Assembly (NCBI GenBank): GCA_947632335.1 | Contig: CANROX010000001.1 | Location: forward strand, 5,653 to 69,652 | From: an uncultured Clostridia bacterium | Lineage (GTDB): Bacteria > Bacillota > Clostridia > Oscillospirales > Acutalibacteraceae | Length of the DNA: 64,000 bases | Direction of reading: 5' to 3' | Translations under genes and position numbers: made by a program | In this document: in pieces, positions 1 to 64,000 of the stretch | How positions within the stretch are numbered: position 1 is the first letter of the stretch | How the letters are laid out: every line of letters starts with the position of its first letter | Notes under the pieces: model-generated | What the model saw: only the letters and a program-made list of their open reading frames with translations | Databases searched by the model: none | What the model was told of the DNA's origin: nothing

Positions 1-2257
1 TTTTCTCAATTATACCTACGGCACTTAAAATCCTTAAAAGGTTTTCCTTGGTTTCATAGGATTTCATCCATTTTTCAAGGTAAAAGCTCTTTACCTTATT
101 TTTTTGAGCCTCTGAGGCAGGTTCTTCCTCACCCTTTTTTATGTCTATATGGGTAAGGTTGTCTGCATACTCAAATCGGGTGTTGAGCCTGATTAAATCC
201 TTTATAAATCTTCTCTTTAAAATGTAAAGAAGTTCTGGACTTTCTGTATCAAGGGCTTTCATATAGGAACTTACAGCCTTGTTTGACATACCCTTTTTGT
301 AGAAAATTTCACCAAGAATAAAATCCCTATATGGTGAGGGTTTAAGCTTTTCCGCCTTTTCCTCAAGGGAAAGGAGGTTTTCATAGTTTTGGCACACATA
401 AACCTCTGTAAACAGGGAGGATATTTCACTGTCCTCAAGGAAATAGGAACATATTTTGTTTACTGTGCCTTTGTAGTCGTGGCCGAGGACATTTATTTTT
501 TCCCTTACAAATGGGAAAAGGTCATATATACTGTTGGGATTTTCTTCCCTTAAAGTACAGTCAACAAGGCTTTGGCACAACTTCTTGTTGTCCGGAATAA
601 CGCTGACCCCCAGACTGCACTTTTCGCTGTTATCAAACCAATCAAGATTTTCTTCAAAAATATCCTGAATTTCCAGCCTTACAAGGCCGTTTATAGTGTT
701 GTCAAAGGCCTGTTTATACCGGGGGATAAGGGCAGCTCCCTTTTCCTCATAAAGCAAATCCAGGTCATACTTTAAAAGCTCTCCGTCCTGGGGGTAGAGG
801 GCAAAGCCTTTGTCTACAAGGGCCTTGATTTCGTCCCTATAGGTGTGGAGGCTAAGTCTTCTCAAAATGTTAATTCTAAGTTTTATAACGCCGATTGAAT
901 AGGGAAACTTTTTATATAGGCTTTCCGACTGGGGCAGAGCCTCCCGGAGCTTTCCTACACTGACCTTTCGCACTGTATCCCTGAAAAAGAGAATGTCTTT
1001 TTCAAGACTTTTCATAAGGTCTGTGGCTCTGTTTTTCTGTTTATATACCCTGATTGTGCGGAGCGCCCAGTATATGCTGTTGCGGTTAAAAAGGGTTAAA
1101 ACAAATTTGTCTATCATATCATCTTGAATTTTCAGAATGACAGGGTGCTTGTACTTGTAAACATCGTTGTAGTTATCCCTGCCGAAATAGTGTTTATGGA
1201 ACTGGAGTTTTCTGTATTCAAAGAAAATTTCCTCCAGAATGTCAAATCTGTTTTCCCTGTATGCCTTTTCTATTTCCTGGCGTTTACTTTCAAACTCTTT
1301 CCTAAAGGCTTTTGCCTTTGTGCCTTGGGAAAGGATTATGTTCATATTTTTAAGAATGAGCCAGGGCCCCATAATCTGCATGGCAAATGCCTTTTTGCGC
1401 AGATACCTTTTTTTCTCCTTATCAGGGTCTAAAAAGTGTCTTATTTCATTACGGATAACCTTGTAGTCTGTGTCAAGGGAGAAAATGGCGTTGTGACCTC
1501 CCTGTTCTGTGGCAGGGGGTACAAACATCCACTCGTCCTCGTAATGCTCTACTATATAGTCGCTAATGTAGTTTGGAGCCTGCCCCAAAGTGTCCTCAAA
1601 CATAACATTTTGGGAGCTGTTGCCGAAGATTTCCTTATCAAAAATAAGGGGCGTTCCGCCCCAGCGGAGAACAAGGTAGGGGCAGTCCTCTTCTTTGTAA
1701 CTGAACATTCTCTTTTCCAGCTCCTCCAGAACCTTGTCCCTGCCCTGAAAACGCATTTTCAGCCGATACCAGCCATAGCGGAACTGATTTGCACAAAAGC
1801 GGTAGGAGTACACAATGCCCGGATTTATAAGGTCGCTGTAAAGGGTAATATCCTTTGTATACTGTTTCCACGCCTTGCCCTTGTTGGGAAGATAGTCATA
1901 GCATATAATATCAATCATATCCCCTGCGGCGTCGTCAAAAACAACTTGTGTGGAATGTACCGCAGATGAAGTGGTATCGGTGTATCTGCCGATAACATTG
2001 TGGAAATCGTGGTTTAAGTCCTGGCACTCCAATACTCGGTTTGGAGGAAGCTCTGTTTTACATACTTCCACAAACCTATCCCAGTTGTTCCTTGTCATTG
2101 TAATATCCATATCGTCGTCCCAAGGAATAAATCCCCTGTGGCGTACAGCGCCGATAAGGGTACCGCCGGCAAGCTGGTATTCAATATTATGTTTTCTGCA
2201 AAGAGAATCAACCTCTTTGTAAAGCATATACAGATGCTGTTGTTTTTCAGTTAACAT
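1..2257 (-). CDS. LicD-family phosphotransferase-like protein with a long helical C-terminal extension; the 3-prime end runs off the window
   Basis: Absent from the supplied ORF track because it has no stop inside the window. My own minus-strand translation from the ATG at 2257 gives MLTEKQQHLYMLYKEVDSLCRKHNIEYQLAGGTLIGAVRHRGFIPWDDDMDITM... and stays open to position 1. It is a colinear paralog of ORF 2276..4978. An AAGGAA/AGGGA SD-like sequence lies upstream. Confidence 0.75.
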   Translation of the reverse strand, partial: MLTEKQQHLYMLYKEVDSLCRKHNIEYQLAGGTLIGAVRHRGFIPWDDDMDITMTRNNWDRFVEVCKTELPPNRVLECQDLNHDFHNVIGRYTDTTSSAVHSTQVVFDDAAGDMIDIICYDYLPNKGKAWKQYTKDITLYSDLINPGIVYSYRFCANQFRYGWYRLKMRFQGRDKVLEELEKRMFSYKEEDCPYLVLRWGGTPLIFDKEIFGNSSQNVMFEDTLGQAPNYISDYIVEHYEDEWMFVPPATEQGGHNAIFSLDTDYKVIRNEIRHFLDPDKEKKRYLRKKAFAMQIMGPWLILKNMNIILSQGTKAKAFRKEFESKRQEIEKAYRENRFDILEEIFFEYRKLQFHKHYFGRDNYNDVYKYKHPVILKIQDDMIDKFVLTLFNRNSIYWALRTIRVYKQKNRATDLMKSLEKDILFFRDTVRKVSVGKLREALPQSESLYKKFPYSIGVIKLRINILRRLSLHTYRDEIKALVDKGFALYPQDGELLKYDLDLLYEEKGAALIPRYKQAFDNTINGLVRLEIQDIFEENLDWFDNSEKCSLGVSVIPDNKKLCQSLVDCTLREENPNSIYDLFPFVREKINVLGHDYKGTVNKICSYFLEDSEISSLFTEVYVCQNYENLLSLEEKAEKLKPSPYRDFILGEIFYKKGMSNKAVSSYMKALDTESPELLYILKRRFIKDLIRLNTRFEYADNLTHIDIKKGEEEPASEAQKNKVKSFYLEKWMKSYETKENLLRILSAVGIIEK

Positions 2258-2275
2258 ATCCCTACATATTCCTTG

Positions 2276-4978
2276 TTAATTAAAAGTTTCTTCAAACCTG
2301 TCTTTCTTTGACTCTGTAATATCGCTGTTAATATCATCGAGATATTCGTCGTCAATAAATGCAAGGTCAATATTTTCTCCGAAAATCTTTGTATGAATTT
2401 TCTTTGCGATTTTCAGGTTGAACTTTGTATCCTCTTTGATTTTCAGCTTTCTGATTAGTGACTTTCCCTCTTTTTCTTTCAGGGCGTGAACCTTAACAAG
2501 TATGTTGATAAATTCAAGAACGCTTGGGTACACCCTGTCTATCTGTTTCTTGTAGAAGTCTGTAAGGCGCTTTTTGTTTTCAATGGTCTTCTGGCAGGCG
2601 TCCTCTCTGGAAAGTCCCTTTACCTCCAGCTCCCTGTGGATATAGTATCTGTTGTTGGCATAATAAAATTTTCTGAATATTGTATCAAGCTCTGTTACAA
2701 AAAATCTTCTCATGGCATTGTTGAGGTAGGGGTCGCTGTTCATTTTTATACATTCTTTTCGCAGTACTGCACTTTCCTCACTGTAACCCATACTGTAGAG
2801 GGTTTCTGCCTTTAAGTTTAAGCAGTAAAGATATTCTACGGAGTTTTTCTCCAAAGCGTCCATATGTGCATTGAGCCTGTCCAAAATTGCACTATAACCC
2901 TCCTGCTCATTACAGGCAATTTTTTCCGCAGTGGTAAGGGTAACAAAATCACTTCCGTTAATTTCCCTATAATACTTGTAGTAGTACTTTGTAACAACAG
3001 TTTCAATTTCTCCAAACTGATTTTTTTCAAACTTATTTTTATAGTCCATTCTTGTAAGAAGAAGCTGCAAAATAAGGTCGTACTCACGAAGTGCCTTAAT
3101 TTCGGGATTGGTACAGGACTGTGCAATCTGGTGCATAACAAGGAACTTCTGCTCGTAGAGTCTGGGGTTGTCCGGAAGAATAACAATAAGCCTGTTGAGC
3201 ATTTGCAGTGAAAGAAAATCCATTTCCTTCATATTGTCGTTTGCCGGCGGGATTTCACGGGTAAGATATTTTTCAATTCTGTCTGAATGATGAATTTCAA
3301 CCGACGGCACTTTTTCTGTAAGATGTTCCCGGCAGTATTCAAAAAATACATCAAGGTTTTCTTCAATGGTATCGCGGATATCAAGCCGGATATAGCCGTT
3401 AAGGGTGTTTTCCCAGGCGGAAACATACTTGATAAGGGTTTCCTTTTTGTTGTCCTCAAAATGTGTATCAAGGAGATACTTTTCAAAATCTGCGTCGTCT
3501 TTAAATATGGAAAGACCATGCTGTGCAAGGGACTTTACCTTGTCACGGTTGCCCTCTATGCCCTCTATTTTAAGGTATTTATTGATTTTAAGTTTTATAA
3601 TACTGTTGCAGTTTGGATAAAGCTCATAGAGTTTATCAATAAGGGGAACAGCCTTTTCATAGTCTTTCTCGGAAAAGGCGGAGGTTGCCTGTCTGAACAT
3701 TGTTATGTGGGAATCGAGCTCCTCCATAAAGGGGGTTTTATTCCCCTTGTTGTATTCATATACATCTATAAATCTCTTTGCCTGGGAAATTCTTCCTGTA
3801 TGAAACAGAGATATAAGCACAAGCTCAAAATATTCCTCTTTAATGTTTATAAGTACAGGGGAATAATATCTGTATGCCCCTGTAAAGTCAAATCTGCCGA
3901 TTGCCCTGCGGTCGTTCTGTATCTCAATGTAGTCGGAGAAAATTTCCACAAGGGTCTGATAATCCTTATTTTTTCTGGCAAGCTCTATTTCCTCGTTTGC
4001 CTCTCTGAAATCAGCATTAAGCTCCATTTCGCTGGAAAGTCTTTTTATGTCAAAGTTAAGGTCCTTTAAATCGTTCCAACTGTCCATAGAAAGCATAGAA
4101 ATATCCTGTCTTCTGCGGTACTTCCTATTCATCTTCTTTTTGTTAAGAACCTTATTTATTTCCGTCTTGAAGTAAGGGTAAGCTATGTCTGTGTTAAATA
4201 CTGCGTCGTGGCCCTGCTGTTCCGTAACAGGGGGGATATACATCCACTCGTCGCCATAGTGGTATACAAGGTAGTCGTAGGGCTTGTTAAGGCTCATTGC
4301 AGTTGTGTCCTCATAATTAAGCTCTACACAGCAGTTTCCTATCATCTCTTTTGGGAAACAAAGAGGTACTCCGCCCCAACGCATTGCATAGTAGTTACAT
4401 TCCTCTTCGTCATACTTTGTCAGCTTGTCCTCAACCTGTTTGAGAACTTTGTCACGGCCAAAGAGGAACATTTTTGCCCTGTAGTAGAAAAACCTAAACC
4501 TGTTCTCCCTAAAGCGATAGGAGAATACCAGACTGCCGTTCATAAGGTCGCTGAAAAGAAGAACATCTCTGTTGTACTGCATAAGGGCTTCCTTGTTATT
4601 GGGAAGAGGGTCAAGGGCAAATATATCTAAAACAAAGCCTGCCTTGTCGTCGTGGAGAACCTGATTTTTGTGGATGGCTGTCTTTGTAATGTCAGTATAT
4701 CTTGCAATAGGATTATGAAATCCCCTATTAACCTCCTGACACTCCAGTACTCTGTTTTCAGGTAATGCGTTGCCGTTAAGGCACACATCCATAAACTTTC
4801 TCCAGTTTTTCAGCGTCATATAAATATCCATATCATCGTCCCAGGGAATAAATCCCCTGTGACGGATTGCACCTATGAGAGTGCCCCCGGCAACTGAATA
4901 TTCAATATTATATTTTCTGCATATACCGTCTATTTCCTTAAAAAGGACATATAAATCATCCTGATGTTGTGTTAACAT
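2276..4978 (-). CDS. LicD-family phosphotransferase-like protein, 900 aa, with a ~600-aa helical C-terminal extension
   Basis: The N-terminus AGGTLIGAIRHRGFIPWDDDMDIYM is the LicD-type nucleotidyltransferase-fold motif. It also has GDEWMYIPP. The remainder is a long repeat-like helical region and is paralogous to the upstream partial ORF. Confidence 0.8.
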   Translation of the reverse strand: MLTQHQDDLYVLFKEIDGICRKYNIEYSVAGGTLIGAIRHRGFIPWDDDMDIYMTLKNWRKFMDVCLNGNALPENRVLECQEVNRGFHNPIARYTDITKTAIHKNQVLHDDKAGFVLDIFALDPLPNNKEALMQYNRDVLLFSDLMNGSLVFSYRFRENRFRFFYYRAKMFLFGRDKVLKQVEDKLTKYDEEECNYYAMRWGGVPLCFPKEMIGNCCVELNYEDTTAMSLNKPYDYLVYHYGDEWMYIPPVTEQQGHDAVFNTDIAYPYFKTEINKVLNKKKMNRKYRRRQDISMLSMDSWNDLKDLNFDIKRLSSEMELNADFREANEEIELARKNKDYQTLVEIFSDYIEIQNDRRAIGRFDFTGAYRYYSPVLINIKEEYFELVLISLFHTGRISQAKRFIDVYEYNKGNKTPFMEELDSHITMFRQATSAFSEKDYEKAVPLIDKLYELYPNCNSIIKLKINKYLKIEGIEGNRDKVKSLAQHGLSIFKDDADFEKYLLDTHFEDNKKETLIKYVSAWENTLNGYIRLDIRDTIEENLDVFFEYCREHLTEKVPSVEIHHSDRIEKYLTREIPPANDNMKEMDFLSLQMLNRLIVILPDNPRLYEQKFLVMHQIAQSCTNPEIKALREYDLILQLLLTRMDYKNKFEKNQFGEIETVVTKYYYKYYREINGSDFVTLTTAEKIACNEQEGYSAILDRLNAHMDALEKNSVEYLYCLNLKAETLYSMGYSEESAVLRKECIKMNSDPYLNNAMRRFFVTELDTIFRKFYYANNRYYIHRELEVKGLSREDACQKTIENKKRLTDFYKKQIDRVYPSVLEFINILVKVHALKEKEGKSLIRKLKIKEDTKFNLKIAKKIHTKIFGENIDLAFIDDEYLDDINSDITESKKDRFEETFN

Positions 4979-5044
4979 TAACTGCCTCTCTTACAATAGT
5001 TAAAGTTGAAAATAAGTTGAAAATGTTTTGTGGGTTTCCCTTCA

Positions 5045-5782
5045 TCAGAAGTAGTCGTAACCGCCTGTGATTTCAAGGAGAGTACCGTTGATAAAATCAT
5101 TTGTCATTGTATCATAAACCAGCTTTGCAATTTCGTCAGCCTCTGCAAAACGGTGCAGATTAATTTTTTTATTAATTCTGTCGTAGCTTTCCTGACTTCT
5201 GCCGTTTTGCCAAGGAGTCTGAACAAATGATGGGGCAATAGCGTTAATGGAAACATTCTGTCCGTCAAATTCCTTTAGCAGACATTTTGCAAGGTGATGA
5301 ACTCCTGCCTTTGAAACGGAATAAACAAGGGACGAGCTGTAGGAAAGGGAACCTGCAAGGGAACCCATAAGAATTATTTTGCCTCCCTTGTTAAAGCGAG
5401 GTTTCAGCTTTTGTATCATAAAGGTTGGAACAGAAAGGTTTGTCCTAAGAATTTTTTCCCAGATTTCGTAGTCATATTCCTCAAACTTCTTATATGTTCC
5501 AATGGCTGTGTTGCACACAAGCCAGTCGATTTTCGGACTGATTTCAATTACCTGCTCCACAAAGTCCTCCATACCCTCATATGTGGACATATCTGCGTAA
5601 ATAAAGGTTACTTTTTTCTTATCTTCCTGTGAAAGCTCAGAGAGCATTTGAGTTTTCTGGTCCTCTTCAAAGTAGTTAATAATTAGTTTATCCTCTGTGC
5701 AGCGGGATTCTTTTAGTAATTTATTGGCGATAGCCTTTCCTATTCCGGAAGTACCGCTTGTAACAATCATTACTTTGGACAT
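5045..5782 (-). CDS. Short-chain dehydrogenase/reductase (SDR) family oxidoreductase
   Basis: TSGTSGIGKA Rossmann motif, YSVSK catalytic Y-x-x-x-K, and 245 aa length. It is first in the minus-strand run with the two LicD genes. Confidence 0.85.
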   Translation of the reverse strand: MSKVMIVTSGTSGIGKAIANKLLKESRCTEDKLIINYFEEDQKTQMLSELSQEDKKKVTFIYADMSTYEGMEDFVEQVIEISPKIDWLVCNTAIGTYKKFEEYDYEIWEKILRTNLSVPTFMIQKLKPRFNKGGKIILMGSLAGSLSYSSSLVYSVSKAGVHHLAKCLLKEFDGQNVSINAIAPSFVQTPWQNGRSQESYDRINKKINLHRFAEADEIAKLVYDTMTNDFINGTLLEITGGYDYF

Positions 5783-6198
5783 AATATACCTCGTATCTAA
5801 ATTAAATTTTTACATAACTATCCATATTATCATTGTATCATTTTACCACAAGGGTTTAATATAAGTCAATAATTCAAGGGTTACAAATTGCTTACAATAT
5901 ATAGTATAAGGCTTTTTGGGAGTAAAATTAAAAAGTATAGGCCATACCTTTAACCAGAACTTAATTTATCTGGGCAATTCCTTTAAAACCGGGTTTGCTT
6001 TATAAGTATATGCCTTTTTGAGGGGCACGGGACGCCCCGCTTGTCAAATTTATGCCCATTATGGCCTATGTGCCTTAAAAATATATTATAAATATGTGAT
6101 AAAAAAGAATATGTCAAAATTATTTGCGATTTTCCCCTATTTGTAGTAAAATATAATTTAATGTGTAAAATTAAACTTTAAAAAAGGGGGGTGACAGT

Positions 6199-8097
6199 AT
6201 GGCAGTTCTTTCAGCCTATAACATTGGACTGTCCTTTATAGAGAGAAAACTCTTTCAGGGCGTAACCTTTAATGTGGAGGAAAGGGATAAAATCGGACTT
6301 ATCGGTGCAAACGGCACAGGAAAGACAACCCTGCTTAAAATTCTTACAGGCTTAATTTCCCCTGACGAGGGTTCTGTTACAACAGGAAAAAATACCGTGT
6401 TGGGCTATATGCAGCAGCACGCCTGCACAGTACAGGACAGAACGGTGTATGACGAACTGCTGACTGTTTTTGAACCCCTCATTAATATGGAAAAGGAGCT
6501 TGAAATACTTCCTGCCCTTATTGAAAAGGGAAAGGGAGATATTCATTCTCTTATAGAAAAACAGGACATACTTCTTACAGAGTTTCAAAACAGGGGAGGC
6601 CTTACCTATAAAAGCCGGACAAAAAGCTGCCTTATAGGCCTTGGCTTTAGGGAAGAGGATTTCTCTATGGAGGTTGGAAAACTTTCGGGAGGTCAGAAAA
6701 GCAAGCTAAGTCTTGCAAAGCTGCTTTTGTCAGGGGCAAATCTTCTTTTGCTTGACGAACCTACAAATCACCTTGATATTAATGCAGTGGGCTGGCTGGA
6801 AAACTTTTTAAAGGAATTTGATGGCAGTGCAATTATTATCAGCCACGACAGATATTTTCTTGATGAGGTAACTAACAAAACAATGGAAATTTACTGCAAG
6901 GGCCTTGTTTCCTATGAGGGGAACTACAGTGTTTTTGCAGACAAAAAGGCGAAACAGCAGGAGAGTATCCGCAGGAAATACGAAAACGACATTAAGGAAA
7001 TAAAGCGTATTGAAGGTATAATTGAACAGCAAAAGGGCTGGGCAACAGAGAGAAACTTTATTACAGCGGCAAGCAAGCAAAAGGAAGTTGACAGAATAAA
7101 GGCACAGCTTGTTGTTCCCCAGGAGGAAAGTCACAACCTTAGATTTAAGTTTGAATTAAAACAGGAAAGCGGGGAGGATGTGCTGATTTGTAAGGATTTA
7201 TCAAAATCCTTTGGAAACAACCGCCTTTTCAGTAATCTTAGCTTTCACCTTAAAAAAGGAGAGAAAGTGTTTATTATGGGAGAAAACGGCGTTGGGAAAA
7301 CCACCCTGTTTAAAATAATTACAGGCAGTCAAATGGCGGACTATGGCTATATTGACTATGGAACAGGGGTTAAAATCGGTTACTTTGACCAACTCCAGGC
7401 AAATCTTAGTTTGGAAAAGGACAGCTTTTCGGAGATTCACGACGCTTTCCCCGATATGACGGAAACACAGGTGAGAAAGGCCCTTGGAAGATTTGGTTTT
7501 AGAGGGGATGAGGTTTTTAAGAAAATGTCCCTTATGTCAGGAGGCGAAAGGGCAAAGGTAAACCTGCTGAAACTTATGCTGCAGGGAGATAATTTGCTGC
7601 TTCTTGACGAGCCTACAAATCACCTTGATACATTTTCAAGGGAAAGCCTTGAACAGACCCTTAGGGAATATAAGGGAACTCTCCTTGTAATAAGCCACGA
7701 CAGATATTTTGTAAATAAACTGTCTGACAGGATACTATATCTTACCGACACCGGAATTAGGGAGTATCTTGGAAACTACGATTACTTTGTGGAACACAAC
7801 GGCGAAAATTCTGTCCCTATCCTAAAGGTAAAAAAGGATAATTCCCGGGGTGCAAGGGACTACAGGCAGGAGAAAGAGGAAAAGGCAAGACTTCGCAAAA
7901 GGGAAAATCAAATTAAAAAGACCCAGGCCCTTATAGAACAGCTTGACCGGGAAATTGCCTGTATAGAGGAAAAACTAAAGGAAGAAAGCATTTCCTCCGA
8001 CTATCAAAAACTTATGGAATACACAGATAATCTGGAACAGCTCCGACTCCGTCAGGAAGAGGCTTTTCAAAAATGGGAAGAACTTGAAAATCAGTAA
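6199..8097 (+). CDS. ABC-F family ATPase (two ABC domains, no transmembrane domain, C-terminal coiled coil)
   Basis: Two Walker A motifs (GANGTGKTT, GENGVGKTT), two ABC signatures (LSGGQKSK, MSGGERAK), an interdomain linker and a charged coiled-coil tail. The SD GGGGGTG lies before the ATG. Confidence 0.9.
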   Translation: MAVLSAYNIGLSFIERKLFQGVTFNVEERDKIGLIGANGTGKTTLLKILTGLISPDEGSVTTGKNTVLGYMQQHACTVQDRTVYDELLTVFEPLINMEKELEILPALIEKGKGDIHSLIEKQDILLTEFQNRGGLTYKSRTKSCLIGLGFREEDFSMEVGKLSGGQKSKLSLAKLLLSGANLLLLDEPTNHLDINAVGWLENFLKEFDGSAIIISHDRYFLDEVTNKTMEIYCKGLVSYEGNYSVFADKKAKQQESIRRKYENDIKEIKRIEGIIEQQKGWATERNFITAASKQKEVDRIKAQLVVPQEESHNLRFKFELKQESGEDVLICKDLSKSFGNNRLFSNLSFHLKKGEKVFIMGENGVGKTTLFKIITGSQMADYGYIDYGTGVKIGYFDQLQANLSLEKDSFSEIHDAFPDMTETQVRKALGRFGFRGDEVFKKMSLMSGGERAKVNLLKLMLQGDNLLLLDEPTNHLDTFSRESLEQTLREYKGTLLVISHDRYFVNKLSDRILYLTDTGIREYLGNYDYFVEHNGENSVPILKVKKDNSRGARDYRQEKEEKARLRKRENQIKKTQALIEQLDREIACIEEKLKEESISSDYQKLMEYTDNLEQLRLRQEEAFQKWEELENQ

Positions 8098-8108
8098 AGA
8101 GGATATAT

Positions 8109-9059
8109 ATGAACCTACTCCACTTAAAATATGCTATTGAAATTGAAAAAACACAGTCTATAAACAAGGCGGCAAAAAATTTGTTTATGGGTCAGCCCAA
8201 CCTTTCCAGAGCCGTTAAGGAGCTGGAAAAGTCTATGGGAGTAAGACTGTTTACAAGAACGCCTAAGGGTATGCTGCCCACACCTGAGGGCAGAGAGTTT
8301 TTGGGATATGCCAAGAAAATTCTTGCACAGGTTGACCAGGTTGAAAATATGTTTTCCGACGCCAACAAAAACTGTCAGAAATTTTCCGTATCCGTACCCA
8401 GGTCAAGCTATATTTCACAGGCATTTGCAAGCCTTTGCAAAAATATTGACCCCCACAAAAAGGCGGAATTTTACTATCAGGAAACAAACAATCAGCAGGC
8501 AATAAGAAATATTCTGGAAAATGATTTCGGTTTGGGAATTGTCAGATATTCTCTGAACTATGAAAATCATTTTTGCAAATATCTGTCCGACAAAAAACTT
8601 TCAAGTCAGGATTTAATGGAATTTGAATACAGTATTGTAGTATCAAAAAACGACCCCCTTGCAGACAGGGAAAGTATCAGCAAGGAGGAAATTAAGGACT
8701 ACACCATTATAAGCCACGCAGACCCCTATGTGCCCTCCCTGCCTACCCACGACTTGCAGAAAGAGGATATGGCATATGACAACGACAGACACATATTTGT
8801 GTACGAAAGGGCAAGTCAGTTTGAGCTTCTCAATAAAATAGAGAAAACCTGTATGTGGGTTTCCCCAATGCCAAAGGGACTTCTTGATATGTACGGTCTT
8901 AAACAGATTGAATGTATGGATAATTCAAACCGCTATAAGGATGTTTTGATTTACAGAAAAAATTACAACCTGAGCAAACTGGACAAGGATTTTATCAGTG
9001 AAGTAAAAAAATCCATTGACAGCATTGTACTTGACAGTTCCCTCCAGAAAAAGTTGTAG
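8109..9059 (+). CDS. LysR-family transcriptional regulator
   Basis: N-terminal wHTH LLHLKYAIEIEKTQSINKAAKNLFMGQPNLSRAVKELE followed by a ~200-aa substrate-binding-type domain. Confidence 0.85.
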   Translation: MNLLHLKYAIEIEKTQSINKAAKNLFMGQPNLSRAVKELEKSMGVRLFTRTPKGMLPTPEGREFLGYAKKILAQVDQVENMFSDANKNCQKFSVSVPRSSYISQAFASLCKNIDPHKKAEFYYQETNNQQAIRNILENDFGLGIVRYSLNYENHFCKYLSDKKLSSQDLMEFEYSIVVSKNDPLADRESISKEEIKDYTIISHADPYVPSLPTHDLQKEDMAYDNDRHIFVYERASQFELLNKIEKTCMWVSPMPKGLLDMYGLKQIECMDNSNRYKDVLIYRKNYNLSKLDKDFISEVKKSIDSIVLDSSLQKKL

Positions 9060-9088
9060 TTATATCAGGAAAAGTTGTAGTTATATCA
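9047..9088 (+). repeat. Tandem 2 x 21-nt direct repeat (GAAAAGTTGTAGTTATATCA-type) spanning the LysR stop codon
   Basis: gaaaaagttgtagttatatca (9047-9067) is followed directly by ggaaaagttgtagttatatca (9068-9088), with one mismatch. Confidence 0.85.
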
Positions 9089-9119
9089 TTATTTATATAG
9101 GGGTATACCATTTTTAGAC

Positions 9120-9148
9120 TTTACATTTTTGTAATGTTGTGTTAAAAT
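9120..9148 (+). promoter_or_regulatory. Putative sigma-A promoter of adhE (TTTACA-17-TAAAAT)
   Basis: TTTACA at 9120-9125, a 17-nt spacer, and TAAAAT at 9143-9148. The -10 element overlaps Rex box 1. Confidence 0.45.
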
Positions 9149-9156
9149 TTTAACAA
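9139..9156. promoter_or_regulatory. Rex (redox repressor) operator, box 1
   Basis: GTGTTAAAATTTTAACAA contains the perfect palindrome TGTTAAAATTTTAACA. It matches the clostridial Rex consensus TTGTTAA-N4-TTAACAA and lies upstream of adhE, a classical Rex target. Confidence 0.6.
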
Positions 9157-9180
9157 AGCACAAGGAAACTGGGTACTGAT

Positions 9181-9198
9181 ATGTTAAATTTTTAACAA
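9181..9198. promoter_or_regulatory. Rex operator, box 2
   Basis: ATGTTAAATTTTTAACAA has TGTTAA-N4-TTAACA half-sites and lies 42 nt downstream of box 1. Confidence 0.55.
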
Positions 9199-9254
9199 AG
9201 TTATGGTATAGGGGTTTATCTTAGTGTAAAAAGAATTATATAAGGAGAGAGATT

Positions 9255-11858
9255 ATGGCAAATTATAGTATCGTAGATTCTGTAGAGACACTTGAAGCAA
9301 AGCTGGCGGAAATTCGTGCAGCACAGGAAAAGTTTTCAACCTACACACAGGAGCAGGTTGATGAAATCTTCAAGGCAGCAGCATCAGCAGCAAACAAAAT
9401 GAGAATCCCCCTTGCAAAAATGGCTGTAGAAGAAACAGGCATGGGAATTGTTGAGGATAAGATTATTAAAAACAACTATGCGGCAGAACATATTTACAAT
9501 GCATATAAGTTTGAAAAGACTTGTGGCGTTATTGAGGAGAATAAGGCATTTGGTTTAACAAAGATTGCAGAACCAATCGGCGTTGTAGGCGCAGTTATTC
9601 CTACTACCAACCCAACATCTACTGCAATATTTAAGACTCTTATTTGTCTTAAAACAAGAAACGGTATTATTATTTCCCCCCACCCAAGGGCAAAGAAATG
9701 CACAATCGAGGCAGCTAAGATTGTTTTAGAGGCCGCCGTTAAGGCAGGGGCACCGGAAGGAATTATCGGCTGGGTTGATGTACCCTCTTTAGACCTTACA
9801 AATATGGTAATGCAGGACACAGACCTTATCCTTGCCACAGGCGGTCCGGGAATGGTTAAAGCTGCTTATTCAAGCGGTACGCCGGCTCTGGGCGTTGGTG
9901 CAGGTAATGCGTCTGCAATTATTGATTCATCTGCGGATATTATCAATGCAGTAAACTCAATTATTCATTCAAAGACCTTTGATAACGGTATGATTTGCGC
10001 TACAGAACAGACTGTTATTGCAGACAAAAAGATTTATGACGCTGTTAAGGCTGAATTTATTAAGAGGGGCTGCTACTTCCTTAACGAAGAGGAAAAGGAT
10101 AAGATTAGAAATACAATGCTTATAAACGGCGCCCTCAATGCAAAGATTGTTGGTCAAAGACCTGTAACTATTGCAGAAATGGCAGGCTTTGAAGTTCCCG
10201 AAAGCACAAAGGTTCTTATCGGTGAGGCTACAAGCACAGATACAGACGAGGCTTTCGGCCACGAAAAACTCACAACTATCCTTGGTATGTATAAGTCAGA
10301 GGATTTCGACAATGCCCTTGATATTGCGGAAACACTTCTTAAAAATAACGGCGGTATGGGTCATACCTCTGTCCTTTGGATTAACGAAACAACACAGAGA
10401 GAAAAGCTCTCTCAGTTTGCCCACAGAATGAAGGCTTGCCGTTTGATTGTAAATACACCGTCCTCCCTTGGCGGTATCGGCGACCTCTACAACTTTATGC
10501 TTAAACCCTCACTTACACTGGGCTGCGGCTCATGGGGCAACAACTCAGTTTCAGAAAATGTAGGGGTTAAACATTTAATCAATATTAAGACAGTTGCAGA
10601 GAGAAGGGAAAATATGCTTTGGTTCAGAGCACCTGAAAAGGTATATATTAAGAAGGGCTGCCTGCCTGTAGCACTTCAGGAACTTAAAGATGTTATGAAT
10701 AAGAAGAGAGTATTTATTGTAACAGACCAGTTCCTTTACAAGAACGGCTACACAAAGTGTGTAACTGATAAATTAGACGAAATGGGTATTCAGCACGCCA
10801 CATTCTTTAATGTTGCTCCGGACCCAACACTGGCCTGCGCTAAGGAAGGTGCAGAACAGCTTACAGCATTTGAACCTGACTGCATTATTGCAATCGGCGG
10901 TGGTTCTGCAATGGACGCTGCTAAGATTATGTGGGTTCTCTACGAGCATCCGGAAGCAGACTTTATGGATATGGCTATGAGATTTATTGATATCCGCAAG
11001 AGAGTTTACACATTCCCCAAGATGGGCGAAAAGGCTTACTTTATCTGCGTTCCTACATCTGCCGGTACAGGTTCAGAGGTTACACCTTTTGCTGTTATTA
11101 CAGATGAAAAGACAGGTACAAAGTATCCTCTTGCAGACTATCAGTTAATGCCTAATATGGCTATTGTAGATACAGATATGCATATGACGGCTCCAAAGGG
11201 CTTAACAGCAGCATCAGGTATTGACGCACTTACACACGCCCTTGAGGCTTTTGTTTCCGTAATGGCAACAGATTACACAGACGGTCTTGCAATTAAGGCA
11301 GGTCAGACAATCTTTGAATATCTGCCCCAGGCATTTGACAACGGTCCTAACGACCCCAAGGCAAGAGAGAAAATGGCAAACGCAGCTACAATGGCAGGTA
11401 TGGCATTTGCAAATGCTTTCCTTGGTGTTTGTCACTCAATGGCTCATAAGTTAGGTGCTTATCATCACCTGCCCCACGGTGTTGCAAACGCACTTCTTAT
11501 TAACCTTGTAATTAAGTACAACTCTGCCGAGGCTCCTGCAAAGATGGGTACATTCTCACAGTATACACACCCATGTACAATGGCTAAGTATGCACAGTTT
11601 GCTACAGCTATGGGCGCTAAGGGCAAGAATGATGAACAGAAGGTTGAAAACCTCATTAAGATGATTGAAGAACTCAAGGAAAGAGTGGGCATTAAAAAGA
11701 CCATTAAGGACTACGGTGTTGACGAAAACTACTTCCTTGAAACTCTTGACGAAATGTGCGAAAACGCATTTGACGACCAGTGTACAGGTGCAAACCCAAG
11801 ATTCCCTCTTATTTCAGAAATCAAGGATATGTACCTCAAGGCATACTACGGCGAATAA
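9255..11858 (+). CDS. adhE: Bifunctional acetaldehyde-CoA/alcohol dehydrogenase
   Basis: 867 aa with an N-terminal aldehyde dehydrogenase domain and a C-terminal iron-type alcohol dehydrogenase (GGGSAMDAAK, His-rich metal site HSMAHKLGAYHHLPHG). Strong SD AAGGAGAG. Confidence 0.95.
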   Translation: MANYSIVDSVETLEAKLAEIRAAQEKFSTYTQEQVDEIFKAAASAANKMRIPLAKMAVEETGMGIVEDKIIKNNYAAEHIYNAYKFEKTCGVIEENKAFGLTKIAEPIGVVGAVIPTTNPTSTAIFKTLICLKTRNGIIISPHPRAKKCTIEAAKIVLEAAVKAGAPEGIIGWVDVPSLDLTNMVMQDTDLILATGGPGMVKAAYSSGTPALGVGAGNASAIIDSSADIINAVNSIIHSKTFDNGMICATEQTVIADKKIYDAVKAEFIKRGCYFLNEEEKDKIRNTMLINGALNAKIVGQRPVTIAEMAGFEVPESTKVLIGEATSTDTDEAFGHEKLTTILGMYKSEDFDNALDIAETLLKNNGGMGHTSVLWINETTQREKLSQFAHRMKACRLIVNTPSSLGGIGDLYNFMLKPSLTLGCGSWGNNSVSENVGVKHLINIKTVAERRENMLWFRAPEKVYIKKGCLPVALQELKDVMNKKRVFIVTDQFLYKNGYTKCVTDKLDEMGIQHATFFNVAPDPTLACAKEGAEQLTAFEPDCIIAIGGGSAMDAAKIMWVLYEHPEADFMDMAMRFIDIRKRVYTFPKMGEKAYFICVPTSAGTGSEVTPFAVITDEKTGTKYPLADYQLMPNMAIVDTDMHMTAPKGLTAASGIDALTHALEAFVSVMATDYTDGLAIKAGQTIFEYLPQAFDNGPNDPKAREKMANAATMAGMAFANAFLGVCHSMAHKLGAYHHLPHGVANALLINLVIKYNSAEAPAKMGTFSQYTHPCTMAKYAQFATAMGAKGKNDEQKVENLIKMIEELKERVGIKKTIKDYGVDENYFLETLDEMCENAFDDQCTGANPRFPLISEIKDMYLKAYYGE

Positions 11859-11871
11859 TTTTCAGTAATTT

Positions 11872-11899
11872 GGGCAGTTCATATGAACTGCCCTTTTTT
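11872..11899 (+). terminator. Intrinsic terminator after adhE
   Basis: GGGCAGTTCATATGAACTGCCC hairpin followed by TTTTTT. Confidence 0.8.
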
Positions 11900-11943
11900 G
11901 TTTATACCAATTTTCTTTGGGCATACTGTTTTAGGGTGACGCT

Positions 11944-12465
11944 ATGGAAAATATACTGGTGGTTGTGGATATGCAGAATGATTTTGTGGAGGGAGCCTTA
12001 GGTACGGAGGAGGCAAAATCAATTATCAATAATGCAGTACGGGAGATAAAAAATTTCAGCGGTAAGATTTATGCAACCCTTGACACCCACCCTGTAAATT
12101 ATATGAATACAGGGGAGGGAAAAGTCTATCCGCCCCACTGTATCAGGGGTACAAATGGCTGGAAACTAAATTCCAAAATTTACTCTGCCCTGTCCCAAAA
12201 GAATTATGAAACGGTGGAGAAAAACACTTTCGGCTCTGCTCTTTTGCCAAACCTCATTAGAAAATATGCAGGGGACAGGGATTTTTCCCTAAGGCTGATA
12301 GGTTTATGCACAGACATTTGCGTCATTTCCAACGCCCTGATTTTAAAGGCAAATTTTCCCCAAAAGGAAATTGCCATTATTTCCTCCTGCTGTGCAGGAA
12401 CTACCCCAAAGGACCATATAGCCGCCCTGAAAATAATGAAATCCTGCCAGATAATTATTTTATAA
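11944..12465 (+). CDS. pncA: Nicotinamidase / isochorismatase-family cysteine hydrolase
   Basis: VVVDMQNDF start motif and the catalytic Cys context GLCTDICV; 173 aa; adjacent to nadE. Confidence 0.75.
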   Translation: MENILVVVDMQNDFVEGALGTEEAKSIINNAVREIKNFSGKIYATLDTHPVNYMNTGEGKVYPPHCIRGTNGWKLNSKIYSALSQKNYETVEKNTFGSALLPNLIRKYAGDRDFSLRLIGLCTDICVISNALILKANFPQKEIAIISSCCAGTTPKDHIAALKIMKSCQIIIL

Positions 12466-12544
12466 AAGTTGAAAATATTACATAGTGGTGGTAAAATGAA
12501 AGATAGGAACCACTATCCTGCAAAAATATTTAGGGGGAAGAGAA

Positions 12545-13276
12545 ATGTTTGATGTTGAAAAAGCAAAAAATAAGTGTGTTGAATGGATAAGGGAATTTTT
12601 TGAAGAAAACGGCAAGGGCTGTAATGCTGTTGTAGGAATTTCCGGCGGTAAGGACAGCTCTGTGGCAGCCGCCCTTTGCGTGGAGGCCCTTGGCGCAGAC
12701 AGGGTGATAGGAGTTCTTATGCCCTGCGGTGAACAGTCCGATATTGATATGGCCCGGCTCCTGGTAAAGCACCTTAACATTAAAAACTATACGGTAAACA
12801 TTAAAGAGGCTGTTCAGGGGGTACTTAAAAATTTGCCCTTTGAAGATATTTCAAAGCAAACAAAAACCAACTTGCCTGCAAGAATAAGAATGTCTGTTCT
12901 CTATGCAGTTGCCCAGAGCCACAACGGCAGGGTTACAAACACCTGCAACCTTTCCGAGGACTGGGTGGGCTACTCCACAAGATACGGTGACGCAGCAGGA
13001 GATTTCAGCCCAATGGCGAATTTTACCGTTACGGAGGTTAAGGAGATAGGAAGGTATTTAGGTTTGCCAAGTGTGCTGGTGGACAAAACCCCTATTGACG
13101 GGCTTAGCGGAAAGACCGACGAAGAAAACTTAGGCTTTACCTACGACGAGCTTGACAGATATATCCGCACAGGGGAAATTGAAAACAAGGACCACAAAGA
13201 GAGGATTGACAGACTGCACAAAATGAATTTGTTTAAACTTCAGTATATGCCTGTTTTTAAATTTACGAAGGAATAA
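12545..13276 (+). CDS. nadE: Ammonia-dependent NAD+ synthetase
   Basis: PP-loop GISGGKDSSV; 243 aa; typical NadE length and end. Confidence 0.9.
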   Translation: MFDVEKAKNKCVEWIREFFEENGKGCNAVVGISGGKDSSVAAALCVEALGADRVIGVLMPCGEQSDIDMARLLVKHLNIKNYTVNIKEAVQGVLKNLPFEDISKQTKTNLPARIRMSVLYAVAQSHNGRVTNTCNLSEDWVGYSTRYGDAAGDFSPMANFTVTEVKEIGRYLGLPSVLVDKTPIDGLSGKTDEENLGFTYDELDRYIRTGEIENKDHKERIDRLHKMNLFKLQYMPVFKFTKE

Positions 13277-13316
13277 AAAAGCTCCGGCAGAAATTTCTGC
13301 CGGAGCTATATTTTTT
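13275..13316. terminator. Bidirectional intrinsic terminator between nadE and the amylase gene
   Basis: AGCTCCGGCAGAAATTTCTGCCGGAGCT hairpin flanked by an A-run upstream and a T-run downstream. Confidence 0.8.
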
Positions 13317-13317
13317 A

Positions 13318-15564
13318 TTATTTAAGGAATGTGCCGTTTTCCCCAATCTTACCGCTTATACCTGTAAAGCCGTTGTCGCAGGCCACATATATTCTGGCGT
13401 TGCCCTTTCCGATTGAGTCGGTTGTAAGGGTGCCGTTGGTAACTACTTTTTTGTCGCCGGTAACAGCGTCAATATATGTACAGTTGGGAATATTCTTAAA
13501 GGTTGCTCCTCCGCTTACCGTACAAAGGGCAAGGGAATCAACTCCCTGGGAGGAATTTGTATATCTTCTGATATACGCCATATTTCCGTTTACATAATTG
13601 CTGTCCACTGTGTACTGTCCCTTTTGCAGGGCGGGTACTGCCTGTCTTATAAGGTTGAGCTGCCGCAAATGAGCGGAGATAGGGGCGGATAATGTGGACT
13701 GCACCTTGCCGGACGCCTGGTATTTACCAAAGTCGCTTGCTTTGACTGTACCCTCAAGATTTTCCCCATAGTATGCACGGCCTGTTGTTGCAAGTGGAGC
13801 GTTTGGTCCTACATCAATTCTCTGACCTGCCATAAACTGGGTTTCAGAGCCGTAGTAAACGCAGGGAATACCTCTGAATGTAAACATAAGTGAAAGGTTT
13901 TCCGCCCAGGCGCTGGTATCTCCGGGGTATCTTACATCCATATCGGGGCCGTAGTCGTGGGAGTCAACATAGGTTACATTGTAGGTTGAGTCGTTGTAAT
14001 ATGGGTCTTCCTCCTTAGCTCTTGTAAAGGCGTTGCCTGCATTGCCAAAATTCCAGTGCATGGGGAAGTCAATGACTCCGGTTTTGTTGCTCTTGCTGTA
14101 GTCCGGTGTATGATATTTAATACCGCTAAGGTAAACATTGTCGGATTTTTGTGCGTTTGCCGTAGTGGAATTGCTGTCGTAATGTTTAAGTGTAAGGTTT
14201 ACATTTGTTTCCCAGTCAGAGCCAAGAGCTCCCTTGTACTGGCTGTCTGTTTCTGCCCATGTATAGAAAGGAGCAGAGATGGCAGGTATGCCGTGATTCC
14301 AAAATTCCGATACCCTTGTGCAGACTTCACCGAAGATAAAGAAATTATCTCCTCCTGTCTTTTGCCATGATGGGAAGAAAAACTGGTTAAGGGTAAGTCT
14401 TGAAACATGTTTTTCCGTATCAAGCCTGAATGCGTCAACACCCATATCAATATAGCTGTTGTAGGCTGAGTTAAGATAGTCTGCAACCTTTGGATTTTCC
14501 GTATTAATATCCACGCAGTCCCCTGCAATCTGTCCTGTCTGTACGGTGGGACTTTCCCAGCTAAGGTCTTTATAGTGGTGGAAATAGTTATTTGTATCGC
14601 ACTGGGGAGCACCTAACTCTCTGGTGTCTTTCATAACCGCCAGCCTTGCCTGATACTGAAGTGACGGGTCAAGACTGCTATAGTTAGGAAATACCCTATC
14701 AAGGGTTGAGCCCTTTATAATATTCATACAGTCAGCTGTTTCCAGCTTGCTGTAATCCTTAGTGAACATAGGTGCAAGGAAATTCTCTCCAAAGTTGCCT
14801 GCGTGGTTTACAACTACATCCTGAATTATCTTCATACCCTTTTCGTGGGCGGCGTCAACAAGGTCTTGGTATGTTGCACCATTTGACTCATAACGGGGGT
14901 CAACCTTTGTAAAATCAAAGGCGTGGTATCCGTGGTAGTCATATCCCGAGGCATTTTCTACAACCGGAGTAATCCAAACTGCGGTAAAGCCCAGGGCTTT
15001 AATATAGTCCAGCTTTTCAATAAGACCCTTAAAATCTCCTCTCCATGCCGGGTCATCGTCAGGATTGTTTGCCTGTCCGTCGTCCCAGCAGTGGACATTG
15101 TTGTCCTTATCGCCGTCGTAAAATCTTGTAGTAATTACAAAATAGATGCTGTCCTCACGCAGGTCTGTCCTTTCGTAGTCCCCGTAAATAGAGGGGTCTT
15201 TTGAGGTCCAGCGGTTGTTTTTATACCACCATTCTCCGGCGTCCCTTGTAAGTTCGGCACCCTGTTTGCCGTTTTGGACAAACATAAGATTAATTTTTGT
15301 CTTACCGCTGAAAGAATACCTATACCAGTTGCCGCCCTCGGAAATCATTTCAGGGCCGGGATATGAGGTTTCTGCATTTGTGGGCAGGGCGTTCCAGTAG
15401 TAAATATTGGGAGTACCGCCTTCACAGTAGTAGTGTACTGTTATTGCGGAGGTTTCGGAAGAGTCCTTTTCCGAAATATTTGCCGCAGAAGTACTGATAA
15501 TTGCAGTGCTTACGAGTAATGCAATTATTAGCACCAGGGCAAAAAGTTTTTTTGTTTTGTTCAT
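13318..15564 (-). CDS. Secreted GH13 alpha-amylase with an N-terminal starch-binding-like module
   Basis: Signal peptide MNKTKKLFALVLIIALLVSTAIISTSA. GH13 regions DVVVNHAG, GVDAFRLDTEKH, FIFGEV and YVDSHD. The N-terminal beta-module has the ITVHYY...IYYWN...WYRYSF...LMFVQNG pattern. Confidence 0.9.
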   Translation of the reverse strand: MNKTKKLFALVLIIALLVSTAIISTSAANISEKDSSETSAITVHYYCEGGTPNIYYWNALPTNAETSYPGPEMISEGGNWYRYSFSGKTKINLMFVQNGKQGAELTRDAGEWWYKNNRWTSKDPSIYGDYERTDLREDSIYFVITTRFYDGDKDNNVHCWDDGQANNPDDDPAWRGDFKGLIEKLDYIKALGFTAVWITPVVENASGYDYHGYHAFDFTKVDPRYESNGATYQDLVDAAHEKGMKIIQDVVVNHAGNFGENFLAPMFTKDYSKLETADCMNIIKGSTLDRVFPNYSSLDPSLQYQARLAVMKDTRELGAPQCDTNNYFHHYKDLSWESPTVQTGQIAGDCVDINTENPKVADYLNSAYNSYIDMGVDAFRLDTEKHVSRLTLNQFFFPSWQKTGGDNFFIFGEVCTRVSEFWNHGIPAISAPFYTWAETDSQYKGALGSDWETNVNLTLKHYDSNSTTANAQKSDNVYLSGIKYHTPDYSKSNKTGVIDFPMHWNFGNAGNAFTRAKEEDPYYNDSTYNVTYVDSHDYGPDMDVRYPGDTSAWAENLSLMFTFRGIPCVYYGSETQFMAGQRIDVGPNAPLATTGRAYYGENLEGTVKASDFGKYQASGKVQSTLSAPISAHLRQLNLIRQAVPALQKGQYTVDSNYVNGNMAYIRRYTNSSQGVDSLALCTVSGGATFKNIPNCTYIDAVTGDKKVVTNGTLTTDSIGKGNARIYVACDNGFTGISGKIGENGTFLK

Positions 15565-15754
15565 TTCATAACACTCCTTTTAAAGGATAAATTACACACT
15601 TTCATTATAATATACAAGAGAAAAATCAATTTTATTTAAAAGAATAATTTTCTCTCCTATTTCTACAACATTTCGGGTAACTATTTGTATATAATGATGT
15701 AGTTGTTAAAATTTTGTAAATAAACAGAAAACAAATTATTTCTTTGTCTTATTG

Positions 15755-15783
15755 TTGAATATTCGGGACATATGTGGTACAAT
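15755..15783 (+). promoter_or_regulatory. Putative promoter of the folate operon (TTGAAT-17-TACAAT with an extended TG)
   Basis: TTGAAT at 15755-15760, a 17-nt spacer ending in TGG, and TACAAT at 15778-15783, about 28 nt before the riboswitch P1 helix. Confidence 0.5.
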
Positions 15784-15810
15784 CACTATTGTAAAAAAAT
15801 TAATATCTTT

Positions 15811-15907
15811 GCAGAGTAGGCTTTGGAGCGTTAAGTGCATGGTAAACAGGAAGTTGTTACTGTGACGAAAAGACTTGTCTTGCGATTTCTCAGCCGCATT
15901 CCGCTGC
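15811..15907 (+). promoter_or_regulatory. THF (tetrahydrofolate) riboswitch aptamer
   Basis: GCAGAGUAGG...GAGCGUUAAGUG...GUGACGAAA...CGCAUUCCGCUGC matches the conserved GAGUAG / GCGUUAAGUG / ACGAA / CAUCCGCUC-type blocks of the THF riboswitch as I recall them. P1 is GCAG/CUGC. It lies directly upstream of folE. Confidence 0.8.
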
Positions 15908-15913
15908 TACATA

Positions 15914-15956
15914 AAAACCTCTTGTGTTGTATACGGAATACTGCATAGGAGGTTTT
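15914..15956 (+). promoter_or_regulatory. Riboswitch expression platform: hairpin sequestering the folE SD (terminator-like)
   Basis: AAAACCUC (15914-15921) pairs with GAGGUUUU (15949-15956). This buries the AGGAGG SD, and U-rich sequence follows. Confidence 0.55.
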
Positions 15957-15960
15957 CTTT

Positions 15961-16515
15961 ATGGATTCAGAAAAAATTAAACAGGCTGTGACACTTTTTT
16001 TGCAGGGGATTGGGGAAGATCCCGACAGGGAGGGACTTCTTGAAACTCCCGAAAGAGTCGCCAGAATGTGTGAGGAAATTTACGGCGGACTGGGAAAGAC
16101 GGCAGAGGAACATTTAAAAAAACAGTTTACCTCGGAAAACAGCGAAATTGTCCTTGTTAAGGATATAAATTTTTATTCCATCTGCGAACACCATTTACTG
16201 CCCTTTTTCGGAAAGGTCCATATTGCATATATTCCTGACGGAAAGGTTGTGGGACTTAGCAAGATTGCAAGAGCTGTGGAGGTTTATGCAAGACGTCCCC
16301 AGATACAGGAACAGCTTACCTGCCAGATTGCCGACGCTCTCCGGAAGTACCTTAACCCAAAGGGCGTTATGGTAATGATTGAGGCAGAGCATATGTGTAT
16401 GTCAATGCGAGGTATTAAAAAGCCGGGAAGCATTACAGTGACCTATGGCACAAGGGGCTGTTTCATAAAAGATTATGAAAGGCAGAAAATGTTTTTTGAA
16501 ATGGTGAAGTCATAA
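15961..16515 (+). CDS. folE: GTP cyclohydrolase I
   Basis: [14 protein letters not shown] and [10 protein letters not shown] motifs; 184 aa. Confidence 0.95.
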
Positions 16516-16992
16516 ATGGAACGGATAAATCTTATTTTGAATAATGAAAAGTACAAAAGCTGTCTTGAAAAGTTAGAAGAGCTGGAAAAGGACAGAAAAT
16601 TTTGCCGTCATACTCCTGAGCATTTTCTTGATACGGCAAGAATAATGTATATAACCGCCTTGGAGGAGAATTTGCCTGTAAGCAAGGAAATAGTTTATGC
16701 AACCGCACTTCTCCATGACATTGGCAGGGTGAAACAGTACGAGGAGAATATTCCCCATGACAGGGCTGGGGCGGATTTTGCCAGGGAGATACTTCCCTCT
16801 GCCCGTTTCACGAATGAGGAAACAGAGGAGATAGCCTCTGCAATTTTTTGTCATAGAAACAGAGTGGGAAAAAGTGTGCTGGGAAAACTTCTATGCTTTG
16901 CAGATAAAAAGTCAAGACTTTGTTTCCTATGCAAGGCAAGAGAGGAATGTAACTGGGAAGAGGGAAGAAAGAATAAATATATAAGGTTATAA
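16516..16992 (+). CDS. HD-domain phosphohydrolase embedded in the folate operon, with a Cys-rich tail
   Basis: H...HD...D pattern (CRHTPEH, LLHDIGR, IPHDRAG) and C-terminal CFADKKSRLCFLCKAREEC. Its start abuts the folE stop. Confidence 0.7.
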   Translation: MERINLILNNEKYKSCLEKLEELEKDRKFCRHTPEHFLDTARIMYITALEENLPVSKEIVYATALLHDIGRVKQYEENIPHDRAGADFAREILPSARFTNEETEEIASAIFCHRNRVGKSVLGKLLCFADKKSRLCFLCKAREECNWEEGRKNKYIRL

Positions 16993-17008
16993 ATTTTGGG
17001 ACAAAGCT

Positions 17009-17815
17009 ATGAAAATAGGAAATACTCAATTTGATACAGAAAATAAAACCTATGTTATGGGTATACTGAATATTACCCCAAATTCATTTTCCGACGGAGG
17101 AAGCTGGAACAGTCTTGATAAGGCACTTTTCAGAACGGAACAGATGATTAAAGAGGGTGCGGACATTATAGATGTTGGGGGAGAATCAACCCGTCCCGGC
17201 TACACTATGATTTCCGAAAGTGAAGAAATAGAAAGGATAGTGCCTGTAATTGCAGGAATAAAGGAAAGGTTTGACATACCTGTTTCCGCAGATACATATA
17301 AGTCCGCTGTGGCCAAAAAGGCTTTGGAAACAGGGGCGGACCTGATAAACGACATTTGGGGCCTAAAGTATGACAAAAATATGGCAAAGGTGATTTCCCG
17401 CAGCGGTGCAGTTTGCTGTCTTATGCACAACAGGGAAAAACCTGAGTACAGGGACTTTGTTAAGGATATGATAAATGAAACTATGGAATGTGCAGAAATT
17501 GCCCTTAATTCAGGAATAAAAAGGGACAAAATTATTCTTGACCCCGGTGTGGGTTTTGGAAAAACCTATGAACAAAACCTTATGTGCGTTAAACATCTTC
17601 ATCAGCTTTGTGAAAGGGGTTACCCTGTACTCTTGGGCTGTTCAAGAAAATCCCTTATAGGAAATACTCTTGATTTGCCTGTTGAGGAAAGGCTGGAGGG
17701 GACTCTTGTTACCACGGTTATGGCAGTGCTGAGCGGCTGTGCATTTGTGCGTGTTCACGACATTAAGGAAAATGTAAGGGCAATTAAAATGGCAGAGGCA
17801 ATAATGGATAGGTGA
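17009..17815 (+). CDS. folP: Dihydropteroate synthase
   Basis: MGILNITPNSFSDGG, DVGGESTRPG and GFGK motifs. Confidence 0.95.
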   Translation: MKIGNTQFDTENKTYVMGILNITPNSFSDGGSWNSLDKALFRTEQMIKEGADIIDVGGESTRPGYTMISESEEIERIVPVIAGIKERFDIPVSADTYKSAVAKKALETGADLINDIWGLKYDKNMAKVISRSGAVCCLMHNREKPEYRDFVKDMINETMECAEIALNSGIKRDKIILDPGVGFGKTYEQNLMCVKHLHQLCERGYPVLLGCSRKSLIGNTLDLPVEERLEGTLVTTVMAVLSGCAFVRVHDIKENVRAIKMAEAIMDR

Positions 17816-17819
17816 TATT

Positions 17820-18641
17820 ATGCGGGATACTATAAAAATAAAGGATTTGGAGGTTTACGCCTGCCACGGAGTTTTTAAGGAGGAACGAAAACTGGGACAA
17901 AAATTCCTTGTCAGCGCAGAGCTTTATACCGACTTTTCCTGTGCAGCAGAAAATGACGACCTTAATCTTTCCGTAGACTACGGCTCTGTGTGCAGAAAGA
18001 TTAAGGAGCTTATGGAAAACAACACCTACAGTCTTATTGAAACGGCAGGGGAAAAAACAGCGGAAATGCTCCTTAGTCAGTATGATTTGCTTACAGGCGT
18101 AAGGGTTGAAATAAAAAAGCCATGGGCCCCTATCGGCGTGCCCTTGGATACAGTATCAGTAGAGATAGAAAGGCATTGGCATACTGCATATATCGGACTT
18201 GGCTCAAATATGGGGGACAAGTATGAATATATAAACAGAGCTGTAAAAGAGCTGGACAATGCAGATGGATGTAGGGTGGAAAAGGTTTCAAAGCTCATTA
18301 CTACACCTCCCTACGGCGGTGTGGTTCAGGAGGATTTTTTAAACGGAGTACTGAGTCTTAAAACAATTTTAAGCCCCGTCAGACTTTTAAAACTTCTGAA
18401 CAGAATTGAAGCACAAGCCAACCGCAAAAGAGAAGTTCACTGGGGACCCAGAACCCTGGATTTGGACATTCTCCTTTACGACAATGAAATTGTGGACAGC
18501 GAAAATCTCCACATTCCCCATATTGATATGCAAAACAGAAGTTTTGTGCTGGAGCCTCTATCTGAGATTGCTCCATATGTAAGACACCCCGTTCTCAACA
18601 AAACAGCGGAACAGCTGTTAAAGGAGCTTAACAGCAGATGA
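17820..18641 (+). CDS. folBK: Bifunctional dihydroneopterin aldolase / HPPK
   Basis: The N-terminus has the FolB pattern (IKDLEVYACHGVFKEERKLGQKF). The C-terminal half is HPPK (AYIGLGSNMGD...WGPRTLDLDILLY). Confidence 0.9.
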   Translation: MRDTIKIKDLEVYACHGVFKEERKLGQKFLVSAELYTDFSCAAENDDLNLSVDYGSVCRKIKELMENNTYSLIETAGEKTAEMLLSQYDLLTGVRVEIKKPWAPIGVPLDTVSVEIERHWHTAYIGLGSNMGDKYEYINRAVKELDNADGCRVEKVSKLITTPPYGGVVQEDFLNGVLSLKTILSPVRLLKLLNRIEAQANRKREVHWGPRTLDLDILLYDNEIVDSENLHIPHIDMQNRSFVLEPLSEIAPYVRHPVLNKTAEQLLKELNSR

Positions 18642-19129
18642 CAGCGCTGATAGTTGCCTATACCAAAAACAGGGTTATAGGCAGAAAAGGAATTATTCCT
18701 TGGAATTTGAAAAATGAGAAAAAGCGTTTTAAAGCTCTTACAACAAATAATGTGGTGGTTATGGGAAGAAAAACCTTTGAGGAAATAGGCAGTCCTCTGC
18801 CAAACAGAATAACGGTTGTTGTGTCTTCTAAAAAAATTTTCCGGTACGAAAACTGCTATACAGTAAAAACCCTTAATGAGGCTATGGAACTTGCCCATAG
18901 AAAATTTCCCGAAATGGATATTTATATTTCCGGAGGAGAAAGGCTGTATAGAGAGAGCCTCCGGGCTGTGGATAAAATGTTCATTACGGAAATTGACGCA
19001 GTAATGGAGGGGGATACCTTTTTCCCTGTATTTGATGAAAATGATTTTTATAGGGAAACAGAGGGAGAGTTTACAGAGGAGTTTACCTACAGGTATCTTA
19101 CATATACAAGAAAGACAACCCCGATTTAG
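18638..19129 (+). CDS. folA: Dihydrofolate reductase
   Basis: LIVAYTKNRVIGRKGIIPW...VVMGRKTFEEIG; 163 aa; ATGA overlap with folBK. Confidence 0.9.
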   Translation: MTALIVAYTKNRVIGRKGIIPWNLKNEKKRFKALTTNNVVVMGRKTFEEIGSPLPNRITVVVSSKKIFRYENCYTVKTLNEAMELAHRKFPEMDIYISGGERLYRESLRAVDKMFITEIDAVMEGDTFFPVFDENDFYRETEGEFTEEFTYRYLTYTRKTTPI

Positions 19130-19142
19130 GGGTTGTCTTTTT
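19114..19142 (+). terminator. Intrinsic terminator of the folate operon
   Basis: GACAACCCC-gattta-GGGGTTGTC followed by TTTTT. It overlaps the folA stop codon. Confidence 0.75.
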
Positions 19143-19207
19143 GCCTGTATTGAATAAAAATATTCCCTGTGATAAAATACTATATATTCAATTAAGGCGG
19201 TAGGAAG

Positions 19208-21790
19208 ATGAAAAAGATAGTAACGGGAATTTTAGCCCATGTTGATTCGGGAAAAACAACCCTTACGGAGGCAATGCTGTATACCTCCGGCAATATAAGA
19301 AAACTGGGCAGGGTTGACAACAGGGACAGCTTTTTAGATAATTTTTCCCTTGAACGCCAAAGGGGAATTACCATTTTTTCAAAGCAGGCAATACTTAACT
19401 ACAGGGATACCCAGTTTACACTTATTGATACTCCCGGCCATGTGGATTTTTCTGCGGAAACAGAAAGAACATTACAGGTGCTGGACTATGCAATCCTTGT
19501 TATCAGCGGAACACAAGGTGTTCAGAGTCACACAAAAACTTTGTGGAAACTTCTTTCAAAATACAATGTTCCCTGCTTTATTTTTGTAAACAAAATGGAT
19601 ATGGAGGGCAGTGATATATCTCTGAATATGGCAATACTAAAGTCAAGGTTAAGCGACAACTGTGTGGACTTCAGCGATACCCATAGTGAAAGCTTTTTTG
19701 AAAATATTGCCCTGTGTGACGACTGCCTTTTTGAAAAATATGAGGGCGGCCAACTGGAAAGACGCCATATAGTAAAAGGCATCAGGGAAAGAAAAATTTT
19801 CCCCTGTATGTTTGGCTCGGCTCTGAAACTACAGGGTGTTCAGGAGTTTCTCAACTGCCTTGACCACTATACGGAGATGCCCTCTTACGGGGATGAATTT
19901 GGAGGCAAGGTATATAAGATTTCCCAGGACAAGGGTCAGCGCCTGACATTTATGAAAGTTACAGGGGGAAGTCTGAGGGTTAAGGAGGTTCTTAACAGTA
20001 CGAAAAATAAAAACGGGGAAAAGGTAAATCAGATACGCATTTATTCGGGGGAAAAGTTTACTGCCATAGATGAGGCAGGTGCAGGTACTGTGTGTGCAGT
20101 AACGGGAGTGACCTTTACTTCCCCCGGCGACGGACTGGGCATAGAAAAAAACACGGGACTTCCTGTGCTGGAACCTGTGCTTACCTATAAAATAAATCTG
20201 CCTGCCGATACGGACCCTCACACCGCCCTTGAAAAAATGAAAATTCTTGAAAGTGAGGACCCCCTCCTTAAAGTTCAGTGGAGAGAGGAATTAGGGGAAA
20301 TACAGGTAAAGCTGATGGGGGACATTCAGCTTGAAATTTTAAAGTCTGTGATTGCAGACAGATTCGGCATAGATGTGAGTTTTGGAAAGGGTAATATCAT
20401 ATACAAAGAAACCATCAGTAATACAGTGGAGGGTGTCGGTCACTTTGAACCCCTGCGCCACTATGCGGAGGTTCATCTGATTTTAAAGCCGGGAGAAAGG
20501 GACAGCGGCCTTGTGTTTAACACAAAATGCAGGGAGGACTTGCTGGACAAAAACTGGCAGAGGCTTATCCTTACCCATTTGTATGAGAAAACCCATATAG
20601 GCGTCCTTACAGGCTCGCCTGTTACGGATATGGAGATTACCCTGGTGTCGGGGAAATCTCACCCAAAGCATACCGAGGGCGGAGATTTCAGACAGGCAAC
20701 CTACAGGGCGGTAAGGCAGGGTTTAAGAAGTGCAAAATCGGTACTTCTTGAGCCTGTATATGAATTTTTACTTGAAGTACCTACTGAAAATTTAGGCAGG
20801 GCCATGTGGGATATTCAGCATATGAGGGGCAGTTTTGACAACCCCGAAACCCATGGGGAAATGTCAATCCTTACAGGAAAGGCCCCTGTTTCCGCTATGT
20901 ATGACTATATGAAAGAGGTTGTTCAGTACACCCACGGAAAGGGAAAACTGATGTGCAGTCTAAAGGGATATGAGCCTTGCCGCAACAGTGAGGAGGTTAT
21001 TAAAAATATTGGCTACGACCCAGATAAGGATACGGAAAATCCCTGTGACTCTGTTTTTTGTTCCCACGGGGCAGGACATAATGTAAAGTGGAATGAAGTA
21101 AAATCCCATATGCACCTTTCCTCCTCTCTCTATGCTCCAAAGGACAGGGAAAGTACCTATGATAACGAGAATCTTTCAAAGTACAGGGACAGGGAGGATA
21201 TTTTTGCCTTAGATAAGGAACTTATGGAGATTTTTGAACAGACCTACGGCCCTGTAAAAAAGAAAAATAATAATGAAGTTTATAAAAAGTGTATTGACTA
21301 TACACAATCAGCAAAAACTAAAAAGGATAAAAATAAAACCCCTCAAAATTATGAGGGGGAAGAATATATACTTGTAGACGGATACAATGTAATATTTTCC
21401 TGGGATAACCTTAGGGAACTGTCCAAGGTTACAATAGACGGTGCAAGGGACGCCCTGATAAACATTCTCTGCAATTACCAAGGCTATAAAAAGTGCAGGA
21501 TAATTTTGGTGTTTGACGCATACAAGGTAAAGGGAAACAAGGGGGAAGTGGAAAAATACAACAACATTGATGTGGTGTATACAAAGGAGGCGGAAACCGC
21601 CGACGCCTATATTGAAAAGGTGAGCCGCACCCTTGTCAAAAATTACAGGGTTAAGGTGGTGACCTCCGACGGCCTTGAACAGCTTATTATTTTGGGGAAT
21701 GGCGCTTTAAGGGTATCCTCAAAGGAATTTTTAGGTGAAGTAAAAGAGGCGGAGGAAACCATAAGGCAGATTATTTCCCAAAGTCACTAA
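19208..21790 (+). CDS. TetM/EF-G-like translational GTPase fused to a C-terminal Rae1/YacP-type NYN ribonuclease domain
   Basis: G1 AHVDSGKT, G2 RGITI, G3 DTPGH, G4 NKMD and G5 GSALK, colinear with TetM over ~635 aa. A K/N-rich linker follows, then ILVDGYNVI...ILVFDAY...ETADAYIE...VVTSDGLEQ, which closely resembles B. subtilis Rae1 (YacP). A TTGAAT-17-TAAAAT promoter-like element is at 19150-19178. Confidence 0.85.
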   Translation: MKKIVTGILAHVDSGKTTLTEAMLYTSGNIRKLGRVDNRDSFLDNFSLERQRGITIFSKQAILNYRDTQFTLIDTPGHVDFSAETERTLQVLDYAILVISGTQGVQSHTKTLWKLLSKYNVPCFIFVNKMDMEGSDISLNMAILKSRLSDNCVDFSDTHSESFFENIALCDDCLFEKYEGGQLERRHIVKGIRERKIFPCMFGSALKLQGVQEFLNCLDHYTEMPSYGDEFGGKVYKISQDKGQRLTFMKVTGGSLRVKEVLNSTKNKNGEKVNQIRIYSGEKFTAIDEAGAGTVCAVTGVTFTSPGDGLGIEKNTGLPVLEPVLTYKINLPADTDPHTALEKMKILESEDPLLKVQWREELGEIQVKLMGDIQLEILKSVIADRFGIDVSFGKGNIIYKETISNTVEGVGHFEPLRHYAEVHLILKPGERDSGLVFNTKCREDLLDKNWQRLILTHLYEKTHIGVLTGSPVTDMEITLVSGKSHPKHTEGGDFRQATYRAVRQGLRSAKSVLLEPVYEFLLEVPTENLGRAMWDIQHMRGSFDNPETHGEMSILTGKAPVSAMYDYMKEVVQYTHGKGKLMCSLKGYEPCRNSEEVIKNIGYDPDKDTENPCDSVFCSHGAGHNVKWNEVKSHMHLSSSLYAPKDRESTYDNENLSKYRDREDIFALDKELMEIFEQTYGPVKKKNNNEVYKKCIDYTQSAKTKKDKNKTPQNYEGEEYILVDGYNVIFSWDNLRELSKVTIDGARDALINILCNYQGYKKCRIILVFDAYKVKGNKGEVEKYNNIDVVYTKEAETADAYIEKVSRTLVKNYRVKVVTSDGLEQLIILGNGALRVSSKEFLGEVKEAEETIRQIISQSH

Positions 21791-21793
21791 GGT

Positions 21794-22873
21794 TTAAATA
21801 TAATTACAGCTCTCCCTTATAATTAATTTGCAGGGCAGTTCTATACGAACATTTTCCCTGTGCAGTCCCTCTTTTCTGTCCATAAGAAGATTTAACGCCA
21901 TGTGGGCCATTTCTCTTTTGGGAATATCTATGGTGGTAAGCATAGGGGAAGTGGACTGTGCCTCATAAATATTATCAATGGAAATTACAGAGGGTATATA
22001 TCCCCGCTTTTTATTGATTTTCAGAGCTTTTAGCACTCCTAATGCCGTGCAGTCATTGGCGCAGAATATGGCTGTGGGGCGGTTTTCAGAGGAAATGATT
22101 TTGTTCATTGTCTTAAAGCCTGCCTCTGTGGTCTGGAGTGTTGGATAAATATTGTCGTGGTTAAGGGGGATTTTGTGGCTCATAAGGGTTTGGTAATATC
22201 CTATGTATCGGGACTCATAGTTGCAGTCCCCTATGTAGGCTATGTTTGTATGCCCCAGGGATATAAGGTATTCTATTGCCTTTTCTGCCGCAGTTGCGCC
22301 GTTGCACACCACCTCGTCATACATGTAGTCCGTTGGATTTCTGTCAACCCCTGCAACGGAAACATATCTTTTTTTAAGTACGGGTATAAGCCGGGCAGGG
22401 CATTTCCCAAGAATGATAAGGCCTGTGTTTTCTTTGGTTTTAATATATGCAGTGCTGTTGCCTGTCTTTTCTTCTGCAATACTTTTGGAGGATTTATAGG
22501 GTATATGGGTCATATCCTTTCCCTTTTCCGTCAATTCCATAATGTCCGTAGAATTAAGAATACTGCCAAGTAAACAGCCGTTAATCAAAAGCTCTTCCTT
22601 AATGTTTCTGAAAACCTGGCTGAAAAAAAGGTCCTCTTCAACAGAGTCAAACCTGGTAATAAAAACATCAACAACAAAAGGTGTTTGTTCAGTGGTTTTT
22701 CCCTTTCTGAGATTTCTTGCAAAGGTGTTGGGGGTGTAATTGAGCTTTTTTGCAGTATCCCAAATTTTCTCTGCAAGGAGAGAATCGTTGCATACATAGT
22801 CGGGATTGTTTAAAACACGGGAAACCGTTGCAACAGAGGCCCCTGTCAGTTCCGCTATTTTCTTTAAGGACAT
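21794..22873 (-). CDS. LacI-family transcriptional regulator
   Basis: HTH MSLKKIAELTGASVATVSRVLNNP followed by a periplasmic-binding-fold sugar-sensor-type domain. I prefer the ATG at 22873 over the track's GTG at 22903, which has no SD, while the HTH begins right at the Met. Confidence 0.8.
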   Translation of the reverse strand: MSLKKIAELTGASVATVSRVLNNPDYVCNDSLLAEKIWDTAKKLNYTPNTFARNLRKGKTTEQTPFVVDVFITRFDSVEEDLFFSQVFRNIKEELLINGCLLGSILNSTDIMELTEKGKDMTHIPYKSSKSIAEEKTGNSTAYIKTKENTGLIILGKCPARLIPVLKKRYVSVAGVDRNPTDYMYDEVVCNGATAAEKAIEYLISLGHTNIAYIGDCNYESRYIGYYQTLMSHKIPLNHDNIYPTLQTTEAGFKTMNKIISSENRPTAIFCANDCTALGVLKALKINKKRGYIPSVISIDNIYEAQSTSPMLTTIDIPKREMAHMALNLLMDRKEGLHRENVRIELPCKLIIRESCNYI

Positions 22874-22888
22874 ACTATCACTCTTTTC

Positions 22889-22902
22889 TGAAATCGTTTT
22901 CA
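22889..22902. promoter_or_regulatory. LacI-family/cre-type operator TGAAATCGTTTTCA (copy 1)
   Basis: Near-palindrome that fits TGWAANCGNTNWCA, 16 nt upstream of the preferred LacI start. Confidence 0.5.
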
Positions 22903-22965
22903 CAATTTTCTATCATTTTCCTGCTGTATAATCCAACAATATCAGAAAATTCCTTTGAAATCAAG

Positions 22966-22979
22966 TGAAATCGTTTTCA
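22966..22979. promoter_or_regulatory. LacI-family/cre-type operator TGAAATCGTTTTCA (copy 2)
   Basis: An identical 14-mer lies 77 nt from copy 1, in the divergent promoter region toward the ABC transporter. Confidence 0.5.
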
Positions 22980-23054
22980 AAAATAGGTATTTATTTAAAA
23001 GAATATTTCTTTTATAATAAAAAAAGATGGATATTTTTTTGAGGAGAGGAAATT

Positions 23055-24026
23055 ATGAAAAAATTATTGGCCATTGTTTTAGCCCTATTTATGATGTTCA
23101 GCATTACTGCATGTGCAGGGGGCGGAGAAAAATCAAACGAAATTCACATTGGATATTTTAATAACATTACCCACGCTCAGGCGCTGCTTACAAAGGCAGA
23201 GGGTACTCTTGAAAAAAGTGTGGGAAAAGATATAAATGTAAAGTGGACTGCCTTTAACGCAGGCCCCGCGGAGCAGGAGGCTCTTTTTGCAGGAGATATT
23301 GATATTGGATATATCGGTCCTGTTCCCGCAATTACAGCTAACTCCAAGTCCTACGGAGATGTTCTCATTCTTTCCAGCGCAACCCAGGGCGGTGCTGTGC
23401 TTGTAAAGAGAAGCGGCTCGGATATTAAGAGTGTAAAGGATTTGGCAGGAAAGACCGTTGCAATACCCCAGATTGGCAACACCCAGCACTTATGCCTTCT
23501 TGACCTGCTTACAAAGAACGGCCTTAAACCTACAACTGACGGAGGAAATGTTACCGTAAGCGCAGTTGCAAACGCAGATGTTGCAAACACAATGGAGCGT
23601 GGAGATGTAGACGCGGCCCTTGTTCCCGAGCCTTGGGGCGCAACACTTCTTGAACAGGGTGCTGAAATGGTACTGGACTATGACCAGGTGTATTTACAGG
23701 GCAAGTATGATGTTGCCGTTGTAGTAGTAAGAAAAGAATTTATGGAAAGCAACCCGGATTTAGTGGAAAAATTCCTTGAAGTTCACAACCAGGCAACCGA
23801 AAACATTAATAAAGATACAAACAAATCCCTCCAGACAATTAACAAGGAGCTAAAGGAAGAAACAGGAAAAGCCCTTAGCGATAAAATTATTAAAGAGGCA
23901 TTTTCAAGAATCGGCGTAAGTACCGAAATTAATAAGGAGTCCATTACAGACTTTGCAAAAATCAGCAAGGAGCAGGGCTTTATTAGGGACATTCCAAAAG
24001 AGGAAGACTTATACGCCAAGCAGTAG
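23055..24026 (+). CDS. ABC transporter substrate-binding lipoprotein, NitT/TauT (NMT1/SsuA-like) family
   Basis: Lipobox FSITAC after the signal peptide; IGYFNNITHAQA...; a typical SsuA/NMT1-like fold signature by eye. Confidence 0.8.
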   Translation: MKKLLAIVLALFMMFSITACAGGGEKSNEIHIGYFNNITHAQALLTKAEGTLEKSVGKDINVKWTAFNAGPAEQEALFAGDIDIGYIGPVPAITANSKSYGDVLILSSATQGGAVLVKRSGSDIKSVKDLAGKTVAIPQIGNTQHLCLLDLLTKNGLKPTTDGGNVTVSAVANADVANTMERGDVDAALVPEPWGATLLEQGAEMVLDYDQVYLQGKYDVAVVVVRKEFMESNPDLVEKFLEVHNQATENINKDTNKSLQTINKELKEETGKALSDKIIKEAFSRIGVSTEINKESITDFAKISKEQGFIRDIPKEEDLYAKQ

Positions 24027-24038
24027 GAAGGTGTCTGT

Positions 24039-24779
24039 ATGTCAGTATTAATCAGTAATTTAAGCAAGCGATTTGATAACAGCGAACAGTCCACACTGAA
24101 CAATATAAGCCTGGAAATTGAAACAGGAGAGTTTGTTTGTATTGTAGGTGCGTCGGGCTGTGGAAAAACAACTCTGCTGAACCTTGTGGCAGGACTGGAA
24201 ACTCCCACAACAGGAGAGGTCATAGTTGACGGCGAAAAGGTAACGAAGCCCGGGGCAGACAGAACAGTAATGTTCCAGGAGCATGGATTGTACCCGTGGC
24301 TCAATGTAATGGAAAATGTAAAGTTTCCCTTAAAGCTGGCAGGCGCCCCCAAGGAGGAGCAGGAGAAAAAGGCAAACTACTATCTTGATATGGTGGGTCT
24401 TAAGGATTATAAAGATTATCCCATACACCAGATTTCAGGCGGTATGAGACAGCGTACAGCTTTGGCAAGAGCCCTTACAATGGACTCAAAGGTTCTCCTT
24501 ATGGACGAGCCTTTTTCCGCCCTTGATAAACAGACCTCAAACCAGCTTAGGGAGGAATTGCAGAGGATTTGGCTGGAAACCCACAAGACAATCCTCTTTA
24601 TAACCCATAGTGTTGAGGAATCGGTTTACCTTGCAGACAGGGTAGTGGTGCTGTCACCGGATACCGGCTCTGTTGCGGATATAGTTAAAATTAATCTGGA
24701 AAGACCGCGTCATGTGTACTCTCCCGAGTTTGTTGAATTAAGACATCTTATCCTTGATAAGGTCAGAGGGGACAGATAG
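24039..24779 (+). CDS. ABC transporter ATP-binding protein (NitT/TauT family)
   Basis: Walker A GASGCGKTT, signature ISGGMRQR and Walker B LLMDEPFSALD. Confidence 0.9.
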   Translation: MSVLISNLSKRFDNSEQSTLNNISLEIETGEFVCIVGASGCGKTTLLNLVAGLETPTTGEVIVDGEKVTKPGADRTVMFQEHGLYPWLNVMENVKFPLKLAGAPKEEQEKKANYYLDMVGLKDYKDYPIHQISGGMRQRTALARALTMDSKVLLMDEPFSALDKQTSNQLREELQRIWLETHKTILFITHSVEESVYLADRVVVLSPDTGSVADIVKINLERPRHVYSPEFVELRHLILDKVRGDR

Positions 24780-24781
24780 CT

Positions 24782-25537
24782 ATGAGTATAATAATTTTTC
24801 TTGTAATTCTTATTTTGGTGTGGCAGGGCTTTTATATGGTGGGAGTCGACTGGCTCCACCTCTACAAGCCCTATTCGGTTCCCTCCCCTTTGGGCGTGGG
24901 AAAGAGGTTTATAGAATTTTGCAGTGACGGCTCAATTTTCCAGTCTGTGGGAAATTCCCTTTTAAGGGGAATTGCAGGCTTTTTAATAGCCGTATTAATC
25001 GGTATTGTTGTGGGACTTTTAATCAGCCACTTTAAATACCTTAATAAAAATCTAAAACCCCTTATACTGGGTATACAGACCCTGCCAAGCGTTTGCTGGG
25101 TTCCCTTTTCCATACTGTGGTTCGGACTTTCCACCCAGGCAATACTGTTTGTTGTGGTAATGGGTTCGGCTTTCAGTATTTCAATTTCCGTTGACAACGC
25201 CATAAGGAATATTCAGCCCATATATACAAAGGCGGCTCTCACTATGGGAGCTACAAAAAAGCAGATGTACCTACATGTTGTTTTTCCTGCCGCCTTGCCC
25301 GAACTGGTAACAGGACTTAAACAGGGCTGGTCATTTGCCTGGCGTGCCCTTATGGCAGGCGAGGTTATGACAACCTCTATAGGCCTTGGACAAACCCTTA
25401 TTATGGGCCGTGACCTTGCGGATATTGACCAGGTTATGATGGTAATGATAATTATTGTGTTAATCGGCATACTGATTGACAAATGTATATTCTCTGTAAT
25501 TGAGAAGAAAATCCTTAGAAAACGAGGACTTCTTTAA
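24782..25537 (+). CDS. ABC transporter permease (NitT/TauT family)
   Basis: Six predicted hydrophobic helices with an EAA-like loop (ALTMGATKKQMYLHVVFPAALP). Confidence 0.85.
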   Translation: MSIIIFLVILILVWQGFYMVGVDWLHLYKPYSVPSPLGVGKRFIEFCSDGSIFQSVGNSLLRGIAGFLIAVLIGIVVGLLISHFKYLNKNLKPLILGIQTLPSVCWVPFSILWFGLSTQAILFVVVMGSAFSISISVDNAIRNIQPIYTKAALTMGATKKQMYLHVVFPAALPELVTGLKQGWSFAWRALMAGEVMTTSIGLGQTLIMGRDLADIDQVMMVMIIIVLIGILIDKCIFSVIEKKILRKRGLL

Positions 25538-25549
25538 TCCCCTAAAAAA

Positions 25550-25576
25550 GCCTGTGAGAAAATTTTTCTCACAGGC
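25550..25576. terminator. Bidirectional terminator hairpin between the permease and MATE genes
   Basis: GCCTGTGAGAAAATTTTTCTCACAGGC with A-rich sequence upstream and T-rich sequence downstream. Confidence 0.7.
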
Positions 25577-25582
25577 CTTTCT

Positions 25583-26920
25583 TTATGCCGACACGGCAAT
25601 TCCCTTTGTTTTCCACCTGTTTCCCCACCAACGGATTATCATCATAACTCCTCTGAAAATCTCGTCTGCGGCAAAGGCAATCCACAGTCCGTATATGCCC
25701 ATATCCAGCACTACAGCCATAATATATGAACCAAGCACGCTGATTGTCCACATGGAAAAAATGGCACAGCCTGTGGGGTAGAAAACATCTCCCGCTCCTC
25801 TAAGGCAGGCTATTAAAACAAGGTTGGTTGTCCTGCCCAGTTCAAGAAAGATGTTCATTATAAGTATGTTTGCCCCAAGGGAAATAATAATTTCGTTTTG
25901 GGTGAATATTCCCATAAGCTGATTTCTGAAAACTATTCCTATTGCCGAAACTATCATTGTTATAATAAGGGCGTTTCTGTAGGCGAGAAATCCCTTTTTC
26001 TTCGCCTTGTCAAGGTGATTTCCACCTACCAGATGACCTATAAGTATTTGTCCTGCCTGTCCTATTGAAACAGAGAATATATAGAAAAACATTGTTATGT
26101 TCTGCACATAGGTTTTTGTTATCAGGTCAATATCTGTCAGGCATTTTAGTACTATGGAGGTAATAACAAGCTGGGAAAGGTTGTAGAGAAAGCTCTCAAG
26201 AGCGGAGGGTATGCCTATCTTTAAAATACTTTTAACATCATCTTTTGGAAAGGGTTTTAACAGTTTAAAAATTGAGGGCTTTTCTATACTTTTAAACAGG
26301 ACTAAAGTAAGGACTGCCAATCCGATTACCCTGCTGAAGGTGGTGGCAACAGCTACCCCCATAACACCCATTTTGGGCATACCCAAAAGTCCCAGCACAA
26401 AAATTATGTCAAGGCCCGTATTTATTATATTCATACCCACAGTAACATACATGGAAATCTGGGTCATACCGTGGTTGCGGATAATTGTGGTTACGGCACT
26501 TAAAAGCGCCTGCAGAAAAATGGTGCCGCCCACCACAGAGAGATACTGTGAGGCGTAGTTAAGAATTTCTCCCTTTGCGCCGATAAAGGCGAGAAAGGGT
26601 CTGTTAAAAATAATAAGGAGCGCCGATATGGCCACACCGAAAATAAGGTTAAAGGTAAGGGAAAGGGCGGCTATTTTTGAAGCGCCTGTTTTGTTACCTG
26701 CCCCTAAGTACTGGGATATAAGTACAGCGCCTGCACCTGAAATAACGGTGAACACTATGGTGACTATGGAGATTGCCTGATTGGCAGTATTGACAGAGGA
26801 CGCCGCCAGGTCGTCGTATTTGCTAAGTACAAAAACATCTATAAAGCCCAAAAGCATAAAAAGGGCGGTTTCTATGAATATAGGCCAGGTAAGGCTGAAT
26901 AATTTTAGTTCCTTTTTCAT
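25583..26920 (-). CDS. MATE-family efflux transporter
   Basis: 445 aa, 12 hydrophobic segments and a MATE-like N-terminus (LTWPIFIETALFMLLGFIDVFVLS). Confidence 0.9.
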   Translation of the reverse strand: MKKELKLFSLTWPIFIETALFMLLGFIDVFVLSKYDDLAASSVNTANQAISIVTIVFTVISGAGAVLISQYLGAGNKTGASKIAALSLTFNLIFGVAISALLIIFNRPFLAFIGAKGEILNYASQYLSVVGGTIFLQALLSAVTTIIRNHGMTQISMYVTVGMNIINTGLDIIFVLGLLGMPKMGVMGVAVATTFSRVIGLAVLTLVLFKSIEKPSIFKLLKPFPKDDVKSILKIGIPSALESFLYNLSQLVITSIVLKCLTDIDLITKTYVQNITMFFYIFSVSIGQAGQILIGHLVGGNHLDKAKKKGFLAYRNALIITMIVSAIGIVFRNQLMGIFTQNEIIISLGANILIMNIFLELGRTTNLVLIACLRGAGDVFYPTGCAIFSMWTISVLGSYIMAVVLDMGIYGLWIAFAADEIFRGVMMIIRWWGNRWKTKGIAVSA

Positions 26921-27060
26921 AATAATTCTCGTTTCACAATGCTGTTTTTATTATAACACACAACAAATAAAAATAAATAAGAAAGATTAAAAAAACACTT
27001 TATTTTTACAAAAAAAAGGTGTAAACTATTATGTGAAAAAAGTATAGAGAGGAAACCCTT

Positions 27061-28518
27061 ATGAAGAAAAAGCAGATTAAGACTATCAGCATTATTATGG
27101 CAATAGTTCTGGTTTTGAGCGTTGTATTTTCTGTAAGTATCAGCGTATATGCTGACGATACATATAGGGGAAGTGAAACTTCTGAAACGGAAAGCACCCC
27201 ACAGTCTGTAAGTGAAAGTTCTACCCAGCCAACACCTACTTTAGATGTTCCCCCGACTACAGGGCCTCAGACTGTAAAGGTAGGCGATGTAAAGGGACTT
27301 AAAAAAAGTTCTTCCGGACTTACAAGTATTACAATTAAGTGGAAAGCTGTTAAAGGTGCTTCGGGGTACTATATTTACAGGAGAAATGCAGATAAACAGA
27401 AAAGTCTTGAAAGGTACAAAACTGTTAAAAAAACAAGTATCACCTTTAAGAAACTTTCTCCAACCACACAGTACCAGTACGGCGTAAGGGCATTTATAAA
27501 AAAGAAGGGCAGAAACTATTACGGAAAACTGTCTACCCTGCGTACTGCCACCAACACCCTTGATGTTAAAAAAATTAAGCTGAAAAGTGCAAGAAAGAAT
27601 ATTTCAGTACAGTGGAACAAGGTGAAAAAGGCAACGGGATATATTGTATACCGTGCAAGTTCGTCAAGTAAGGGCAAGTATGTTGAATATAAGAAAATTA
27701 AGGGTAACTCCAAAACCAGGTTTACCGACAAGGCTGTAAAGGCAGGCAAGCTCTATTACTACAGGGTTAAGGCATACAGAACATATTCCGGTATCGGAAC
27801 ATTTAAGTCCGGTTTAAGTACATCAAGAGTATTTACAACAGTAGGACTTGACGCTGTTAAGATAAGTGCGTCCTCAAAGCTCTACAGGGTTACTCTGAGC
27901 TGGAAGAAAAACAAGGCGGCAAATGAATACAAGGTTTACTATTCCAAAAATAAAAAGGGAAAATATAAAAAACTCACCACAACATCTTTAACAAGCTATG
28001 AAACAAAAGGACTTAAAAAGGGTACAATATATTACTTTAAGGTTGTTCCCTGCAAAGTTGCAGGAAAAACCACCTTTACATCTACGAAATATAATATAAA
28101 AAGCCAAAAGGTTTCAAATAAAATTTTTGGAAGAGCAGTTGGAAACAGTTATGTTGAGGTGGATACAAAGACCCAGCATATGTGGATGTATAAAAAAGGC
28201 AAGCTGATTACCGAAACAGATGTTGTTACAGGTAATGACGACGGAGTCCACAACACGCCTAAGGGTATATTCTCAATGATGAGCCACGATTCCCCCTCAA
28301 GGCTTGTGGGGGATACATGGGATGTTAATGTTTCCTACTGGATGCAGTTTACTTCCGACGGATGCGGTATTCACGATTCTACATGGAGAGGCTCATGGGA
28401 ATACGGCGGAACTACATACAAGGGCAACGGTTCCCACGGCTGTGTAAATACCCCTTTGGATAAGGTTGCTAAAATCTTTAAAAATTCATATGTAGGATAC
28501 ACTGTAGTTGTAAGATAA
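27061..28518 (+). CDS. Membrane-anchored L,D-transpeptidase (YkuD domain) with three lysine-rich FN3-like repeats
   Basis: N-terminal TM/signal segment. Three copies of the pattern W..V..A.GY.(I/V)YR...Y.Y.V.A. C-terminal YkuD catalytic motif GIHDSTW...SHGCVNTP. Confidence 0.85.
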   Translation: MKKKQIKTISIIMAIVLVLSVVFSVSISVYADDTYRGSETSETESTPQSVSESSTQPTPTLDVPPTTGPQTVKVGDVKGLKKSSSGLTSITIKWKAVKGASGYYIYRRNADKQKSLERYKTVKKTSITFKKLSPTTQYQYGVRAFIKKKGRNYYGKLSTLRTATNTLDVKKIKLKSARKNISVQWNKVKKATGYIVYRASSSSKGKYVEYKKIKGNSKTRFTDKAVKAGKLYYYRVKAYRTYSGIGTFKSGLSTSRVFTTVGLDAVKISASSKLYRVTLSWKKNKAANEYKVYYSKNKKGKYKKLTTTSLTSYETKGLKKGTIYYFKVVPCKVAGKTTFTSTKYNIKSQKVSNKIFGRAVGNSYVEVDTKTQHMWMYKKGKLITETDVVTGNDDGVHNTPKGIFSMMSHDSPSRLVGDTWDVNVSYWMQFTSDGCGIHDSTWRGSWEYGGTTYKGNGSHGCVNTPLDKVAKIFKNSYVGYTVVVR

Positions 28519-28520
28519 AA

Positions 28521-28549
28521 AAATGGCTGACATTTTGTGTCAGCCATTT
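28521..28549. terminator. Bidirectional terminator between the ldt and cysK genes
   Basis: AAATGGCTGACA-ttttg-TGTCAGCCATTT perfect 12-bp stem flanked by A- and T-runs. Confidence 0.75.
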
Positions 28550-28552
28550 TGT

Positions 28553-29509
28553 TTACTCTGATGTTTTAATATTATGACAGTCACCCTCAAAAAGGGGAGT
28601 TGAAAAGTACCTTTCCGCTGTATCGGGAAGTACAGTTACAACGGTTTTTCCCTCTCCCAGCTTTTCTGCCAGCTTTAGTGCGGCGGCAACATTCGTACCG
28701 CTGGAAATTCCGCACATAATTCCCTCTTTGCGTGCAAGGTCCTTGGCGGTGCTTATTGCTTCTTCATCGGAGACAATGTAGATATTGTCGTAAATATTCT
28801 GATTAAGTATATCGGGAATAATTCCGTCCCCAATGCCCATTTGCAGATGTGTGCCGATTGTACCCCCTGCAAGGATAGCTGCATTTTTAGGTTCAACCGC
28901 CCAAATTTCAATGTCAGGATACTGCGCTTTTAGAACTTCTCCAATACCTGTGATTGTACCTCCTGTGCCAATTCCCGAACAAAAGCCGTGAATAGGGGAG
29001 GCAACCTGCTCCATAATCTCAAGGGCTGTGTGGTTTTTATGGGCGTTAATATTGTTGATGTTAGCAAACTGCTGGGGTACAAAAACCTTTGGGTTCTCCT
29101 CCTGCATTTTAAGGGCTGTCTTTAAACACTTATCAATACATTCCCCTATGTCCCCTGCGTCGTGGATAAGCCTTACTTCTGCGCCGTAGTGGGCAACCAG
29201 CTTTCTCCTTTCTTCGCTGACGGAGTCCGGCATAATAATAATTGTTTTATATCCCTTTACAGCCCCTACCAGTGCAAGACCTATGCCCTGGTTTCCGCTG
29301 GTGGGTTCAACAATAATTGTGTCACTTTTGATTTTTCCCTCTTTTTCTGCCTGTTGTATCATATTAAAGGCTGTTCTTGTTTTAATTGAACCGCCAACAT
29401 TAAGACCCTCAAATTTCAGCAGTATTTCTGCATTTCCCGGCTTGTTCATACGGTTAAGCCTTACTATGGGAGTGTGGCCGATAGCCTCCAAAACATTACT
29501 GTATATCAT
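28553..29509 (-). CDS. cysK: Cysteine synthase A (O-acetylserine sulfhydrylase)
   Basis: IGHTPIVRL, the PLP lysine context GGSIKTR, and GIGTGGTITG. Confidence 0.9.
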   Translation of the reverse strand: MIYSNVLEAIGHTPIVRLNRMNKPGNAEILLKFEGLNVGGSIKTRTAFNMIQQAEKEGKIKSDTIIVEPTSGNQGIGLALVGAVKGYKTIIIMPDSVSEERRKLVAHYGAEVRLIHDAGDIGECIDKCLKTALKMQEENPKVFVPQQFANINNINAHKNHTALEIMEQVASPIHGFCSGIGTGGTITGIGEVLKAQYPDIEIWAVEPKNAAILAGGTIGTHLQMGIGDGIIPDILNQNIYDNIYIVSDEEAISTAKDLARKEGIMCGISSGTNVAAALKLAEKLGEGKTVVTVLPDTAERYFSTPLFEGDCHNIKTSE

Positions 29510-29604
29510 AGGTAGTCACCTTCTTTCCTGTTGTCAAACTGCCATTACCACTATTATATGTTTTTATTCCTGTGTCTGCAATAGAAAATTTGAAAAATAT
29601 TCCT

Positions 29605-30039
29605 TTAAACAGTTTCTATAAGTTTTCTAAGGGACTTTTCAAAGGTAATGTCCTGTCCCTTATTTCTCTTTTTAGGGCCTTTAAGATGATTACCTGCCAT
29701 TCTCTCCTTTTTTCCTATATAACGGGTCATAAGCAGGGTATCTATATTGTGGTTTGTGTATACAAGTCCGTTTTGGTTTATGGGTGTTGCTCCCTTTCCC
29801 AGGCAAAGGGCTCCAAGTCCATAGTCCTGGGTCACAACAATATCCCCCTTTTTAACAAGATTTGCAATTTTAAGGTCGGCGGAGTCCGCACCCTTTTCAA
29901 CAGTTATTGTATCTGCGTATTCTAAATTAAAAATATGGGAGGTGTCTGTAACTATGGTACAGGGAATATTATATTCCTTTGCCACCTTAACTGTAATATT
30001 AACCACAGGACAGCCGTCGCCGTCAATATATATTTTCAT
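29605..30039 (-). CDS. YaiI/YqxD family (UPF0178) protein
   Basis: MKIYIDGDGCPV start typical of UPF0178; 144 aa. Confidence 0.75.
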   Translation of the reverse strand: MKIYIDGDGCPVVNITVKVAKEYNIPCTIVTDTSHIFNLEYADTITVEKGADSADLKIANLVKKGDIVVTQDYGLGALCLGKGATPINQNGLVYTNHNIDTLLMTRYIGKKERMAGNHLKGPKKRNKGQDITFEKSLRKLIETV

Positions 30040-30117
30040 ATTATCACCTTTGCTCCTACTATTTTAACAGTATCCTTTTGTGTTGACAAGTTGAAATGGG
30101 AATTTTATAATCTAATT

Positions 30118-31500
30118 ATGAAAATGTTTGAATACTTTGAAGATTATTTAAAAAAGAATATATATCCCTTTCATATGCCGGGCAATAAGAGAAAGGACGG
30201 TTACCGTAATGATTTTACAGAGGTGGAGGGTCTTGATAATCTATATTACCCACAGGGCATTATAAAGGAAAGTCTGGAGAGAATAAAAAACCTTTACGGC
30301 ACTAAGGAAAGTTATATTCTTGTAAACGGAAGTACCGCAGGTATTCTTGCCGCCATTACCGCTGTTACAAAAAAGGGGGACCATATCCTTGTTGCAAGGA
30401 ACTGCCACAAGTCCGTTTACAACGCAGTGGATATATGGAATTTAGTGCCCCACTATGTTATGCCAAAGGTTATTTGCGGTATGGAGGGGGAAATCAGTCC
30501 CCTAAGTGTTGAAAGAGAATTAAAGAATAACAATATAAAAGCCTGCGTTATAACTTCCCCCACCTATGAGGGAATAGTAAGCGATATAAAGGGAATTGCA
30601 CAGGTTTGCCGCAAATACGGTGTTATACTTATTGTGGACGAGGCCCACGGCAGTCACCTTAGGTTCAGTCCCTATTTTCCTGTTTCCGCAGTGGAGTGCG
30701 GGGCGGATATTGTTATACACAGTACTCACAAAACTCTTACTTCCCTTACAGGCACAGGGCTGCTCCACATCTGTTCTGACAGGGTGGAAAAAAACCTTGT
30801 GGGGAAAAGGCTGGGGTACTTCCAGACCTCCTCTCCAAACTACATAATGATGGCGTCGGTGGACAGATGTATATGCGACATAATGGAAAACGGCAACAGG
30901 ATGTTTTCAGAGTACACAGGTCTGTTAGAGGATTTTTACAGAAAAAGCGAGGACCTTGAAAATCTTTCAGTTTTCAGAGGTGGTGGAGTGTTTGGCTTTG
31001 ATAAGGGGAAAATTGTAATTTCCACCGCAGGTACAAATATTTCCGGCACTGTTTTGCAGTCATTACTTAGGGAGAAATATCTTATTGAAGTTGAGATGTC
31101 AAACATAAATTACGCCCTTGCCCTCACCAGTATTAATGACAGCAGAGAGGGTTTTATAAGGCTGACAGACGCACTTTTTGAAATTGACGGAGGACTTGAA
31201 AAAAACGAAGAAACACAAAGTCCTGTCTGCCATATAAAGCCACAAATAAAATATAATATTTGGGAAACAGAGGATATGGAAAGGGAAAGCCTGCCCCTTG
31301 AAAACAGCATTGGCAGGGTTTCCGCCCGGTATATATATGCCTATCCGCCGGGAAGTCCCATTGTGGCTCCGGGAGAGGTGATGACGAAAGACATAGTTTG
31401 TGAAATTATGAGAATGGTAAAAAACAAAGTCAATGTTATAAGTGAGGAGGGTAATCTTCCAATATCTGTTCAAGTCCTATTGACACATAAAGAAAAATAG
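30118..31500 (+). CDS. Orn/Lys/Arg decarboxylase-family PLP enzyme
   Basis: FHMPGNKR and the PLP-lysine motif HSTHKTL. I set the start at the ATG at 30118 (MKMFEYF); the track's upstream extension overlaps the divergent yaiI gene. Confidence 0.8.
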   Translation: MKMFEYFEDYLKKNIYPFHMPGNKRKDGYRNDFTEVEGLDNLYYPQGIIKESLERIKNLYGTKESYILVNGSTAGILAAITAVTKKGDHILVARNCHKSVYNAVDIWNLVPHYVMPKVICGMEGEISPLSVERELKNNNIKACVITSPTYEGIVSDIKGIAQVCRKYGVILIVDEAHGSHLRFSPYFPVSAVECGADIVIHSTHKTLTSLTGTGLLHICSDRVEKNLVGKRLGYFQTSSPNYIMMASVDRCICDIMENGNRMFSEYTGLLEDFYRKSEDLENLSVFRGGGVFGFDKGKIVISTAGTNISGTVLQSLLREKYLIEVEMSNINYALALTSINDSREGFIRLTDALFEIDGGLEKNEETQSPVCHIKPQIKYNIWETEDMERESLPLENSIGRVSARYIYAYPPGSPIVAPGEVMTKDIVCEIMRMVKNKVNVISEEGNLPISVQVLLTHKEK

Positions 31501-31538
31501 GATAAAATAATCTTAATAATATAAGGGGGTAAATTCCT

Positions 31539-31691
31539 ATGAAAAGAATTATTACTGTGAATACAAGAAATCTTACAGAATCTGTTAAAAAGGGCGGTTG
31601 CGGCGAATGTCAGACATCCTGCCAGTCCGCATGTAAGACTTCCTGCGGTATTGCCAACCAGCAGTGCGAACAGCTAAAGGCAGAGAAATAA
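31539..31691 (+). CDS. scfA: SCIFF six-cysteine RiPP (ranthipeptide) precursor peptide, 50 aa
   Basis: Not in the ORF track because it is under 60 aa. My translation is MKRIITVNTRNLTESVKKGGCGECQTSCQSACKTSCGIANQQCEQLKAEK, which contains the SCIFF core GGCGECQTSCQSACKTSC with six Cys. SD GGGGG lies 9 nt upstream, and the gene is immediately followed by a radical SAM maturase. Confidence 0.85.
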   Translation: MKRIITVNTRNLTESVKKGGCGECQTSCQSACKTSCGIANQQCEQLKAEK

Positions 31692-31708
31692 TTTACAAAT
31701 TCCTAAGG

Positions 31709-31737
31709 TCGCCGTAGGGTTTCCTATGGCGATTTTT
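31709..31737 (+). terminator. Intrinsic terminator/attenuator between the SCIFF precursor and its maturase
   Basis: TCGCCGTAGG-gttt-CCTATGGCGA 10-bp stem (one G-U pair) followed by TTTTT. Confidence 0.65.
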
Positions 31738-31764
31738 GTTGCAGGGATTTTTACGGAGGGGTAT

Positions 31765-33147
31765 ATGGTACACTGTTACAAGAATAACGGCTACAACATT
31801 GTTCTGGACAGCAATTCGGGAAGTGTTCACGCTGTGGACGATGTGGCGTTTGAAGTTATTGATAAATACGAAACAAGGAGCAAAGAGGAAATTATTTTTG
31901 AGTTATCCTCAAAGTATCCGGAAATCACCGTTTCCGACATTGAAGATGTTTTTGCGGATATTGAGGAGTTGAAAAAACAGGGCAAGCTGTTTTCAGAGGA
32001 TACATTCAGGGATTTGGAAATTGATATTCAGGCTCGCCCCACAAACCTTAAGGCTATGTGTTTGCATATTGCCCACGACTGCAATCTTGCTTGTAAGTAC
32101 TGTTTTGCGGGAGAGGGAGAATACTGCGGCGACAGGTCTTTAATGACCTTTGAGGTGGGAAAAAGGGCCATTGATTTTCTCATCGAACAAAGCGGTTCAA
32201 GAAAAAATTTAGAGGTAGACTTCTTCGGGGGAGAACCTCTTATGAATTTTGAAGTAGTAAAACAGATTGTTGCCTATGCACGGAGCATTGAAAAGGATAA
32301 GGGCAAAAATTTCCGTTTTACCCTTACCACAAACGGTGTTCTCCTTGATGATGAGGTTATGGACTGGGCAAACAGGGAATGTTACAATGTGGTTCTTTCC
32401 TTAGATGGCAGAAAGGAAACTAACGACAGAATGAGGGTGTCCCGAAACAACAAGGGGTGCTACGACCTGATTGTTCCGAAATTTCAGAAAATGGCGGAAA
32501 AGAGAAATCAGCAGGGCTACTATATTCGTGGCACATACACCCACTACAACACGGATTTTTCAAAGGATATTCTACATATGGCTGACCTTGGGTTTCAACA
32601 GCTTGCTATGGAGCCTGTTGTGGCAGACCCCAATATGGATTATGCCCTCAGGGACAGCGATATTCCTGTTCTTAAAGAACAGTACGATTTGCTTGCAAGG
32701 GAAATGTGCAAAAGAAACCGTAGCGGCAAGGGCTTTACTTTCTTTCACTATATGATTGACCTTGAGGCAGGCCCCTGTATCTACAAGAGAATTTCAGGCT
32801 GCGGTGTGGGTACGGACTATATGGCGGTTACGCCTTGGGGCGACCTTTACCCCTGCCACCAGTTTGTGGGGGACGAAAAATTCCTTTTGGGAAATGTCTT
32901 TGACGGCGTAAAGAACAAGGAGCTTGTAAAGGAATTTAAACTGTGTAATGTATATTCCAGAGAGGCCTGCAAGGATTGCTTTGCAAGGCTGTACTGTTCC
33001 GGCGGCTGTTCCGCAAACGCCTACCACAGAACAGGCAAAATTACAGGCACCTGTGATATGAGCTGTGAGCTACACAGAAAAAGAGTGGAGAATGCAATTA
33101 TGATTAAGGTGGACCAGATGTACCACAGTATGGAGGATAAAAAATAG
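31765..33147 (+). CDS. scfB: SCIFF radical SAM/SPASM maturase
   Basis: MVHCYKNNGYNIVLDSNSGSVHAVDD N-terminus, CNLACKYC radical SAM cluster motif and a Cys-rich SPASM C-terminus (CGVG...CKDC...CSGGC). I set the start at ATG 31765 after the GGAGGG SD; the track's start at 31726 lies inside the terminator hairpin. Confidence 0.85.
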   Translation: MVHCYKNNGYNIVLDSNSGSVHAVDDVAFEVIDKYETRSKEEIIFELSSKYPEITVSDIEDVFADIEELKKQGKLFSEDTFRDLEIDIQARPTNLKAMCLHIAHDCNLACKYCFAGEGEYCGDRSLMTFEVGKRAIDFLIEQSGSRKNLEVDFFGGEPLMNFEVVKQIVAYARSIEKDKGKNFRFTLTTNGVLLDDEVMDWANRECYNVVLSLDGRKETNDRMRVSRNNKGCYDLIVPKFQKMAEKRNQQGYYIRGTYTHYNTDFSKDILHMADLGFQQLAMEPVVADPNMDYALRDSDIPVLKEQYDLLAREMCKRNRSGKGFTFFHYMIDLEAGPCIYKRISGCGVGTDYMAVTPWGDLYPCHQFVGDEKFLLGNVFDGVKNKELVKEFKLCNVYSREACKDCFARLYCSGGCSANAYHRTGKITGTCDMSCELHRKRVENAIMIKVDQMYHSMEDKK

Positions 33148-33194
33148 GACTGTTCAAAAGAACAGTCCTTAGGCTGTACCCAACGGTACAGCCT
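33146..33194 (+). other. Two back-to-back perfect 10-bp hairpins directly after scfB
   Basis: AGGACTGTTC-aaaa-GAACAGTCCT (33146-33169) and AGGCTGTACC-caac-GGTACAGCCT (33171-33194). Neither has a clear T-run. Confidence 0.6.
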
Positions 33195-33268
33195 GCTAAA
33201 AGAGTATAGGTATAAAACAAAGTAACAGTTCTTTAGGAGGAACTGATTACCTGTTAACTAAGTAACTA

Positions 33269-33304
33269 GAGCCGGCTTTCTGCACTGATACAGAAAGCCG
33301 GCTC
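33269..33304. terminator. 14-bp GC-rich hairpin between the convergent scfB and glnA genes
   Basis: GAGCCGGCTTTCTG-cactgata-CAGAAAGCCGGCTC. U-tracts are weak on both sides, so the direction is ambiguous. Confidence 0.55.
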
Positions 33305-33330
33305 GTCTTTGAGTCAGATTAAAATTTTTA

Positions 33331-35418
33331 TTAAACACCAAACAGGAGCTGGTCGTATGTGGGATATGGCCAGTATTCTGAAGATGTAACTGTTTCCATA
33401 GCGTCGCTGACTGCACGAAGCTCGTTCATAGTGGCAAATACCGTGTCATGGTAGAAGTTGGCCTTTTCCTGTGCAGACTCAATGGCACTGCCCTTAACAA
33501 CTGCCTCCTCCAGCTTTTCAATCTTATCTGCAAAGGAAACAAGATTGTTGGAAAGAGTCATAATAAGGTCTGTTTCTACAGAGGTTGGGATTGCGTCGGA
33601 GAGCTGCTTTTTGGCAAGCACTGTGTCGGTAAGCTCCTTTACAAAACGGGAAACTGCCGGAAGAATATCCTGCTTTGCCATTTCAAGCATTGTAAGAGCC
33701 TCAATGTTGATTTCCTTAGCATATTCCTCAAGGAGAATTTCCTTACGAGCCTTGATTTCAATTTCGTCGTGAACATTATTCTTAACAAAGAGGTCAATGT
33801 TCTTCTGGTCGTCAAAGTGGGCTACAGCCTCAGGAAGTGTTCTGTAGTTGCTGAGTCCTCTCTTTTCAGCCTCAACAGGCCATTCTGATGAGTAACCGTC
33901 GCCGTTGAATACAACCCTTTTGTGTTCCTTAAAGGTTCTTCTGATAAGCCTCTTAATGGCTACTTCCTTATCCTCGGCTGCTTCAACCTCATCGCAGAAC
34001 TGGTTAAGCTCTTCTGCCATAATTGTGTTAATCATAATGTTAGGACAGGCAATATTGACTGCTGAACCCAACATTCTGAATTCAAACCTGTTACCTGTAA
34101 AGGCAAAGGGTGAAGTTCTGTTTCTGTCTGTGGTATCTTTCTTAAATTCCGGAAGAACATCTACGCCAAGGTGCATTGGAACCTTGCCGGGAGCCTCGTA
34201 ATCTGTCTTGTTGACAATGGACTCAACAACAGCCTCCAGTTCATCGCCAAGGAACATTGATACAATGGCGGGAGGAGCCTCGTTTGCTCCAAGTCGGTGG
34301 TCGTTGCCGGCAGAGGCTACTGAAATTCTAAGGAGGTCTGCAAATTCGTCAACGCCTTTCATAATAGCCGCTAAGATAAACAGGAACTGGGTGTTGTTGG
34401 CAGGGTCTTTGCCCGGACTAATAAGATTTTCACCGTCGCTTGTGCTTAAAGACCAGTTGTTGTGTTTACCTGAACCGTTTACGCCGGCAAAGGGCTTTTC
34501 GTGAAGCAGACAAACCATACCGTGCTTTTCAGCCGTCTTTTTAAGAGTTTCCATTACAAGCTGGTTGTGGTCTGTAGCAACATTTGTTGTTGCAAAAATC
34601 GGGGCAACCTCGTGCTGTGCAGGGGCAACTTCGTTATGTCTGGTCTTTGATGTAATACCCAACTTCCAAAGCTCAACATCAAGGTCTGCCATAAATTCTT
34701 TAACCCTTGTTTTAAGTGAACCGAAGTAGTGGTCGTCAAGCTCCTGTCCCTTAGGGGCTGCCGCACCGAAAAGTGTTCTGCCTGTAAAAATAAGGTCCTT
34801 TCTCTGGTCGTAATACTTTTTGTCAACAAGGAAGTACTCCTGTTCAGGACCAACTGTTGAATTTACTTTCCGCACATCTTTGCCGAAGAGTTTAAGTGTT
34901 CGGCAGGCGGCCTTTGAAAGAACCTCCATAGAACGGAGAAGAGGAGTCTTCTTGTCAAGAGCCTCTCCTGTATATGAACAGAAAGCTGTGGGAATATATA
35001 AAGTAGTATCTCTAATGAAAGCAGGGGAAGTAGGGTCCCATGCTGTATAACCTCTTGCCTCAAATGTTGCACGAATACCGCCGCTTGGGAAGGAGGAAGC
35101 GTCCGGCTCACCTTTAACAAGTTCCTTACCGCCGAAATCCATAATAACGGAGTCGTTGCCCTCAGGATTAATAAAACTGTCGTGCTTTTCAGCCGTAATA
35201 CCTGTCATTGGCTGGAACCAGTGGGTATAGTGGGTACAACCCTTTTCTACAGCCCAGTCTTTCATTGCGTTTGCCACAACATTTGCAACTGAAATATCAA
35301 GGGGTTCGCCAAGGTCGATTGTCCTTTTGAGAGCCTTGTATGTAGCCTTAGGAAGTCTTTCCCTCATTGTAGCGTCGTTAAATACATTACTGCCAAATAG
35401 TTCTGGAATGTTTACCAT
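33331..35418 (-). CDS. glnA: Glutamine synthetase, type III
   Basis: 695 aa. The N-terminus [34 protein letters not shown] and the overall length are typical of GSIII (GlnN-type). SD GGAG lies upstream. Confidence 0.9.
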
Positions 35419-35457
35419 TGTTAAAATCTCCTATCCCGGTAAAAATTGACTATAAGC

Positions 35458-35493
35458 AAAAAATGGCGCAGCAGATTACTCTGCAGCGCCATT
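35458..35493 (-). terminator. Intrinsic terminator inside the glnA 5-prime leader (attenuator)
   Basis: The minus strand reads AATGGCGCTGCAG-agtaat-CTGCTGCGCCATT followed by TTTTTT. It sits between the promoter and the glnA SD. Confidence 0.65.
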
Positions 35494-35510
35494 GCTGTGT
35501 CGTTACCCAC

Positions 35511-35539
35511 ATTATATGCTCAAAGAGGGAGTAAGTCAA
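35511..35539 (-). promoter_or_regulatory. glnA promoter (TTGACT-17-TATAAT)
   Basis: On the minus strand: TTGACT at 35539-35534, an exact 17-nt spacer, and TATAAT at 35516-35511. Confidence 0.65.
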
Positions 35540-35949
35540 GAGTTTTTTCAAAAGAAATCACGTTTTTGCAGGAATTTCAGTGTAACTTGCAAAAACAACA
35601 ATGAAATTAAGAATAAACCTATGGAAATTGCACAAATAAGAAAGAAGATGTAGAAATTATTGCAAAAACCCTTTTCTCCGTCTTGACTTAATCCGGACTT
35701 TAAATATATAATATTAAAGTATTCAGGCACCTTTTCTATTCATATATATACTTTTGGGTGTAATTTTATTCATAAGGTGCATTGAAAGTTTAAGGGGATA
35801 TGCCTTTAAAGACGGGGCGGGATTTCCAGCGGAAAAATTTATGGGTTTTCCCGACTTTTTGTCCCTTTAGGTCTTTATTAAGAAGAAAAATTTTGTTATA
35901 ATTCTTATATGCAATATCTTCTAACATAATATAGTATAAAATATAGTGA

Positions 35950-36528
35950 GTGATTTGTGTGAAAAAGGCGGTTATTGTTTCAAAAGCTACAAATAAAGAG
36001 GCATTAAAGGAACTGCTTAGTACAGAGGGTTTTGACCATATTGATTTTGCAGAAACCTCAGACCAGGTGTGCCGGATTATCAGCGGGGACGAAGATGTTG
36101 AACTAATACTTATTAACGCCCCCTTAAAGGAAGAGAGCGGTCTTGACCTTGCAGTACAGTGCAGTAAAAGTACCATTGCAAGCATTATGGTAATTGTTCG
36201 GGCGGAAAAGTCCGCAGAGGTTGCCCATATCCTTACTTCCCAGGGAATTATGGTTATCGGCAAGCCTATAAGCCGTCATCTTTTTCATCACTATCTTTTA
36301 TTCTCGGAATGTTTTAAAAAGAGGATAAGACGGGTAGTTAAGGAAAACAATAAGCTAAGGTCACAGGTGGAAACAATGAAGATTGTAAACCGTGCAAAGG
36401 TTGTGCTTATGAAGAACCTGCGAATGTCAGAAGGTCAGGCTCACCACTACCTGGAGAAACAGGCAATGGATTTGCGTAAAAGCAAGTACGAGGTTGCCAT
36501 CAATGTTTTGAGAACCTATGAAAACTAA
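35950..36528 (+). CDS. ANTAR-domain RNA-binding antiterminator with an N-terminal pseudo-receiver domain
   Basis: The C-terminus LRSQVETMKIVNRAKVVLMKNLRMSEGQAHHYLEKQAMDLRKSKYEVAINVL is an ANTAR three-helix motif. The N-terminus is REC-like but has SK in place of the acidic pair and LILINAP in place of the phospho-acceptor Asp. GTG start at 35950 (or 35959). Confidence 0.8.
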   Translation: MICVKKAVIVSKATNKEALKELLSTEGFDHIDFAETSDQVCRIISGDEDVELILINAPLKEESGLDLAVQCSKSTIASIMVIVRAEKSAEVAHILTSQGIMVIGKPISRHLFHHYLLFSECFKKRIRRVVKENNKLRSQVETMKIVNRAKVVLMKNLRMSEGQAHHYLEKQAMDLRKSKYEVAINVLRTYEN

Positions 36529-36550
36529 TATCTGAAAGGAATGTAAATTT

Positions 36551-37630
36551 ATGGAGTCAAGGGCTTATTTAATCCTTGAAAACGGAAAGGTTTTTGAGGG
36601 GAAATCCTTTGGAGCTAAGAAGGAAACAACAGGAGAACTTGTTTTTACAACGGCAATGACAGGCTATCTTGAAACACTCACCGACCCAAGTTATTACGGT
36701 CAGGTGGTTATTCAGACATTCCCTTTAATCGGCAATTACGGGGTTATTCCCTCTGATTTTGAAAGTAAGAAGCCGGCTCTGAGAGCTTATATTGTTAGAA
36801 ACAGGTGTCAGGAACCTTCCAATTTTCGTTGCGAGGGCGTACTTGACACCTTTTTAAAAGACAACGACATTCCCGGACTTTACGATATAGACACAAGAAG
36901 TCTTACAAGAATTGTCCGTGAGTACGGAGTTATGAACTGCAAGCTTACCTACAGCTTGGAAAACCTTGAAAGGGATTTACAGGAAATTAAGTCCTACAGG
37001 GTAAAAGAGGCGGTTGCAAGTACAACCCTTGATAAAGCGGAATTTTTTGAAAGCGAAAGTCATAAGAAAAAGGTTGTGCTTATGGACTTTGGGGCAAAGG
37101 CAAATATCCGTCGGGAGCTTGTAAAGAGAGGCTGTGATGTAACGGTTGTTCCGTCCTTTACCACAGCAGAGGAAATAAAGGCTATGAATGCAGACGGAGT
37201 TATGCTAAGCAACGGCCCCGGCGACCCAACGGAAAATGTGGAAGTTATTGAGGAGCTTAAAAAGCTGGCTCAAATGAAGATACCCACATTTGGAATTTGT
37301 CTTGGACACCAGCTCCTTGCACTTTCCCAGGGTGCAAAAACAGAAAAACTTCACTACGGCCACAGAGGTGCCAACCAGCCTGCAAAGGACCTTGAAACGG
37401 GAAGAATTTACATTACAAGCCAGAACCACGGCTATGCGGTTGTAAACGACAGCCTGCCCCAAAATGCAAAGGTCAGCTTTATAAACGGCAACGACGGAAC
37501 CTGCGAGGGCGTAACATATCTTGATATGCCTGCATTTTCAGTACAGTTTCACCCGGAGGCCTGCGGCGGCCCTCAGGATACGGCGTTCCTCTTTGACAGA
37601 TTTATAGAAATGATGAATGTTGATAAATAA
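36551..37630 (+). CDS. carA: Carbamoyl-phosphate synthase small (glutaminase) subunit
   Basis: The GICLGHQLL catalytic Cys and the FHPE His/Glu region; 359 aa. Confidence 0.95.
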   Translation: MESRAYLILENGKVFEGKSFGAKKETTGELVFTTAMTGYLETLTDPSYYGQVVIQTFPLIGNYGVIPSDFESKKPALRAYIVRNRCQEPSNFRCEGVLDTFLKDNDIPGLYDIDTRSLTRIVREYGVMNCKLTYSLENLERDLQEIKSYRVKEAVASTTLDKAEFFESESHKKKVVLMDFGAKANIRRELVKRGCDVTVVPSFTTAEEIKAMNADGVMLSNGPGDPTENVEVIEELKKLAQMKIPTFGICLGHQLLALSQGAKTEKLHYGHRGANQPAKDLETGRIYITSQNHGYAVVNDSLPQNAKVSFINGNDGTCEGVTYLDMPAFSVQFHPEACGGPQDTAFLFDRFIEMMNVDK

Positions 37631-37684
37631 CAGCAGATATACAAAGTTATATCCCTTTAATATAAAGCGAAAGGATGCATATAG

Positions 37685-43439
<5,755 letters not shown>

Positions 43440-43464
43440 ATTTATATGAAAAGGAGAGTAAGAA

Positions 43465-44646
43465 ATGAAGGTAAATAAGAATTTTGACAACTTAGTTCCC
43501 AATTATCTTTTTGCAGAAGTTGCAAAGAGAACCAATGAATATTGTGCCCGGAACAAGGATAAAAAGGTTATCAGGCTTGGTATAGGAGATGTAACTCTCC
43601 CTCTGCCCAAAATTGCCGTTGAGGCAATTAAGGAGGGCGCCGAGGAGCTGGGCAATAAGGAAACCTTTAAGGGTTATCCCGATTGTGAGGGCTACCAATT
43701 TGTAAGACAGGCAGTTGCTGATTATTACGACTCTTTCGGCGTAAAGGTTGACCCATCTGAAATCCTTATTACAGACGGTGCAAAGTCTGACTCCGGCAAT
43801 ATTGGGGATATTTTCAGTAAGGACAATACAGTTCTTGTTACAGACCCGGTTTATCCTGTATATGTTGACAGCAATATTATGGCAGGCAGAGAAATAAAGC
43901 TGGCTCCCTGTAACGAGGGCAACAACTTTGCCCCGACCCCTGACTTTAATGTAAAGGCGGATATTATTTATCTTTGCTCCCCAAACAATCCCACAGGCGC
44001 AACATTCACCGCCCACCAGCTTAAAGCATGGGTTGACTATGCAAATAAGAACGACGCCGTAATTATTTATGACGCTGCCTATGAGGCTTTCATTACTGAC
44101 GGTTCGCCCAGAAGTATTTTTGCCATTGATGGTGCAAGAACCTGTGCAATCGAGCTATGCTCTCTGTCAAAGACAGCAGGCTTTACAGGAACAAGATGCG
44201 GTTATACAGTAATTCCTAAGGAACTTGAAAGAGACGGCAAGAACATTTATCAGCTTTGGTACAGGAGAGAGGCTACAAAGTTTAACGGCGTTTCCTGGCC
44301 TATACAGAAAGCGGCAGCGGCTGTACTTTCCCCAGAGGGACAAAAGCAGTTTAAGGAAAACATAGCCTACTATCAGGAAAATGCGAAGATTATTTCTTCT
44401 GCTTTGGATGAGCTGGGCATTTACTATACCGGCGGTGTAAATTCACCTTACATCTGGCTCAAGTGCCCCAAGGGTATGGGCAGTTGGGAATTTTTCGATT
44501 TTCTCCTTGAAGAGGCAAATGTTGTGGGTACTCCCGGCGAGGGCTTTGGAGAAAACGGCAAGGGATTTTTCCGCTTAACCTCCTTTGGCGACAGAGAAAA
44601 TACCATTGAGGCTGTGGAAAGAATCAAAAAACTCCTTTCTAAATAA
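43465..44646 (+). CDS. dapL: LL-diaminopimelate aminotransferase
   Basis: N-terminus NFDNLVPNYLFAEVAKR and the PLP lysine context SLSKTAGFTGTRCGY; 393 aa. Confidence 0.85.
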   Translation: MKVNKNFDNLVPNYLFAEVAKRTNEYCARNKDKKVIRLGIGDVTLPLPKIAVEAIKEGAEELGNKETFKGYPDCEGYQFVRQAVADYYDSFGVKVDPSEILITDGAKSDSGNIGDIFSKDNTVLVTDPVYPVYVDSNIMAGREIKLAPCNEGNNFAPTPDFNVKADIIYLCSPNNPTGATFTAHQLKAWVDYANKNDAVIIYDAAYEAFITDGSPRSIFAIDGARTCAIELCSLSKTAGFTGTRCGYTVIPKELERDGKNIYQLWYRREATKFNGVSWPIQKAAAAVLSPEGQKQFKENIAYYQENAKIISSALDELGIYYTGGVNSPYIWLKCPKGMGSWEFFDFLLEEANVVGTPGEGFGENGKGFFRLTSFGDRENTIEAVERIKKLLSK

Positions 44647-44651
44647 TTTTT

Positions 44652-44684
44652 AAGACCTTTGGACTTCTCCAAGGGTCTTTTTTA
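44652..44684 (+). terminator. Intrinsic terminator after dapL
   Basis: AAGACCTTTGG-acttct-CCAAGGGTCTT followed by TTTTT. Confidence 0.8.
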
Positions 44685-44789
44685 TTTAGGGAAAATATGT
44701 CAAACTTACATAATAAACTGTTAAAATTCTCTTTACAGAATACAGCAATATCTACAAATAAACGGTGTGTTTTTAGGTCGTTTTTATTA

Positions 44790-44819
44790 TTGTGATTTAA
44801 ATATAAATTGTGGTATAAT
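44790..44819 (+). promoter_or_regulatory. Putative promoter of the second amylase (TTGTGA-18-TGgTATAAT)
   Basis: TTGTGA at 44790-44795 and the extended -10 element TGGTATAAT ending at 44819. Confidence 0.5.
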
Positions 44820-44843
44820 TACATTATATTTGGAGGTGTTTAT

Positions 44844-47528
44844 ATGAGAAAAATTTTAGCTTTAATTATGACTTTTGCAATGGTTATGACAGCTTTTACC
44901 GTTGCACCTATAGTTTCAGCGAAAAAAACGGAGGCTCCCGTAAAAAGCGGGGCAAACCTTAGTTCCCCAAGTGATTTTACCTGGGACAACGCATCTGTTT
45001 ATTTCCTTTTGACCGACCGTTTCTACAACGGAGATACAAGTAATGACCACAGCTATGAGAGAGGTCTTGAAAAGGACGGCACTGTTACTAAAAAGATGAA
45101 CAGCGACGCGGCCTCTTTCCAGGGCGGTGACTTTGCGGGCATTACAAAGAAGATAAACGAGGGATATTTTACAGATTTGGGCGTCAATGCACTTTGGATT
45201 TCAGCCCCCTATGAACAAATTCTGGGCTATTCCTGTGCAGGCAGCTCCAAGAGTGCATTCCCTCACTATTCCTATCACGGCTACTATGTAGGCGACTACT
45301 CCAATTTTGACCAGAACTTCGGTACAGAACAGGAGTTTCAGACATTGGTGGACGCCGCCCACGAAAAGGGTATAAGAGTGGTTATAGATGTTGTTATGAA
45401 CCACCCCGGCTACAACACAATGTATGATATGAATAAGTTTGGTTTTGGCGACCTTAAAACCGGCTGGGATAGCGAGTACTACTCATTTTCCGGCAACAAC
45501 AATACATACCACAAATACATTGATTACGACAATGCACTTCGCAAAGAAGAGCTGACAGAAAAGTGGGGCAAATGGTGGGGCAAGTCCTGGATAAGGGCAG
45601 GTCTTATGGGTTATACCAATTATGACTCCAGCGACCTTAAAGGTTCTGCCGGCGGTGATTTGGCCGACTTTATTACAGAGGGCACAGAGGAGGTTTCTCT
45701 GCCTGTATTCCTGGAAAACAAGTGGAAAAGCGAGGGAAACTACGACAGCAAAATGGCAGATATGAACCAGTGGTTCAGCCAAAACAACTATCCAAAAACT
45801 GTAAGATATTACCTTTGCTACTGGTTAAGCAGATATGTGGAGAGGTACGGCGTTGACGGTTTCCGCTGTGACACAGCAAAACACGTTGAGCTTGAATCCT
45901 GGGCAGCCCTGAAAGATATTTGCGTAAATGCCCTTGAAAACTGGAGAAAGAACAATCCCGATAAACCGGGGGCTGATTGGGACGAGAGCTTTTGGATGAC
46001 AGGTGAGGTTTTCGGAAAGAACCTTTCAGGTGCCGACGACCCCTACTTTGCACAGGGCAAGTTTGACTCCACTATTAACTTCTCGTTCTCCGGCACCGGC
46101 GTAAACTCCGTATCCGGTGTTAATCAGAAGTATGAGGATTACGCAAAGAATATTAACACAAGCGATTCTTACAATGTGCTTTCATATATTTCCTCTCACG
46201 ACACATCTCTCTGCGGTCGTGACAGAGCCACTGTAAAGCACGATACACAAAAGCTGATTTATCAGGGTTCTGCTCTTCAGCTTCTTCCAGGTGCAATTCA
46301 GATTTATTACGGCGACGAAAGCGGCAGAGAGTATCTGACCAGTGCAAATTCTTCCATTTCATCTGTTATTCAGAGTGGTAACCACCATGTTCGTTCGTTT
46401 ATGAACTGGGATACAACCGACAATGAAATACTTTCACACTGGCAGAAAGTTGGTAAGTTCAGAAACAGCCATGTTGCAATCGGTGCAGGAACACACAAAA
46501 GTCTTACTTCCACCTCAGGCGCCGCATTTATGAGAGAATACAACAAAAACGGCGTACAGGATAAAGTTCTGTGCTGTATCGGTGCAGAGCCAAACACACA
46601 GGTTACAGTTCAGGTTGATTCAGCCGACTTCCCTGAGGGAACCCTTATTAAGAACACATATGACGGTTCAACAGCAGTTGTTTATCATAACAAAGTTAAG
46701 ATGAATGTAGGAGCTACAGGTACAATATTGGGTGAAGTTGCAGGCACAGGTCAGGTTACAGCGGTTTCTGAGGTTGTTCTTGACAAGACCTCTGCCACCC
46801 TTGAGATTGGCAAAAACCTTACTCTTTCAGCACAGGTTAAGCCGGAAAACGCAACAGACGGAGAGGTTGTCTGGGAAAGTGACAACGCCAATGTTGCAAA
46901 GGTTGAAAATGGTGTAGTTACAGGCATTAAGGCAGGTACTGCTGTAATTTCAGCCACAGCCGACGGCGTTAAAGCAGAGTGTAAGGTAACAGTTAAAAAG
47001 TCCGTTACATCAGTTAAACTTAACACCACAAAGAAAACTCTTTATACTAAGCAGAGCCTACAACTTAGGGCAACAGTTAATCCAAGTGACGCTACAAATA
47101 AGGCCGTAACCTGGAGTTCCTCAAACAGCAGGGTTGCGTCAGTATCCTCAACAGGCAGGGTAACGGCAAAGGCAAAGGGCACAGCAGTAATTACTGTTAA
47201 GTCCAGGGACAACGGCAGGTATGCAAGGTGCACACTTACAGTTAAACAGAGGGTTACAAAGGTTAAACTTACCCTTGCAAAAAAGAGTGTTAAGGTTAAA
47301 AAGTCATTTAAGATTAAGGCAACTGCCTATCCAAATAATGCAAATGTTAAAAACATTAAGTGGACATTAAACAAGAAGAACATTGTTAAGATTTCAAAGA
47401 AAGCTACTGCCTCCGGCAAGGCAATTAAGGTAACGGCAAAGAAGAAGGGAAATGTTACCTTAAAGGCAACGGCAGCAGACGGCAGCAAAAAGAGCGCATC
47501 CTGTAAAATTACTGTTAAGAAAAAATAG
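44844..47528 (+). CDS. Secreted GH13 alpha-amylase with three C-terminal Big_2 (Ig-like) repeats, the last extremely Lys-rich
   Basis: Signal peptide MRKILALIMTFAMVMTAFTVAPIVSA. GH13 regions DVVMNHPG, GVDGFRCDTAKH, WMTGEV and YISSHD. Big_2 pattern L..G....L.A.V.P..A.......W.S.N..VA.V...G.VT....G.A.I. I set the start at ATG 44844 after the GGAGG SD. Confidence 0.9.
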   Translation: MRKILALIMTFAMVMTAFTVAPIVSAKKTEAPVKSGANLSSPSDFTWDNASVYFLLTDRFYNGDTSNDHSYERGLEKDGTVTKKMNSDAASFQGGDFAGITKKINEGYFTDLGVNALWISAPYEQILGYSCAGSSKSAFPHYSYHGYYVGDYSNFDQNFGTEQEFQTLVDAAHEKGIRVVIDVVMNHPGYNTMYDMNKFGFGDLKTGWDSEYYSFSGNNNTYHKYIDYDNALRKEELTEKWGKWWGKSWIRAGLMGYTNYDSSDLKGSAGGDLADFITEGTEEVSLPVFLENKWKSEGNYDSKMADMNQWFSQNNYPKTVRYYLCYWLSRYVERYGVDGFRCDTAKHVELESWAALKDICVNALENWRKNNPDKPGADWDESFWMTGEVFGKNLSGADDPYFAQGKFDSTINFSFSGTGVNSVSGVNQKYEDYAKNINTSDSYNVLSYISSHDTSLCGRDRATVKHDTQKLIYQGSALQLLPGAIQIYYGDESGREYLTSANSSISSVIQSGNHHVRSFMNWDTTDNEILSHWQKVGKFRNSHVAIGAGTHKSLTSTSGAAFMREYNKNGVQDKVLCCIGAEPNTQVTVQVDSADFPEGTLIKNTYDGSTAVVYHNKVKMNVGATGTILGEVAGTGQVTAVSEVVLDKTSATLEIGKNLTLSAQVKPENATDGEVVWESDNANVAKVENGVVTGIKAGTAVISATADGVKAECKVTVKKSVTSVKLNTTKKTLYTKQSLQLRATVNPSDATNKAVTWSSSNSRVASVSSTGRVTAKAKGTAVITVKSRDNGRYARCTLTVKQRVTKVKLTLAKKSVKVKKSFKIKATAYPNNANVKNIKWTLNKKNIVKISKKATASGKAIKVTAKKKGNVTLKATAADGSKKSASCKITVKKK

Positions 47529-47535
47529 ACAAAAT

Positions 47536-47567
47536 TAAAGGCACATCTTAGGATGTGCCTTAATTTT
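47536..47567. terminator. Bidirectional terminator between the amylase gene and glyQS
   Basis: AAGGCACATC-ttag-GATGTGCCTT with flanking A- and T-runs. Confidence 0.7.
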
Positions 47568-47579
47568 CTTATTTTAAAT

Positions 47580-48965
47580 TTATTCAAAAGCAATTCTTTC
47601 CAGAATATAGGGGACTAATTCCTCAACTTTCATTTCAATCTGTTCCATTGTATCCCTGTCACGGAGTGTTACAATGTTGTTTTCAACAGTCTTTTCATCA
47701 ACGGAAATCTGCCAAGGGGTGCCGATTGCGTCGGCTCTTCTGTACCTTTTGCCGATTGAACCTGATTCATCATAGCTGGTCATAAAGTGCTTTTTGCACA
47801 TTGCCATAATTTCCCTTGCCTTTTCGCCGTGAAATTTCTTTTTGATTGGACAGATATTCAGCTTGATTGGGGCAAGGGCAGGAGAAATTTTAAGAAGTTC
47901 TCTTGTGTCCCCATTTTCAAGTTCTTCAATTCGGTATGCCTCGAAGAGAACAGCCAAAGTAATTCTGTCAAGGCCGTATGTAGACTCAATAATATAGGGG
48001 GTAAACTTTTCTCCGGTGGTCTGGTCGCAGTATTCCTGTTTTTTGCCGGAATACTCTGAATGTCTTGAAAGGTCAAAGTCCGTTCTGTTGTGAGTGCCGT
48101 TGATTTCTCCCCAGCCAAAGGGGAAGAGATATTCAATATCACATGCCGCCTTTGCATAGTGGGCAAGTTTTTCGTGGTCGTGGTGGCGCAGTTTTTCACT
48201 TGGAAGTCCCAGCATATTGAAAAATTCTATGCCGTAGTTTTTAAAGTAGTCGTAAAGGCTTTCGTCGTCCCCTTTTTTGCAGAATGTCTGAAACTCCATC
48301 TGTTCAAATTCAATGGTTCTAAAGGTAAAGTTGCCCGGTGTAATTTCGTTTCTGAATGCCTTGCCAATCTGACCGATTGAAAAGGGGAGTTTTGTCCTTG
48401 TGGTTCTGAGAACATTTTGGAAGTTTACATATTCGCCCTGTGCGTTTTCCGGACGCAGATAAACCGTATTTGCACTGTCATTTGTAACGCCGCGCTGTGT
48501 TGCAAACATAAGGTTAAACTGGCGTATATCGGTAAAGTTGGACTTACCGCACTTTGGACAGGGAACATTGTTCTCTCTGATATAGTTCAGCATTTCCTCC
48601 TGGGTCATACCGTCTGCATGGGCGTTTTCGTCAAAATCATCAATAAGGTTGTCTGCCCTGTGACGGGTTTTACATTCCTTACAGTCAAGGAGGGGGTCAG
48701 AGAAACTCTGAACATGGCCGCTTGCCTCCCAAACCCTTGGGTTCATAAGAATATCAGCGTCAACCTCATAGGCATTATCTCTCTTCTGAATAAAGAAATA
48801 TCTCCAGGCGTCCTTAATTGTGTTTTTCAGCCTTGAACCAAGGGGGCCGTAATCCCAGGTGTTTGCAAGACCGCCGTAAATTTCACTGCCTTGAAAAATA
48901 AATCCGTAGTTGTTGCAGTAGTCAACAAGCTCTTTCATTCCAATATTTTTTTCTTTGCTTTCCAT
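47580..48965 (-). CDS. glyQS: Glycine--tRNA ligase (alpha2 type)
   Basis: 461 aa with IFQGSEIYGGLANTWDYGPLG and the class II motifs. Confidence 0.95.
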   Translation of the reverse strand: MESKEKNIGMKELVDYCNNYGFIFQGSEIYGGLANTWDYGPLGSRLKNTIKDAWRYFFIQKRDNAYEVDADILMNPRVWEASGHVQSFSDPLLDCKECKTRHRADNLIDDFDENAHADGMTQEEMLNYIRENNVPCPKCGKSNFTDIRQFNLMFATQRGVTNDSANTVYLRPENAQGEYVNFQNVLRTTRTKLPFSIGQIGKAFRNEITPGNFTFRTIEFEQMEFQTFCKKGDDESLYDYFKNYGIEFFNMLGLPSEKLRHHDHEKLAHYAKAACDIEYLFPFGWGEINGTHNRTDFDLSRHSEYSGKKQEYCDQTTGEKFTPYIIESTYGLDRITLAVLFEAYRIEELENGDTRELLKISPALAPIKLNICPIKKKFHGEKAREIMAMCKKHFMTSYDESGSIGKRYRRADAIGTPWQISVDEKTVENNIVTLRDRDTMEQIEMKVEELVPYILERIAFE

Positions 48966-49232
48966 TGTGAGCCTCCATTACAATTAAATGCTTACCCTCT
49001 AATACTACTATTTCAGGGGGTTTATGTCAAGAATTTTCCCCATTACAGGGGTTTTATTTGGTGAAAATTAACAGTGAAACTTAAAATTTATCCCTAATAT
49101 TTTAATAGATTATGAATTTTTGTCTTTTTACCATATTTTATTTGAAAAATTATAATATTTATTATATAATATATCTAACAGTGAAACTGGGAAAATATAT
49201 ACAGATTTTTCTAAATAAAGGAGGAAACTTAT

Positions 49233-51464
49233 ATGATTAAAAAATGTAGGCGTGTCCTCAGCTTTTTAATCAGCTTTATGCTGATTATGTCAATGGTTGT
49301 TACGGCTGTACCAATGGCAGGCGCTGCGGACATAAACACAAAAACTTCCGGTGAAGTCCTGGGCAAGTACGGGGATGTTAATCGGGACGGACAAATTAAT
49401 ATTTCTGATGTAACATATCTGCAAAAGTATCTTGCAGGTATAGAGGAAGTAGGTCTTGACGAGGTTCAATTTCAGCTTGCTAATGTGGATTCAAGCAGCG
49501 GAGTGGACATTAAGGACGCATCTGTTATCCAGAAATATTCTGTGGGAATAAGAGAAGGTATTGTGGGACAGGACCTTACAACTCCTGATGAGTCAAGCTC
49601 AAGTTCAAGCTCCAGCTCAAGTTCCAGCTCAAGTTCCAGCTCCAGCTCCAGTTCAAGTTCAAGCTCCAGCTCCAGCTCAAGTTCAAGCTCATCACCCCCT
49701 GTATACGAAAAAAGGACCATCTATGTAGATGTTAAGAACATTGTGACAGAGGATTGCAGATATGCAGTACACTGTTACAATATGGTTGGAGGAACACAGT
49801 GGTTTGACCTTAACCTTGTTTCAGACACAATATACAGCTTTGAGATGCCTGTAAACTATACACACGCTATTTTCTGCAGAATGGAACCCGACACAGAAAA
49901 CGACTGGGATAATGTATATGACAAGACAGTTGAATGTGAAGTTCCGGAAGACAAGGATATGTTTGTGTTTGACGGCTGGCCGGCAATATTCGGAGATGAA
50001 CTTGAGGGCATATGGATGAAGTATGGTGAAACACCGTCATCATCTTCCTCGGAAGAATCTTCTCCGGACGAATCTTCATCATCTTCCAAAGATATAACTG
50101 AAACACAGAGAATTTACTTTACAAATGTAAACAACTGGAGTAATGTCAGAATTCTTGCTTACTATATGCAGGACGGACAAAAGGTTGAACTTCCCCATGA
50201 GGACCCTAACGGCAACCTTATGACTTATCTTGAAGAAAATGAATATCAGCAGAAGGTTTATTACTACGACCTGCCTAAGATTTATACAAACATTAGATTT
50301 GTATCAAATTCCGGCGCTTCAAAAACAGTTGAAATCACATTGTCAGATGAATTTAACGGCTACTATCCTACACAGGATAACGGCGGCAAGGCAGATGAAC
50401 CTGTAAAGGGCTACAAGAGAGGCGGTTCATCAAGCACTTCAAGTTCTACACAGGCCACTAAGCCGGATTCAAAGACAAAGAGAATTTACTTTACAAATGC
50501 AAACAACTGGAGTAATGTAAGAATTCTTGCTTACTATATGCAGGACGGAAAGAAGATTGAACTGCCCCATGAGGACGCAAACGGCAATCTTATGACATAC
50601 CTTGAAGTAAATGAATATCAGCAGAAGGTTTATTACTATGACCTGCCGGTAATTTATACTACTGTAAGGTTTGTATCAAACTCCGGCGCTTCAAAAACAG
50701 TTGAAATTACATTGTCAGATGAATTTAACGGTTACTATCCTACACAGAATAACGGCGGTAAGGCAGATGAACCTGTAAAGGGATACAACAGGGACGGTTC
50801 GTCCAGCTCTTCAAGTACAACAGAGTCAAGTAAGCCTGTTTCAGAAACAAAGAGAATTTACTTTACAAATGCAAACAACTGGAGTAATGTAAGAATTTTG
50901 GCATACTATATGCAGGGCGGACAGAAAGTTGAACTTCCCCATGAGGACGCTAACGGCAACCTTATGACTTATCTTGAAGAAAATGAATATCAGCAGAAGG
51001 TTTATTACTATGACCTGCCTAAGGCTTATACAAATGTCAGATTTGTTTCAAACTCCGGCGCCTCCAGAACTGTTGAAATCACATTGTCAGATGAATTTAA
51101 CGGTTACTATCCTACAGAAAACAAGGGCGGTGCAGCCGACGAGCCTGTAGCAGGCTATAAGAGAGGAGAATCAACCTCTACTCCGTCGGGAGATAAGGTT
51201 AAAATTACTCTTATTGACGCTACAAACGAAAAGTGGATTGGCGACGCAGACGCCGTGCTTGTCCTTATTGACAACGACACTAAGAAATCCTATGAGATGA
51301 CAAAGGGCGACGGCAAGTGGACTGTAGAAATTCCTGCTACAGTTAAGAATATTACAATTCACAGGAACCAACCCGGTACGGGAACAACATGGAACAAGTG
51401 GGAAAATCTCAAGGTTTCCGGCACAACCCTTACAATTACTTCAAGCGGTACTTCCTGGAGCTAA
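49233..51464 (+). CDS. Secreted protein: N-terminal dockerin, 34-Ser linker, CBM-like module, 3 x 124-aa repeats and a C-terminal beta-module
   Basis: Signal peptide followed by the dockerin EF-hand pairs GDVNRDGQINISDVTYLQKYLAG and NVDSSSGVDIKDASVIQKY. The repeats RIYFTNANNWSNVRILAYYMQ...VRFVSNSGASKTVEI follow a starch-binding-module-like pattern. Confidence 0.8.
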   Translation: MIKKCRRVLSFLISFMLIMSMVVTAVPMAGAADINTKTSGEVLGKYGDVNRDGQINISDVTYLQKYLAGIEEVGLDEVQFQLANVDSSSGVDIKDASVIQKYSVGIREGIVGQDLTTPDESSSSSSSSSSSSSSSSSSSSSSSSSSSSSSSSSSPPVYEKRTIYVDVKNIVTEDCRYAVHCYNMVGGTQWFDLNLVSDTIYSFEMPVNYTHAIFCRMEPDTENDWDNVYDKTVECEVPEDKDMFVFDGWPAIFGDELEGIWMKYGETPSSSSSEESSPDESSSSSKDITETQRIYFTNVNNWSNVRILAYYMQDGQKVELPHEDPNGNLMTYLEENEYQQKVYYYDLPKIYTNIRFVSNSGASKTVEITLSDEFNGYYPTQDNGGKADEPVKGYKRGGSSSTSSSTQATKPDSKTKRIYFTNANNWSNVRILAYYMQDGKKIELPHEDANGNLMTYLEVNEYQQKVYYYDLPVIYTTVRFVSNSGASKTVEITLSDEFNGYYPTQNNGGKADEPVKGYNRDGSSSSSSTTESSKPVSETKRIYFTNANNWSNVRILAYYMQGGQKVELPHEDANGNLMTYLEENEYQQKVYYYDLPKAYTNVRFVSNSGASRTVEITLSDEFNGYYPTENKGGAADEPVAGYKRGESTSTPSGDKVKITLIDATNEKWIGDADAVLVLIDNDTKKSYEMTKGDGKWTVEIPATVKNITIHRNQPGTGTTWNKWENLKVSGTTLTITSSGTSWS
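49593..49694 (+). repeat. Poly-serine tract of 34 codons alternating AGY and TCN
   Basis: Direct reading gives tca agc tca agt tca agc tcc agc ... tca tca, i.e. hexanucleotide-like AGYTCN periodicity. Confidence 0.95.
50109..51224 (+). repeat. Three tandem 372-nt (124-aa) intragenic repeats
   Basis: The units start with AGAATTTACTTTACAAAT at 50109, 50481 and 50853. DNA and protein identity between units is high. Confidence 0.9.
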
Positions 51465-51482
51465 AACATAATAATTAAAATT

Positions 51483-51511
51483 GGGACTGTCCTATGGGCA
51501 GTCCCGTTTTT
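51483..51511 (+). terminator. Intrinsic terminator after the dockerin repeat protein gene
   Basis: GGGACTG-tcctatggg-CAGTCCC followed by GTTTTT. Confidence 0.75.
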
Positions 51512-51578
51512 ACTTATTGTTTTGACTTATGAAATCTTTTATGTATAATATAACTATGAGAAACGGGGGAATGAGCAA

Positions 51579-52169
51579 ATGATTTTACACGATATAACAA
51601 AGGGAATATTTGCCAGTCCTGTGTACCCGGGTGACCCAAAGCCGGGAGCCGTTGCGGTAAGGAGTATTAACAGCGGTGACGACTACAACCTGAGCAAGGT
51701 TAGTTTTTGTCCCCATACGGGAACTCATATTGACGCACCTCTGCATTTTATTAAAAACGGCAAGTCTGTTGACCGCCTTAAAATGAGAAATTTTTACGGA
51801 AAGTGCAGCGTTATAGAGGTGACAGGGGAGATTACCGGCAGTGATATGGACAGACTTTTGCCCCATTGTCACAAGAGAATACTTTTTAAGGGCGGGGGAA
51901 AGGCTTTTCTTACCCTGACTGCCGCCGAGGTTATTGTTGACCACAATATTAAGCTGGTAGGCACAGACAGTATGACTATTGGCTGGGAACATGAAAACAA
52001 TCAGGTTCATAGCGAGCTTTTGAGAAATGATATTCCCATTATTGAATGTCTGAACCTGGACAGAATAGAGGCTGGGGACTATGAAATATGCGCTTTTCCC
52101 ATAAAGCTGGAGGGGATAGAGGCCGCTCCGTGCAGGGCGGTGCTCCTTGAACAGGAAAAGGGAATATAA
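51579..52169 (+). CDS. Cyclase-family protein (arylformamidase/kynurenine formamidase-like)
   Basis: HTGTHIDAPLHF metal-binding motif; 196 aa. Confidence 0.8.
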   Translation: MILHDITKGIFASPVYPGDPKPGAVAVRSINSGDDYNLSKVSFCPHTGTHIDAPLHFIKNGKSVDRLKMRNFYGKCSVIEVTGEITGSDMDRLLPHCHKRILFKGGGKAFLTLTAAEVIVDHNIKLVGTDSMTIGWEHENNQVHSELLRNDIPIIECLNLDRIEAGDYEICAFPIKLEGIEAAPCRAVLLEQEKGI

Positions 52170-52180
52170 AAGGTGATTTA

Positions 52181-52831
52181 ATGTATAAGATAGTTGTTTT
52201 TGATTTAGACGGCACACTTGCAAACACTCTGGAGGATTTGGCTGACGCCGTAAATAAAGGGTTAAGTGAAAACGGTTTACCTACCCATTCTTTAGAAAGC
52301 TACAAAAAAATGGTGGGAGATGGAATTTTAAATCTTATAAAAAGAGCCATTGCCCCTGTTACAGATGAAAAGACAGCGGCAAAGGTTAAGGAGGTTTTTG
52401 ACAGATATTACCGTGAACACTCCACAGACAAAACCTGTGCCTATCCCGGAACCCAACAGCTTTTAGAGGTTCTTCAGGAGAAAGGCATATTAACGGCTGT
52501 TCTGTCCAACAAACCACACCAATTTGTGGAGAAAATTTTAAAGAAGATTTTTCCCCACCACTGCTTTGACCTTGCCTGGGGGAAAAGGCCTGAGTATGAT
52601 ATTAAACCCAATCCCGACTCCCTCAATGCAATCCTTAGTCTGACAGGCATTGACAAAAGCCAGTGTCTGTATGTAGGCGACAGCGATGTTGACTGCCATA
52701 CCGCCAGGAATGCAGGGGTGAAGTGCTGTGGAGTAAGCTGGGGTTTCAGAGGTCGGGAAGAACTGGAGAAAGCAGGGGCGGACTTTATAATCGACACGCC
52801 AATGGAAATGCGGGAGAAATTAAATATATGA
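52181..52831 (+). CDS. HAD-superfamily hydrolase (phosphoglycolate phosphatase-like)
   Basis: VVFDLDGTLANT motif I, LSNK motif II and GDSDVD motif IV. Confidence 0.85.
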   Translation: MYKIVVFDLDGTLANTLEDLADAVNKGLSENGLPTHSLESYKKMVGDGILNLIKRAIAPVTDEKTAAKVKEVFDRYYREHSTDKTCAYPGTQQLLEVLQEKGILTAVLSNKPHQFVEKILKKIFPHHCFDLAWGKRPEYDIKPNPDSLNAILSLTGIDKSQCLYVGDSDVDCHTARNAGVKCCGVSWGFRGREELEKAGADFIIDTPMEMREKLNI

Positions 52832-53442
52832 CAAATGTTAAGGTGAATTATCAAAAACAGCTTGATAAGCTGATAGATGAAAATGAAAAAAAGGGAGTTG
52901 TACCCACTCTTTTGCTGCATTCCTGCTGTGCTCCATGCAGCAGTTATGTTATTGAATATTTAAGCAATTACTTTTATATTACCGTTCTGTACTTTAATCC
53001 CAATATAAGCGAGGAGGGGGAGTATACTAAAAGGCGTGACGAACAGAAAAGGCTTATATCCCAAATGGAAACAAAGTATCCTGTCAGCTTTATAGACGGG
53101 GACTATAATCCGGAACATTTCTTTACTGCGGTTAAGGGTCTTGAAAATGAACCCGAAAGGGGAAAAAGGTGTTCGGTATGCTTTTCCCTGCGACTGTCCT
53201 ATACTGCAAAGGCGGCGCAGGAAAGGGGTTTTGACTACTTTGCCACAACTCTTACCCTAAGTCCTTTGAAGAATGCACAGGTTATAAACAGTATCGGTAT
53301 GGGGATAGAATGTAAATCAAAGTATTTGCCCAGCGATTTTAAGAAAAAAGAGGGCTACAAAAGAAGTATTGTACTGTCGGAAAAGTACAATCTTTACAGA
53401 CAGAATTACTGTGGTTGTGTATTTTCCAAAAAACAGGTATAG
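52828..53442 (+). CDS. queH: Epoxyqueuosine reductase QueH (DUF208)
   Basis: LLLHSCCAPCSSYV, CSVCF and YCGC cysteine motifs. I set the start at ATG 52828, which forms an ATGA overlap with the HAD stop; the track's upstream extension is ignored. Confidence 0.8.
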   Translation: MTNVKVNYQKQLDKLIDENEKKGVVPTLLLHSCCAPCSSYVIEYLSNYFYITVLYFNPNISEEGEYTKRRDEQKRLISQMETKYPVSFIDGDYNPEHFFTAVKGLENEPERGKRCSVCFSLRLSYTAKAAQERGFDYFATTLTLSPLKNAQVINSIGMGIECKSKYLPSDFKKKEGYKRSIVLSEKYNLYRQNYCGCVFSKKQV

Positions 53443-53444
53443 AA

Positions 53445-53469
53445 AAGGGTGTGCTATGTGCACACCCTT
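53445..53469. terminator. Bidirectional terminator between queH and leuA
   Basis: AAGGGTGTGC-tatgt-GCACACCCTT perfect 10-bp stem with flanking A- and T-runs. Confidence 0.7.
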
Positions 53470-53472
53470 ATT

Positions 53473-55152
53473 TTATGCCTCGTTTCTGTTAATTGCGTTT
53501 AACACACCTAAGATTGAACTGTAGTTTACATTGTGGTCAATTCCTACGCCGAAAATATGTTTGCCCCTGGGGGTTTTAAGCTCAATGTAGGAAACTGCCT
53601 GGGAGTCCGAACCCTCGCTGATAGCGTGCTGGCTATAGGAACGAAAGCTGTAGTTGCCGATTCCTATTTTTTTCATAGCGTTAAAAAATGCGTCAATAGG
53701 ACCGTTTCCCTTGCCGGTTGTACTTCTTTTTTCAGCACCGTCAATGGAGATGGTACCCTTAAAATGAACATATTCCCTGCCGTTTTCGCTTTCCTCATAA
53801 ATTCGGCTGTTAATAATTTCATATTTTTTCTTATGTTCCAAATAGTTTTCCTTAAATACTTCAAAGAGCTCCTTTGGTATAAGTTCTCTGCCCAGTTCAT
53901 CACATTTTTTCTGAACAAGGGCGCCAAACTCCGGATGCATTTTCTTTGGAAGTTCATAGTCAAAATTGTGCTCCATAACATATGCGGCGCCACCCTTTCC
54001 GCTTTGGGAGTTAATACGGATAATAGGCTCGTACTGTCTGCCTACATCAGCAGGGTCAATGGGAAGATAGGGTACTTCCCAGTACTCGTCGTCAATATCT
54101 TTCATATACTTTACACCCTTATTTATGGCGTCCTGATGACTTCCCGAAAAGGCGGTAAACACAAGCTCTCCGATATAGGGCTGTCTTTCGCCGATTTTCA
54201 TATTTGTGCATCTCTCATAAATTTCCTTATACTTTGGAAGATTTGAAAAATCAAGACAGGGGTCAATCCCTTGGGTATACATATTGAGGCCTACGGTTAC
54301 AATGTCAAGGTTTCCTGTTCTTTCTCCGTTGCCGAAGAGAGTACCCTCAACTCTGTCCGCTCCTGCAAGAAGTGCCAGCTCTGTGGCGGCTACCCCTGTT
54401 CCTCTGTCGTTGTGGGGGTGAACGCTGATTATAGCGCTTTCCCTGTTTTTAAGGTGCTTAATAAAGTATTCAATCTGGTCGGCGTAGGTGTTTGGAGTAC
54501 ACATTTCCACTGTGTTGGGCAGGTTGAGTATAACCGGATTTTCGGGAGTTGAGCCAAGCTCCTCCATAACCTTTTCGCAAATGGCAACAGCGTTGTCCAT
54601 TTCAGTACCGCTAAAGCTTTCGGGGCTGTATTCAAAACGGATATTTGTATCTCCCTCATAGTTATCCGTAAGCTCCTTAATAAGCTTTGCGCCCTCAACG
54701 GCAATATCAATTATACCCTCCATTTCCTTTTTGAAAACAACCTTTCTCTGTAATGTGGAGGTTGAATTATAGAAATGGACAATAACATTTTTAGCGCCCT
54801 TAATTGCCTCAAATGTCTTTTTTATCAGGTGCTCCCTTGCCTGGACAAGAACTTGTATTGTAACATCATCGGGGATATGGTTGCCCTCAATAAGCTGACG
54901 GCAGATTTCGTATTCTGTTTCAGAGGCAGAGGGAAAGCCAATCTCAATTTCTTTAAATCCCATTTCACAAAGGGCGTGGAAAAATTCTAATTTTTCTTCA
55001 AGGTTCATAGGGTCGATAAGCGCCTGGTTGCCGTCCCTTAGGTCAACACTGCACCACACCGGCGCTTTTTCAATAACCTTTGCAGGCCATTCTCTGTCGG
55101 GCAGGTCAATCTGACGGAAAGGAATGTACTTTTTGTACCCTGTTTTTAACAT
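53473..55152 (-). CDS. leuA: 2-isopropylmalate synthase (long form)
   Basis: WCSVDLRDGNQAL, HPHNDRGTGVA and a C-terminal LeuA dimerisation/regulatory domain; 559 aa. Confidence 0.9.
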   Translation of the reverse strand: MLKTGYKKYIPFRQIDLPDREWPAKVIEKAPVWCSVDLRDGNQALIDPMNLEEKLEFFHALCEMGFKEIEIGFPSASETEYEICRQLIEGNHIPDDVTIQVLVQAREHLIKKTFEAIKGAKNVIVHFYNSTSTLQRKVVFKKEMEGIIDIAVEGAKLIKELTDNYEGDTNIRFEYSPESFSGTEMDNAVAICEKVMEELGSTPENPVILNLPNTVEMCTPNTYADQIEYFIKHLKNRESAIISVHPHNDRGTGVAATELALLAGADRVEGTLFGNGERTGNLDIVTVGLNMYTQGIDPCLDFSNLPKYKEIYERCTNMKIGERQPYIGELVFTAFSGSHQDAINKGVKYMKDIDDEYWEVPYLPIDPADVGRQYEPIIRINSQSGKGGAAYVMEHNFDYELPKKMHPEFGALVQKKCDELGRELIPKELFEVFKENYLEHKKKYEIINSRIYEESENGREYVHFKGTISIDGAEKRSTTGKGNGPIDAFFNAMKKIGIGNYSFRSYSQHAISEGSDSQAVSYIELKTPRGKHIFGVGIDHNVNYSSILGVLNAINRNEA

Positions 55153-55178
55153 AATAAATTCTCCTCATTAAATATTAC

Positions 55179-55444
55179 AAAAAAATCGCCCCTAAAAAAT
55201 TAGGGACGAATTAAAATTCGTGGTACCACCCAGGTTCAAATATATGTCGCCATATATTCCTTACAGACTTCTATCAAAGTCCTGACGGATAACGGTGTCT
55301 GCCGTTCTGCCCTTATAAGACAGAAAACTCCGGAATGAGCTATACATATAGGTTCTGACACTGCTTTACACCACACAGCAGTTCTCTTTGCACAGATGCC
55401 TATATCTTGTTCCCTTCACAGTTTTTTAGGGTTTTCTTTTGTTA
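55179..55444 (-). promoter_or_regulatory. T-box leader (tRNA-Leu, candidate specifier CUC) with a terminator
   Basis: On the minus strand: an AGAGA bulge, a distal hairpin with a UGGUG loop, a specifier loop ...GUAUAG-CUC-A above a GGAA/UUCC helix (CUC at 55339-55337), the conserved T-box GGGTGGTACCACG (55231-55219), and a terminator TCGTCCCTA...TAGGGGCGA followed by TTTTTTT. Confidence 0.8.
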
Positions 55445-55450
55445 ATACTT

Positions 55451-55479
55451 ATTATATTAACTGTAAAAACTTTTGTCAA
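55451..55479 (-). promoter_or_regulatory. Consensus sigma-A promoter of the leuA T-box leader (TTGACA-17-TATAAT)
   Basis: On the minus strand: TTGACA at 55479-55474, a 17-nt spacer, and TATAAT at 55456-55451. Confidence 0.7.
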
Positions 55480-55619
55480 GGTGTTTCCATAATTTTAATG
55501 AAATGTTTTTTAAAATTTTATAAATTATTACTTGTTTATTTCCACTGTGTGTAGTATTATGTATGTGTGTATACGAATGTTTAAAGCGTAAAATATTATT
55601 GTAATAAGGAGATTTTGCT

Positions 55620-56633
55620 ATGAATATTCTTTTAACAGGCGGTGCCGGTTATATCGGCTCACATACCTGCATAGAATTAATCAGCGCCGGTCATAAGGCT
55701 CTTATTGCAGACAACCTTTGCAACAGTAAAAGAGAGGCTGTAAACAGGGTTGAAAAAATCACAGGCACAAGTATTCCTTTTTATGAGATTGATGTTTGTG
55801 ACACGAAAGCCCTTTCCAGAGTTTTTGAGGAAAACAAAATTGACGCAGTTATCCACTTTGCAGGTTTAAAGGCTGTTGGGGAAAGCTGTGAAATCCCACT
55901 TGCCTACTACCGCAATAATATTGACAGCACCCTTACTCTGCTGGAGGTTATGAGGGAATACCAGTGTCACAACATTGTGTTCTCATCATCTGCCACAGTT
56001 TACGGTATCCCCAAAACCGTTCCCCTGGTGGAAACTATGCCTACCTCCTGCACAAATCCATACGGCTGGACAAAGCTGATGATTGAGCAGATTTTGACAG
56101 ATGTTTCAAAGGCAGACCCGAACCTTTCCGTGGTACTTCTCCGTTACTTTAACCCAATCGGCGCCCACGAAAGCGGTATTATCGGGGAAAATCCAAACGG
56201 TATTCCAAACAACCTTATGCCCTATATTACACAGGTTGCCGTGGGAAAACTTCCTCAGCTTGGGGTTTTCGGAGATGACTACCCAACCCACGACGGTACG
56301 GGGGTCAGAGATTATATTCATGTTGTGGACCTTGCAAAGGGTCATGTTAAGGCTATTGACTATGCAAAAAGGAATAAGGGAACGGAAATTATAAATCTTG
56401 GTACAGGTACAGGCTATTCTGTACTGGATATTGTAAAAGCCTTTATGAAAGTTAATGAAGTTGAAATTCCTTATACTATTAAACCCAGAAGAGCAGGGGA
56501 TATTGCAGAGTGCTATGCAGACCCTGCAAAGGCCTTTGAAAAGTTAGGCTGGAAAGCTGAAAAGACCTTGGAGGATATGTGCCGTGACTCTTGGAGATGG
56601 CAGAAAAACAATCCAAAGGGTTATGAAGAATAA
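55620..56633 (+). CDS. galE: UDP-glucose 4-epimerase
   Basis: GGAGYIGSH, the YGWTK catalytic Y-x-x-x-K, and 337 aa. Confidence 0.95.
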   Translation: MNILLTGGAGYIGSHTCIELISAGHKALIADNLCNSKREAVNRVEKITGTSIPFYEIDVCDTKALSRVFEENKIDAVIHFAGLKAVGESCEIPLAYYRNNIDSTLTLLEVMREYQCHNIVFSSSATVYGIPKTVPLVETMPTSCTNPYGWTKLMIEQILTDVSKADPNLSVVLLRYFNPIGAHESGIIGENPNGIPNNLMPYITQVAVGKLPQLGVFGDDYPTHDGTGVRDYIHVVDLAKGHVKAIDYAKRNKGTEIINLGTGTGYSVLDIVKAFMKVNEVEIPYTIKPRRAGDIAECYADPAKAFEKLGWKAEKTLEDMCRDSWRWQKNNPKGYEE

Positions 56634-56666
56634 AAATACGGAATTATAAAAGAGAGGATAATTAAT

Positions 56667-57683
56667 ATGAGGAAATGTGTGAAAAAAATTACAGTTTCGC
56701 TTATGATTTTAATGATAACAGCCTTTTCCGTCATTAGTGCGTCTGCTGACAGCAGTTGTGTTATTAACGGTAATCTTAAGGCAAAGGTTGGCGACAAGGT
56801 TACATATAATCTGTATATTGCCGATGTACCGGAAAAGGTTGAGGACCTGCAAATTGAGATTACATATAACGGCGACTGCCTTGAGGCCATTGATAAATCT
56901 GTAAAATATCCCGACGGAGGAAGCTCAGTCTACAACACTAAAATTGAAGGAAGAGTGCTTTTTAACAGTGCAAACGGCATTGAGGGCTGGGATTTTAAGG
57001 AAAAAACCCTGCTTTTGGGAGTATCCTTTAATGTAAAGTCAGGCGGGGAAAGCGATATTAAGCAGTATATCCAATGTATGGACTACCTCTCCAATTCCCA
57101 GTCGGTGGACAGCTATGTTCTGACTACGGAATACCTTGTAAATGATAAGGTTGTTGAGGAGGGAAAACCTCCTATAGTTGACGAAAACGGTCAGGGCGGA
57201 AACTTTGTTAACTACGACAACGGCAAGGGCGAGAAGAACGGCGGAAAAAATCCTGTAGGCGGTGACGGTGCATACGGTGGCCAAGCCAACAACGGAAACG
57301 ACGCAAATAACGGTAATGCCGGAAATGCAGACAACGGAAACGACGGAAATAACAACGGGAATAACAACGCAGATAATAATGTAAACAACGGAAACAATGC
57401 AAATAACAACGCAGGCAACGGTAATGTTGTCGGACAGGAGGCAACGGCAAACGCAGGTGGAGAAACCTCTACCACAGCAACAACAGTTGTTCTTACAAAT
57501 TCCTCAGGTGTTGCAATTACAACTCCCGACGGAAAGCAGGCAACCTGGACTGACTCCAAAAATATGTGGAGAAATATAGGTATTGTGGCAGGCGCCCTTG
57601 CAGTGGTAGCATGTATTGTTATTACAGTAATTATCAGAAAGAAAAAAAGCGAAAATTCCAAGGAAAACAATTCTGAAAGGTAG
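56667..57683 (+). CDS. Membrane-anchored surface protein with a cohesin-like module, an Asn/Gly-rich linker and a C-terminal TM helix
   Basis: Signal peptide. The segment VGDKVTYNLYIADVPEKVEDLQIEITYNGDCLEAI...GRVLFNSANG...LLLGVSFNVKSGGESDI follows the cohesin sequence pattern. NG-rich low-complexity region at nt 57281-57426. C-terminal IGIVAGALAVVACIVITVII followed by RKKK. Confidence 0.55.
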   Translation: MRKCVKKITVSLMILMITAFSVISASADSSCVINGNLKAKVGDKVTYNLYIADVPEKVEDLQIEITYNGDCLEAIDKSVKYPDGGSSVYNTKIEGRVLFNSANGIEGWDFKEKTLLLGVSFNVKSGGESDIKQYIQCMDYLSNSQSVDSYVLTTEYLVNDKVVEEGKPPIVDENGQGGNFVNYDNGKGEKNGGKNPVGGDGAYGGQANNGNDANNGNAGNADNGNDGNNNGNNNADNNVNNGNNANNNAGNGNVVGQEATANAGGETSTTATTVVLTNSSGVAITTPDGKQATWTDSKNMWRNIGIVAGALAVVACIVITVIIRKKKSENSKENNSER

Positions 57684-57858
57684 TTAAAATCCTGTCTTTG
57701 TGCAGTTTTACTATTTTAGGACAAGAAAGTTTGTGCATTTTAGAGCAACGAAAAAATTACAAAATTGTTGCTTAATAAATCTAAAAGGTGTATAATTATG
57801 CTAATGGGGAATCATCCCTATAACAAAACATGATGATTTTATTCAGGAGGAGACAATC

Positions 57859-59001
57859 ATGAAAAAGTTTTTAAGCTTTTTACTTGTTATTGCGGTTGTT
57901 ATGAGTTTTGCAACTATTGCAATGACAGTATCAGCAGCAGAAAATGACGAAGTTGCTGTAGCAGCAGAAAATGACGGGGTTGCTGTAGCAGCAGCTGACG
58001 GTGACACATCAGTTGGAGCAGGTACTGATGTATCAGAATCAGGCACATCCGGCAAGGTTTATTTTGAAAAGCCGGCAAAATGGGCAGGTACTATTTTCTA
58101 TACACATATCTTTGAAGCAACAGGCGACCAGACATCTTTCTTCGGCTGGCAGTCAAAGAAAGAAGCATTAAAGGAAGAGGACGGCAAGTATGTTTACGAC
58201 CTTTCTATCCTTGATGATTCAAGTGCTCAGATTTCCGGTGGCTTAAAGGCCGGCAAGGACTATACAATTATGTTCAGTGATAATGTAGGTAATGAATCCT
58301 GCGGTATTATGTTTAACACAAATTGTATCGGCGACACAGCAAAGGTTGTTTCTGATACAGCCTCATTTGAAAATAATGTTGACTCAACAAAGCACTCATA
58401 TGAGCTTAGCTGGACAGCAAACGCTCAGAAGTACGGCATACCTCTTATGATTACATCTGTTGGTACAGTTCAGGGTAGCTTTATGGCTAAGGGTTCAACA
58501 ACTGCTGACCTTATTAAGACATGGGATAAGGATTATCCTGACTATCCAAATGTTTCTTCTTTCAGCCCTCAGAGCTCAGCAAGAGACCATAATACAAGAC
58601 TTGCAGAACTTAAAACTCAGCTTGCTAAGTTAGTAGCTGACGGAAAGGTTTACTATATTGGCGGCGGTCAGTTTACTGAAGAACAGAACTCCGGTTCAGG
58701 CGGTTCATCTTCTGACGGTTCATCTTCAGGCGGTTCATCTTCCGACGGTTCATCATCTTCAGGCGGTTCATCTTCTGACGGTTCTTCCTCTGTACTTAAA
58801 ACAAAGGACGGCAAGACTGTACATAAGGACGCTAACGGTAACTATGTTGATGAAGACGGTAATGTAGTAGACGCTTCTGATGTTGTTGAAACACAGGGTA
58901 CAGTTTCTACAGGCGAAGAAACAACTTATATATTTGTTACATTAGGCGTTATGCTTGCAGCCGGCGGCGTATACTTCTTAACTCGTAAGAAGAGAGCTTG
59001 A
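57859..59001 (+). CDS. Membrane-anchored surface protein with a starch-binding-module-like domain and an SG-rich linker
   Basis: Signal peptide. VYFEKPAKWAGTIFYTHIF...YTIMFSDNVGNESCGIMF follows a CBM25/26-like pattern. GGSSSDGSSS repeats at nt 58699-58791. C-terminal ...VSTGEETTYIFVTLGVMLAAGGVYFLTRKKRA. Confidence 0.6.
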   Translation: MKKFLSFLLVIAVVMSFATIAMTVSAAENDEVAVAAENDGVAVAAADGDTSVGAGTDVSESGTSGKVYFEKPAKWAGTIFYTHIFEATGDQTSFFGWQSKKEALKEEDGKYVYDLSILDDSSAQISGGLKAGKDYTIMFSDNVGNESCGIMFNTNCIGDTAKVVSDTASFENNVDSTKHSYELSWTANAQKYGIPLMITSVGTVQGSFMAKGSTTADLIKTWDKDYPDYPNVSSFSPQSSARDHNTRLAELKTQLAKLVADGKVYYIGGGQFTEEQNSGSGGSSSDGSSSGGSSSDGSSSSGGSSSDGSSSVLKTKDGKTVHKDANGNYVDEDGNVVDASDVVETQGTVSTGEETTYIFVTLGVMLAAGGVYFLTRKKRA

Positions 59002-59033
59002 TTAACACTTTAATTTAAAACTCAGATAATTAT

Positions 59034-59062
59034 GGCTCTATCCCTTGGATAGAGCCGTTTTA
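59034..59062 (+). terminator. Intrinsic terminator
   Basis: GGCTCTATCC-ctt-GGATAGAGCC followed by GTTTTA. Confidence 0.7.
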
Positions 59063-59110
59063 TCTACAATGTGTAATAAACTGTAGGAACAACATTGTGT
59101 GGAGATTATA

Positions 59111-59803
59111 ATGAAAAGATTGTTAAGTTTATTTTTTGCCGTCATTATGTCAGTTGTTACATTGGCACTATCTGTAACAGGATATGAAGGTAAGACGGTA
59201 AAGGATACATCGTCCCACAGGGACGCCGATAACTGTATTTATTTTGCCGTACCCGGTGGAGAAGATGACTGGGGACATTTTGATACAATTTATTGCCATA
59301 TCTGGATTGACGGCGGCGATGAATTTTTTACATGGCAGACCGAATACGAAAAGTGTGAAAAGGTCAAAAAGAACCTTTGGAAATATGACCTTGATAATCT
59401 GGAAATCAGTCGTCGTGTGGAGGGCGGTTTTAATGAGAAAACCACCTATGGTGTTATTTTCAGCGACAACATAGGAAACCAGACTTACGACCTTTATTTT
59501 ACTAAGGAATGCCTTGGGGATACTGTGGAATGTACAAATGCCTATAGGGGAAACCCTATTGACACCTCCAAAAGATGTATTGTGGCAAGGTGGCAGAAAA
59601 ACGGGGATAAGTATGATTCAGTGGAATATACCCGAAGTACGGTTACTGTAACGGTGACAAACAGCGACGCCCGAAATAATGAGGACAATGTAAAGAGCCT
59701 TTCCCAGGATATGAGTATGGTAATCATCTTTATCCTGTCTGTGGTTATAATACTTTTGGTTGTATTTATGGTTGTAAAGGCAATTAAAAATAAAAGGAAA
59801 TAA
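59111..59803 (+). CDS. Membrane-anchored paralog carrying the same CBM-like domain
   Basis: MKRLLSLFFAVIMSVVTLALS signal peptide. IYFAVPGGEDDWGHFDTIYCHIW...YGVIFSDNIGNQTYDLYFTKECLGDT aligns with the 57859 protein. C-terminal TM helix followed by KAIKNKRK. I set the start at ATG 59111 after the GGAG SD. Confidence 0.6.
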   Translation: MKRLLSLFFAVIMSVVTLALSVTGYEGKTVKDTSSHRDADNCIYFAVPGGEDDWGHFDTIYCHIWIDGGDEFFTWQTEYEKCEKVKKNLWKYDLDNLEISRRVEGGFNEKTTYGVIFSDNIGNQTYDLYFTKECLGDTVECTNAYRGNPIDTSKRCIVARWQKNGDKYDSVEYTRSTVTVTVTNSDARNNEDNVKSLSQDMSMVIIFILSVVIILLVVFMVVKAIKNKRK

Positions 59804-59808
59804 AAAAA

Positions 59809-59830
59809 TGCCTATTCAGATGAATAGGCA
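59809..59830. terminator. Bidirectional terminator hairpin between the surface protein and UDG genes
   Basis: TGCCTATTCA..TGAATAGGCA with a 7-A run upstream and a 6-T run downstream. Confidence 0.6.
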
Positions 59831-59835
59831 CTTTT

Positions 59836-60414
59836 TTATTGTTCGTATGTATGGGTGCAGATTTCTTTTATTTTCTCACGCAGTATCTGAAAATCGTGAA
59901 ATGCCTCGGGTCGTTTTCCGGGGTTCCTTAGAATTGCTGCCGGGTGGAGCATTGGCATCATAAGAACGCCTTTCTTTTCAAAAAAAAGTCCGTGCTCCCG
60001 TGTGATTTTAATGTCGGGTTTAATTATTTTTGCGGCGGCAATTCTGCCAAGACACACAATAATTTTGGGGTTCATTAGCTTAAACTGATTCCTAAGCCAG
60101 TCTGTGCAGGCTGTCTGTTCCTCCGGCCTTGGGTCCCTGTTTTTTGGGGGTCGGCATTTAACTATATTTGCAATATATATATTCTTATCCCTTGACAGGT
60201 CTATAGAGAAAAGCATTTTGTCCAGCAGCTTTCCTCCTCTGCCTACAAAGGGTTCTCCCTGCAAATCCTCGTTTTCCCCAGGCCCCTCTCCGATAAACAG
60301 TACCTCGGCATTTTTATTTCCCACACCGAATACAACATTGGTGCGTGTTTCACAGAGCTGACATTTCCTGCAGTTTAAACATTCTTTCTCTAAGGTTTCC
60401 CAATTATCAAACAT
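59836..60414 (-). CDS. Uracil-DNA glycosylase, family 4
   Basis: CRKCQLC Fe-S cysteines and the [23 protein letters not shown] motif. Confidence 0.9.
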
Positions 60415-60521
60415 TTTTATCTCCTGTTTTTCCTTTAATATTATTGAAAATTTTAGGGAATAGGTGTAATATAAGAGGCAGAGGTTTTATCCCCTGAAAA
60501 TTTTTGATTGGTGGTATACAT

Positions 60522-61088
60522 ATGAAGGTATTAGTTGAAACATCAGCACACCATATTCATGTGTCTGATGAGGCTCTTGAGGCTCTTTTCGGCAAGGGAG
60601 CAACACTTACTAACAAAAAGGATTTATCCCAGCCGGGACAGTTCGTCTGTATGGAAAAGGTAACTGTTGTGGGCCCTCGGGGCGAAATGACAATGTCAAT
60701 TTTAGGCCCTACAAGAAAGGACACACAGGTTGAGATTTCCCTTACTGACGCCAGAAAACTGGGTATTTCCGCCCCTGTAAGAGAATCGGGCTGTATAGAG
60801 GGTACACCGGGTTGTAAACTGATTGGCCCTGCCGGTGAATATGAAATTTCCCAGGGCGTTATTGCGGCAAAGCGTCACATTCATTTCACTCCGAAAAATG
60901 CTGAGGACGCCAATGTAAAGGACAAGCAGATTGTATCCGTAAAAATTGAGGGTACGGGACGCTCTCTTGTTTTTGACGATGTGGTTGTTCGTGTGTCAGA
61001 AAGCTATGCGCCTGCAATGCACATTGATACCGACGAAAGCAACGCGGCTATGGCGTCGGGTGAAGTTTACGGTGAGATTATTCTTTAA
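60522..61088 (+). CDS. pduL: Phosphate acyltransferase PduL-type
   Basis: VETSAHHIHVS...GPRG...AKRHIHF, the duplicated PduL beta-barrel motifs. I set the start at ATG 60522 (MKVLVE). Confidence 0.85.
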   Translation: MKVLVETSAHHIHVSDEALEALFGKGATLTNKKDLSQPGQFVCMEKVTVVGPRGEMTMSILGPTRKDTQVEISLTDARKLGISAPVRESGCIEGTPGCKLIGPAGEYEISQGVIAAKRHIHFTPKNAEDANVKDKQIVSVKIEGTGRSLVFDDVVVRVSESYAPAMHIDTDESNAAMASGEVYGEIIL

Positions 61089-61103
61089 TACAAATCAATA
61101 ATT

Positions 61104-61137
61104 AAGGACAGAGTTTTAAGCTCTGTCCTTTTCTTTT
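61104..61137 (+). terminator. Intrinsic terminator after pduL
   Basis: AAGGACAGAG-ttttaag-CTCTGTCCTT followed by TTCTTTT. Confidence 0.75.
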
Positions 61138-62833
61138 ATTCAGATACTGAAAGGTGTTTTTGAATTGCCGTACAGTCCCTGATGTTTACCTTGCCGTCCT
61201 CATTAAAGTCAGAATTTTCATAACTATGTCCTGTCAGATTTCGGCTGTGAACAGTATATTTTTGAATCAATGTTACATCGGCTATATTCAGCTTACCGTC
61301 TAAATTTGCGTCACCTTTAATCTGGCTTTCCCTTGTTGTAATTGCCTTTATTACCAGAGTACCGCCCTCGTCATCGCCGCAGTATTCTTTGTAGAAATCC
61401 AGCACTTCCTGTAGTTTATCCTGATAGTAAACATAGGACAGTCCCTCTTTTGTATCCGGTGTAAAAATTCTTCTTGTATCTGTTATATCAAGCCATTCGG
61501 CAACACCGATACCATTTAAAATTTTGTCATTGTCAATCTTTGTTGTGTCAATCCTTACGCCGATACCTGCTTTTCCCTTTGGAAGTTTAAAATTGTTAAT
61601 ATCGTTGCTTATATATCCGCTGTAATTTACCTTGCCAAAACCAAGTTCTTTCCACTGAGTCTTATCGGTTGTGGGAACATTCTTTTCATCAAGGGGAATG
61701 TAATACAGTGTATAATCGGCGCCAATGCTTTGGCTTTCAAAGACTATAGTATCAATGTACTCATTTTCCTTATCAAAGTCCAAAACATTGATATACACAT
61801 TGTCCTTTGAACCAATGGTATATTCCTGTAAATCATCGGGGTTATCCTCGGGATATGAGTAAAGGGTATCGTCTAAATATTTAAACTCATATGTAGCGCC
61901 GAATATTTCGTTTTGATATATGTTGTTGTATTCCTGCACAGTAGAATAGTTTGTATAGCAGAAAGATGGACCGAAAACATCAGAAAACAGATAATAGTCG
62001 TTATAGGAAATCCAGAAATATCCCCCAAGGGAATTGTAGTTTCCCCAACTGTTCTTGCAAAGCCATGCTCCGTCTGTAGGAGGTGGGGTTCTAAAGTTAT
62101 CTTTGCTGTAATCGTCGTCCCATCCCACAACGCTAATATTGTGTCCGAAAACGGTATCGGTTTCGCCGGGGCAATAGGTGGTTAGACTGTTGCTGTATGC
62201 GTCGTCGGCATTATAGCTTGATGTAACTGCGCCGTAGTCCATTATACATTTTTTAATTGTGTCCGCACTCTCACCGTTCACATACATAGCACCTGTTACG
62301 CCATAGTGGATATCTTCCTTTTTGTTTGGGTCAAAGGAGGAAAGGGGAGTGTGGAAAGGAAAGATGTTTTCACTTACTGCACCGGACCAGCTTGTCATAT
62401 ATCCCAGTGAAATATAGGGATAGCCTGCGTCGTTTTCATATTCCCTTGCCCAGCCTGTGCCGTTTTCTCTCAAAGTACCCCATGCGTCCATATGGGCGGG
62501 AGAGAACCAACTTGAACTAACAGGTGAAATTTTGCCGTCCTTTACAAGCATAGTTTCCCAGGAGGATAGGGCACCGAATGCCCAGCAGAGATTTGTTGCC
62601 TCCTGATTTCTGACAGGGGTTTGGTAACCCATATCAAGGGAACTGTAGGACCTGGGAAGAGATTCCTTTACTTTAAGGGTTGTTTCCAAGCCGTCAAAGC
62701 TAATGGGGAGAACCGCACTGTTTGCTGAATCAGGTATAGTTTGAATGTTTGCGGCACCTGCAGAGAAGCCTATGGATGTAACTGTCAGCAGTAAAATTAA
62801 AACCACTGATGTCGTTCTTACAAATTTTTTCAT
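61136..62833 (-). CDS. Secreted papain-like (C1 family) cysteine peptidase with a C-terminal dockerin
   Basis: Signal peptide. The NQEATNLCWAFGALSS active-site Cys context and the downstream HNISVVGWDD His. The C-terminus GDANLDGKLNIADVTLIQKY...SDFNEDGKVNIRDCTAIQKHL is a duplicated dockerin EF-hand. Confidence 0.8.
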   Translation of the reverse strand: MKKFVRTTSVVLILLLTVTSIGFSAGAANIQTIPDSANSAVLPISFDGLETTLKVKESLPRSYSSLDMGYQTPVRNQEATNLCWAFGALSSWETMLVKDGKISPVSSSWFSPAHMDAWGTLRENGTGWAREYENDAGYPYISLGYMTSWSGAVSENIFPFHTPLSSFDPNKKEDIHYGVTGAMYVNGESADTIKKCIMDYGAVTSSYNADDAYSNSLTTYCPGETDTVFGHNISVVGWDDDYSKDNFRTPPPTDGAWLCKNSWGNYNSLGGYFWISYNDYYLFSDVFGPSFCYTNYSTVQEYNNIYQNEIFGATYEFKYLDDTLYSYPEDNPDDLQEYTIGSKDNVYINVLDFDKENEYIDTIVFESQSIGADYTLYYIPLDEKNVPTTDKTQWKELGFGKVNYSGYISNDINNFKLPKGKAGIGVRIDTTKIDNDKILNGIGVAEWLDITDTRRIFTPDTKEGLSYVYYQDKLQEVLDFYKEYCGDDEGGTLVIKAITTRESQIKGDANLDGKLNIADVTLIQKYTVHSRNLTGHSYENSDFNEDGKVNIRDCTAIQKHLSVSE

Positions 62834-62967
62834 TTTAATAACCTCTTTTTATGGTTTTAATAGATTTATATTTACCTATACGATTATATCAAATTATTCT
62901 GACTATGTAAAGAATATAAAGTGCTGAAAAACTTATACTATTTTTGTAAAGATTGTGAGGTAATATA

Positions 62968-63855
62968 ATGGAGAGAAGAACGGACCTTGCCCTTGAGGCA
63001 AGAGAGCTTTTTGGAGAGGATATTAAGGGAGTTGCCTTTGAAGAGGAGGAAAGGGAAAATATTCACATAACAAGGCTTAAAATTAAAAACGACCAGGCAG
63101 GCAGACAGCTCAACAAGGAAAAGGGAACATATATTACCTTAGAACTTCCCCCTCTTACAGATTCATTTCGTGAGCCAGACGAAAGAATAAAGGTTATCTC
63201 CGAAGAAATAAGAAAACTCCTGCCTGTTAATGGTTTAGTACTTATAGCGGGTTTGGGAAATATGGAAATTACACCTGACGCACTGGGTCCCAAATCTGCC
63301 GGAAGAATACTGGCAACCCGCCATATTAAGGGGGATATTGCCTCTGCAACAGGTCTTGATAAGCTAAGACCTGTGGCTGTAGTTGCCACAGGCGTGACGG
63401 GAAAAACAGGTATTGAAACCGGTGAATACTTAATGAGCCTTATTAAAAAAATTAAGCCCAACGCGGTCATAGCTATTGACGCCCTTGCCTCCAGAAGGCT
63501 GTCAAGGCTGGGCTGTACTTTGCAGATAAGCAATACGGGGATTTCCCCCGGGGCAGGGGTAGGCAACAACAGGACAAAGCTGACTCAGGAAACCCTGGGT
63601 ATTCCTGTAATCGGAATTGGCGTTCCCACGGTGGTTGAAGCGTCCACCCTAGCAATAGATTTATTTGACACGGAGGACATAAGACTTTCACGAAAGCTCC
63701 GCTCAATGGTAAACCCCTCCGGCAGACAAATGGTGGTTACCCCAAAGGAAATTGATTTGCTGATAAACAGAGCCTCAGAGCTTATTGCCCTGTCTGTAAA
63801 CTATGCACTGCACCCGGATTTGGCAATTTCAGATTTGCTCTCCCTAATGTATTAA
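62968..63855 (+). CDS. gpr: Germination protease (GPR endopeptidase)
   Basis: MERRTDLALEARE...GLGNMEITPDALGP...IAIDALASR; typical Gpr motifs and length. Confidence 0.9.
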   Translation: MERRTDLALEARELFGEDIKGVAFEEEERENIHITRLKIKNDQAGRQLNKEKGTYITLELPPLTDSFREPDERIKVISEEIRKLLPVNGLVLIAGLGNMEITPDALGPKSAGRILATRHIKGDIASATGLDKLRPVAVVATGVTGKTGIETGEYLMSLIKKIKPNAVIAIDALASRRLSRLGCTLQISNTGISPGAGVGNNRTKLTQETLGIPVIGIGVPTVVEASTLAIDLFDTEDIRLSRKLRSMVNPSGRQMVVTPKEIDLLINRASELIALSVNYALHPDLAISDLLSLMY

Positions 63856-63939
63856 TAGAGTATAAACTGTACAAACTCTGCATATATTTTAAAGGCAATT
63901 AGTATTACTTCAGAAAAATCAGTTGAAAGAGGTGGCAGG

Positions 63940-64000
63940 TTGAGGGAGAGCAGATATTTCCGAGGTTTGTGTGTAGTTCTTGCATCTATTGCATTTGTGG
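63940..64000 (+). CDS. 5-prime end of a probable membrane protein, possibly spoIIP (runs off the window)
   Basis: A TTG start follows the AGAGGTGG SD. Translation (M)RESRYFRGLCVVLASIAFV looks like an N-terminal TM segment. gpr-spoIIP adjacency is common in spore formers. Only 20 codons are visible. Confidence 0.3.
   Translation, partial: MRESRYFRGLCVVLASIAFV

Follow-up and report, generated by a model that had tools for sequence, protein, structure and literature searches.

Background

The endoribonuclease Rae1 (YacP) of Bacillus subtilis is active only with translating, stalled ribosomes and may sense ribosome collisions; its cut in the mRNA lies 12 nt upstream of the A-site codon, where the tail of the stalled ribosome is (PMC12407103). 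The earlier model of cleavage in the A site, which had rested mainly on docking, was withdrawn in 2025 by Deves et al., and structural work on Rae1 was described as ongoing (PMC12407103). A first-pass annotation of the DNA analyzed here had still placed the Rae1 cut in the A site, a statement that the new cut position makes outdated. Cleavage by Rae1 leads to tmRNA rescue, and the D7N D81N mutant has been used experimentally as the catalytically dead form (PMC10351889).

In the tetracycline ribosomal protection protein TetM, loop III of domain IV comprises L505–V510, and Pro509 overlaps the tetracycline site and clashes with the drug (PMC4750697, PMC7456112). The substitutions S508A, P509A and V510A leave TetM active if the loop conformation is kept (PMC4750697, PMC7456112). 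Also the C-terminal extension of TetM and its helix are reported to be important for function (PMC4750697).

Fusions of a TetM-like GTPase with an NYN_YacP domain were noted in silico in Clostridia by Atkinson 2015 (BMC Genomics, Additional file 8; PMC4342817) and by Matelska et al. 2017 (NAR; PMC5499597). These surveys listed ten species with the architecture and did not settle on a function, the proposals being an rRNA or tRNA target or a resistance role (PMC4342817, PMC5499597). The protein described below belongs to this documented but uncharacterised family, and the novelty implied by the first-pass annotation was thus overstated. Literature searches found no experimental study of the fusion, in agreement with the same annotation. 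New in comparison to the two surveys are the family size, the domain IV motifs, the C-terminal extension, the unfused relatives, the tether statistics and the failed Tet membership.

Architecture of the fusion gene

The window, a stretch of 64,000 nucleotides from an uncultured Clostridia bacterium, encodes at positions 19208–21790 an EF-G/Tet-like translational GTPase, a long tether and a Rae1-type NYN domain in one polypeptide (Table 1). The reading frame starts with ATG and contains no internal stops, as the first-pass annotation had described, and each of the five G motifs was found at its expected place (AHVDSGKT at residues 10–17, RGITI at 52–56, DTPGH at 74–78, NKMD at 128–131 and GSALK at 203–207). 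A Pfam search, proposed in the same annotation, matched GTP_EFTU, EF-G domains II–V and NYN_YacP, the last at residues 721–858 (E 2.1e-49). The AF2 model of the protein had a pLDDT of 87.8. With the whole model as query Foldseek returned only EF-G and EF2 chains (best E ~1e-53), with no match informative on the extension or on the placement of the NYN domain.

The same architecture was present in all of the 120 best database matches (71–76% identity). The fusion is therefore an artefact neither of ORF calling nor of assembly, and the earlier conclusion that these are not two genes merged by ORF calling holds.

Table 1. Features of the fusion gene and its upstream region (window positions).
Feature	Position	Strand	Basis or remarks
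Intrinsic terminator hairpin of upstream folate operon	19111..19145	+	AAAGACAACCCC-GAUUUA-GGGGUUGUCUUU, then U-run
Promoter-like site of fusion gene	19150..19178	+	TTGAAT, 17 nt spacer, TG-TAAAAT; pattern match only
Shine-Dalgarno region AAGGCGGTAGGAAG directly 5' of ATG	19194..19207	+	Read from sequence
Whole coding sequence	19208..21790	+	860 codons and stop codon; full-length orthologues known
G domain (residues 5–222), motifs G1–G5	19220..19873	+	Pfam GTP_EFTU, E 4.8e-51
EF-G domains II (residues 231–310) and III (322–394)	19898..20389	+	Pfam EF-G_D2, EFG_III; AF2 pLDDT >90
Domain IV (residues 396–510)	20393..20737	+	Pfam EFG_IV; conservation; TetM and EF-G alignments
Domain V (residues 512–594)	20741..20989	+	Pfam EFG_C, E 5.9e-19
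Family-specific C-terminal extension of GTPase (residues ~595–643)	20990..21136	+	Conservation, pLDDT, unfused homologues
Disordered tether (residues ~644–718)	21137..21361	+	Low pLDDT, gappy alignment columns, length statistics
Rae1/YacP-type NYN endoribonuclease domain (residues 719–860)	21362..21787	+	Pfam NYN_YacP; PDB 5MQ8/5MQ9

The NYN domain

The C-terminal domain scored 168.2 bits against NYN_YacP (PF05991; gathering score 24.6) and aligned with residues 3–137 of B. subtilis YacP/Rae1 (PDB 5MQ8/5MQ9; E 4.6e-27), the identity to Rae1 being 43.7% in tblastn. The motifs ILVDGYNVI, ILVFDAY, ETADAYIE and VVTSDGLEQ were all present. It had been called a full NYN_YacP domain, which needs a small correction: 140 of the 166 profile positions are covered, and the last ~26, about 30 residues at the extreme C-terminus of stand-alone Rae1, are missing.

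According to the alignment, D724, D770, D799 and D821 correspond to D7, D53, D81 and D104 of Rae1. The four aspartates were retained in 134–136 of 136 fusions, so that the acidic positions reported in the first-pass annotation are kept family-wide; those matching D7 and D81 of Rae1 are among the four. In the GTPase half, the G1–G5 residues and H78 were likewise invariant or nearly so across the 136 diverse fusions, and the family-invariant residues of the G domain comprised the P-loop, T55, D74–H78, K129/D131 and G203. Because the catalytic residues are kept in 136 fusions of only 41–57% identity to the query, both catalytic centres are taken to be under purifying selection, and both halves look catalytically competent.

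Stand-alone yacP/rae1 genes were searched for with tblastn, using the fusion NYN domain and B. subtilis Rae1 as queries, in the 64-kb window and the fetched loci, which make up a small part of the whole genomes; only the fusion's own domain was found.

Relation to tetracycline resistance proteins and EF-G

The GTPase half has the five-domain EF-G fold with the G domain motifs (Pfam, AF2 and Foldseek). Its best NCBIfam model was tet_protect, with 417.5 bits against a cut-off of 775. The scores for the named Tet models were below the cut-offs as well (TetM/W 278.9, cut-off 1100; Tet(Q) 257.9, cut-off 1425; Tet(M) 234.7, cut-off 1420; Otr(A) 281.6, cut-off 900), and also the EF-G models NF009381 (339.3 against 583) and TIGR00484 (308.7 against 659.4) were missed. 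As it reaches none of the NCBIfam cut-offs for Tet proteins or EF-G, the fusion GTPase does not count as a true Tet protein.

TetM residues Y506-Y507-S508-P509-V510 aligned with S484-H485-P486-K487-H488 of the fusion in a loop of equal length, and the position of Pro509 was occupied by Lys487, near-invariant in the fusion family. The tip loop of domain IV was invariant in the family as H485-x-K487-H488-T489-E-G-G-D493-F-R (KHTEGGDFR), and so was a second, family-specific motif of domain IV, GHFEPLRHYAEV, at residues 411–422. The invariance of KHTEGGDFR and GHFEPLRHYAEV implies that the family has conserved a contact with the decoding region. Past 'LKGY' the fusion was unrelated to TetM and continued into a longer extension conserved within the fusion family only. 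The NJ tree placed TetM far outside the fusion-family clade.

The protein could still be a classical tetracycline ribosomal protection protein carrying an extra, dispensable C-terminal domain. The best-scoring model and the colinearity with TetO/TetM over residues 1–591 agree with this, as do the TetM/TetW/TetO/TetS family labels that NCBI gives to some orthologues and the classification of the fusions in the Tet subfamily by Atkinson 2015 (PMC4342817). The equal length of loop III, together with the tolerance of TetM for alanine substitutions, makes tetracycline displacement compatible with the sequence. However, tet_protect was missed by far and all the named Tet models were missed, Pro509 is replaced by lysine, the TetM extension is swapped for an unrelated conserved one, and TetM itself lies outside the clade. 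The wide spread across Clostridia, the deep, roughly taxonomy-congruent divergence and the variable chromosomal contexts are unlike those of a mobile resistance gene, and purifying selection on the NYN active site is strong. A classical protection function is accordingly judged very unlikely; the first-pass annotation, too, had preferred another role to that of a tetracycline resistance determinant. The resistance label that many orthologues carry is probably wrong, and orthologues mislabelled in this way could inflate resistome counts in gut metagenomes.

The C-terminal extension and the tether

Domain V is followed by an extension with a helix (residues 594–601), a beta-hairpin (615–626) and a second helix (628–634), modelled with pLDDT ~87–94. 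It had no Pfam match and carried the conserved motif YDP..D..NP..SVFC.HGAG..V.W.EV...MH. Unfused homologues terminate 5–10 residues past the 'MH', so that in them the extension forms the natural C-terminus. The first-pass annotation had extended the colinearity with Tet proteins and EF-G to residue ~635 and had assigned the next ~75 residues to a linker rich in K, N, E and D. The colinearity stands up to ~591, where that with TetO/TetM ends; residues ~595–643 are conserved and confidently folded and do not belong to the linker, and the disordered tether comprises ~644–718. A zinc site formed by C591, H592, C618 and H620 was considered for the extension and rejected, the positions being insufficiently kept among the 136 members: position 592 is His in 82 of them (Arg in the window protein), H620 is present in 101, and the two cysteines in ~88%.

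The tether had pLDDT <50 at residues 644–668 and 684–714. Between these lies one semi-conserved helix motif, D-x-E-L-x-x-I-F-x-R-T-Y-G-P (~669–683). In the family alignment the tether varied in sequence and also in length, from 60 to 143 residues with a median of 87. That it is always at least 60 residues long points to action at a distance.

Distribution and unfused relatives

Full-length fusions of 830–1000 aa made up ~140 of the 150 best cluster representatives at 50% identity. Altogether the fusion was found in at least ~140 such clusters and in at least 600 Clostridia species genomes. In a scan of species-representative genomes, corresponding to the architecture survey across Clostridia suggested in the first-pass annotation, a complete fusion was encoded at the best 80 of the at least 600 loci. 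The best genome matches were from Ruminococcus, Acutalibacteraceae, Oscillospiraceae, Faecalibacterium, Lachnospiraceae and others, and the human-gut genera with the family include Faecalibacterium, Agathobacter, Blautia, Dorea and Ruminococcus. Its presence in hundreds of Clostridia species, dominant gut genera among them, makes the fusion a widespread uncharacterised translation factor.

The GTPase subfamily occurs also unfused. Since the unfused proteins end exactly at the extension, the NYN domain can be regarded as an add-on effector on a ribosome factor. A split version, with an unfused GTPase gene adjoining a separate NYN gene, was found neither in L. salivarius pMP118 nor at five other unfused loci. 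The NJ tree was star-like and supported neither an unfused ancestral state nor secondary loss.

One explanation of this pattern is that the GTPase has its own job (rescue, splitting, back-translocation or protection), the NYN domain acting as a general RNase near ribosomes, uncoupled from GTP hydrolysis or stalling. The unfused members are complete and apparently functional with no NYN gene nearby, and a simple leash would be expected to vary as greatly as the tether does. Against such uncoupling, at least 600 species have kept the fusion, the two active sites are invariant, and the tether has a minimum length and a semi-conserved motif inside it, features that together suggest more than casual co-localisation; nor does Rae1 itself act as a general RNase. 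An uncoupled nuclease thus seems quite improbable.

Genomic context

The terminator hairpin upstream of the gene (-23.9 kcal/mol, z = -6.9) overlaps the DHFR stop codon and ends a folate operon controlled by a THF riboswitch. The promoter-like site behind it matched the consensus at 9 of 12 positions and has an extended -10 TG. The fusion is encoded by a stand-alone chromosomal gene, which on these signals is predicted to form its own transcription unit.

ORF clustering within +/-6 kb of 80 loci found no conserved neighbours, the commonest cluster being generic ABC ATPases (14 of the 80 loci). At the window locus a LacI-family gene is convergent with the fusion gene; it was absent at the orthologous locus examined. 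Co-expression with an HTH gene (Matelska 2017) was considered as a general feature and rejected on the lack of conserved neighbours in the 80 loci.

The context bears on two further explanations. In the first, the NYN domain would cut rRNA, e.g. near the 16S 3' end or the decoding region, or tRNA, and serve ribosome maturation, quality control, inactivation or turnover. Eukaryotic 18S maturation pairs a translational GTPase with a PIN-like nuclease, e.g. eIF5B/Fun12 with Nob1, a precedent for this type of target. Also the neighbourhood mrnC-yacO-yacP, in which NYN_YacP was found, is one of rRNA and tRNA processing (Matelska 2017, PMC5499597). The fusion gene, however, has no neighbourhood link to rRNA-processing genes. 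Rae1, the sole characterised NYN_YacP member, is an mRNA endonuclease with targets set by translation and reading frame, and none of its reported substrates is an rRNA. An rRNA or tRNA target therefore appears unlikely.

In the second, the protein would be a toxin-like translation inhibitor, a suicide or shut-off effector triggered by stress or phage, a role suggested in the first-pass annotation. A ribosome-targeted RNase could in principle stop translation. However, none of the PADLOC defence families was matched at E <= 0.01, the 80 loci had no partner gene in common that could be an antitoxin or sensor, and only about six family members, mostly at contig edges, were found among 2.9 million viral contigs. 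With the distribution in Clostridia resembling that of a housekeeping gene, the phage-defence suggestion is not upheld, and a shut-off effector is hardly to be expected.

Proposed function

Taken together, the fusion most likely cuts RNA on stalled ribosomes and does not confer tetracycline resistance. In its specific form, tentatively preferred here as quite possible, it would be a GTPase-targeted nuclease for the mRNA of ribosomes that have stalled or collided, with the cut made outside the A site filled by its own domain IV; the substrate of the NYN domain is in this case taken only from its homology (about 44% identity) to Rae1. The GTPase body would dock in the factor-binding site and the A site, as its EF-G and Tet relatives do, on ribosomes unable to proceed because of a vacant A site or blocked translocation. 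Once docked, the factor would hold its tethered NYN domain at a raised local concentration, and the domain would then cut the mRNA either at the stalled ribosome's edge or between ribosomes that have collided, where free Rae1 is now thought to cut. The truncated message would feed tmRNA-type rescue, and GTP hydrolysis would release or recycle the factor.

The first-pass annotation had read the protein as a possible A-site mRNA nuclease. If domain IV fills the A site in the manner of EF-G and Tet proteins, the tethered NYN domain cannot sit there and would have to act outside, either on the same ribosome by means of the long tether or on the neighbour in a collided pair. The minimum tether length likewise speaks against the A-site reading.

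A more far-reaching interpretation of mRNA cleavage outside the A site, possible but doubtful at present, is that a bacterial 'no-go decay' machine is here united in a single polypeptide, in which the GTP-dependent docking of an EF-G-like sensor licenses a Rae1 cut at the ribosome boundary. The sensed ribosome might be one stalled while its A site is vacant or, where two have collided, the trailing one in its rotated state. If this were true, Rosetta-stone logic would suggest that the free Rae1 of Bacillus, cyanobacteria and chloroplasts works via the factor-binding side of a neighbouring ribosome or has a translational GTPase as its partner, and the unfused GTPase relatives would be a new class of stall-sensing factors.

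The fusion bears on how Rae1-type nucleases find stalled ribosomes, and it offers an independent argument for Rae1-type domains acting outside the A site. Hard-wiring a Rae1 domain to a factor with a predictable ribosomal docking site also makes it tractable for cryo-EM and biochemistry.

Comparison with known systems

The proposed role is conceptually similar to those of SmrB of E. coli, Cue2 of yeast and the A-site nuclease RelE, in which mRNA is cut on stalled or collided ribosomes, leading to rescue; this comparison has been discussed for Rae1 (PMC12407103). The likeness is functional only, as the SMR and RelE folds are unrelated to the NYN/PIN-like fold and none of these nucleases is fused to a translational GTPase.

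With EF-G (fusA) the protein shares the overall fold and the G motifs, and the histidine at the tip of domain IV in T. thermophilus EF-G ('GSYHEVDSS') has His485 as its aligned counterpart. In place of the EF-G domain IV loop I GGRGQY, however, the fusion has an invariant EPLRHY; its G' region is shorter, and the extension, tether and NYN domain are additional. The five-domain EF-G-like layout and the short G' region are common with TetM and TetO, as is the colinear GTPase body. The differences are the unrelated conserved extension in place of that of TetM, the residues of loop III, and the position of the fusion family as a distant clade of its own without mobile-element association.

Rae1/YacP of B. 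subtilis has the same NYN_YacP fold and the same four acidic residues, D7 and D81 among them. Rae1 occurs free, as a single-domain protein of about 170 residues, whereas the NYN domain of the fusion is covalently tethered to a translational GTPase of ~640 residues; Rae1 is also typically encoded in the mrnC-yacO-yacP neighbourhood, whereas the contexts of the fusion gene are unrelated to it and variable. The closest likeness is to the TetM-like/NYN_YacP family of Atkinson 2015 and Matelska 2017, with identical architecture and the same occurrence in Clostridia, the window protein being 41–76% identical to its members.

Domain architecture and distribution of the fusion

The fusion, an EF-G/Tet-like GTPase joined to a Rae1/YacP-type NYN domain, is encoded by one uninterrupted ORF. 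The Pfam search matched both of the parts proposed in the first-pass annotation (Table), and all the G motifs and NYN motifs named there were found in their places in the ORF translation. Also the proposed closeness to B. subtilis Rae1 was borne out, as residues 3-137 of the crystal-structure sequence 5MQ8/5MQ9 were aligned to the C-terminal part of the fusion (E 4.6e-27), and the NYN domain, which is of the Rae1/YacP type, is ~44% identical to the B. subtilis protein.

The closest 120 matches in a collection of 5.8 billion proteins were 855-881 residues long and 71-76% identical to the query, and all 120 had the Pfam domains of both halves, GTPase and NYN. In the 50%-identity library, ~140 of the 150 best cluster representatives were full-length fusions of 830-1000 residues with 41-57% identity. 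Scanning the GTDB species, each represented by one genome, gave at least 600 matches, and a complete fusion was encoded at all of the 80 best loci (52-67% identity). The carriers among these 80 included Ruminococcus, Acutalibacteraceae, Oscillospiraceae, Faecalibacterium prausnitzii, Flavonifractor, Intestinimonas, Lawsonibacter, Blautia, Dorea, Anaerobutyricum and other Lachnospiraceae, as well as Herbinix, Mobilitalea, Peptostreptococcaceae, Anaerovorax and Ornithomonoglobus. The fusion was also present in annotated records of Monoglobus pectinilyticus and Agathobacter rectalis. This recurrence of the complete protein across databases excludes a frameshift or merged-gene artefact, and agrees with the earlier reading that two genes had not been merged by ORF calling. 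The best species-level match, at 67%, points to an uncultured member of the Oscillospirales as the probable source of the window.

TetM-like/NYN_YacP fusions have been reported from some Clostridia, with their role called unclear (Matelska et al. 2017, PMC5499597), and full-text literature searches found no experimental work on the fusion. The architecture is thus already documented, and the present protein is a further sequence of a functionally uncharacterised family; the scale of that family, at least 600 species with dominant gut genera included, is an addition to the published accounts. The names of the orthologues in public records are inconsistent, including 'TetM/TetW/TetO/TetS family tetracycline resistance ribosomal protection protein', 'NYN domain-containing protein', 'translation factor GTPase family protein' and 'small GTP-binding protein'. 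The first of these, which implies resistance, probably over-annotates the protein.

Gene context

The fusion gene appears, from its flanking sequence, to form its own transcription unit, since the hairpin ending the folate operon, a promoter-like site and a Shine-Dalgarno sequence all precede its ATG (Table). The folate operon, headed by a THF riboswitch, includes folE, folP, a folB-folK fusion and DHFR. Between folE and folP lies an HD-domain gene (16516-16992), which may account for the pathway's missing pyrophosphatase.

Table. Features of the fusion gene, its product and its immediate surroundings (nucleotide positions are those of the window)
Feature	Position	Strand	Details
THF riboswitch and folate operon	15810-19129	+	RF01831, 81.8 bits; upstream of fusion gene
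Strong hairpin followed by U-run	19111-19145	+	End of folate operon; -23.9 kcal/mol, z -6.9
Promoter-like site	19150-19178	+	5' of fusion ATG
Shine-Dalgarno	Directly ahead of fusion ATG	+	Read from the sequence
Fusion CDS	19208-21790	+	ATG start, single ORF, 860 codons, 0 internal stops
GTP_EFTU	Residues 5-222		Pfam, E 4.8e-51
EF-G_D2	Residues 231-310		Pfam
EFG_III	Residues 322-394		Pfam
EFG_IV	Residues 396-510		Pfam
EFG_C	Residues 512-594		Pfam
NYN_YacP	Residues 721-858		Pfam, E 2.1e-49, profile positions 1-140 of 166
LacI-family gene	21794-22903	-	Convergent with fusion 3' end; stop codons 3 nt apart

A terminator-like hairpin (CCCCTCATAATTTTGAGGGG, followed by a T-run) was found on the minus strand at 21339-21358, within the region coding for the tether and ~440 nt past the stop of the LacI-family gene. 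It may terminate an antisense transcript or be a chance match. Elsewhere in the window, a T-box leader was detected at 55199-55428 (-; RF00230, 99.5 bits with a gathering score of 93), and a secreted alpha-amylase at 13318-15564 (-) starts with a signal-like sequence and has a starch-binding module of type CBM26, fitting a starch-degrading gut Clostridia host.

An orthologue with 73% identity, located on a contig of 2 Mb, had neighbours wholly different from those in the window, and clustering of the neighbouring ORFs at 80 loci found no conserved partner. Neither a second NYN gene nor a second Tet/EF-G-like gene was detected in the window or in the sequence flanking the loci. A phage-triggered role, suggested in the first-pass annotation, gained no support, as PADLOC gave no match for the fusion, the loci shared no partner and only about six family members were present in viral contigs, mostly at contig edges; a defence or toxin effector is accordingly an extremely unlikely reading. 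The fusion gene resembles a housekeeping gene inherited vertically on the chromosome rather than a mobile gene for resistance or defence.

Conserved features of the GTPase and its unfused relatives

Conservation within the family was assessed from alignments of 136 diverse fusions and of a 45-sequence subset (A1), followed by residue counts at key positions. The P-loop, T55, D74-T75-P76-G77-H78, K129/D131 and G203 were invariant or nearly so among the aligned fusions; the GTPase, its catalytic histidine included, is maintained across the family. Two motifs of domain IV, GHFEPLRHYAEV (G411-H-F-E-P-L-R-H-Y-A-E-V422) and the tip loop H485-x-K487-H488-T489-E-G-G-D493-F-R (KHTEGGDFR), were invariant in the fusion family and absent from TetM and EF-G. 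As the tip motifs are invariant, the predicted contact of domain IV with the decoding region is likely to be functional and family-specific.

Domain V is followed by a family-specific extension of ~50 residues (~595-643) with the conserved pattern YDP..D..NP..SVFC.HGAG..V.W.EV...MH. The Pfam search of the fusion protein gave no match for it, and AlphaFold2 predicted a helix, a beta-hairpin and a helix with pLDDT ~87-94. The family-specific domain IV motifs and the folded extension are additions to the published accounts.

Unfused members of the GTPase subfamily were also found, including an L. salivarius megaplasmid protein of 644 residues (51% identity across query residues 1-636), P0257, P0270 and several more. 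All of these end 5-10 residues past the '...MH' closing the extension, which indicates that a distinct Tet/EF-G-like subfamily natively ends in this extension and that the tether and the NYN domain are an added module. These relatives are likewise new beyond the published accounts. The L. salivarius UCC118 homologue (LSL_RS10690, 644 aa; pMP118, NC_007930.1, locus L082, 5402-7920) is annotated as a TetM-family resistance protein. At this one locus its divergent neighbours are an additional paralogue of S14 (rpsN) and a 'putative metal homeostasis protein', which hint at a possible tie of the GTPase to alternative ribosomal proteins or metal limitation. Further unfused members of 646-754 aa, some with insertions and all with the same end 5-10 residues past the '...MH', were present on five IMG/VR contigs (L084, L085, L086, L087 and L141); these are probably host flanks of prophage calls, because several sit at the edges of contigs called viral.

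Tether and NYN domain

The tether aligned with many gaps and was variable, and its residues 644-668 and 684-714 had pLDDT values below 50 in the AlphaFold2 model. In 134 fusions its length was 60-143 residues (median 87), and its composition was rich in E, K, R, A and S with a charge near neutral; these statistics add to what has been published. A semi-conserved motif, D-x-E-L-x-x-I-F-x-R-T-Y-G-P, lies within it at residues ~669-683 (21212-21256). The motif was modelled as a low-confidence helix and could be a docking or autoinhibitory element. The NYN domain (residues 719-860) was confidently folded in the AlphaFold2 prediction, and D724, Y726, N727, D770, T792, D799 and D821 were invariant among the aligned fusions.

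Proposed mode of action

[quoted passage not shown] This premise has since been revised. Deves et al. 2025 (PMC12407103) show that the cut made by Rae1 on stalled ribosomes (SPP motif of fliY; stop codons of spyA and bmrX) lies 12 nt upstream of the codon in the A site. They trace the earlier idea mainly to docking and raise sensing of collided ribosomes by Rae1 as a possibility.

We tentatively favour a ribosome-targeted, translation-dependent cleavage of mRNA by the fusion. The GTPase body would bind at the site shared by all factors of the EF-G family and extend domain IV into the decoding region. Since domain IV would then fill the A site, the attached NYN domain could not be there simultaneously. 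Even the shortest tether, 60 residues, has a contour length of ~200 Å (3.4-3.6 Å per residue), which fits a nuclease acting at a distance. The NYN domain might act on the ribosome to which the factor is bound, where the mRNA enters or leaves it. Alternatively, it might cut the mRNA between a stalled and a collided ribosome, the factor being bound to the trailing, translocation-blocked one, whose mRNA entry would abut the exit of the leading ribosome, the region where Rae1 cuts. Release would be timed by GTP hydrolysis, and the cut mRNA would offer a non-stop end to tmRNA-type rescue, as it does after cleavage by Rae1 (PMC10351889).

Two other readings concern the target and the coupling of the parts. 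That the nuclease acts on rRNA or tRNA, for maturation, quality control or inactivation, is unlikely, and that the GTPase functions independently with the NYN domain merely leashed near ribosomes is rather improbable.

Comparison with TetM/TetO, EF-G and Rae1

The GTPase is roughly equally distant from EF-G (254 bits) and from TetO and TetM (244 and 233 bits). TetO/TetM are colinear with it in one stretch (residues 1-591), whereas EF-G matches in two, because its G' insertion is longer. In a rough neighbour-joining tree, to be read as indicative, TetM lay far outside the fusion family (distance at least 0.72, compared to 0.46-0.5 within the family).

The comparison with TetM was based on the sequence of PDB 3J9Y, the identity of which was verified. 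Loop III of TetM is its functionally most important element, Pro509 overlaps the tetracycline site, and the C-terminal extension with its helix is also important (PMC4750697; PMC7456112). Y506-Y507-S508-P509-V510 of this loop align to S484-H485-P486-K487-H488 of the fusion, and His485 is also aligned to the domain IV tip histidine of T. thermophilus EF-G. The TetM chain ends shortly past 'LKGY' with a short extension unrelated to that of the fusion. The loop equals TetM loop III in length and the TetM mutant S508A/P509A/V510A is still active provided that the loop conformation is kept (PMC4750697; PMC7456112), so that, judged by sequence alone, some displacement of the drug is conceivable. That the fusion is a classical tetracycline protection protein carrying an accessory domain is nevertheless very unlikely. 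The best NCBIfam model, tet_protect, scored 417.5 bits against a cut-off of 775. The scores for all the named-Tet and EF-G models were also far under their cut-offs, and these failed membership tests are a further addition to the published accounts.

In the alignment with Rae1, D7, D53, D81 and D104 correspond to D724, D770, D799 and D821 of the fusion, and the D7N D81N mutant of Rae1 is in experimental use as catalytically dead (PMC10351889). The stand-alone protein differs in having C-terminal ~26 profile positions (~30 residues) that are absent from the NYN domain of the fusion. Reconciling the fusion family with the revised Rae1 model adds to the published accounts, and the fusion gives independent support, of the Rosetta-stone type, to the 2025 view that Rae1-type domains act outside the A site.
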